From: a virus
Taxonomy: Duplodnaviria > Heunggongvirae > Uroviricota > Caudoviricetes
DNA length: 27,803 nt
IMG/VR virus record: IMGVR_UViG_2531839664_000018
Strand: one strand, 5' to 3'
Shown here: in pieces, positions 1-27,803 of the stretch
How the letters are laid out: the number at the start of each line of letters is the position of its first letter
How positions within the stretch are numbered: the first letter of the stretch is position 1
The notes under the pieces: generated by a model
What the model was told of the DNA's origin: nothing
Seen by the model: the letters and a program-made list of their open reading frames with translations, nothing else
Databases searched by the model: none
Made by a program: the position numbers and the translations under genes

Positions 1-8438: not shown

Positions 8439-8515
8439 TGGTGCGTTGTACTGGATTCGAACCAGTGACCGATTGCTTAGAAGGCAATTGCTCTGTCCGG
8501 CTGAGCTAACAACGC
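8439..8515 (-). tRNA. tRNA-Arg (anticodon UCU, reads AGA)
   Basis: Hand-folded cloverleaf: acceptor GCGTTGT/ACAACGC, D-stem GCTC/GAGC, anticodon stem ATTGC/GCAAT, loop CTTCTAA, T-arm ACTGG-TTCGAAT-CCAGT, encoded CCA. Confidence 0.85.
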
Positions 8516-8528
8516 AGGGTACGGATAA

Positions 8529-8605
8529 TGGACCGCCATCGAGGACTCGAACCCCGCGCAACCAGCTTCGAAGGCTGGCGCTCTATCCCGATGAGCTAAT
8601 GGCGG
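8529..8605 (-). tRNA. tRNA-Arg (anticodon UCG)
   Basis: Cloverleaf: acceptor CCGCCAT/ATGGCGG, D-stem GCTC/GAGC, anticodon stem CCAGC/GCTGG, loop CTTCGAA, T-loop TTCGAGT, encoded CCA. Confidence 0.8.
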
Positions 8606-8612
8606 TATGTGA

Positions 8613-8688
8613 TGGTGGCCCTTGCTGGATTTGAACCAGCGACCTGGCGATTATGAGTCGCTCGCTCTCACCACTGAGCTAAAGGGCC
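8613..8688 (-). tRNA. tRNA with anticodon CAU, most likely tRNA-Ile2 (lysidine type) rather than Met
   Basis: Cloverleaf: acceptor GGCCCTT/AAGGGCC with G1-C72 paired (not initiator), anticodon loop CTCATAA, T-arm GCTGG-TTCAAAT-CCAGC; resembles E. coli ileX-type tRNA as recalled. Confidence 0.8.
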
Positions 8689-8728
8689 GGGCGCAGAATA
8701 ATAACGGTGCGTCACTGATTCTGCAATA

Positions 8729-9787
8729 TCATCCGTTCTGACTGATAAAATCCTGAACTTCCCTGACTGTCTGCTCAAAACGTCCGGTCTCCAGCTCAAC
8801 ACCAATCGCCCGACGTCCCAGTGACAGCGCCGCTTTTACCGTTGAACCTGACCCCATGAAAAAATCTGCAATCAGGTCACCCGGACGACTGCTCGCACTG
8901 ATTATCTGCCGCAGCATTTCTGCCGGTTTTTCGCACGGATGTTTCCCGGGATAGTACTGTACGGGTTTGTGCGTCCACACATCCGTATAAGGAACCGCAG
9001 CCGATACGGAAAAATAACGCCGCAGGGTTTTATACTCTTCCTGCAGGCTGACATATTGTCGGCTCAGTTCACTGTATGTACTGACCAGCTGGTGGTGTGG
9101 CCATTCCAGTTCACCGCGCTGATGCTTCTCTTCTGCCACCCGGGCAAACAGGGCCTGTAATTTCAGATAATCGCTTTCGTTCGGCAGCTGCCACTGACTG
9201 GCACTGAACCAGTGCGACACCATGTTTTTCTTTCCTGTGACATCTGCAATCTGTTTTGCCGTTATCCCCAGGGCAGCGCGCGCATCACGAAAGTAAGCAA
9301 TCAGCGGGGCCATCACATGCTGTTTCAGTGCCCTGCCCTTCGCCTCACAGCCATCATCTTTCGGGCGATACGGCCCCTGATAATGTTCCGCGAACAGAAT
9401 GCGCTCTGTGGCCGGAAAATACGCCCGCAGGCTTTCCTTGTTACACCCGTTCCAGCGTCCGGACGGCTTTGCCCAGATGATATGGTTCAGTACGTTAAAC
9501 CGCTCACGCATCATGATTTCGGTGTCAGATGCCAGGCGATGGCCACAGAACAGGTAAAGACTTCCGGCTGGTTTCAGCACCCGCCAGAACTGCGCAAGGC
9601 ACTGGTCCAGCCACTTCAGGTAATCTTCATCACCCACCCACTGGTTATCCCAGTCCGCGGGTTTCACTTTGAAGTACGGCGGGTCCGTGACTATCAGGTC
9701 AACAGAATTTTCGGGTAACGACCGCATAAATTCCAGGCAGTCGGCGTTGATTAACTCATAACTGGATATTTTTACAGTATTAAGCAT
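8729..9787 (-). CDS. Orphan DNA methyltransferase (N6-adenine/N4-cytosine class, beta-type motif order)
   Basis: 352 aa; motif IV DPPY (LIVTDPPYF) near N-terminus and motif I FxGxG (DFFMGSGST) near C-terminus; no adjacent restriction endonuclease. Confidence 0.85.
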   Translation of the reverse strand: MLNTVKISSYELINADCLEFMRSLPENSVDLIVTDPPYFKVKPADWDNQWVGDEDYLKWLDQCLAQFWRVLKPAGSLYLFCGHRLASDTEIMMRERFNVLNHIIWAKPSGRWNGCNKESLRAYFPATERILFAEHYQGPYRPKDDGCEAKGRALKQHVMAPLIAYFRDARAALGITAKQIADVTGKKNMVSHWFSASQWQLPNESDYLKLQALFARVAEEKHQRGELEWPHHQLVSTYSELSRQYVSLQEEYKTLRRYFSVSAAVPYTDVWTHKPVQYYPGKHPCEKPAEMLRQIISASSRPGDLIADFFMGSGSTVKAALSLGRRAIGVELETGRFEQTVREVQDFISQNG

Positions 9788-9926
9788 GGATCATTAAGCC
9801 TGTCTCTGATAGGCTCATTCTGCTTTTGCGCAAAGCAGTGGGCCTGAGGTTTGCTTGTGATCCAGACGCATGAGCAGATGGCTGGTGAGTGCCCCTAACA
9901 CCCACCAGCCGCCCATTTACCACAAA

Positions 9927-9951
9927 TAAAAAAGCCTTCAGGACTGAAGGC
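9927..9951 (-). terminator. Minus-strand rho-independent terminator overlapping the stop of the 65-aa gene
   Basis: GCCTTCAGGACTGAAGGC hairpin preceded on plus by AAAAAA (U-run downstream on minus transcript). Confidence 0.5.
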
Positions 9952-10135
9952 GTCTGTAACAACCAAACTGATAGTCTGCCAGACCCGCCATAACCAGCTG
10001 GGTCAGTATTAACTGGCAGCGTTCGCGTGAAAGGTAAGTATTCTGCGCAATCTCCCCGACTGTCGCCGGGTCGGTAACGCTTAATTCATTAAACACCACT
10101 CTGGCGGTTTCTGTCATATCCTGCTGTTTTAGCAT
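9938..10135 (-). CDS. Hypothetical small protein (65 aa), possible winged-helix DNA-binding fold
   Basis: MLKQQDMTETARVVFNELSVTDPATVGEIAQNTYLSRERCQLILTQLVMAGLADYQFGCYRRLQS; AGGGA RBS-like upstream; lies between tR'-like terminator and the methylase. Confidence 0.4.
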   Translation of the reverse strand: MLKQQDMTETARVVFNELSVTDPATVGEIAQNTYLSRERCQLILTQLVMAGLADYQFGCYRRLQS

Positions 10136-10254
10136 GCTTTTTCCCTTTTCCGGTTAACGTGACACACCAATAACTCTTGTCGAAAAAGCCAGCAAGCTGA
10201 AAGACCGGTATTCACCGCCACCAGCGCGTTTACTGTACTGACGCGATTTCAGTC

Positions 10255-10280
10255 ATAAAAAACCCGCCTGGCGGCGGGGT
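10255..10280 (-). terminator. tR'-like late terminator (rho-independent)
   Basis: Minus strand CCCGCC-gcca-GGCGGG followed by TTTTTTAT, about 45-60 nt downstream of the predicted pR'-like start. Confidence 0.6.
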
Positions 10281-10327
10281 GTAAAAAATCTTCTAACGTC
10301 AGGCATAAAAAGCCCATCGTTAGGGGA

Positions 10328-10355
10328 AATTTACCACAGATTCGGGAAAAATCAA
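10328..10355 (-). promoter_or_regulatory. pR'-like late promoter just downstream of the Q-like gene
   Basis: Minus strand TTGATT-16 nt-TAAATT followed by TTTCCCCTAACGATGGG, which resembles the lambda pR'/qut initial transcribed region (TAAATTTGACTCAACGATGGG) as recalled. Confidence 0.35.
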
Positions 10356-10360
10356 CAAAG

Positions 10361-11182
10361 CTATCTGGTCACCTTTTTCAGTTGTTGTTCTGCCCATGCT
10401 TCTTCAATATCAAACTGCACCACCAGCGTATCGTAAAAACGTTTAACTGTTTTTTTCCATGTATCAAGAGATATGGCATCGGTTACATTACATATGGCAT
10501 TAAATGCCTCCGTTGAAGGTAATCTTTCATAGCCACGCCCACCACAACGCTGACAGTTTCTGAAAACCGGCACACCCTGTTTTTCCGACTCTTCACGATG
10601 AATGGCAACACCGCGCCCACGACAATCTTTACAGGCTGTGGAAACCTCCCCCTTTCCGCCACACTCCGGACAGGCAACTTTTACCACCTCCCTGACTTTT
10701 TTCCATTCCTCCCAGTAAGACGGATACACGCCTTTTGTGCACTTTGCCCATACTGGCGGCTTACCATCCGGATACTGGATCTTGTTTGTAAAAACCTCGC
10801 TTTCAATAAATTTTTTTCCGTGACAGCAGGGGCACTGTTTTTTGCTCGCCGCGCTACGGGCATAATCTTCAAACGCATACGAAGCCATAATGCGCATCAC
10901 TGCCGGTTTTATTTCTGCCGGGAGTTTTCTTAACGCCGCCACGCAATCACACCGACTGAGTGCATATTCTGTCAGCAATTCTGTTGCCCGCTCTCTGTCA
11001 TTCATACTAATGCCCATTTTCCCAAGGAACGCAGAAAACCCCATCTCAGCCCGATTCTGTGTCATGCCCTGCGCTGCCATCACATCAGTGATACTCAGCG
11101 CATCTTTTGACGTCGAGGCAGAGGCATCTGTCAGGCCGGGGGATTTTGGTGAATAGTACTTCGGTAAATCTTCCAGTTTCAT
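10361..11182 (-). CDS. Putative late antiterminator Q-like protein with DnaJ-type zinc-finger repeats
   Basis: 273 aa with four CxxCxGxG motifs (CPCCHGKK, CPECGGKG, CKDCRGRG, CQRCGGRG); sits between RusA and the pR'/tR' signals; start overlaps rusA stop (ATGA). Confidence 0.5.
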   Translation of the reverse strand: MKLEDLPKYYSPKSPGLTDASASTSKDALSITDVMAAQGMTQNRAEMGFSAFLGKMGISMNDRERATELLTEYALSRCDCVAALRKLPAEIKPAVMRIMASYAFEDYARSAASKKQCPCCHGKKFIESEVFTNKIQYPDGKPPVWAKCTKGVYPSYWEEWKKVREVVKVACPECGGKGEVSTACKDCRGRGVAIHREESEKQGVPVFRNCQRCGGRGYERLPSTEAFNAICNVTDAISLDTWKKTVKRFYDTLVVQFDIEEAWAEQQLKKVTR

Positions 11183-11553
11183 TTTTGGGCCTGTCCTTCA
11201 TGCGTTATTTGGTAAATCTTCACACCCAGTCGTCCACCAGATACTGGCTGACCACGTACAATATTGATTTCATCAAACTGCTCGTCATCAATGAGCACTC
11301 CCGCATGCGTCAGCGCATCCAGCGGTGCTTTCAGAATATTGTCCAGGTCGCGACGGCGCTTATCCGGTGGCTCTGCAATCACCTTTATCGCCAGCCTTCC
11401 GGACAGGCTTAATTTCAGCCGCTGCTGGCGAACAATAAGCGCCACTGCCCGGCGATAACGCTTTCCCTCCTCCGAGATAAAATATGTACTGCCACGACGA
11501 CGCCAGTAGGTGTTCACCGTTGGCGGGTAAGGTAAAACCAAATCTATAGGCAT
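11179..11553 (-). CDS. rusA: RusA-family Holliday junction resolvase
   Basis: 124 aa; PYPPTVNTYWRRRG...DKRRRDLDNILKAPLDALTHAGVLIDD matches RusA signature residues. Confidence 0.8.
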   Translation of the reverse strand: MPIDLVLPYPPTVNTYWRRRGSTYFISEEGKRYRRAVALIVRQQRLKLSLSGRLAIKVIAEPPDKRRRDLDNILKAPLDALTHAGVLIDDEQFDEINIVRGQPVSGGRLGVKIYQITHEGQAQK

Positions 11554-11565
11554 CAGTCACCTCTT

Positions 11566-12669
11566 TTACCCAAGCACGCCAGTCGCAAAGGCGTGATCAA
11601 GAAAATGAAAAATCAACTCAACCTGGGACCCGTACTTTTTCTCAAACTCCAGCGGGTCAGCATGAAGTTCGTTGTGGTGCTCCCGGCACAACGGTAGTGT
11701 GAAAATATCGTGGGATTTTGTCCCCATACCGCCCTGCCCATGGCCAATCAGGTGATGGGGATCGTCGGCTGGTTTACCACAACACACGCACGGCTGTGTC
11801 TTTACCCAGCGCGTGTACTTTTCATTAACCCAGCGACGACGTTTAGGCCGTTTCATGAAAGATTCCGGGGACTCCGGATCAACGGCGATGCTTACTACCG
11901 TCTTTTCCTGTGGCGTGGTTTGTGGCTGGTGGGCGTGAAGCGGTGGCGCTATGTTTTTTGTCCGCTGCTTCAGTATGCTGGTGGCGGTCTGCTCTCCCGG
12001 TACGATGTCGCTCTCACTGTATACGGAGCGGATTTTTTCCACCGGTAATCCCAGCGAACGACGCAATACAGACTCCGGAATTGCATCAGCCACCTGATGA
12101 CAAACCGCCCACCAGCATAACTCTGCCAGCGACAGTTCCCGCTCCTGCGTGCCATTCATTGCATGACGGATGACGTCAATCATCCAGGCAGCCAGATTCT
12201 GCTGAGCAAGTTGCTCCAGTGAATCAGATGTCTGCTCCCGCAGCTGGTTGTCGCAGTGCCAGCACAACACCATCGCGCCGGTACCGTAACGGTGAATGAC
12301 GGTTTCGCTATGATGATAATCACCGTGTGGCCACTGGCAGGATTTCACGTGACGTAATAACCAGTCAGACAGTGCACCAGCGCCACCCGCAGCACGGTTT
12401 ACCCGCTCATCACTGAAAAATGGCAGTAATGATTTGTCTTCCACCAGCGGCTGGCGAACAGTGGGAACCGCTCCGGATGGCAGCGCCCGCATGTTTTTCG
12501 GTTCCGGCTCCACCAGCACCCTGCCGCAATGAAAAACCGGCAGTGATTCACGACCGGGCGTAAGGACCACCAGCCCGAGTTCCGGAACCAGAACAGGTCG
12601 AAGTAATACCCGCACATTACCTCCAGACGCGCTGACGGTAGCAGGCATGTGTCCGTGGCAGATGTGCAC
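11566..12669 (-). CDS. DUF968-family phage protein (YdfU-like) with C-terminal HNH-like zinc motif
   Basis: 367-aa ORF; C-terminus CVCCGKPADDPHHLIGHGQGG...LCREHHNELH; start codon uncertain. Confidence 0.6.
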   Translation of the reverse strand: MHICHGHMPATVSASGGNVRVLLRPVLVPELGLVVLTPGRESLPVFHCGRVLVEPEPKNMRALPSGAVPTVRQPLVEDKSLLPFFSDERVNRAAGGAGALSDWLLRHVKSCQWPHGDYHHSETVIHRYGTGAMVLCWHCDNQLREQTSDSLEQLAQQNLAAWMIDVIRHAMNGTQERELSLAELCWWAVCHQVADAIPESVLRRSLGLPVEKIRSVYSESDIVPGEQTATSILKQRTKNIAPPLHAHQPQTTPQEKTVVSIAVDPESPESFMKRPKRRRWVNEKYTRWVKTQPCVCCGKPADDPHHLIGHGQGGMGTKSHDIFTLPLCREHHNELHADPLEFEKKYGSQVELIFHFLDHAFATGVLG

Positions 12670-12952
12670 GAACAGGAAGATATACAGAAACGGTCCAGGT
12701 CAGACGATCAGCGTTCAGGCTCCGCTCCACACGGACACCGCGACGCCAATACGCCTGTTGAAGCATATCGGCCTCATCGGTCGAACAGAACAGATAATGA
12801 AACCAGCCATACTGAGGCACACGGAAACGCCGCCCCTGCTTAGTAGTCGGGGCGGCTTCGGAATTGTGGGATTTTATATGTTGCGCCATCGGCTTCTCCG
12901 GTGACGCAGCAGGTGCCAGTTGTTCAGGCTGACGGCGCGAATTGTAAGGCAA
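12617..12952 (-). CDS. Hypothetical protein (111 aa), overlaps downstream gene by 53 nt
   Basis: ORF only; GC-rich region with open frames on both strands; could be a frameshifted N-terminal portion of the DUF968 gene. Confidence 0.25.
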   Translation of the reverse strand: MPYNSRRQPEQLAPAASPEKPMAQHIKSHNSEAAPTTKQGRRFRVPQYGWFHYLFCSTDEADMLQQAYWRRGVRVERSLNADRLTWTVSVYLPVRAHLPRTHACYRQRVWR

Positions 12953-13009
12953 TACGCCGGAATGTACAAACAGAAAACCCGTCAGTAAGACGGGGATAAC
13001 CAGAACCGG

Positions 13010-13357
13010 TTACTTTAATAATTTCAGCGTTTTTACATCCAGTTCAACACTGTTCAGGTCTTTATCAAGTTCACCCTCGATTATTACCTTATCTTCCGGA
13101 GACACATTCTGCCCGGCCCATACACTTTCATCGATATCCGTGACAATGGTTCCGCTACTGTCGCGAAACTCATAACGATCATCACCCAATTTTTTAACGA
13201 TGTGCCCTTCAAGGATAACCCATGCCTCGTCCTTCTGTTCTTTTGCCTGCACTACTGTTGTTGAACGCTCTGCTTCAGACCCCAGAAAACCTCCCTGTTG
13301 TGCAAAAACGCCAAAAGACACGCAGGAAAAAAGGGCTGCGATTAATACTTTTTTCAT
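13010..13357 (-). CDS. BOF/YgiW-family periplasmic OB-fold protein
   Basis: 115 aa from ATG 13357 (GAGGA RBS): signal peptide MKKVLIAALFSCVSFGVFAQQ then OB-fold-like body; ORF-track start at 13438 is too far upstream. Confidence 0.7.
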   Translation of the reverse strand: MKKVLIAALFSCVSFGVFAQQGGFLGSEAERSTTVVQAKEQKDEAWVILEGHIVKKLGDDRYEFRDSSGTIVTDIDESVWAGQNVSPEDKVIIEGELDKDLNSVELDVKTLKLLK

Positions 13358-13474
13358 TATCGTCCTCTTCAAGAAATTAACATGAACACTTGCATTGCAG
13401 CATATAAAATGCGGGTGCGTTGAGGATGCCTGACACATCAGAGGTGGCGAGGGATTTCTCCCTCGCCTGGTCTC

Positions 13475-13630
13475 TTACTTCTCAGATTCGTAGTCTACGA
13501 AGACAGCGACCTCCGTCTGGCCGGTTCGGATTCGTACCTCGCAGAGGTCTTTCCTCGTTACCAGTGCCGTCACTATGACGGTTAAACAGATGACAATCAG
13601 GGCGATTAACATCGCCTTTTGCTGCTTCAT
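13475..13630 (-). CDS. hok: Hok/Gef-family type I toxin (51 aa)
   Basis: MKQQKAMLIALIVICLTVIVTALVTRKDLCEVRIRTGQTEVAVFVDYESEK with AAGGAG RBS; stable 9-bp stem with GAAA loop (13446-13467) 8 nt after stop. Confidence 0.8.
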   Translation of the reverse strand: MKQQKAMLIALIVICLTVIVTALVTRKDLCEVRIRTGQTEVAVFVDYESEK

Positions 13631-13875
13631 AGCCTGCTTCTCCTTGCCTTTCGGCACGTAAGAGGCTAACCTACATGAGCAAAGCATGAAATTGGCCTCA
13701 GATTAATGTTAAGCGTCTTGCCGGACGCGTAATGTTAACTGGGGCTTTTCTCTGTCTGCCTTACGGTGGCATGCCCGAGGCAGACAGCCTCAAGCACCCG
13801 CAGCAATTCTACTTAACTCTGCCGTTACAGCAAACCGTTTTCGCCCGATATGGGAATTCCCATATCGTAATGAAT

Positions 13876-13980
13876 TCAGTTCCCTAGTCGATCCATCAAA
13901 AACACAACCAGGCAGTAAACGCCCACAACAGCAACAACAGCCAGCGCACCTTCCATTGCCAGTGATATATCATCCGACAT
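13876..13980 (-). CDS. Small hydrophobic protein (34 aa), unannotated
   Basis: ATG 13980 preceded by AAGGAGG; MSDDISLAMEGALAVVAVVGVYCLVVFLMDRLGN*; below ORF-track cutoff. Confidence 0.3.
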   Translation of the reverse strand: MSDDISLAMEGALAVVAVVGVYCLVVFLMDRLGN

Positions 13981-14015
13981 ATTCCCTCCTTTGGTGTTAA
14001 TCCCGGCGAACGTTT

Positions 14016-14099
14016 TTACCCCCACCGACAAATAACATATACTAAAAAAGCGATAGCCATAGCAACGCCTGTAATTGCAAATGCTTCAGGCCAGTTCAT
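14016..14099 (-). CDS. Small hydrophobic protein (27 aa), translationally coupled to the DUF551 gene
   Basis: ATG overlaps upstream TGA (ATGA) with GGAGG 7 nt upstream; MNWPEAFAITGVAMAIAFLVYVICRWG*. Confidence 0.3.
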   Translation of the reverse strand: MNWPEAFAITGVAMAIAFLVYVICRWG

Positions 14100-14965
14100 T
14101 GGCGCACCTCCTGCGGCGGTTCTGGTAGCGGCATCCAGTGTGACGGTTTCCACGACGCACCAGGAATTATCCACCCATCATTAGCGTCAGGATGACCCGG
14201 GATGTAAGTCGCCCATTTCATTCGCCAGTCACCTTTCCTGTCAAACTCCACGGCAACAAGAACGGCTGTTTTGGTATCCGGCATTCGCTCACTACAGCTT
14301 ATCCAACTATCCGGAGTTACCGGATAGTTGCCCGATAGTGCATTCTGCTCCAGTGATGCTTTTACAAACCACGCTGCCTGAACTATAACGCCATGAATCC
14401 AGCGCAAATCAGCATCGCGATCTTTCTTTTTCATCTTTTCGCCACTTAAGGCCTTGCTTATGTGGCTGCGTACCAGGTCTTCATGTAATTCCTTCGCCTC
14501 CTCAATGGTGAAACCACCAGGCAGAAGAGCCGGAGTTACCGGAGAGCTGGTTGACGCTTCCGGGATTTTCCGAAAATTATTGGTTGACGAATCTTTATTT
14601 TCCCGAAAGTTTCCGGACTGAAGCATGGCTTCGCGGCAATCGTTCCAGCCTGTAGCGTATGCAGCCGCTTTGCTGCTGCCTTCAACTGGCGCATCCTGCC
14701 AATACATTTCTTCCGGCACTATCGGCGCTGGAGGGGCGGCAAATAGATATCCGCCAAAGTCAGGAAGCTCTCTAATGGCCTGTACGAATTTTTGTTTGCC
14801 TACGTCAACCCCTAATGGGTAATGAGCTATAATCTTTGCCACCGGCTCTGCTTCCAGCGATGCCAGCGCAATCCGTGCCAGTTCCATTTGTTCACCACGG
14901 GTAAGCCCGTTTTCAAGCGGATTTTTAATGAACAATTCAATACGTTCTTTGGTAATAGTGGTCAT
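14096..14965 (-). CDS. Phage protein with C-terminal DUF551-like domain
   Basis: 289 aa; C-terminus WISCSERMPDTKTAVLV...GDWRMKWATYIPGHPDANDGWIIPGASWKPSHWMPLPEPP typical of enterobacterial prophage DUF551 proteins. Confidence 0.6.
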   Translation of the reverse strand: MTTITKERIELFIKNPLENGLTRGEQMELARIALASLEAEPVAKIIAHYPLGVDVGKQKFVQAIRELPDFGGYLFAAPPAPIVPEEMYWQDAPVEGSSKAAAYATGWNDCREAMLQSGNFRENKDSSTNNFRKIPEASTSSPVTPALLPGGFTIEEAKELHEDLVRSHISKALSGEKMKKKDRDADLRWIHGVIVQAAWFVKASLEQNALSGNYPVTPDSWISCSERMPDTKTAVLVAVEFDRKGDWRMKWATYIPGHPDANDGWIIPGASWKPSHWMPLPEPPQEVRQ

Positions 14966-14975
14966 GTGTTACTCC

Positions 14976-15117
14976 TTAACCCGCAGTGCTTTCAACTGAT
15001 GAGGGGAACAAAATCTTTTCATCAAACCCTGCATTCATATCATGAACAGCAACACACCAATCCATCGACGAACGATTATCAAGAGCCTCCATGATTTCAT
15101 CCATGCGGCGTAGGTCA
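14976..15117 (-). pseudogene. 3' fragment of a small phage gene split by the IS66-family insertion
   Basis: Reads ...RRMDEIMEALDNRSSMDWCVAVHDMNAGFDEKILFPSSVESTAG*; joins in frame with the 5' fragment at 17827-17956 once the IS and one TSD copy are removed. Confidence 0.6.
15110..15117. repeat. 8-bp target-site duplication (GTAGGTCA), left copy
   Basis: Identical octamer immediately flanks both IS66-family ends. Confidence 0.8.
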
Positions 15118-15199
15118 GTAAGCGCCCCATCTGCGACGTCTTGTGAAAATTGTCCTGTCTGGCAACAATCGCGCCCATCTATATAGATGGACACGAACG

Positions 15200-15874
15200 A
15201 TGAATTCCCAGACAAAAAAAGATATTCCCTGCTTCCGTTCTTATTTGCCTGATGCTCTGCGTTTAAGATTTGAAGATAAACTGACCATCCGGGCCATCGC
15301 TCAGCGTCTAGGTCTCAGTCATTCCACAATACATACGCTTTTTCAGCGATTTATTGCATCCGGTATCGCATGGCCATTGCCCGATTCAGTTTCATTAGCT
15401 CAGCTTGATGCCATCCTTTATGCCAACAGAAAGAAGGAATTAACAGAGCCTCAAATCAGCGAAGGCACATGGCGAAAAGAACGGCGAGCCAGCTACAGCC
15501 GTGAATTTAAGGTCCGTCTGGCTAAGCAGGCATTACAGCCCGGTGCTGTTGTTGCCCGGATCGCCAGAGAGCACGGTATCAATGATAACCTGCTGTTTAA
15601 ATGGAAAAGCCAGTACGAGGACGGCTTACTGAGCGATGATGACATACAGGAATGCATGCCTGTCCCGGTGGCTCTGACTGATACGCCAGAGCCGACCAGA
15701 CCAGTTACAAATCCCTTCTGGCGTAACAAGCCTGATGAGTGCCCTGAGAGTGATCCCGGAAACGTCCCACGGTGCGAGCTGCATCTTAAATCAGGTGTGG
15801 TAAAACTGTTTGACCCTCTCACTCCGGAAATGTTACGGGCGCTAATCCGCGAAATGAAAGGAGGTACCCGATGA
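15200..15874 (+). CDS. IS66-family TnpA (accessory HTH protein); start codon uncertain
   Basis: Contains REFKVRLAKQALQPGAVVARIAREHGINDNLLFKWKSQY HTH motif typical of IS66 orf1; ORF-track start at 15143 is GTG, first ATG at 15200. Confidence 0.6.
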   Translation: MNSQTKKDIPCFRSYLPDALRLRFEDKLTIRAIAQRLGLSHSTIHTLFQRFIASGIAWPLPDSVSLAQLDAILYANRKKELTEPQISEGTWRKERRASYSREFKVRLAKQALQPGAVVARIAREHGINDNLLFKWKSQYEDGLLSDDDIQECMPVPVALTDTPEPTRPVTNPFWRNKPDECPESDPGNVPRCELHLKSGVVKLFDPLTPEMLRALIREMKGGTR

Positions 15875-16218
15875 TAACGCTGCCAACCGGTACCAGAATC
15901 TGGATCATCGCTGGCATCACAGATATGCGTTGTGGCTTCAACGGCCTGGCTTCGAAGGTGCAGAACACGCTGAAAGATGACCCGTTCTCCGGGCATATCT
16001 TCGTCTTCCGGGGCCGCAGTGGCAAAATGGTGAAAATACTGTGGGCCGATCGTGACGGGTTATGCCTGTTCGCCAAACGCCTGGAACGGGGCCGCTTCGT
16101 CTGGCCGGTAACCCGGGAAGGGAAAGTGCACCTGACGCCAGCTCAGTTATCCATGCTACTGGAGGGGATCGCGTGGCAACATCCCAAACGGACAGAACGG
16201 CCTGGCATCCGGATATAA
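15871..16218 (+). CDS. IS66-family TnpB
   Basis: 115 aa MITLPTGTRIWIIAGITDMRCGFNGLA...; ATG overlaps tnpA stop (ATGA), GGAGG RBS. Confidence 0.85.
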   Translation: MITLPTGTRIWIIAGITDMRCGFNGLASKVQNTLKDDPFSGHIFVFRGRSGKMVKILWADRDGLCLFAKRLERGRFVWPVTREGKVHLTPAQLSMLLEGIAWQHPKRTERPGIRI

Positions 16219-16237
16219 CCCGTGATAAAACAGGGGA

Positions 16238-17794
16238 ATGAACAACACACTCCCCGACGACATCGAGCAACTGAAGGCCCTGCTGATCGCACAGCAGGCT
16301 GTTATCGTCCGTCTGTCTGGTGAAATAACCGGCTATGCCCGCGAGATCAGCTCACTCAGAGCGCTGGTCGCTAAACTGCAGAGAATGTTGTTCGGTCGCA
16401 GCAGCGAGAAAAGCCGCGAGAAGACAGAAAAGAAGATCGCACGGGCAGAAACGCGTATAACCGAGCTCCAGAACAGGCTTGGTGAGGCGCAGTTGCAACT
16501 CACCTCAATGGCCGGAGAGACAGCGCCGAAAACATCAGACTCTCCCGTCCGCAAAGCACTTCCGGCAACACTTCCCCGTGACAGGCAGGTTATCTCCCCG
16601 GCAGAAACCGAATGCCCCGTCTGCAGCGGCAAACTGAAACCGCTGGGAGAAAGCATCTCTGAACAACTGGATATCATCAACACCGCGTTCAGGGTAATCG
16701 AAACGGTTCGCCCAAAACTGGCCTGCAGCCGGTGCGACTGTATAGTTCAGGCTCCGCAGCCACCAAAACCCATCGAGCGCAGTTACGCCAGTCCGGCTCT
16801 GCTGGCCCGCATAATCATGGCTAAGTTCGCCGAGCATCTGCCGCTGTACCGTCAGTCGGAAATCTATGCCCGCCAGGGCGTGGAGCTGCACCGCAATACG
16901 ATGGGGCGCTGGGTTGACATCATGGGAGAGCAGCTTCGCCCGCTGTATGATGAACTGAAGCACTATGTGCTGATGGCGGGTAAAGTGCATGCCGGTGACA
17001 CGCCGGTAAATGTACTGGAGCCGGGTCAGGGTAAAACCCGTACCGGACGGCTGTGGGTCTATGTTCGTGACGATCGCAACGCCGGTTCGACCATGCCGGC
17101 AGCGGTGTGGTTCTCATACTCTCCCGACCGCAAAGGCATCCACCCACAGCAACATCTGGCGGACTACAGAGGTATCCTGCAGGCCGATGCATATGCGGGT
17201 TACAATGCTCTTTACGAAAGCGGTCAGGTAACCGAAGCGGCTTGTATGGCACATGCCCGACGCAAGATCCACGATGTACATGTCCGCCATCCAACGACAG
17301 TAACGGGAGAAGCGCTCCGTCGTATCGGGGAACTGTACGCTATCGAGGCTGAGATCCGCGGCAGTCCGGCAGAAGAGCGACTGGCGGTCAGAAAAGCCAG
17401 AACGGTACCGCTAATGCAGTCGTTGTATGAGTGGCTCCAGGGGCAGATGAGCACGCTGTCGCGCCACTCGGATACAGCGAAAGCGTTCACCTATCTGCTG
17501 AAGCAATGGGACGCTCTGAACGAATACTGCCGCAATGGCTGGGTGGAGATCGACAATAACCTGTGTGAAAACGCCCTCCGGGTAGTTGCACTGGGGCGGC
17601 GTAACTACATGTTCTTCGGCTCTGATGGTGGAGGCGAGAGTGCGGCAGTGATGTACAGCCTGATCGGTAGCTGCAAACTTAACGGAATCGAGCCGGAAAC
17701 GTGGCTACGCCACGTGATCAGTGTAATCAACACCTGGCCTGCCAACCGCGTGAAAGAGTTGTTGCCCTGGAATGTCACTCAATCTGTAAACTAA
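16238..17794 (+). CDS. IS66-family transposase TnpC
   Basis: 518 aa with N-terminal coiled-coil region, CxxC...CxxC zinc motif and DDE-type core; characteristic IS66 family length. Confidence 0.85.
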
Positions 17795-17826
17795 TTTTTA
17801 CCCCACGTCCTTCACGGTGCGCTTAC

Positions 17827-17834
17827 GTAGGTCA
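17827..17834. repeat. 8-bp target-site duplication (GTAGGTCA), right copy
   Basis: Identical to 15110-15117. Confidence 0.8.
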
Positions 17835-17956
17835 TACAGGTAAATGCTTTTATCGCCAATGGTGTAAAAGCCAATTTTTTTCGGTGATGGACAGCGATCA
17901 AGAACTTCCTGTAATTCGTTTAACCATGCCCGTTCTTTTTTTGTCAAAGTTGCCAT
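17827..17956 (-). pseudogene. 5' fragment of the small phage gene split by the IS66-family insertion
   Basis: ATG 17956 (AAGGA RBS) MATLTKKERAWLNELQEVLDRCPSPKKIGFYTIGDKSIYLYDL then runs into the IS end; reconstructed intact product would be 87 aa. Confidence 0.6.
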
Positions 17957-17957
17957 A

Positions 17958-18176
17958 TCAGTTTTCCTTATACGGATTAATTTTATTGTGCAGTGTGTTG
18001 AACGACGCCCATACAACGTCGGTATACAATTCAGTAACTGGCTCAATTATTTTCCCGATTGCCCAGACAAAAATTAGAGGGGATATCGGTATCATCAATA
18101 CGATAAACAGAATGAGAAACAAAAATTCTGTCGCCCTACTTTTTTGCGGATATTCTTTTCTGAATAATGTAGTCAT
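17958..18176 (-). CDS. Hypothetical membrane protein (72 aa)
   Basis: Hydrophobic core FLFLILFIVLMIPISPLIFVWAIG; stop abuts the next gene's ATG. Confidence 0.45.
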   Translation of the reverse strand: MTTLFRKEYPQKSRATEFLFLILFIVLMIPISPLIFVWAIGKIIEPVTELYTDVVWASFNTLHNKINPYKEN

Positions 18177-18208
18177 TTCTTACCGCCCTTTCGGGCGGCC
18201 TCCCGACA

Positions 18209-18421
18209 TTAATCGTTGTGGTAACTCATGGCTTCATTTGCAGCATCAACCGGATCAACCTCCCACCAGCAATAATTTGGTGCGTTTCCTTCAGGTGTCC
18301 ACGGTTCTAATTCATTTTTTGCCACATTCTCATCGCCAGTAATTTTAAAAATCTGCTCAGAGAATTTTCTTGCCCACTCGTTATATTTTTCCGCATTAAT
18401 GGCTTTCTGTGTATTTAACAT
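18209..18421 (-). CDS. Hypothetical protein (70 aa)
   Basis: ATG with GGAGG RBS; no family recognised. Confidence 0.5.
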   Translation of the reverse strand: MLNTQKAINAEKYNEWARKFSEQIFKITGDENVAKNELEPWTPEGNAPNYCWWEVDPVDAANEAMSYHND

Positions 18422-18526
18422 AAATATACCTCCAGTTAAGGATTAAATTTTATTTACAGTGCTGAACTTAATTATTCAGATTTGGATTATGCTTTCTCTT
18501 CACGAAGTTCCGATTGTTAATTTGGC

Positions 18527-18949
18527 TCACAACAGCACCTTCTGAAAATTACCCTGATAGAAAGCCAGTACACGCTGCATAGCTTCGCTCTTCCGGCACT
18601 CGCTACAGATTATGTTCAGACGCCTGTCGTAGCGGCGTATTTCTCCGTCTGGTAATGACCAGATAAGATCCGGATCAACCACAGATGGTTTCTTCACCTT
18701 TGCCCTAGATAGTTTTTTGCGGGCATTTTGCCAGTCCTTACGAGCCTGTTCAGACGGGAATAACCCGTAACCAGAGTTGTATACATCGCCACTGGCAACC
18801 AGCTCTCTGGCGAGAACGCTCATCAGATATCTTGTCGCACCTGTCTTGGCTTCCAGTTGCCGTAACGTCTCGCGCCCACTCTGGCGTACGAGTTCAACAA
18901 CCTGCCCTTTAATTTTCTCCCGCTCTTCTTGTGTAAAAACTTTTGCCAC
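18527..18949 (-). CDS. Hypothetical phage protein (140 aa), possible DNA-binding
   Basis: GTG start with GGAGG 4 nt upstream; position between replication gene and nin-like region. Confidence 0.45.
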   Translation of the reverse strand: MAKVFTQEEREKIKGQVVELVRQSGRETLRQLEAKTGATRYLMSVLARELVASGDVYNSGYGLFPSEQARKDWQNARKKLSRAKVKKPSVVDPDLIWSLPDGEIRRYDRRLNIICSECRKSEAMQRVLAFYQGNFQKVLL

Positions 18950-18989
18950 AAGCCCTCCTGAAAATTACCTCATGACCAGAAATTAACAC

Positions 18990-19952
18990 TTACCCCCTGA
19001 AGCCCGGCGGTATTTCAGTGTCCGGTTCAGAAATGTGATTCACGCAACGCTGCGCAGGCGAACGCCCCAGGCGGATAACCAGTTCATCCCATTTTTCCCG
19101 GAGTTTTGCCGGACTCATGATGTTTTTTACCCAGAACGAATCCCGCTGGAGACGCCCAAACATTTCACAAATTTGTCTGTGAGTTCTGCCATCCAGCATC
19201 CGCATTGTGCGAACGTCATTGGCCCATGCTGTCCAGTTGGGTTCTTTCGGTCTAGTGATCTCGCCATCATCGCTGGCCGCCTGCTCGTAAAGACTCACGA
19301 TTCGTCCCCAGATCCACTGTGCGCACACCAAATCTTCCTGACTTCCCCACTGGCGTTTTTTCGCACTGAACACAACCGCGTCAGGGTGTCGGGTTAAAAA
19401 ATCCTGTTCAGCCGTCTGCGGGTCCGGTTGCGAAGCGTCCGGACAAGAAGATCTTTTATCTGACGGATCAGGTTTTAATACTGACGGATCGGGGTCAATC
19501 ATCGCCCCCCTAATCGGCAGTTTTTTATCAACAGTTGATCCATCAAAATTTGACGGGTCAACCGTTGAGGGGTCAATATTTGACGGGTCAACTGTTAACG
19601 GGTCATTTTTTGCCGGGCTAATTTTTCTTTTCGGTTTATATGACTCACGCGCCGCCGCCGCAGCTGCTTCGAGTTTTTCCACATTAAGCCGATAGATATT
19701 GCTTACATTACGCCCACCGACCTTACGCTCTTCCTTCGTCAGCCAGCCCTCTTTCGCCAGTTCTGCAATAGCCGATTTCACTGTGGATTCACTTCTTGCA
19801 CCGATCTGACGCCGGATAGTTTCAATGGCAGGCCATGACACGCCCTCGTCATTGCTGTAGTCTGCAAGACGGGCCATAACCGCCACCCTGGATAAGATCA
19901 TGCCGGTGAAGGCGCACCCTTCCCAGACAAGACCATGAAGCTTGCTGCTCAT
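18990..19952 (-). CDS. Putative phage replication initiator/organiser with N-terminal winged-helix domain
   Basis: N-terminus SWPAIETIRRQIGARSESTVKSAIAELAKEGWL (wHTH), repetitive DPSxxD linker, conserved C-terminal domain; occupies the lambda O position. Start taken at ATG 19952 (GGGGG RBS) rather than ORF-track GTG 19967. Confidence 0.5.
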   Translation of the reverse strand: MSSKLHGLVWEGCAFTGMILSRVAVMARLADYSNDEGVSWPAIETIRRQIGARSESTVKSAIAELAKEGWLTKEERKVGGRNVSNIYRLNVEKLEAAAAAARESYKPKRKISPAKNDPLTVDPSNIDPSTVDPSNFDGSTVDKKLPIRGAMIDPDPSVLKPDPSDKRSSCPDASQPDPQTAEQDFLTRHPDAVVFSAKKRQWGSQEDLVCAQWIWGRIVSLYEQAASDDGEITRPKEPNWTAWANDVRTMRMLDGRTHRQICEMFGRLQRDSFWVKNIMSPAKLREKWDELVIRLGRSPAQRCVNHISEPDTEIPPGFRG

Positions 19953-19974
19953 AAAACCCCCGAACACCGTGCTT

Positions 19975-20400
19975 TTAGTGCATCACCACAGCATTCCCTG
20001 CCGGGCCGCCGCGATTCATCTGGTCATACAAAACAACCGCTGACGCAACAAAATCATCGACATCCTTCACCAGCCGCTCCCTCCGTTCGACGATCTCACG
20101 GTAATATTCAGAACTGTGGCTGCGCATACGGGCCACCAGCAAAGGCGGCATCGCCTTTTCGATCGCCGGTAACAGAGCCTGCATTTTTTCAACAGCATCA
20201 GGGGTGTCTTTATCCAGCCAACGGAAAATTTTCTGGGTATTACGGGCCAGGGCTTCCGGATGGCTGTCGTCATACAGTTCCGGGAACGTCATTCCCAGCT
20301 CGAAATACGCTTTGGTAATTTTCGCAGCCGGTACTTTTTCGCCGTCCGGATGCGCCCAGACATTCATCGCCATGCGGATGTGTTCATGCTTGATTTTCAT
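19975..20400 (-). CDS. YdaT-like protein in the cII position
   Basis: 141 aa starting MKIKHEHI...; start overlaps the cro-like stop (ATGA); family assignment from recall of Rac ydaS-ydaT organisation. Confidence 0.45.
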   Translation of the reverse strand: MKIKHEHIRMAMNVWAHPDGEKVPAAKITKAYFELGMTFPELYDDSHPEALARNTQKIFRWLDKDTPDAVEKMQALLPAIEKAMPPLLVARMRSHSSEYYREIVERRERLVKDVDDFVASAVVLYDQMNRGGPAGNAVVMH

Positions 20401-20699
20401 GAATCAACTCCATCAGATAAGCATGCACTACAATCACCTTCAGCATGAACTACATGTGTTTGCCCCAAACGAATGCCGCTCGCATACTCAGGCCAAATAA
20501 GCTCCCAATCATGAGGTCGTAGCTCCGCCCTACTTACTTGGCCTTCCGTCGCAGATTCGATCATAAGGGCGCGGGTTGGAGATATAGCTGTTCGTCCAGA
20601 CGCCATTTGCGATAAGTAAGATGGCGATACACCAAGTCTGGCCGCGAATTTCTTAGCATCACCAACCCTTAATGATTTAATAAACTCTTTTAATGTCAT
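20397..20699 (-). CDS. Cro/YdaS-like HTH regulator, first gene of the early operon
   Basis: 100 aa; HTH-like segment AKKFAARLGVSPSYLSQMASGRTAISPTRAL; strong RBS GAGGAAGG; divergent from the repressor-like gene. Confidence 0.6.
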   Translation of the reverse strand: MTLKEFIKSLRVGDAKKFAARLGVSPSYLSQMASGRTAISPTRALMIESATEGQVSRAELRPHDWELIWPEYASGIRLGQTHVVHAEGDCSACLSDGVDS

Positions 20700-20796
20700 A
20701 CCTTCCTCGGTTTAGTGTTTTTTTGCGAGTTTAGTGTTTAATAAACCATTGAGTCAAGTATTTGCTTGTTTAGTGATTACTAAAGATAATTACCAC
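20700..20796. promoter_or_regulatory. Divergent immunity-region promoter/operator interval with three direct repeats GTTTAGTG(T/A)T
   Basis: Repeats at 20710-20719, 20729-20738 and 20768-20777 in the 97-bp gap between divergent cro-like and repressor-like genes. Confidence 0.4.
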
Positions 20797-21168
20797 ATGC
20801 AAAAAAAAGAAATTCGCCGTTTACGTCTCAAGGAGTGGTTTAAAGATAAAACTCTGCCACCCAAAGAGAAGAGCTACCTATCTCAACTAATGAGTGGGAG
20901 AGCCTCGTTTGGAGAAAAGGCTGCCAGAAGAATAGAGCAAACATACGGGATGCCGGAAGGGTATCTGGATGCGGAATACGCAGAACAACCGGGGGTTTCT
21001 CCACCACATGCAGGGTTAACGTCTAATCAACTGGAATTATTGCAGATTTTTTCAGCCTTCCCTGAGGATGAGCAACGCCAGATAATCAGCGAGTTAAAGC
21101 AGAAAAAAGAATCAATGGAAGATCTCATAGCGAGATGGATTGCGGCGCAAAAATGCCGCCGCGCCTGA
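20797..21168 (+). CDS. Phage repressor-like HTH regulator (PaaR-like; DicA-like C-terminal region)
   Basis: 123 aa from ATG 20797; C-terminal LELLQIFSAFPEDEQRQIISELK resembles DicA-type repressor C-termini; first gene of a three-gene plus-strand operon. Confidence 0.6.
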   Translation: MQKKEIRRLRLKEWFKDKTLPPKEKSYLSQLMSGRASFGEKAARRIEQTYGMPEGYLDAEYAEQPGVSPPHAGLTSNQLELLQIFSAFPEDEQRQIISELKQKKESMEDLIARWIAAQKCRRA

Positions 21169-21188
21169 GTTATAAAACCGGAGGAAAC

Positions 21189-21380
21189 ATGAATAGAGCC
21201 CTTTCACCAATGGTTTCTGAATTTGAAACCATTGAACAAGAAAACAGTTACAACGAATGGCTGCGTGCGAAAGTAGCAACGAGCCTTGCAGATCCGCGCC
21301 CAGCAATTCCCCATGACGAAGTTGAGCGCAGAATGGCAGAACGCTTTGCTAAGATGCGCAAGGAACGGAGCAAGCAGTAA
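21189..21380 (+). CDS. Small antitoxin (PaaA-like) partnered with ParE-family toxin
   Basis: 63 aa MNRALSPMVSEFETIEQENSYNEWLRAKVATSLADPRPAIPHDEVERRMAERFAKMRKERSKQ; GGAGG RBS; stop 1 nt before toxin ATG. Confidence 0.6.
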   Translation: MNRALSPMVSEFETIEQENSYNEWLRAKVATSLADPRPAIPHDEVERRMAERFAKMRKERSKQ

Positions 21381-21381
21381 A

Positions 21382-21660
21382 ATGTTACCCGTGTTATGGC
21401 TTGAAAGCGCAGATACCGACCTAGATGATATAACTAGTTATATTGCTCGTTTCGACATAGATGCGGCTGAACGCTTATGGCAGCGATTAAGGGGTTGTGT
21501 GCTGCCGTTATCCGAACATCCGTATTTATACCCACCAAGCGACAGAGTACCTGGCTTGCGTGAGATTGTAGCCCACCCTAACTATATAATTCTATACCGC
21601 GTAACAACATCAAGCGTTGAAGTAGTAAACGTGATCCACGCAAGACGCCAGTTTCCCTAA
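21382..21660 (+). CDS. parE: ParE/RelE-superfamily toxin
   Basis: 92 aa MLPVLWLESADTDLDDITSYIARFDIDAAERLWQRLRGCVLPLSEHPYLYPPSDRVPGLREIVAHPNYIILYRVTTSSVEVVNVIHARRQFP: ParE-type motif pattern. Confidence 0.75.
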   Translation: MLPVLWLESADTDLDDITSYIARFDIDAAERLWQRLRGCVLPLSEHPYLYPPSDRVPGLREIVAHPNYIILYRVTTSSVEVVNVIHARRQFP

Positions 21661-21678
21661 CTTTCACTACCAATAGAA

Positions 21679-21745
21679 ACATAACAACCGCAACGACTTT
21701 ATCAAAAGCGTTGTGTTTGTTATGTCCCGCGGTTTAGTTTTTACT
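21679..21745 (+). terminator. Imperfect stem-loop plus T-rich tract downstream of the toxin gene (possible operon terminator)
   Basis: 17-nt arms ACATAACAACCGCAACG / CGTTGTGTTTGTTATGT (15 of 17 complementary) then GGTTTAGTTTTTAC, which also contains a fourth GTTTAGT motif. Confidence 0.35.
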
Positions 21746-22090
21746 TGACTTAAGTTTAATGTTTATTAAACTAAAAATACCAACCCACCCCGCCCCACAG
21801 AACGCAGGGAAATACTTCGAGTTACCCGGCAGTGGTCAGGGGTTAAGTAGCCAGCCCGAGGCGTATGAACATGACGGCAGGGTTCAACTTTAATAACTAT
21901 GCAGCAGGTTTTTGTTCCGCTACCCCGGCGTTAAGGGGAAACAGAGGGTTTCTCAGTGGGCGAAGTCAAACATCAGAATGGAAGGCATCCCGGGATCGGC
22001 AAAGAAGCAGCAATGGCGCTTTATATTGACATCAGCGCCATTGCAGGACAGGTAAGAGTTATCAGAGCGGTAACTAAGCGGTATGCGCCT

Positions 22091-22291
22091 TTACTTCAGA
22101 AAGTCTCTGGTGAGTGCACCGAAGATATTGTCAACGATTTCGTCATCGAACTGCGAGGACTCATCTTCAGTTACAAGGTGACCACAATTTTTGCAGATGG
22201 CTCCCGCGAAACTGTCAGAGCCCTGCGGCTTAAAGGATGTGTCAAAGACTTCGCCACCACATTCTGGGCAAGAAAACTTGATTGTATTCAT
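22091..22291 (-). CDS. Small zinc-ribbon protein (66 aa) on the strand opposite to the flanking operon
   Basis: MNTIKFSCPECGGEVFDTSFKPQGSDSFAGAICKNCGHLVTEDESSQFDDEIVDNIFGALTRDFLK; paired CxxC motifs 18 residues apart; GAGAGGAAA RBS. Preferred over the overlapping plus-strand 118-aa ORF. Confidence 0.45.
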   Translation of the reverse strand: MNTIKFSCPECGGEVFDTSFKPQGSDSFAGAICKNCGHLVTEDESSQFDDEIVDNIFGALTRDFLK

Positions 22292-23024
22292 AACCAATTT
22301 CCTCTCGAGTAACAGCCCCCTCAGAGGATACCACCTCGCCTGACGTGGTTAAAAGCAGGCTGAAAATCTGTCCGCTCTGGAGCAGGATATCACCAGGCTG
22401 GAAAAAGCAGCGGCATTAAGCATTGCCAGAATGATTACATACCCGCGTTAATAGCTAACCAACGAAGCTAAGGTTGGTAATTAAGGAGTTCTCCACGGGT
22501 GAGGTGGAGTGCGTGCGCCGGACACGGGTGAGCATACGGCACTGACAGTTTACTGAAAGGATATTTCCCTGAAAAGTCAGACCATAACGCGAAAGCGCAC
22601 GGCGAGGTAGCTGGTTCATAGATAGCCTGTCGTTAAATTTTCGTCGACCGTGCGCTTCCGGTTGTGGCAATCCGCGAAATGGCGCGGCGGTAAGTATGGA
22701 GGGGTTATTCCTTCCCCCGTTGAGGACACCGGGTTGTCAGGTTGACCATACGCTTAAGTGACAACCCCGCTGCAACGCCCTCTGTTATCAATTTTCTGGT
22801 GACGTTTGGCGGTATCAGTTTTACTCCGTGACTGGTCTGCCGCCCTTTTTAAAGTGAGTTTTGTGATGCGGTGAATGCGGCTGAGCGCACGCGGAACAGT
22901 TAAAACCAAAAACAGTGTTATGGGTGGGTTCTCTGTATCCGGCGTTAATTGTTAACTGGTTAACGTCACCTGGAGGCACCAGGCACCGCATCAACAAAGT
23001 TCATTTGTAAAAATGGAGATAATT

Positions 23025-23246
23025 ATGATTGCTCATCACTTCGGAACTGATGAGATTCCTCGTCAGTGCGTGACTCCCGGTGATTATGTTATTCATAAAG
23101 GAAGAACATATATTGCTTCGGTAAACAACATTAAAAAACAACGGCTCTATATTCGTGATTTTTCCACACAACACTGTATTAAGGAAACCATGATTAAAGT
23201 CTTCCTTGGTCGTGATGGTTTACCTGTAAAAGCAGAGTCATGGTGA
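23025..23246 (+). CDS. Kil-like small protein (KilR-family, putative host cell-division inhibitor)
   Basis: 73 aa from ATG 23025 (GGAG RBS): [46 protein letters not shown]...[14 protein letters not shown]; size and position upstream of the exonuclease match Rac kilR as recalled. Confidence 0.5.
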
Positions 23247-23369
23247 GCAGTAATAAAATAACTGCCACAATACGACATTCAGCTTAATGAATACATCAGA
23301 TTTGATTCTTATATGCCAGCAATGGCAGGGATTTGTTCATCCTTAAATCTGTCATGAGGTTAAAACAAA

Positions 23370-25841
23370 ATGAGTAAAGTCTTTATTTGCGCCGCCATTC
23401 CGGACGAACAGGCAATAAAGGAAGAAGGTGCAGTTGCTGTAGCCACTGCCATTGAAGCCGGTGACGAACGCCGCGCCCGTGCCAAATTTACCTGGCAATT
23501 CCTGGAGCAATATCCGGCTGCTCAGGACTGCGCTTATAAATTTCTTATCTGCGAGGATAAACCCGGCATGCCCCGCCCTGCTATCGACTCCTGGGATACC
23601 GAATATATGCAGGAAAACCGCTGGGATGAGGAATCCGCTTCCTTTATTCCGGTCGAACCAGAATCCGAACCGATGAACGTCAATTTTGACAAACTGTCCC
23701 TTGAAGTACAGAACGCTGTCATGGTTAAGTTCGACACATGTGAAAACATCACCGTTGATATGGTGATTAGCGCGCAGGAATTGTTGCAGGAAGACATGGC
23801 AACATTCGACGGACATATCGTTGAAGCGTTGATGAAAATGCCAGAAGTTAACGCCATGTATCCGGAGCTTAAGCTGCATGCCATCGGGTGGGTTAAGCAT
23901 AAATGTAAGCCTGGTGCCAAATGGCCCGAAATTCAGGCAGAGATGCGCATCTGGAAAAAACGTCGCGAAGGTGAACGCAAGGAAACCGGAAAATACACGT
24001 CTGTTGTTGATCTCGCCCGCGCCAGAGCCAATCAACAGAACACTGAAAATTCAACAGGAAAAATCAGCCCGGTCATTGCTGCCACTCATCGCGAATACAA
24101 GCAGACATGGAAAACACTGGATGACGAACTGGCCTACGCTCTCTGGCCTGGTGATGTGGATGCCGGAAACATTGACGGCAGCATCCATCGCTGGGCAAAA
24201 AAAGAAGTTATCGACAACGACCGCGAAGACTGGAAGCGTATCTCGGCATCAATGCGCAAACAGCCTGATGCCCTTCGCTACGACCGCCAGACTATTTTTG
24301 GCCTTGTCCGTGAACGTCCGATCGACATTCACAAAGATCCTGTGGCACTGAACAAATACATTACTGAATACCTGACTACAAAGGGCGTGTTTGAAGATGA
24401 AGGAAGAAATCAGAGCGCAACTGATACTCTCTCGTCGCCAGTACCAGAAACTGATGCAGTGGAAACGGCAATTCCGGACAACGAAAAAACCGAATGCAAA
24501 GTGGAAGTCGAACCATCTGTAGAGCGTGAAGGGCCGTTCTACTTCCTCTTCACCGACAAGGATAGCGAAAAATACGGTCGCGCAAACAAACTTTCTGGTC
24601 TGGATAAGGCACTGGCTGCAGGGGCTACTGAAATCACGAAAGAAGAATATTTCGCCCGAAAAAATGGCACATACACAGGCTTACCGCAAAATGCAAATAC
24701 CGCACAAAATTCTGAACAACCAGAACCGGTAAAAGTTACCGCTGACGAAGTAAAGAAAATTATGCAGGCAGCCAATATCAGCCAGCCTGACGCCAATCAG
24801 TTGCTCGCCGCATCACGTGGTGAATTTGTTGCAGGGATTAGCGACCCGAATGATCCGAAATGGGTGAAGGGGATTGAAACCCGCGATTCTGTGAACCAGA
24901 ACCAGCAAGAAACGGAACAGAACGACCAGAAAGCGGAACAAAACAGCCCAAATACGCAACAAAACGAGCCAGAAACGAAACTACCTGAACCAGTAGTGCA
25001 ACAGGAAGTGGAAAAAGTCTGCACCGCCTGCGGTCAGACCGGCGGCGGCAACTGCCCTGATTGTGGCGCGGTGATGGGCGACGCTACATACCAGGAAACA
25101 TTCGATGAAGAGTATCAGGTTGAAGTTCAGGAAGATGATCCGGAGGAAATGGAAGGCGCTGAACATCCACACAAGGAGAACACTGGCGGCAATCAGCATC
25201 ACGATAGCGATAATGAAACTGGCGAGACGGCAGATCACCCAATTAAGGTGAACGGTCATCAAGAAATCACATCCACCAGCAGGACGTGTGACCATCTAAT
25301 GATCGACCTTGAAACCATGGGAAAAAATCCTGATGCCCCGATCATCTCAATAGGTGCAATATTTTTCGATCCGCAAACCGGAGATATGGGACCGGAATTT
25401 AGTAAGACTATCGATCTGGAAACTGCTGGCGGAGTCATTGATCGGGACACCATTAAATGGTGGCTTAAGCAATCACGCGAAGCGCAATCTGCCATTATGA
25501 CCGATGAAATCCCGTTAGATGATGCACTGTTACAATTGCGGGAATTTATCGACGAAAACTCCGGTGAATTTTTTGTTCAGGTCTGGGGAAATGGAGCCAA
25601 CTTCGACAACACGATTTTGCGCCGTTCATACGAACGGCAGGGGATCCCCTGCCCGTGGCGTTACTACAACGATCGCGATGTACGCACAATCGTTGAGCTG
25701 GGGAAAGCCATAGACTTCGATGCCAGAACGGCTATTCCATTCGAAGGTGAGCGCCATAATGCACTTGATGACGCCCGTTACCAGGCAAAATACGTTTCAG
25801 TTATCTGGCAAAAACTGATCCCGAGTCAGGCTGATTTTTAA
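23370..25841 (+). CDS. Large prophage exonuclease (823 aa) with C-terminal DEDDh (DnaQ-like) 3'-5' exonuclease domain
   Basis: C-terminal motifs MIDLETMG (Exo I), WGNGANFD (Exo II), HNALDDARYQ (Exo III); central Q/E-rich low-complexity region and zinc ribbon CTACGQTGGGNCPDCGA; segment LLAASRGEFVAGISDPNDPKWVKGIETRD recalls RecE-like proteins. Confidence 0.8.
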   Translation: MSKVFICAAIPDEQAIKEEGAVAVATAIEAGDERRARAKFTWQFLEQYPAAQDCAYKFLICEDKPGMPRPAIDSWDTEYMQENRWDEESASFIPVEPESEPMNVNFDKLSLEVQNAVMVKFDTCENITVDMVISAQELLQEDMATFDGHIVEALMKMPEVNAMYPELKLHAIGWVKHKCKPGAKWPEIQAEMRIWKKRREGERKETGKYTSVVDLARARANQQNTENSTGKISPVIAATHREYKQTWKTLDDELAYALWPGDVDAGNIDGSIHRWAKKEVIDNDREDWKRISASMRKQPDALRYDRQTIFGLVRERPIDIHKDPVALNKYITEYLTTKGVFEDEGRNQSATDTLSSPVPETDAVETAIPDNEKTECKVEVEPSVEREGPFYFLFTDKDSEKYGRANKLSGLDKALAAGATEITKEEYFARKNGTYTGLPQNANTAQNSEQPEPVKVTADEVKKIMQAANISQPDANQLLAASRGEFVAGISDPNDPKWVKGIETRDSVNQNQQETEQNDQKAEQNSPNTQQNEPETKLPEPVVQQEVEKVCTACGQTGGGNCPDCGAVMGDATYQETFDEEYQVEVQEDDPEEMEGAEHPHKENTGGNQHHDSDNETGETADHPIKVNGHQEITSTSRTCDHLMIDLETMGKNPDAPIISIGAIFFDPQTGDMGPEFSKTIDLETAGGVIDRDTIKWWLKQSREAQSAIMTDEIPLDDALLQLREFIDENSGEFFVQVWGNGANFDNTILRRSYERQGIPCPWRYYNDRDVRTIVELGKAIDFDARTAIPFEGERHNALDDARYQAKYVSVIWQKLIPSQADF

Positions 25842-25902
25842 TGTTCAACCGTCGCCAGTTGTCGTTGGTATTCTGCAACTGGCGCGTTCCGGAGTGATAG
25901 CC

Positions 25903-26172
25903 ATGAGCGAACAGTACCTGATAACGCTCGATGAGTGGAAGCCAAAACGGTTCAGTCTCCCAATAACAAACACTACCCTGGTGAAATACGGAAAACTAGG
26001 ATACATCGTTCCAAGACCACAAAAAATTCGTGGGCGTTGGCTGATAGATCGCCGAGCAGTATTTGTTGGACCTGGTGAAACAGGAATTGCGCCGGAAATT
26101 CATACTGGCGATGATGATGCACTGAAGGAGATTTTAACTCATGTCACCGAGGCCACGAAAAAACAGCACTGA
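25903..26172 (+). CDS. Putative excisionase-like protein
   Basis: 89 aa from ATG 25903 (GGAG RBS); 3' end overlaps the integrase start by 32 nt; identity by position and size only. Confidence 0.45.
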   Translation: MSEQYLITLDEWKPKRFSLPITNTTLVKYGKLGYIVPRPQKIRGRWLIDRRAVFVGPGETGIAPEIHTGDDDALKEILTHVTEATKKQH

Positions 26173-27259
26173 CGTAGCCGGACTTTACGAAAAATTTGAT
26201 CGCAGAACTGGCAGAGTTTACTACCAGTATAAAAACCCTGTGACTGGAAAATTTCACGGGCTCGGAACAGACAAAGGTAAGGCAGAAAAAATCGCTTCCA
26301 CAGCCAATCAGCGAATAGCTGCAGCAGAGGCTGAATATTTCATGCGCAAAATTGATGAAAGTCCGTCAGCAACAAAGCGTCGGGGTATCAGATTAAAGGC
26401 ATGGGTTGATCGATATCTGAAAATACAGGACACGCGACTGAAAAATGGAGATATTGCAGCTACAACTCACAAAGAAAAAGCCCGAATGGCTGCATACCTG
26501 GTTTCCCGTCTGGGAAACCACCCATTGAAAGAACTGGAAGTAAGAGACTTTGCATTAATACTGGATGAGTGGCTGGATAAAGACATGGTCAGCACAGCGA
26601 GAGTAAATCGTGGATTATGGGTTGATATTTATAAAGAAGCACAGCATGCAGGGGAAGTTCCTCCTGGATGGAATCCTCCGGAGGCTACCCGTAAACCGAT
26701 CCCTAAAGTAACTAGAGCCAGGCTCACCCTGGAAGACTGGCAAAAAATTTACAACGCAACGCCTGAAAAACACTTTATCCGTAACGCAATGCTTCTTGCG
26801 ATTGTTACTGGTCAGCGCCGTGATGACATTTGCCACATGCGTTTTTCAGATGTGTGGAACGAACACTTGCATATCACCCAGGGAAAAACCGGAATGCGTC
26901 TGGCGTTACCGCTTACACTACGCTGTGATGCCATTGGGATAACGTTAAAAGAAGTTATTGATGGGTGCCGAGACAGAATATTAAGTCCATATCTAATCCA
27001 TAGTCGGCACCAGAAACAACCAAAGCCGATGAGTAAAGACAACCTGAGCGACTACTTTGCCAAAGCACGGGATCTGGCTGGGATAACTCCACCAGCAGGA
27101 AAAACTCCGCCAACATTTCATGAACAACGCTCCCTGTCAGAACGACTGTACCGCACGCAGGGTATTGATACAAAAACATTACTGGGACATAAAGTCCAGG
27201 CAACCACCGATCGTTATAACGATACTCGTGGTCAGGAATGGGTTAAATTGGTTGTTTGA
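26141..27259 (+). CDS. int: Phage integrase, tyrosine recombinase family
   Basis: 372 aa; C-terminal catalytic region with conserved R (TGQRRDD), HxxR (HEQR) and Y near the end (TDRYNDTRGQEW); N-terminal arm-binding-like domain. Confidence 0.9.
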   Translation: MSPRPRKNSTDVAGLYEKFDRRTGRVYYQYKNPVTGKFHGLGTDKGKAEKIASTANQRIAAAEAEYFMRKIDESPSATKRRGIRLKAWVDRYLKIQDTRLKNGDIAATTHKEKARMAAYLVSRLGNHPLKELEVRDFALILDEWLDKDMVSTARVNRGLWVDIYKEAQHAGEVPPGWNPPEATRKPIPKVTRARLTLEDWQKIYNATPEKHFIRNAMLLAIVTGQRRDDICHMRFSDVWNEHLHITQGKTGMRLALPLTLRCDAIGITLKEVIDGCRDRILSPYLIHSRHQKQPKPMSKDNLSDYFAKARDLAGITPPAGKTPPTFHEQRSLSERLYRTQGIDTKTLLGHKVQATTDRYNDTRGQEWVKLVV

Positions 27260-27302
27260 CGAAATAAATGCAGCTGAAAAATGTTGATATTGCTTTGCTA
27301 GT

Positions 27303-27327
27303 GTAAAAACCCCGGCATCAACCGGGG
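27303..27327 (-). terminator. Rho-independent terminator for the minus-strand gene at the window end
   Basis: On the minus strand CCCCGG-ttgatg-CCGGGG followed by TTTTT, 8 nt after the stop at 27336. Confidence 0.55.
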
Positions 27328-27335
27328 TTCGGAGA

Positions 27336-27803
27336 CTAATCTTGATCAGGTTCCTGCTTAGAATAATGTTTTCCAACAATAAATGCCGTAACCAATGCAA
27401 CAAGATCTATTGAAACGAGAGTTCCGGCAAGAACTGTCTCCCCCATGACGCCAAAGACAGTGGCAGCTAAGATGATCAATATTGCCAACCAAAAAGCCTT
27501 TGTTTGACCATCTCTGGCAATATCAATGCTATCAGCCACTGTTTTATGGCGATGAGCCTGCTCTTTTTCGGTCAACTCAACAAGTCGATTTGCAAGCCCA
27601 GGCACCAGTTGATCATACTTTTTAAGCATTGAAGGTGGCGGAACAGGCCCCTGAAAATGCTGGCAAACAATAGCCCGCACCTGCGGACTATCCAAAACCC
27701 TGTTTAAGACCTCTGGATTTTCGATTACTCGAGAAACCAGTTCATTATCCTTTTGTTCTTCACAAGTGAGTTTGGTGTTCTCACTTTCTTTTTGATCTGG
27801 CAT
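27336..27803 (-). CDS. Membrane-anchored hypothetical protein (DUF2335-like); start at or beyond window edge
   Basis: 155-aa ORF beginning at the last window base; C-terminal TM segments AFWLAILIILAATVFGVMG and LVSIDLVALVTAFIVG; probably outside the prophage. Confidence 0.5.
   Translation of the reverse strand: MPDQKESENTKLTCEEQKDNELVSRVIENPEVLNRVLDSPQVRAIVCQHFQGPVPPPSMLKKYDQLVPGLANRLVELTEKEQAHRHKTVADSIDIARDGQTKAFWLAILIILAATVFGVMGETVLAGTLVSIDLVALVTAFIVGKHYSKQEPDQD

Follow-up and report, generated by a model that had tools for sequence, protein, structure and literature searches.

In the prophage analyzed here, the position of the immunity region that corresponds to cI-rexAB is filled by a small operon in which a repressor-like gene is followed by a toxin-antitoxin pair, raising the question of whether the first gene is the lysogenic repressor and what the pair does on its transcript. 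The window, a stretch of 27,803 nt, is 100% identical across 24.9 kb to the chromosomes of E. coli O121:H19 Shiga-toxin strains. Its prophage is a lambdoid prophage of that serotype, which adjoins potC/potD, retains an intact integrase and is distinct from CP-933P of O157:H7. We are highly confident that the locus is paaR2-paaA2-parE2 ('RAE2'), in which PaaR2 acts as a CI-like repressor and the toxin-antitoxin pair is carried on the repressor transcript. The operon, the structures of its proteins, the regulatory circuit and the equivalence to cI-rexAB are already published: Jurenas et al. 2021 (PMC8630535) studied the same locus in the cryptic prophage CP-933P with plasmid reporters, and according to Prolic-Kalinsek et al. 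2023 (PMC9986795), paaA2-parE2 "replace rexA and rexB" while PaaR2 takes the place of CI. The latter statement agrees with a first-pass annotation of this DNA, which had placed the operon in the cI-rexAB slot, divergent from a cro-like gene.

Layout and conservation of the immunity region

The operon consists of three plus-strand ORFs, as given by the ORF listing and by direct reading: paaR2 at 20797–21168 (ATG at 20797, TGA at 21168; 123 aa), paaA2 at 21189–21380 (ATG at 21189, TAA at 21380; 63 aa) and parE2 at 21382–21660 (ATG at 21382, TAA at 21660; 92 aa). The 20-nt gap between paaR2 and paaA2 (21169–21188) contains a GGAGG at 21180–21184 and yielded no promoter-like site in the promoter scan, and a single nucleotide (21381) separates paaA2 from parE2. 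The coordinates of the first-pass annotation, which described a three-gene operon with gaps of 20 nt and 1 nt on the strand opposite to the cro-like gene, are correct to the base. PaaA2 and ParE2 are identical to solved protein chains and match Pfam families, and residues 1–66 of PaaR2 are identical to a solved domain, which marks paaR2, paaA2 and parE2 as real genes rather than chance ORFs.

To the left of paaR2, on the minus strand, lie ydaS, ydaT and a gene for an O-like, replication-initiator-like HTH protein (18990–19967, minus strand, left of ydaT). To the right of parE2 follow a PL-like promoter, DicF, kil, exo, xis and int. Thus paaR2 has PL on one side and PR on the other and is transcribed away from a cro-type gene, beyond which come the cII-type and replication genes. 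A plus-strand ORF at 21956–22312 was considered as the first PL gene and rejected; the antisense Zn-ribbon ORF is the conserved frame, with an E-value of 4e-11 against 0.12 for the plus-strand ORF, and corresponds to NCBIfam ECs_2282_CxxC.

Within E. coli, the immunity region is strongly conserved. The 2401-bp region differs from the O157:H7 copy that was compared, which adjoins ynfA/ynfB and has a frameshifted integrase, by four SNPs: one in ydaT (20077), a silent one in ydaS (20514), one in OR beside the PR -35 (20751; G in the window, A in O157:H7 and in Escherichia phage Evi) and one in paaR2 (20996). Of 5426 complete E. coli genomes, 595 carry the operon at a coverage of at least 80%, and 579 of the copies are at least 99% identical; carriers include O157:H7, O26, O111 and ATCC 25922. 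The same immunity cassette is thereby found on different prophage backbones and amounts to about 11% of the complete genomes. This conservation bears on whether the module is only a silent relic of an IS-rich O121 prophage, with no current function. Decay is visible elsewhere in the window prophage, which contains IS elements (156–974, 3506–4719 and 15200–17794), truncated ydfC and dicB genes and a TerB pseudogene. All five immunity genes are nevertheless intact and identical or near-identical to functional copies across serotypes, with four SNPs in 2.4 kb; promoters and operators are intact, and an addictive toxin-antitoxin pair resists loss; we consider the relic explanation very unlikely.

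The PaaA2-ParE2 pair

The second gene of the operon, paaA2, encodes an antitoxin that lacks a DNA-binding domain. Its product is 100% identical to the corresponding chains of PDB entries 3ZBE, 5CW7 and 5CZE, and the only Pfam family that it matches is PaaA2 (PF21217; 70.7 bits against a cut-off of 27, E-value 1e-19). The third gene encodes a ParE-family toxin, which is 100% identical to PDB 5CW7 chain B over its whole length (residues 1–92), matches Pfam ParE_toxin with 60.9 bits (cut-off 23, E-value 1.9e-16) and has weaker matches to other solved ParE toxins, e.g., 3KXE. A PaaA-family antitoxin thus lies directly upstream of a ParE-family toxin. The earlier assignment of the 92-aa protein to the ParE family is borne out by the Pfam and 5CW7 matches, and the designation of the operon as PaaR-PaaA-ParE-like can be tightened, as PaaA2 and ParE2 are by PDB identity the type proteins themselves.

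The properties of these proteins are known from earlier work. Toxicity of ParE, its neutralization by PaaA and post-segregational killing have been established for identical proteins (summarized in PMC8630535). In CP-933P experiments, ParE2 is a nucleoid-associated, SOS-inducing toxin (PMC8630535, PMC9986795), and PaaA2 is labile, being degraded by ClpXP and ClpAP (PMC8630535). The ydaST-RAE2 region stabilizes an unstable plasmid through post-segregational killing, and ParE2 activity went undetected in either state of the regulatory switch (PMC8630535).

PaaR2 and the divergent regulators

The first gene encodes an HTH regulator, the CI analogue PaaR2, which was recognized through PDB, PHROG and DicA-model matches. 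In a PDB sequence search, residues 1–66 proved identical to the PaaR2 N-terminal DNA-binding domain of entries 7NKV, 8C3K and 8C3L, the first of which was deposited under the title "Phage repressor protein CI". PaaR2 shares 122 of 123 residues with the O157:H7 protein, the sole change being V67G in the interdomain linker, produced by the SNP at 20996. PaaR2 matches PHROG 5736 'transcriptional regulator' (2.3e-39), and its residues 71–119 match the C-terminus of DicA in NCBIfam (E-value 1.1e-6) at 28.5 bits, against a model cut-off of 101. No Pfam family was matched by PaaR2, and its HTH is visible only via the PDB, PHROG and NCBIfam-DicA matches. The domain plan is accordingly an N-terminal HTH followed by a short DicA-like C-terminal domain. 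The C-terminal Peptidase_S24 self-cleavage domain is absent from the 123-aa protein in the Pfam search, as also stated in PMC8630535. PaaR2 is CI-like in function and lies outside the S24 repressor family of the lambda CI/LexA type.

The divergent gene ydaS (20397–20699, minus strand) encodes a 100-aa Cro analogue, which matches Pfam YdaS_toxin (3.3e-12) and HTH_3, with a weak match to P22_Cro. Its product is the same RefSeq protein as in O157:H7 (WP_000172738.1) and is classified in PHROGs as a transcriptional repressor. The following gene, ydaT (19975–20400, minus strand), encodes a 141-aa CII-analogue activator that matches Pfam YdaT_toxin (1.8e-10) and PHROG 163 'CII-like transcriptional activator' (3e-47). 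YdaS has been assigned the role of Cro and YdaT that of CII (PMC8630535, PMC9986795). The YdaT motif TTGATTN6AATCAA was footprinted at the end of ydaS (PMC9986795); it occurs once in the whole window, without mismatches, at 20390–20407 (TTGATTTTCATGAATCAA), where this high-affinity operator, OM, spans the ydaS stop and the ydaT start.

Operators and promoters flanking the operon

The OR region between ydaS and paaR2 (20700–20796), with divergent PR and PRM promoters and repeated operators, is a 97-bp spacer, the length given in PMC8630535. The repeats at 20700–20796 that the first-pass annotation had pointed out are real: the 27.8-kb window contains three exact copies of GTTTAGTG (0.81 expected), starting at 20710, 20729 and 20768 and thus always within 20710–20775 of OR, and the direct-repeat family D1 is located in the same spacer. 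Two of the copies belong to 18-bp palindromic operators. GTTTAGTGTTTAATAAAC (20729–20746; half-sites at 20729–20737 on the plus and 20738–20746 on the minus strand) overlaps the PR -10 and corresponds by position to IR3, and GTTTAGTGATTACTAAAG (20768–20785; half-sites at 20768–20776 on the plus and 20777–20785 on the minus strand) overlaps PRM and corresponds by position to IR1. The remaining 18-bp repeat (20710–20727) contains only the half-site GTTTAGTGT and is, from its spacing, probably IR4. The assignment of repeats to the published IR and OL names was made by position alone and should be regarded as provisional. The published spacer contains four 18-bp repeats at equal distances from one another, and their half-site is GTTTAGTAA (PMC8630535).

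A PR-type promoter for ydaS-ydaT, TTGACT-18-TAAACT, was called by the promoter scan on the minus strand at 20728–20757, consistent with PR933P, which was mapped by 5' RACE (PMC8630535). In the opposite direction, the probable PRM -10, GATAAT (20785–20790, plus strand), was read from the sequence; it ends 7 nt before the paaR2 ATG, which has no Shine-Dalgarno sequence. PRM was not called by the promoter scan, because its -35 (TTGCTT) is weak. The spacing of GATAAT and the missing Shine-Dalgarno sequence fit a leaderless paaR2 mRNA, which we infer for the window; in CP-933P, transcription of paaR2 starts at its own ATG from PRM, and the leaderless product has the N-terminus MQKKE (PMC8630535).

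The same elements recur beyond the operon. A PL-type promoter, TTGACT-16-TAAACT, together with OL repeats occupies 21732–21772 on the plus strand, as judged from the promoter scan and the repeat families. Its hexamers (21745–21772, plus strand) lie 85 nt beyond the parE2 stop and are identical to the -35 and -10 of PR. The OL repeats are GTTTAGTTT at 21732 and the palindrome GTTTAATGTTTATTAAAC at 21754–21771, and repeat families D1 and D2 tie the OR repeats to these two copies. The GTTTAGT-type repeats at 20710, 20729, 20768, 21732 and 21754 overlap promoter hexamers, the arrangement of operators. Between the parE2 stop and PL lies a strong hairpin (21679–21725, plus strand), formed by inverted repeat I2 with 22-nt arms that are 82% complementary; its RNA folds at -24 kcal/mol (z -4.68), a value equalled by 0 of 200 shuffles. 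The scan did not call it an intrinsic terminator, as a T-run directly after the stem is absent, and the word 'Terminator' is absent from PMC8630535; the hairpin is possibly a terminator or a stabilizer at the end of the operon.

The published circuit of the CP-933P locus gives these elements their function. The 97-bp spacer is bound by PaaR2, for which EMSA was performed, and by YdaS, with DNase I footprints of 78 and 65 bp, and both proteins repress PRM, PR and the PL beyond parE2 (PMC8630535). PL933P has the -35 and -10 of PR and is repressed about 100-fold by PaaR2 and YdaS; at a low dose, PaaR2 activates PRM, YdaT activates a PRE-like promoter, and the PaaR2/YdaS switch is bistable and heritable (PMC8630535). 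The first-pass annotation had suggested the first gene as the lysogenic repressor. Sequence alone is insufficient to settle this, and it is the binding and repression experiments with PaaR2 in CP-933P (PMC8630535) that support it.

Related immunity regions in phages and other E. coli strains

Escherichia phage Evi is the only nucleotide match in the phage database, at 98.3% identity over 1404 bp. All three ORFs are intact in Evi, with an identical ParE2, a K55R change in PaaA2 and two linker changes in PaaR2, and its genome has full head, tail and lysis modules. Evi has been cultured as a temperate coliphage from infant fecal samples (PMC6969025, PMC10910852), so the module is not restricted to dead prophages.

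More distant relatives separate the components of the locus. In Klebsiella phage 5 LV-2017, a gene for a PaaR2 homologue of full length (45% identity) is divergent from those for homologues of YdaS and YdaT; the toxin-antitoxin pair is absent downstream of it, and its neighbor there is the Zn-ribbon gene found beyond PL in the window. In Burkholderia phage vB_E177, the DNA-binding domain of PaaR2 (65% identity over 58 aa) is fused to Peptidase_S24 (56.8 bits), and the fusion gene is divergent from a YdaS-type gene, which indicates that the N-terminal domain of PaaR2 truly is a DNA-binding domain of phage repressors. In E. coli RM8082, a paaA-parE pair, 90.7% identical, lies downstream of a 132-aa regulator that has only its C-terminal domain in common with PaaR2 (49% over residues 63–123) and a different HTH. 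Together with the resemblance to DicA, these comparisons support a picture in which PaaR proteins would be modular, S24-less, DicA-type immunity repressors, and the toxin-antitoxin pair would have been inserted, as an accessory cassette, between PL and the repressor gene. The composition profile from 19000 to 23500 contains no GC or skew discontinuity at the pair, and the accessory-cassette idea consequently draws solely on comparative gene order.

The same relatives also help to weigh whether PaaR2 could be a regulator of the toxin-antitoxin pair alone, as one half of a split antitoxin, with the cro-like neighbor being incidental. Such a role would suit a PaaA2 whose only Pfam match is the PaaA2 family, without a DNA-binding domain; when first described, PaaR2 was presented as the operon's regulator, and the split-antitoxin idea was raised by the authors themselves (PMC8630535). 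PaaR2, however, represses PR and PL, which are promoters of other genes (PMC8630535), and its operator repeats flank the operon on both sides. A full-length homologue occupies the same position in the Klebsiella phage, where there is no pair to regulate, and the DNA-binding domain forms part of an S24 repressor in the Burkholderia phage, while the C-terminal part of PaaR2 is DicA-like. It is extremely improbable that regulation of the pair is all that PaaR2 does, and the identification of PaaR2 as the immunity repressor is preferred.

A different question is whether paaA2-parE2, besides or instead of causing addiction, acts like RexAB in lysogens, i.e., in abortive infection or exclusion, with an infecting phage shutting off host transcription and the labile PaaA2 decaying as a result. 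The pair does stand in the rexAB slot and shares its transcript with the repressor; degradation of PaaA2 by ClpXP and ClpAP (PMC8630535) is compatible with such a trigger, and the cassette occurs behind different repressor alleles, which is often seen with accessory genes. Yet PADLOC defense models gave no match for any of the three proteins at E <= 0.01, no report of a defense phenotype for paaA2-parE2 was found in the literature searched, and the sole phenotype shown for the pair is post-segregational killing. A RexAB-like function is thus unlikely, and of the roles considered for the pair, only addiction of the immunity region has experimental support.

On a somewhat wider view, live temperate phages could carry paaA2-parE2 as a mobile accessory cassette, rather than the pair being peculiar to a single cryptic prophage, and in lysogens it could serve as a Rex-like exclusion or 'immunity-region addiction' device. 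We put this forward tentatively, as a rather doubtful proposal. In its favor, the pair is intact in Evi, stands behind a heteroimmune PaaR allele in RM8082 and is absent from the Klebsiella phage, whose immunity region is otherwise equivalent. If 'immunity-region addiction' were true, it would kill recombinants that swap their immunity.

Proposed mechanism and implications

For the window prophage, we propose, following what was shown for the same proteins in CP-933P, that PaaR2 would be produced from the leaderless PRM transcript and would bind the GTTTAGT-type operators of both the 97-bp OR and OL, which lie about 1 kb apart. Bound there, it would repress PR, with ydaS-ydaT and the early rightward genes, as well as PL, and at a low dose would stimulate its own promoter; PaaR2 octamers may loop OR to OL. 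YdaS would contest the PaaR2 sites in a Cro-like manner, and YdaT, bound to TTGATTN6AATCAA at the ydaS/ydaT junction, would switch on a PRE-like promoter as CII does, so that PaaR2, YdaS and YdaT together would form a bistable, heritable switch. As paaA2-parE2 would be carried on the repressor transcript and PaaA2 has no DNA-binding domain, transcriptional control of the pair would fall to the phage repressor. Loss of the locus would free ParE2 and lead to cell death by post-segregational killing, and the pair may in this way make the immunity region, or the prophage, addictive.

The main practical value of the analysis is in annotation, and it adds little as a finding. In RefSeq, the product of paaR2 is named 'hypothetical protein', that of paaA2 'RelB family antitoxin' and that of ydaT 'toxin YdaT family protein'; the published experiments speak against the 'toxin' label of ydaT, and the label of paaR2 under-describes the protein. 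A modest lead is offered by Evi, which is culturable and provides a system for probing both real immunity and what the toxin-antitoxin pair does.

Comparison with known systems

The closest counterpart is the locus of CP-933P in O157:H7 EDL933 and of Sp12 in Sakai, in which PaaA2, ParE2 and YdaS are identical to those of the window and PaaR2 is one linker residue apart. The two loci also agree in the 97-bp OR, in the hexamers of PR and PL, in their operator repeats and in the YdaT site, whereas the host, the prophage backbone and the flanking replication and dicB-region genes differ, as does one SNP in OR (20751).

The locus resembles lambda in its gene order and logic: the repressor gene, probably leaderless, and a cro-type gene diverge, repeated operators lie to either side, a CII-type activator is encoded, and two accessory genes follow the repressor gene on its transcript. 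It differs in that PaaR2 has no detectable sequence similarity to CI and lacks S24, in having four 18-bp repeats in OR (PMC8630535) instead of three, in the distance of about 1 kb between OR and OL, and in carrying a ParE-type pair in place of RexAB.

DicA of the Qin prophage of E. coli K-12 is, like PaaR2, a short repressor of about 130 aa without S24 in the cI position. PaaR2 residues 71–119 resemble its C-terminus, and tblastn reaches dicA genes at 27% identity, although the N-terminal DNA-binding domain of DicA is unlike that of PaaR2 and the model match is far under the cut-off. The resemblance to Qin extends to its dicB operon, as the window has a truncated ydfC, DicF and a truncated dicB downstream of PL. 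In Qin, no toxin-antitoxin pair is known to separate dicA from its leftward operon. With canonical parDE modules the locus shares a ParE-fold toxin, a small labile antitoxin and post-segregational killing; unlike in those modules, PaaA2 has neither a DNA-binding domain nor autoregulation of its own, and control is exerted by a third gene that also provides the phage repressor.

Sites flanking the paaR2-paaA2-parE2 operon

Within OR, the 97-bp spacer at 20700-20796 that carries PR and PRM, position 20751 is occupied by G in this prophage and by A in both O157:H7 strain 4276 and Evi, a cultured temperate coliphage bearing the same module. The site directly adjoins the PR -35 hexamer and lies inside the degenerate second repeat. 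At the other end of the operon, between the parE2 stop codon and PL, a plus-strand hairpin with 22-bp arms was found at 21679-21725, with an RNA folding energy of -24 kcal/mol and a z-score of -4.7. No T-run immediately follows the stem on its 3' side; a U-rich stretch begins about 7 nt further on, where it overlaps the first OL repeat. The hairpin may end or stabilise the operon transcript. In Evi, its counterpart carries two non-compensated changes at the stem base, and the word "terminator" is absent from the 2021 paper on this locus (PMC8630535).

In the matching genomes, RefSeq labels the paaR2 product, a characterised repressor, as "hypothetical protein", and paaA2 as "RelB family antitoxin". 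YdaT, the CII analogue, is labelled "toxin YdaT family protein", whereas in published experiments it is non-toxic and acts as a transcription factor.

A heteroimmune version of the module was identified in the E. coli RM8082 locus (L006, 3073-3974). Its regulator, of 132 aa, combines a PaaR2-like C-terminal domain with an HTH different from that of PaaR2, and downstream of it lies a paaA-parE pair that is 90.7% identical in DNA sequence. The RM8082 module is divergent from ydaS/ydaT alleles of another type than those found here, and is then followed by intact ydfB, ydfC and dicB.

Accessory loci and state of the prophage

The prophage also bears the regulatory RNAs AgvB, an anti-GcvB sRNA (7415-7476, plus strand; 96.5 bits), and STnc100 (7477-7666, minus strand; 148 bits), which lie back to back with a TerB pseudogene region on one side and a SASA esterase gene on the other. 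Three minus-strand tRNA genes at 8439-8688, between a gene for a DNA methyltransferase and the lysis region, encode Arg-TCT, Arg-TCG and a CAT-anticodon tRNA assigned to Met by ARAGORN but to Ile by RefSeq. Besides paaR2-paaA2-parE2, the prophage has another addiction-type module, a hok/sok type I toxin-antitoxin locus on the minus strand at 13475-13799. Its Rfam sok match reaches 114 bits, and the identical O121 record annotates a Hok/Gef family gene there.

Three insertion sequences were detected: an ORF for an IS3-family transposase that contains an rve domain (156-974), an IS3-family element (3506-4719) whose ALIL frameshift pseudoknot lies at 3791-3905, and an IS66 element (tnpA, tnpB and tnpC; 15200-17794) that splits an early gene. 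The matching O121 genome has nothing but IS remnants to the left of its lysis genes, an arrangement suggesting that the prophage lacks morphogenesis genes and is defective.

The region downstream of PL

A homologue of the DicF sRNA is encoded on the plus strand at 22794-22845 (Rfam 74.2 bits, gathering score 48), flanked by truncated ydfC (~22353-22451) and truncated dicB (~22915-22998), after which an intact kil follows at 23025-23246. Because it sits downstream of PL, this sRNA would be under PaaR2/YdaS control. On the minus strand, convergent to PL, a 68-aa CxxC...CxxC zinc-ribbon gene of the NCBIfam ECs_2282 family occupies 22091-22297. It is wholly covered by a plus-strand ORF of 118 aa (21956-22312), and the Evi record annotates the plus-strand ORF at this locus; only the zinc-ribbon frame is conserved against Klebsiella phage 5 LV-2017 (E 4e-11, versus 0.12 for the plus-strand ORF). 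In the left operon of a lambdoid phage, it is unusual for a gene to point towards PL.

Follow-up and report, generated by a model that had tools for sequence, protein, structure and literature searches.

A probable DicF locus with a conserved upstream RNA domain in the early-left operon of a mosaic lambdoid prophage

The small RNA DicF of Escherichia coli K-12 is encoded in the Qin prophage, within the arrangement ydfABC-dicF-dicB-ydfD. Its 5' end is reported to be generated by RNase E and an alternative 3' end by RNase III, the RNA binds Hfq, and both a terminated product of 53 nt and a read-through product of 72 nt are described for K-12. DicF pairs with the ftsZ, xylR, pykA and manX mRNAs and, in EHEC, with pchA; EHEC carries about four DicF copies, and at low oxygen DicF activates pchA there and, through it, the LEE type-3 secretion system (this literature, including Faubladier and Bouche, 1994, PMC205167, and Melson and Kendall, 2019, PMC6628830, is given here as described in papers that cite it). 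DicF is a clinically relevant regulator that represses ftsZ and metabolic genes. In the Rac prophage of K-12 (racR - ydaG - ydaF - sieB on the opposite strand - kilS - kilR), the position of DicF is occupied by KilS, an Hfq-binding small RNA for which a promoter of its own has been reported. Two other systems are relevant for the comparison. The STnc100/PasD family (RF02076) comprises stand-alone small RNAs located near late or Stx genes, while the non-lambdoid phage P1 carries a "dicF-like region" downstream of its C1-controlled Pban promoters, in a different operon (tRNAs, tciABC, ban).

We compared these systems with positions 21661-23024 of a 27,803-nt stretch of phage DNA (IMG/VR record IMGVR_UViG_2531839664_000018), which as a whole is called the window hereafter. 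The interval is 99.9% identical to E. coli O121:H19 chromosomes and is a mosaic, with modules known from lambdoid prophages of the Qin type (dicBF) and the Rac type. In our reading, to which we give a probability of about 0.88, it covers the stretch next to the promoter in the early-left (pL-type) operon of a lambdoid prophage of mosaic, Rac/Qin-like make-up, and its main functional product is the Hfq-dependent small RNA DicF. From 5' to 3', it contains a hairpin after relE, an oL/pL-like region, a Rac-type leader, a zinc-ribbon gene on the opposite strand, the 3' third of ydfC, and a long untranslated region holding DicF and an STnc100-like leader that reaches the ribosome-binding site of kil. 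All the sequence features listed by an earlier note on this DNA are present at or near the places where it had put them, and its description of the interval as ORF-poor is borne out: the PGAP annotation of the matching O121 genomes (RefSeq) is limited to the zinc-ribbon gene and two pseudogene fragments, with no DicF. Recognizing the DicF copy thus amends how the locus is understood. Both this RNA and its locus have been described before and largely explain the finding of the earlier note; the conserved RNA domain upstream of DicF is a modestly interesting lead and the sole element here that is possibly new.

The closest relative of the interval is Qin, with 96.9% identity over 22353-23005 (from ydfC codon 41 to 16 nt before dicB) and the same orientation relative to the DicA-like repressor. 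In contrast to Qin, the opposite-strand zinc-ribbon gene replaces ydfA-ydfB, ydfC lacks its start and first 40 codons, kil replaces dicB-ydfD, and the immunity region resembles that of Rac (YdaS/YdaT) and has a relBE pair following the repressor gene. The O111 and O157 prophages sharing this repressor-relBE-zinc-ribbon flank carry the ydfC/dicB version intact. The likeness to Rac is found at both ends of the interval, in the pL leader (87% identity) and in the stretch that begins where the small RNA ends and takes in the structured leader and kil (82% identity), and Rac also has an opposite-strand accessory gene in the same slot.

The oL/pL-like control region (21732-21775, plus strand) contains a promoter-like sequence detected by a promoter scan (TTGACT-16-TAAACT, 21745-21772), two copies of the operator-like motif GTTTAGTGTTT (21732-21742 and 21754-21764), and a dyad (21750-21760 with 21765-21775). 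With at most one mismatch, this motif occurs five times in the window, three times in the repressor/cro-like intergenic region (20710-20778) and twice at 21732-21764, compared with a chance expectation of 0.5 per window; none of 100 shuffles reached five. An inverted-repeat search also identified the oL/pL-like site as an inverted copy of the divergent promoter region. Since the operator motif is confined to the two sides of the repressor gene and exceeds its expected number, we assign to 21732-21775, on sequence grounds, a repressor-controlled promoter with operator repeats. The early-left transcript would then start with a conserved 5' leader of the Rac type (21777-21941, plus strand), whose identity to Rac covers the segment between racR and ydaG. 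This leader is common to many phages, has a 28-nt match upstream of K-12 ydfA, and includes the start of a small ORF (ATG at 21865 or 21871), the conserved part of which stops at the mosaic breakpoint near 21941 and residues 3-27 of which match phrog_37620 (E = 6e-16).

The DicF sequence lies at 22793-22850 on the plus strand (53 nt at 22793-22845, followed by the U-run). The Rfam scan proposed in the earlier note, which had considered a non-coding RNA among its options, finds it at 22794-22845, covering the whole of RF00039 (model positions 1-52 of 52) and scoring 74.2 bits, well above the gathering score of 48 (E = 7e-15). The copy shares 52 of 53 nt with K-12 dicF (b1574). Its sole change, C43G at 22835, affects the half engaged in ftsZ and pykA pairing; the duplex predicted for DicF and the ftsZ leader loses no stability through it (-39.4 versus -38.5 kcal/mol, a crude estimate). 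The hairpin with T-run noticed previously at 22808-22850 is the DicF terminator, with the hairpin at 22808-22845 directly followed by TTTTT (22846-22850), as in rho-independent terminators. The setting is also that of DicF, which lies within 653 nt at 97% identity to the K-12 ydfC-dicF-dicB leader, in the untranslated region between a ydfC remnant and a division-inhibitor gene, kil having replaced dicB. The assignment of DicF together with its Qin-type leader rests on the Rfam match, the identity to Qin, the PGAP annotation of the nearly identical O121 genomes, and the intact ydfC/dicB version in the O111 and O157 prophages. An RNase E-type 5' end would be located between 22792 and 22793 (AAU/UUUCUGG).

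Between DicF and kil, we found a structured leader resembling STnc100 (22846-23011, plus strand). It matches model positions 26-154 of 206 in RF02076 with 37.7 bits (E = 3e-6), below the gathering score of 47, and the match argues for relatedness to STnc100 rather than for curated membership. The aligned part (22861-22998) shares the closing helix and the CACC-hairpin-CACC core of the family; in contrast to its stand-alone members, this element is an mRNA leader preceding a division-inhibitor gene. This sub-threshold match is also present at the corresponding place in K-12 Qin, O111, P1, pPE4 and Shigella 75/02, and the window contains a full STnc100 (148 bits) at another position. The multi-branch fold is very stable (MFE -64.8 kcal/mol, z = -5.47) and conserved, with 93.7% of cells paired in 64 sequences versus 40-45% when slid, and with two-sided changes in 8 pairs versus 1.2 +/- 0.9. 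Its closing helix (22846-22873 with 22984-23011) measures about 27 bp, and among its internal hairpins are 22941-22950 with 22958-22967 and 22969-22973 with 22979-22983, the first of which includes the dyad GTTAAC-TG-GTTAAC reported earlier at 22951-22964. Because the 3' end published for the 72-nt form of DicF, as cited in later papers, falls inside the closing helix, this helix is the probable RNase III site that gives this form, with a 3' end near 22864.

The leader overlaps a fragment annotated by PGAP as "DicB, missing C-terminus" (22915-22998, plus strand), which we rejected as a real dicB fragment. The same peptide (23 letters) is found in K-12 in frame upstream of the annotated dicB ATG, and the fragment is only the non-functional stretch by which the long dicB ORF is extended at its 5' end, no functional dicB being left. 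The homology with Qin ends at 23005, a point equivalent to 16 nt ahead of the dicB ATG, and resumes at 23285, after ydfD. In place of the dicB-ydfD cassette there is kil, encoding a Rac-type FtsZ inhibitor (23025-23246, plus strand; Shine-Dalgarno GGAG at 23015-23018; NCBIfam PRK11354, 140 bits; phrog_294, Kil), located just outside the interval but in the same transcription unit. The order DicF-leader-kil is also observed in Shigella phage 75/02 Stx and in phage pPE4.

These elements suggest a model in which the processing by RNase E and RNase III is transferred from K-12 Qin. [quoted passage not shown] DicF would then pair with its K-12 targets and, in EHEC, with pchA, and the prophage would have two FtsZ inhibitors, DicF being paired in this lineage with Kil instead of DicB. 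The head-on zinc-ribbon gene and the distance of 880 nt from pL could lower the transcription reaching DicF. The promoter pL need not be the only source of DicF, since the homologous KilS of Rac is reported to have its own promoter.

The long untranslated region upstream of DicF can be divided in two. Its proximal part (22452-22660, plus strand; 97% identity to K-12 Qin) has a hairpin detected by the inverted-repeat search (22590-22602 with 22648-22660) and a z of -0.7 when folded alone. It is followed by a conserved "pre-DicF" domain of 116 nt (22661-22776, plus strand), a four-helix junction formed by helices P0 (22661-22668 with 22769-22776), P1 (22672-22676 with 22683-22687), P2 (22701-22704 with 22715-22718) and Pb (GGGTTGTCA, 22731-22739, with TGACAACCC, 22759-22767), with a loop-junction pseudoknot between GTATGG (22694-22699) and CCATAC (22746-22751). 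Helix Pb is the perfect 9-bp stem that had attracted attention in the earlier note, and it is real, with compensatory changes in 6 of its 9 pairs among homologues. Over the whole domain, 96.9% of cells are paired in 83 distinct sequences (at most 57% in slid controls), and 12 of 32 pairs show two-sided changes versus 3.9 +/- 1.2 in shuffles, none of 500 reaching 12. The most conserved positions are unpaired. The near-invariance of two motifs, CGGCGGTAAG and CAGGTTGACCAT, is partly imposed by the pattern used to collect the homologues, in which both were fixed; a scan anchored on the P1 hairpin did find single-base variants of them.

The domain is present in at least 120 IMG/VR contigs and in genomes of about 17 Enterobacterales species, and it is conserved in phages without DicF itself (Ayreon, Stx2c phages, Salmonella F1055 and P1). 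No Rfam family matched 22452-22790, domain included, at E <= 5, and our searches of the searchable literature, in full text and including sequence strings of the domain, found no description of it. A tRNA- or tmRNA-like gene was considered and rejected: ARAGORN found nothing in 21600-23100, no Rfam tRNA match appeared at E <= 5, and the likeness to tRNA consists of the four-way junction only. Protein coding was rejected as well, since close relatives differ in P2 by 1-nt and other non-triplet indels; the overlapping ORFs have no family match. No second copy was found in the window, where the covariance model with filters off gives 6-9 bits (E 0.25-1.8). Four of these weak matches fall on STnc100-like elements, a distant kinship of the two folds being unproven.

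In every allele examined, the domain is followed by a variable hairpin terminator. In the dicF-like region of P1, the same four-helix domain (96 bits with our covariance model) precedes a terminator-like hairpin, the hairpin/seed part at the 3' end bears no relation to DicF and gave no Rfam DicF match, and an STnc100-like element is found further downstream, before tciA. From this conservation and covariation, we infer that the domain could be a constant cis-acting "handle" of phage cassettes that differ in their 3' hairpin-terminator part, most likely one that would set or insulate the processing site and protect the upstream mRNA. Rac KilS lacks the domain, and it is nevertheless expressed and Hfq-binding, an observation that speaks against this role. 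In its broadest form, the proposal is that the domain is an undescribed phage RNA module, the handle of a cassette family in lambdoid and P1-like phages of Enterobacterales, acting in cis on processing or insulation or on the terminator, and combining with the STnc100-like leader into a conserved unit that comprises a small RNA, an RNase III leader and a division inhibitor; only the 3' hairpin/seed-terminator would vary, giving the alleles DicF, Ayreon/Stx2c type, pPE4 type and P1 "dicF-like", with Rac KilS as an allele at the same position whose handle was deleted. We advance this joint proposal tentatively and would give it somewhat less than even odds. Taken more widely, the comparison points to DicF, KilS and several phage RNAs without a name being alleles of one modular cassette; if true, this would offer an inroad to how prophages generate and diversify regulatory RNAs and pass terminators in early operons without N.

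In another interpretation, the 116-nt domain would itself be a cis-acting terminator-control RNA, like HK022 put or a riboswitch aptamer, allowing RNA polymerase to pass the DicF-type and later terminators and express kil/dicB, exo or, in P1, ban, with the release of DicF as a by-product. Indeed, the domain always stands just upstream of an intrinsic terminator in repressor-controlled early operons whose downstream genes depend on read-through; in phage P1, it starts about 35 nt after the Pban promoters and the terminator-like hairpin comes next. The missing N-type gene between pL and kil, and the unpaired state of the most conserved positions, as in aptamer-like RNAs or RNAs binding a protein or RNA polymerase, also agree with such a role. 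The put RNAs consist of two stem-loops in about 70 nt. By that description, their architecture differs from four helices with a pseudoknot, and no competing base pairing of the domain with the terminator arms was found. In addition, P1 combines the same domain loops with an unrelated terminator sequence, which argues against a switching helix, and Rac lost the domain while keeping kilR downstream. Finally, the terminated and the read-through products are both reported in K-12, in the studies as they are cited. We therefore consider terminator control unlikely as the main function and favour the production of DicF.

The zinc-ribbon gene (22091-22291, minus strand), which is head-on to pL transcription and annotated by PGAP, confirms the opposite-strand ORF proposed earlier. 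Its 66-aa product belongs to the ECs_2282 family (NCBIfam NF047912, ECs_2282_CxxC; 57.3 bits, cut-off 37) and has the two CxxC pairs that this family requires (C8-x2-C11 and C34-x2-C37). It also matches phrog_4852 (E = 1e-9), for which PHROGs gives the function as unknown, and its Pfam matches, to zinc ribbons, are sub-threshold only. The earlier remark that sieB-type exclusion genes are found at this position is apt, as sieB is the opposite-strand gene of the slot in K-12 Rac. This raises the idea that the interval mainly serves superinfection exclusion or defence, provided by the zinc-ribbon protein as a sieB analogue, with the RNA structures being incidental. The gene is intact and comes from a curated family conserved in phages, and its slot and orientation agree with sieB. 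Beyond these, we found no similarity between the two proteins, a PADLOC search of the zinc-ribbon, RelBE and Kil proteins returned no significant match, and the promoter scan found no consensus promoter upstream of the gene. The idea also leaves unaccounted for the conserved RNA elements that make up most of the interval, and we rate it a little below terminator control, as a rather doubtful alternative to DicF.

The ydfC remnant (22353-22451, plus strand) comprises the last 32 codons and the stop, with 97% identity to K-12, and is the PGAP pseudogene "missing N-terminus". According to the alignment to K-12 and to O111 strain 8E, which has an intact ydfC, and to the junction sequences, the promoter-proximal 144 bp were lost by a deletion between two AAGCAGGC repeats (microhomology; junction 22353-22360). 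Together with the 5' extension of the long dicB ORF, this remnant justifies the decayed gene that had been suggested as an option. The prophage also carries IS66 and IS3 insertions and several pseudogenes. One could thus regard the region as decayed coding sequence only (ydfC, dicB and other remnants) in a degraded prophage, making no functional RNA, but this is improbable. DicF is intact, with a full-length model match and a single difference from the functional K-12 RNA; the base pairs of the upstream domain and of the leader persist in hundreds of copies, with compensatory changes; the P2 length changes between close relatives would be incompatible with a coding region; and active Stx phages carry the same arrangement. 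The folding energies divide the interval, which had been called highly structured: this holds for the distal part (22452-23011, z = -5.5; 22846-23011, z = -4.6 to -5.5) but not for segments within 21777-22451, whose z of +1.3 to -1.0, with +1.3 for the Rac-type leader, does not set them apart from flanking coding sequence.

The early-left transcripts of lambda (nutL/N) and HK022 (put) carry their antitermination elements at a comparable place, after a repressor-controlled promoter and before terminators. In lambda, boxB has a 5-bp stem with a GAAAA or GAAGA pentaloop and follows boxA by a few nt in an untranslated leader. The boxA/boxB-like pair pointed out earlier does exist as strings, CGCTCTGG at 22373-22380 and GCTGGAAAAAGCAGC at 22397-22411, and is no better than chance: the former matches 6 of 8 positions of the boxA consensus CGCTCTTA(A/C), CGCTCT occurs 21 times in the window, and the latter forms a 4-bp stem with a 7-nt loop after a 16-nt spacer. 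Therefore, although both strings lie downstream of a pL-like promoter, a lambda-type nut site for an N-like antiterminator is close to excluded, as they are located about 600 nt from that promoter, beyond the head-on gene and within ydfC coding sequence conserved with K-12, ORF and profile searches found no N-family ORF between 21775 and the exonuclease gene, and the sole annotated antiterminator of the window is of the Q type, in the late region.

At the 5' end of the interval, a long imperfect hairpin is located just after the relE stop codon (21679-21725, plus strand). Its 22-nt arms (21679-21700 and 21704-21725), recovered by the inverted-repeat search, are 82% complementary and enclose a 3-nt loop, with no T-run directly after them. 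This hairpin may serve as a terminator or as a 3' stabilizer of the repressor-relBE transcript.

The interval between the relB-relE operon and kil (21661-23024) is a known element, DicF with its leader of dicBF type, and the mosaic prophage that carries it is of a known kind. What may be new in it is a pre-DicF RNA domain supported by covariation, along with the reading in which DicF, KilS, and other phage RNAs are alleles of a single cassette that has an STnc100-like RNase III leader at its flank. E. coli O121:H19 chromosomes match the interval over its full length with 99.9% identity, at least 80% of it is present in approximately 920 complete E. coli genomes, and PGAP annotates a lambdoid prophage in an O121 record that is collinear with the window. 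The repressor (20797-21168), relB-relE (21189-21660), the interval, kil (23025-23246), exonuclease, xis, and int follow each other on the + strand; therefore, the interval is the start of the early-left operon. The YdaS/YdaT-type cro-side region, replication genes, Q-type antiterminator, tRNAs, and lysis genes are annotated on the − strand. The prophage is probably defective, because PGAP places an IS66 element within its replication genes' region and two copies of IS3 near the lysis genes. It also carries an IS3-family ALIL frameshift pseudoknot (3791-3905, +), a hok/sok locus (13625-13799, −; sok at 114 bits) and, in the late region, the anti-GcvB small RNA AgvB (7415-7476, +; 96.5 bits) directly adjoining a full STnc100 (7477-7666, −; 148 bits), this pair being downstream of three tRNA genes (8442-8688, −) and a TerB-like pseudogene.

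At the upstream end of the interval, a promoter-like TTGACT-16-TAAACT (21745-21772) overlaps two copies of GTTTAGTGTTT, which occurs five times in the window with at most one mismatch (0.5 expected by chance). The three other copies are between the repressor and cro-like genes, which is the layout expected of putative oR/oL operators. The following 165 nt (21777-21941), a leader common to many phages, are 87% identical to the K-12 Rac leader between racR and ydaG. A 54-aa ORF in this pL leader (21865-22029, +) matches phrog_37620 at residues 3-27 (E = 6e-16), the match ending at a mosaic breakpoint near 21941, and probably represents a small early gene, its 3′ part having been exchanged together with ydfA-ydfB. 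Three copies of the 10-mer CCGGCGTTAA, one of them reading CCCGCGTTAA, are spaced 517 and 497 bp apart: in the pL leader (21925-21934), at the ydfC stop (22442-22451), and within the GTTAAC hairpin before kil, on its 5′ arm (22939-22948).

The earlier note described the interval as ORF-poor apart from an opposite-strand zinc-ribbon gene, and indeed PGAP annotates only two pseudogene fragments besides the latter. The zinc-ribbon ORF (22091-22291, −) belongs to NCBIfam ECs_2282_CxxC (57.3 bits vs. a cut-off of 37), presenting only unknown-function or sub-threshold matches in PHROGs and Pfam and no match to defence models. In K-12 Rac, the order is racR, ydaG, ydaF, sieB (opposite strand), the small RNA KilS, and kilR; the zinc-ribbon gene has the slot and orientation of sieB, but its sequence is unrelated.

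For the remainder, three options had been proposed: a nut-like site, a decayed gene, or a non-coding RNA. The first is rejected, because the boxA/boxB-like strings, present in the window like all those named in the earlier note, sit within what is left of the ydfC coding sequence, CGCTCT is found 21 times over the window, the stem of the hairpin is 4 bp and its loop 7 nt, and there is no N-type gene. The decayed gene is real, in the form of a ydfC remnant and an upstream extension of the long dicB ORF. This extension, in frame before the functional start in K-12, is what PGAP annotates as a “DicB” fragment (22915-22998); none of the functional dicB sequence is left, and kil is in its place (NCBIfam PRK11354, 140 bits; phrog_294). 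The non-coding RNA was recovered by the Rfam scan proposed as a check, which located DicF (RF00039) at 22794-22845 (+) with 74.2 bits, above the gathering score of 48, the hairpin plus T-run noticed previously being its terminator. It differs from K-12 DicF by a single change (C43G, at 22835), which leaves the predicted duplex with the ftsZ leader no less stable. In published work, DicF derives from the ydfABC-dicF-dicB-ydfD transcript and has a 5′ end made by RNase E; its length is 53 nt if the 3′ end is set by the intrinsic terminator and 72 nt if it is cut by RNase III. Published work also describes Hfq binding, repression of ftsZ, xylR, pykA, and manX, and approximately four DicF copies in EHEC strains that activate pchA and LEE under low oxygen.

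The K-12 Qin prophage is 96.9% identical to 22353-23005, from mid-ydfC through the long untranslated region and dicF up to 16 nt before the dicB start, and the homology picks up again after ydfD, at 23285. The O111:H8 and O157:H7 prophages share the repressor-relBE-zinc-ribbon flank, but have intact ydfC, dicB, and a ydfD-like gene. Compared to them, 144 bp are missing here through a deletion between two AAGCAGGC repeats (junction 22353-22360), removing the ydfC start and first 40 codons. The DicF-leader-kil order is also present in Shigella phage 75/02 Stx and phage pPE4 and is therefore a standing arrangement rather than a one-off accident.

The claim that the interval is highly structured holds for its distal part only. 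Judged against dinucleotide shuffles, z-scores were −5.5 for 22452-23011 and −4.6 to −5.5 for the leader between DicF and kil (22846-23011), whereas segments within 21777-22451 ranged from +1.3 to −1.0, as in flanking genes. The predicted leader fold has an approximately 27-bp closing helix (22846-73 with 22984-23011) enclosing three hairpins, one of which contains the GTTAAC dyad previously pointed out. Its STnc100 match is sub-threshold (37.7 bits, E = 3e-6), and equally weak matches are found at equivalent places in K-12 Qin, O111, phage P1, pPE4, and Shigella 75/02, with three different genes (dicB, kil, and a third gene) following such leaders. Across 64 distinct homologues, 93.7% of cells are paired (40-45% in slid controls) and eight pairs are changed on both sides (1.2 ± 0.9 in shuffles). 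The published 72-nt DicF 3′ end corresponds to approximately 22864, inside the closing helix; from this, we infer that the helix is an RNase III substrate, whose cleavage would also trim the kil/dicB mRNA to a point immediately upstream of the ribosome-binding site.

Directly upstream of DicF, 22661-22784 is, by BLAST against phages, 75-89% conserved in phages without DicF itself, including Ayreon, Stx2c phages, Salmonella F1055, and phage P1, where this “dicF-like region” is just downstream of the C1-controlled Pban promoters. A pattern scan retrieved the domain in at least 120 IMG/VR contigs and approximately 17 species-representative genomes, most of them named Enterobacterales (Escherichia, Shigella, Citrobacter, Serratia symbiotica, Trabulsiella, Erwinia, and Izhakiella); the few matches in otherwise-labelled MAGs are near-identical to E. 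coli-type or P1-type sequences. The derived structure comprises a closing helix P0 (22661-68 with 22769-76), hairpins P1 (22672-76 with 22683-87), P2 (22701-04 with 22715-18), and Pb (22731-39 with 22759-67; the 9-bp stem of the earlier note), and a pseudoknot pairing GTATGG (22694-99) with CCATAC (22746-51) in the Pb loop. The proportion of paired cells is 95.8-96.9% in two alignments, one of 76 sequences made with MAFFT and one of 83 distinct sequences made with the model, compared with at most 57% in slid controls. In these alignments, 11-12 of the 32 pairs, including six of the nine in Pb, are changed on both sides (approximately 3.9 ± 1.2 in shuffles, reached by 0 of 500). These figures are to be read with caution: the homologues are closely related, the alignment of 83 was fitted to the model, and two loop motifs were fixed by the pattern used for sampling. 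In these motifs, a separate scan anchored on hairpin P1 yielded only single-base variants. The pseudoknot is exchanged to GCATGG/CCATGC in the phage P1 clade. Folded alone by MFE, the domain is unremarkable (z = −0.8); it has no Rfam match at E ≤ 5 and no tRNA call, and no description was found in the searchable literature, sequence strings included. Deletions recurrently end at GTTAAAAGCAGGC (22338-22360), which is located upstream of the zinc-ribbon gene: it is joined to mid-ydfC in the window and directly to hairpin P1, with P0 removed, in two other loci (L061 and L142), of which the one from Shigella flexneri also has a degenerate DicF-like part.

All alleles continue after the domain with a variable stretch, then a G+C-rich hairpin and its T-run. 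The distinct 3′ alleles number more than a dozen, and DicF is the one most often found in E. coli. Rac KilS, a northern-verified, Hfq-bound RNA described in a paper that does not mention DicF, occupies the DicF position upstream of kilR (2906-3003, −, in the Rac locus, compared with window 22640-22850). Its 5′ end is similar to what immediately precedes the domain (GTGCGC.TCCGGTTGT) and its 3′ part to a non-DicF allele (L039), the interior of the 116-nt domain being deleted in Rac. In Serratia symbiotica, Trabulsiella, Erwinia tracheiphila, and Izhakiella (L140, L151, L153, and L154), the terminator-like hairpin has in its loop a Shine-Dalgarno sequence and an ATG opening a short ORF (MFYRGTA..., 11-39 aa) through the 3′ arm and T-run, which suggests translation-coupled control of this hairpin. 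The E. coli DicF-type alleles do not have this feature, and in the Salmonella phage F1055 allele, which has GGAGG in the hairpin, the scan found no such start.

Read onto the operator-promoter layout, DicF identity, conserved folds, and mosaic structure observed here, K-12 work suggests transcription from pL, RNase E cleavage at AAU|UUU (22792/22793), and a 3′ end formed by termination or RNase III cleavage, with DicF acting via Hfq on ftsZ and other mRNAs alongside Kil. The conservation of the pre-DicF domain suggests a constant cis-acting handle, positioning or insulating processing and protecting the upstream mRNA. The domain may instead control the terminator, in a put-like or riboswitch-like manner, but we rate this below the handle, because no switching helix was found, the terminator after the domain in phage P1 is unrelated, and terminated and read-through products both exist in K-12.

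Beyond the domain itself, the best match of our covariance model in the window (11.7 bits, E = 0.02; 11656-11794, −) is inside a DUF968 gene and is probably spurious. With filters off, weak matches (6-9 bits, E 0.25-1.8) were obtained on four STnc100-like elements (window 22851-23007 and 7519-7653; L010 1597-1755; and Rac 2748-2905). CACCGGG and ACCAU(A/G)C motifs are common to the folds of the domain and of the STnc100-like elements, as is a G(U/C)AUGG strand with a G-rich hairpin after it, a likeness that may reflect distant relatedness or similar topology only.

Follow-up and report, generated by a model that had tools for sequence, protein, structure and literature searches.

A Rac/Qin-type prophage gene encoding a RecE-like protein with a predicted DEDDh 3'-5' exonuclease domain and no adjacent annealase gene

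The window (the whole 27,803-nt stretch of DNA analysed here) represents a Rac/Qin-like prophage of E. coli O121:H19 that is defective and heavily decayed, with many IS elements and a truncated portal gene. It contains an 823-aa ORF (Table 1), the product of which is identical to RefSeq WP_000048560.1, there named 'exonuclease', and for which a chance origin is effectively excluded by the 823 codons and a profile match at 2e-67. The gene follows dicF and kil and is the final gene ahead of xis and int. No sigma-70-like promoter was found in positions 22300-26200. Many databases and phage records name the protein 'exodeoxyribonuclease VIII', implying a RecE-like 5'-3' recombineering nuclease.

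Table 1. Coordinates of the exonuclease gene, its neighbours and its encoded domains in the window
Feature	Coordinates	Strand	Evidence
dicF sRNA, upstream, same rightward early operon	22794..22845	+	Rfam RF00039, 74.2 bits vs gathering score 48
kil, FtsZ inhibitor gene, directly upstream of exonuclease gene	23025..23246	+	81% identity to Rac KilR; annotation
Whole gene, YdfE-family exonuclease, 823 aa	23370..25841	+	ORF (ATG start), PGAP annotation, full-length phrog_2082 match
N-terminal YdfE-type module, aa 1-260	23370..24149	+	PF27430 YdfE_N and PF27432 on close homologues
RecE-homologous middle region and linkers, aa 262-627	24153..25250	+	BLASTP to K-12 RecE 278-592; NCBIfam exoVIII
Zinc ribbon C551-x2-C554 ... 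C562-x2-C565	25020..25064	+	Kept in RecE (C519...C533)
Predicted DEDDh 3'-5' exonuclease domain, aa 642-813	25293..25808	+	Pfam PF16473; T4 DexA match; residue mapping
Excisionase gene, ~60 nt 3' of exonuclease stop	25903..26172 (alternative start 25894)	+	Pfam Exc; annotation
int, prophage end, adjoining potC	26141..27259	+	ORF, annotation

The first-pass annotation had placed a DnaQ-type DEDDh domain with Exo I, II and III motifs in the C-terminal ~190 residues, and this placement holds. Against the Rv2179c-like 3'-5' exonuclease family (PF16473) the domain scores 226.5 bits (cut-off 27, E 2.3e-67), the match spanning positions 2-177 of the 177 in the profile, and the same stretch gives a weak match to RNase_T (PF00929). 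The two-metal catalytic pentad is complete, comprising D646-L-E648 in Exo I, N-F-D746 in Exo II and H796-N-A-L-D-D801 in Exo III, with D646, E648, D746, H796 and D801 aligned to D7, E9, D119, H186 and D191 of T4 DexA. The structures of T4 DexA (8kel/8ken, E 1.5e-6) represent the sole solved relative found by sequence, Rv2179c itself giving no match at E<=1 in this search, and homology to them suggests an RNase H-like fold. Profile searches, set beforehand as the test of the domain assignment, give DEDDh and not the PD-(D/E)xK fold of RecE and lambda Exo, and on this sequence evidence the domain belongs to the DEDDh superfamily.

The long N-terminal region with an acidic, Q/E-rich linker and a zinc ribbon, likewise recognised at first pass, comprises several parts. 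The YdfE-type module carries PF27430 and PF27432, as precomputed assignments on homologues with at least 89% identity, and over aa 1-256 the product of the K-12 Qin pseudogene ydfE shows 93% identity. The middle region (aa 262-627) aligns by BLASTP to K-12 RecE 278-592 with 40% identity overall (E 1e-60), conservation being strongest from ~aa 470 on, and the NCBIfam RecE equivalog model exoVIII (NF007259) aligns only by its positions 260-600, to aa 237-623, with a score of 275.8 bits that lies below its cut-off of 1269. The zinc ribbon (C551/C554/C562/C565) is placed between a Q/N/E-rich linker (aa 481-545; 26% Q+N, 18% D+E) and an acidic linker (aa 576-640; 29% D+E). An AF2 model of aa 1-480, built from a shallow Escherichia-only alignment, has a mean pLDDT of 46, with low confidence except in aa 101-200, and was thus too poor for a fold search. 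A five-sequence profile of the N-terminal module gave no match in the PDB, and a 75-sequence profile reached RAD52 at E 0.011 only. The dN/dS values are 0.13-0.21 for the N-terminal module, 0.15-0.27 for the DEDDh domain and 0.44-0.63 for the linker, and the domains of the protein are under purifying selection.

Rac RecE, too, exceeds 800 aa, and its gene stands in the early-left operon on the downstream side of kil; homology with the window protein takes in the middle region, the zinc ribbon and the acidic linker. The N-terminus of RecE is of the PF06630 type, whereas the first 260 aa of the window protein are of the YdfE type; some family members bear RecE's own N-terminus (e.g. P0243, 100% identity over RecE 1-260). 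At the other end, RecE carries a PD-(D/E)xK nuclease (5'-3') and is accompanied by recT, whereas the window protein carries a DEDDh domain, 3'-5' by homology, and has no recT. The only solved portion of RecE is this nuclease, residues 605-866 (PDB 3h4r). The alignment to RecE ends at RecE residue 592, DNA-level similarity to Rac recE ends near aa 618, and a tblastn search with RecE 601-866 as the query found nothing in the window. Because the RecE homology ends 13 residues before the crystallised nuclease, the catalytic domain has been swapped, and the protein is a RecE-like scaffold with an exchanged catalytic domain, in which aa 262-627 are true RecE homologues.

By the same kind of comparison, the window gene is the intact form of K-12 ydfE, which lies among the same genes (dicF, dicB or kil on its upstream side, int on the other) but is cut by IS2 after ~residue 256, with the remainder missing. 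T4 DexA belongs to the same DEDDh subfamily (PF16473) and is also phage-encoded, but shares only 28% identity and is a stand-alone 227-aa protein with extra loops, from a virulent phage. In Yersinia phage YeP1, QCW23376.1 is 55% identical to aa 641-823, and its gene is the final early one ahead of int and an excisionase-like gene, in an operon in which no annealase was found; it differs in being a stand-alone DEDDh exonuclease of 190 aa, without the RecE/YdfE-type N-terminal extension. EcD ('HREX') likewise is a DexA-family DEDDh protein from E. coli, but a short stand-alone one, beginning MIDTET.

The exonuclease stop codon at 25841 lies 52-61 nt from xis, according to the xis start chosen (25894 or 25903), and with int beginning at 26141 there is no room for a further gene. 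Thus no RecT/Beta-like annealase stands between the gene and xis-int, as had been noted at the outset, and none adjoins the gene outside the annotated ORFs. An excisionase-type ORF begins 49-75 nt past the stop in 78 of the 79 related loci with downstream sequence, a spacing that holds over three xis types and two N-terminal types. In the search for a partner across the rest of the prophage, RecT, Beta, Erf and Rad52 were nowhere annotated by PGAP, and six recombination proteins used as tblastn queries had no match in the window. RecT, Beta, Erf, a Rad52-like domain, lambda Exo, Gam, Abc2 and the RecE nuclease matched none of 81 loci, these being the window and 80 comparison loci that are close E. 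coli relatives and not independent samples. The tblastn negatives alone are weak, since K-12 RecT missed the divergent RecT in two further loci (L094 and L095), later detected by Pfam. The absence of an adjacent annealase from the DEDDh loci is argued here from the 49-75 nt gap to xis, and for the rest of the prophage, gene spacing and the PGAP annotation are the main basis of the negative screen for annealases of an unrecognised kind. In the phages mEp460 and Evi, both of which form plaques, the genes run dicB or kil, exonuclease, xis, int, and the stretches examined have no annotated annealase. A two-component recombinase places a 5'-3' exonuclease gene beside a single-strand annealing gene; here the nuclease is of the DEDDh type, with kil upstream and xis downstream. 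The nuclease type and the lack of an annealase in the 81 loci support the earlier suggestion that the protein may not act as a classical recombineering exonuclease, and it does not form part of a classical exonuclease-annealase pair.

The YdfE-type module also occurs in two sister architectures. Joined to a PDDEXK (RecE-type) nuclease, it is followed by a RecT-family gene (L094 and L095); joined to a Rad52-fold annealase domain, it is followed by Gp157 in all ten of the ten loci. Because these sister architectures keep recombination partners, a link to recombination is still plausible, although a classical mechanism of exonuclease plus annealase is not. The gene family is very common and already annotated, with 3038 of 5426 complete E. 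coli genomes matching at least 80% of a kil-exonuclease-xis query, at a median of 2 and a maximum of 10 places per genome (8 in the O121:H19 host strain), and the arrangement without an annealase is the rule in the family. Broken copies occur, K-12 Qin having one interrupted by IS2 and strain 2014C-3599 one interrupted by IS600. A literature search for YdfE gave no functional study.

The explanation proposed here, held as a whole with roughly even confidence, is that Rac/Qin-type lambdoid prophages encode a modular protein in their early-left operon, in which a YdfE module, a RecE-type middle, a zinc ribbon and an acidic linker are joined to a DexA/Rv2179c-type DEDDh domain sitting where RecE has its PD-(D/E)xK 5'-3' nuclease. 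Upon induction, the gene would be transcribed with dicF and kil from a repressor-controlled leftward promoter, and the protein may work alone, as a Mg2+-dependent 3'-5' exonuclease acting on DNA 3' ends or oligonucleotides. It would then trim ends or scavenge DNA, in the manner of T4 DexA, rather than carry out 5'-3' resection feeding an annealase. Through the N-terminal module, serving for targeting or as a scaffold, interchangeable effectors would be brought to one cellular site; the three seen are the RecE nuclease (with RecT), the Rad52-fold annealase (with Gp157) and the putative DEDDh exonuclease (without a partner). We count in favour of the proposal that T4 DexA, the nearest solved relative, acts on DNA. 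On the opposite side of the account, Pfam and NCBI call the domain an exoribonuclease, and the other lambdoid prophages of the host (8 matching places) could provide partners in trans. A broader reading, which is possible but rather unlikely, is that the YdfE/RecE-type N-terminal module serves enterobacterial lambdoid prophages generally as a delivery platform for three interchangeable DNA-end effectors, the DEDDh version being a previously unrecognised single-component function and not a degenerate RecE. If so, this version might trim 3' tails, steering or blocking host RecA/RecBCD, or might counter host defence.

It is unlikely that the protein still serves as a recombination exonuclease that relies on host RecA/RecFOR, or on the annealase of another prophage acting in trans, and that its RecE-like N-terminal part places it at DNA ends or replication forks. 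Such a role would fit an operon position that is the same as that of recET, the RecE homology of aa 262-627, the existence of other prophages in which the N-terminal module is linked to a Rad52-fold annealase or a RecE-type nuclease, and the multiple copies per genome, in the O121:H19 strain as elsewhere. But a 3'-5' exonuclease leaves 5' overhangs, the wrong ones for RecA and the known exonuclease-annealase systems, which use 3' tails; the RecE nuclease domain, in which the RecT contact is located, is missing; and no partner in cis is present in the 81 loci, while the other two architectures always keep one. That the gene is instead a decaying, functionless recE remnant of a defective prophage is very improbable indeed: the IS elements, the truncated portal gene and the copies broken by IS2 and IS600 would suit such decay, but the frame is intact, the catalytic pentad is complete, and 3038 complete genomes match at least 80% of the kil-exonuclease-xis query. 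The pseudogene reading was rejected on the dN/dS values, well below 1 in both structured domains, and on the intact gene in the viable, plaque-forming phages mEp460 and Evi.

The remaining two alternatives concern the substrate. According to Kang et al. 2025 (PMC12153337), E. coli carrying EcD on a plasmid is protected from T4, and EcD digests T4 DNA while leaving unmodified DNA undigested; the defence role is known from plasmid expression only, and our literature search for HREX gave the original paper only. By analogy, the protein could be a prophage exclusion nuclease that attacks the 5hmC-modified DNA of T-even phages during superinfection, the role proposed for EcD; this would accord with a DexA homologue that has conserved catalytic residues and with a gene left intact in a heavily decayed prophage. 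We consider this quite improbable. The DexA residues reported to read 5hmC are not kept (W152 aligns with Y766 and D169 with A780), while the tetramer residue D90, absent from EcD, is present as D718, a mapping that derives from a three-sequence alignment at 28% identity and is uncertain in this region, especially in the placement of D169. EcD is moreover a different, stand-alone protein, and no promoter-like site belongs to the gene itself, which probably lies in a repressed early operon. PADLOC gives a generic Cas-associated DEDDh match only, leaving membership of a known defence system without support. We equally doubt that RNA or short oligonucleotides, and not DNA ends, are the substrate of the domain, for instance in mRNA or sRNA turnover or in the removal of nucleotide-based immune signals. 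The Pfam family is named for the M. tuberculosis exoribonuclease Rv2179c, many of its members are called '3'-5' exoribonuclease' by NCBI, and the closest structural homologue of DexA is reported to be the oligoribonuclease Rexo2 (Kang et al. 2025, PMC12153337). However, the NCBI names are passed on from the family name and not from experiments, the sole solved relative found by sequence is the DNA exonuclease DexA, and the scaffold is common to DNA recombination proteins.

Returning to the modular protein with a lone 3'-5' exonuclease domain, the label exodeoxyribonuclease VIII appears to be wrong for this family, given a different fold, an opposite predicted polarity and the absence of RecT. 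Relabelling matters for the annotation of prophages in pathogenic E. coli, in which several copies per genome are possible, and also for searches of prophages for recombineering systems. The occurrence of three alternative C-termini on one N-terminal module offers a concrete handle on the unexplained first 600 residues of RecE, since the binding target of the module should be common to all three architectures.

The exonuclease gene is a real ORF, and the 3.2-kb segment that contains it (23000-26200) is 100% identical to E. coli O121:H19 chromosomes such as RM8352, in which PGAP labels the gene 'exonuclease' (WP_000048560.1). Residues 642-813 of its 823-aa product cover the entire Pfam profile for Rv2179c-like DEDDh 3'-5' exonucleases (PF16473, E 2.3e-67), and the same stretch gives a weak match to the general RNase_T model. 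By sequence, T4 DexA (8kel and 8ken, E 1.5e-6) is the sole relative with a solved structure. Aligned with DexA and with a free-standing homologue from a Yersinia phage, the protein keeps all five catalytic residues (D646, E648, D746, H796 and D801, equivalent to DexA D7, E9, D119, H186 and D191, respectively). A zinc ribbon (C551/C554...C562/C565) is flanked by a Q/N/E-rich region (481-545) and a strongly acidic one (576-640, 29% D+E). The first-pass annotation, which had read a DEDDh domain, a linker and a zinc ribbon from the sequence, is thus borne out, and the profile search places the domain in PF16473 with no resemblance to the PD-(D/E)xK domain of RecE.

The NCBIfam exodeoxyribonuclease VIII equivalog matches only aa 237-623 (model positions 260-600), with a score of 276 bits, far under the cut-off of 1269. 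In BLASTP, aa 262-627 align with residues 278-592 of K-12 RecE at 40% overall identity (E 1e-60), with the strongest conservation from about aa 470 onward, including the zinc ribbon and acidic linker. This alignment ends 13 residues short of the crystallised RecE nuclease (605-866, 3h4r), similarity to Rac recE at the DNA level stops near codon 618, and no counterpart of the PD-(D/E)xK domain was found anywhere in the protein by BLASTP against RecE or by tblastn, arguing for a RecE-type scaffold whose catalytic domain has been exchanged. The first 256 residues do not resemble the RecE N-terminus and share 93% identity with ydfE, a pseudogene of the K-12 Qin prophage that is cut by IS2 at about residue 256. 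In close homologues the N-terminal region carries PF27430 ('YdfE_N') and PF27432, both recent additions to Pfam. Together these indicate that the window gene is an unbroken ydfE.

The gene lies in a defective lambdoid prophage of Rac/Qin type that adjoins potC. Copies of IS3, IS600 and IS66 and a truncated portal gene mark its decay, but exonuclease, kil, xis and int remain intact. The + strand order is a RacR-like regulator, the RelB/RelE-ParE pair, ydfC and dicB remnants, DicF, kil (81% identity to KilR), exonuclease, xis and int. Because DicF lies between the ydfC/dicB remnants and the Rac-type kil, the early-left operon is a Qin/Rac hybrid. No sigma-70-like promoter was found in 22300-26200, which fits transcription of the exonuclease as the tail of a repressor-controlled early operon. 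Elsewhere, the AgvB and STnc100 sRNAs adjoin each other on opposite strands in the late region, close to the gene for the Q antiterminator, and a DUF2335 gene with a small ORF, just past the integrase end, may be cargo or attachment-site flank.

Features of the prophage (window coordinates unless a comparison locus, L001 or L007, is named)
Feature	Coordinates	Strand	Remarks
Exonuclease ORF	23370-25841	+	823 aa, ATG start
DicF sRNA	22794-22845	+	Rfam 74.2 bits
RelB antitoxin, RelE/ParE toxin	21189-21380, 21382-21660	+	early-left operon, between RacR-like regulator and kil
68-aa double-CxxC zinc-ribbon protein	22091-22297	-	PGAP 'ECs_2282 family putative zinc-binding protein'; antisense to early-left operon
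Unannotated 118-aa ORF	21956-22312	+	overlapped by the ECs_2282 family gene
AgvB (anti-GcvB) sRNA	7415-7476	+	well over Rfam gathering threshold
STnc100 sRNA	7477-7666	-	well over Rfam gathering threshold
hok/sok-type toxin and antisense RNA locus	13475-13630, 13625-13799	-	sok: Rfam 114 bits
DUF2335 membrane protein gene and small ORF	27336-27803; L001 24337-24985	- (window)	between int and potC
IS66 insertion (tnpA, tnpB, tnpC), two IS3 copies, IS600 copies	15200-17794; 1-~4720; L007		

The excisionase ORF begins 52-61 nt past the exonuclease stop codon (the value varies with the choice of start), leaving no space for a further gene, and PGAP annotates no annealase in the prophage; the first-pass observation that none precedes xis-int therefore holds, also when the search is widened beyond the locus. 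In mEp460 and Evi, both plaque-forming phages, dicB/kil, exonuclease, xis and int stand in the same order. Across 81 loci, made up of the window and 80 IMG/VR prophage loci whose DEDDh domain is 99-100% identical, no tblastn match was obtained to RecT, Beta, Erf, either of two Rad52-like proteins, a divergent RecT, the RecE nuclease, lambda Exo, Gam or Abc2. Of the 79 loci that extend downstream, 78 have an excisionase-type ORF starting 49-75 nt past the stop codon, a spacing common to three unrelated xis/int modules and to both N-terminus types (YdfE-type, 54 loci; RecE-type, 25 loci). Because the 80 loci are close relatives of one another, and tblastn may overlook divergent annealases, as it did in L094 and L095 (loci pairing the YdfE-type module with a PD-(D/E)xK nuclease), the spacing is the stronger argument. 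The missing annealase is a rule of the family and no peculiarity of the window copy. In Yersinia phage YeP1, a stand-alone 190-aa homologue (55% identity) is also the last gene before int, with no recognisable annealase around it in the operon. Other products of this operon (L006 903-1811), whose final gene is the exonuclease, are an HD hydrolase and a member of the RdgC family (Pfam E 5e-38).

When 1.84 billion cluster representatives were searched exhaustively with HMMER, 11,771 relatives were recovered at E<=0.001, and mapping of query and RecE segments onto the long relatives revealed three kinds of C-terminus joined to the same N-terminal and middle modules. The first is the DEDDh domain of the window protein; P0243 carries a version at 99% identity, behind an N-terminus that is RecE's own (100% identity). 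The second is the RecE-type PD-(D/E)xK domain, which in P0256 matches Pfam DUF3799 and in P0276 is 89% identical to RecE's. The third is a previously unassigned domain of ~250 aa (P0254, P0263, P0271, P0294 and P0330). Given Pfam Rad52_Rad22 matches just under threshold in four of these five members, precomputed PF04098 assignments on four stand-alone homologues, and human RAD52 as the nine best PDB matches of a 75-sequence profile (E 0.011-0.08, over the fold core), we conclude that it is a Rad52-fold annealase. The gene that follows differs by architecture: a RecT-family gene comes directly after the PD-(D/E)xK form (in Rac, L094 and L095), a Gp157-family gene after the Rad52-fold form (10/10 loci), and xis after the DEDDh form. 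Between the window and Evi genes (L004 9371-11851), dS is ~1.1 in the DEDDh domain versus 0.14 in the N-terminal domain, a sharply unequal signature of exchange inside the gene, which points to recombination swapping the nuclease module between lineages.

These comparisons establish a DEDDh active site on a scaffold of RecE type without an annealase partner, supporting the earlier suggestion that the protein may not act as a classical recombineering exonuclease. The protein would be made early after induction and act alone, as a Mg2+-dependent 3'-5' exonuclease, on DNA 3' ends or oligonucleotides. Its role would be end trimming or scavenging, like that of T4 DexA, the nearest characterised relative, rather than 5'-3' resection feeding RecT/Beta, and the N-terminal module probably directs the attached effector to a site common to the three architectures. 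Alternatively, the protein might serve recombination, paired with either RecA or an annealase provided in trans, or, in keeping with the family name, act on RNA or oligonucleotides. An exclusion nuclease like EcD/HREX, proposed together with the 5hmC-reading residues of DexA by Kang et al. (2025, PMC12153337), is a further candidate; however, in a three-sequence alignment that is uncertain in this region these residues are unconserved (W152 aligns to Y766 and D169 to A780), whereas the tetramer residue D90, which EcD lacks, has a counterpart in D718. EcD is moreover a distinct protein that stands alone and begins MIDTET, and the exonuclease gene probably lies in a repressed operon.

A functionless remnant is disfavoured by the intact reading frame, the complete catalytic pentad, the presence of the intact gene in viable phages (mEp460, Evi), and dN/dS of 0.13-0.27 in the structured domains (aa 1-260, 0.13-0.21; DEDDh domain, 0.15-0.27); the low-complexity linker alone shows relaxed values (0.44-0.63). 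The 3.2-kb kil-exonuclease-xis query matches 4804 of 5426 complete E. coli genomes, with at least 80% coverage in 3038, at a median of 2 places per genome (maximum 10). Some copies are broken (K-12 by IS2, strain 2014C-3599 by IS600), which shows that decay does occur, though it is not typical.

RefSeq, Pfam and PHROGs already contain the sequence, the DEDDh domain and the YdfE-type N-terminus (whole-protein family phrog_2082, 'exonuclease'), and the gene is ordinary and widespread. Numerous phage records label the protein 'exodeoxyribonuclease VIII', which is wrong for the catalytic domain, and no functional study of YdfE or of the DEDDh-on-RecE-scaffold architecture was found in the literature. 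What is added here is the precise position of the domain swap along RecE, the identity of the window gene with ydfE, the absence of an annealase as a family rule, and the pattern of three effectors on one N-terminal module.
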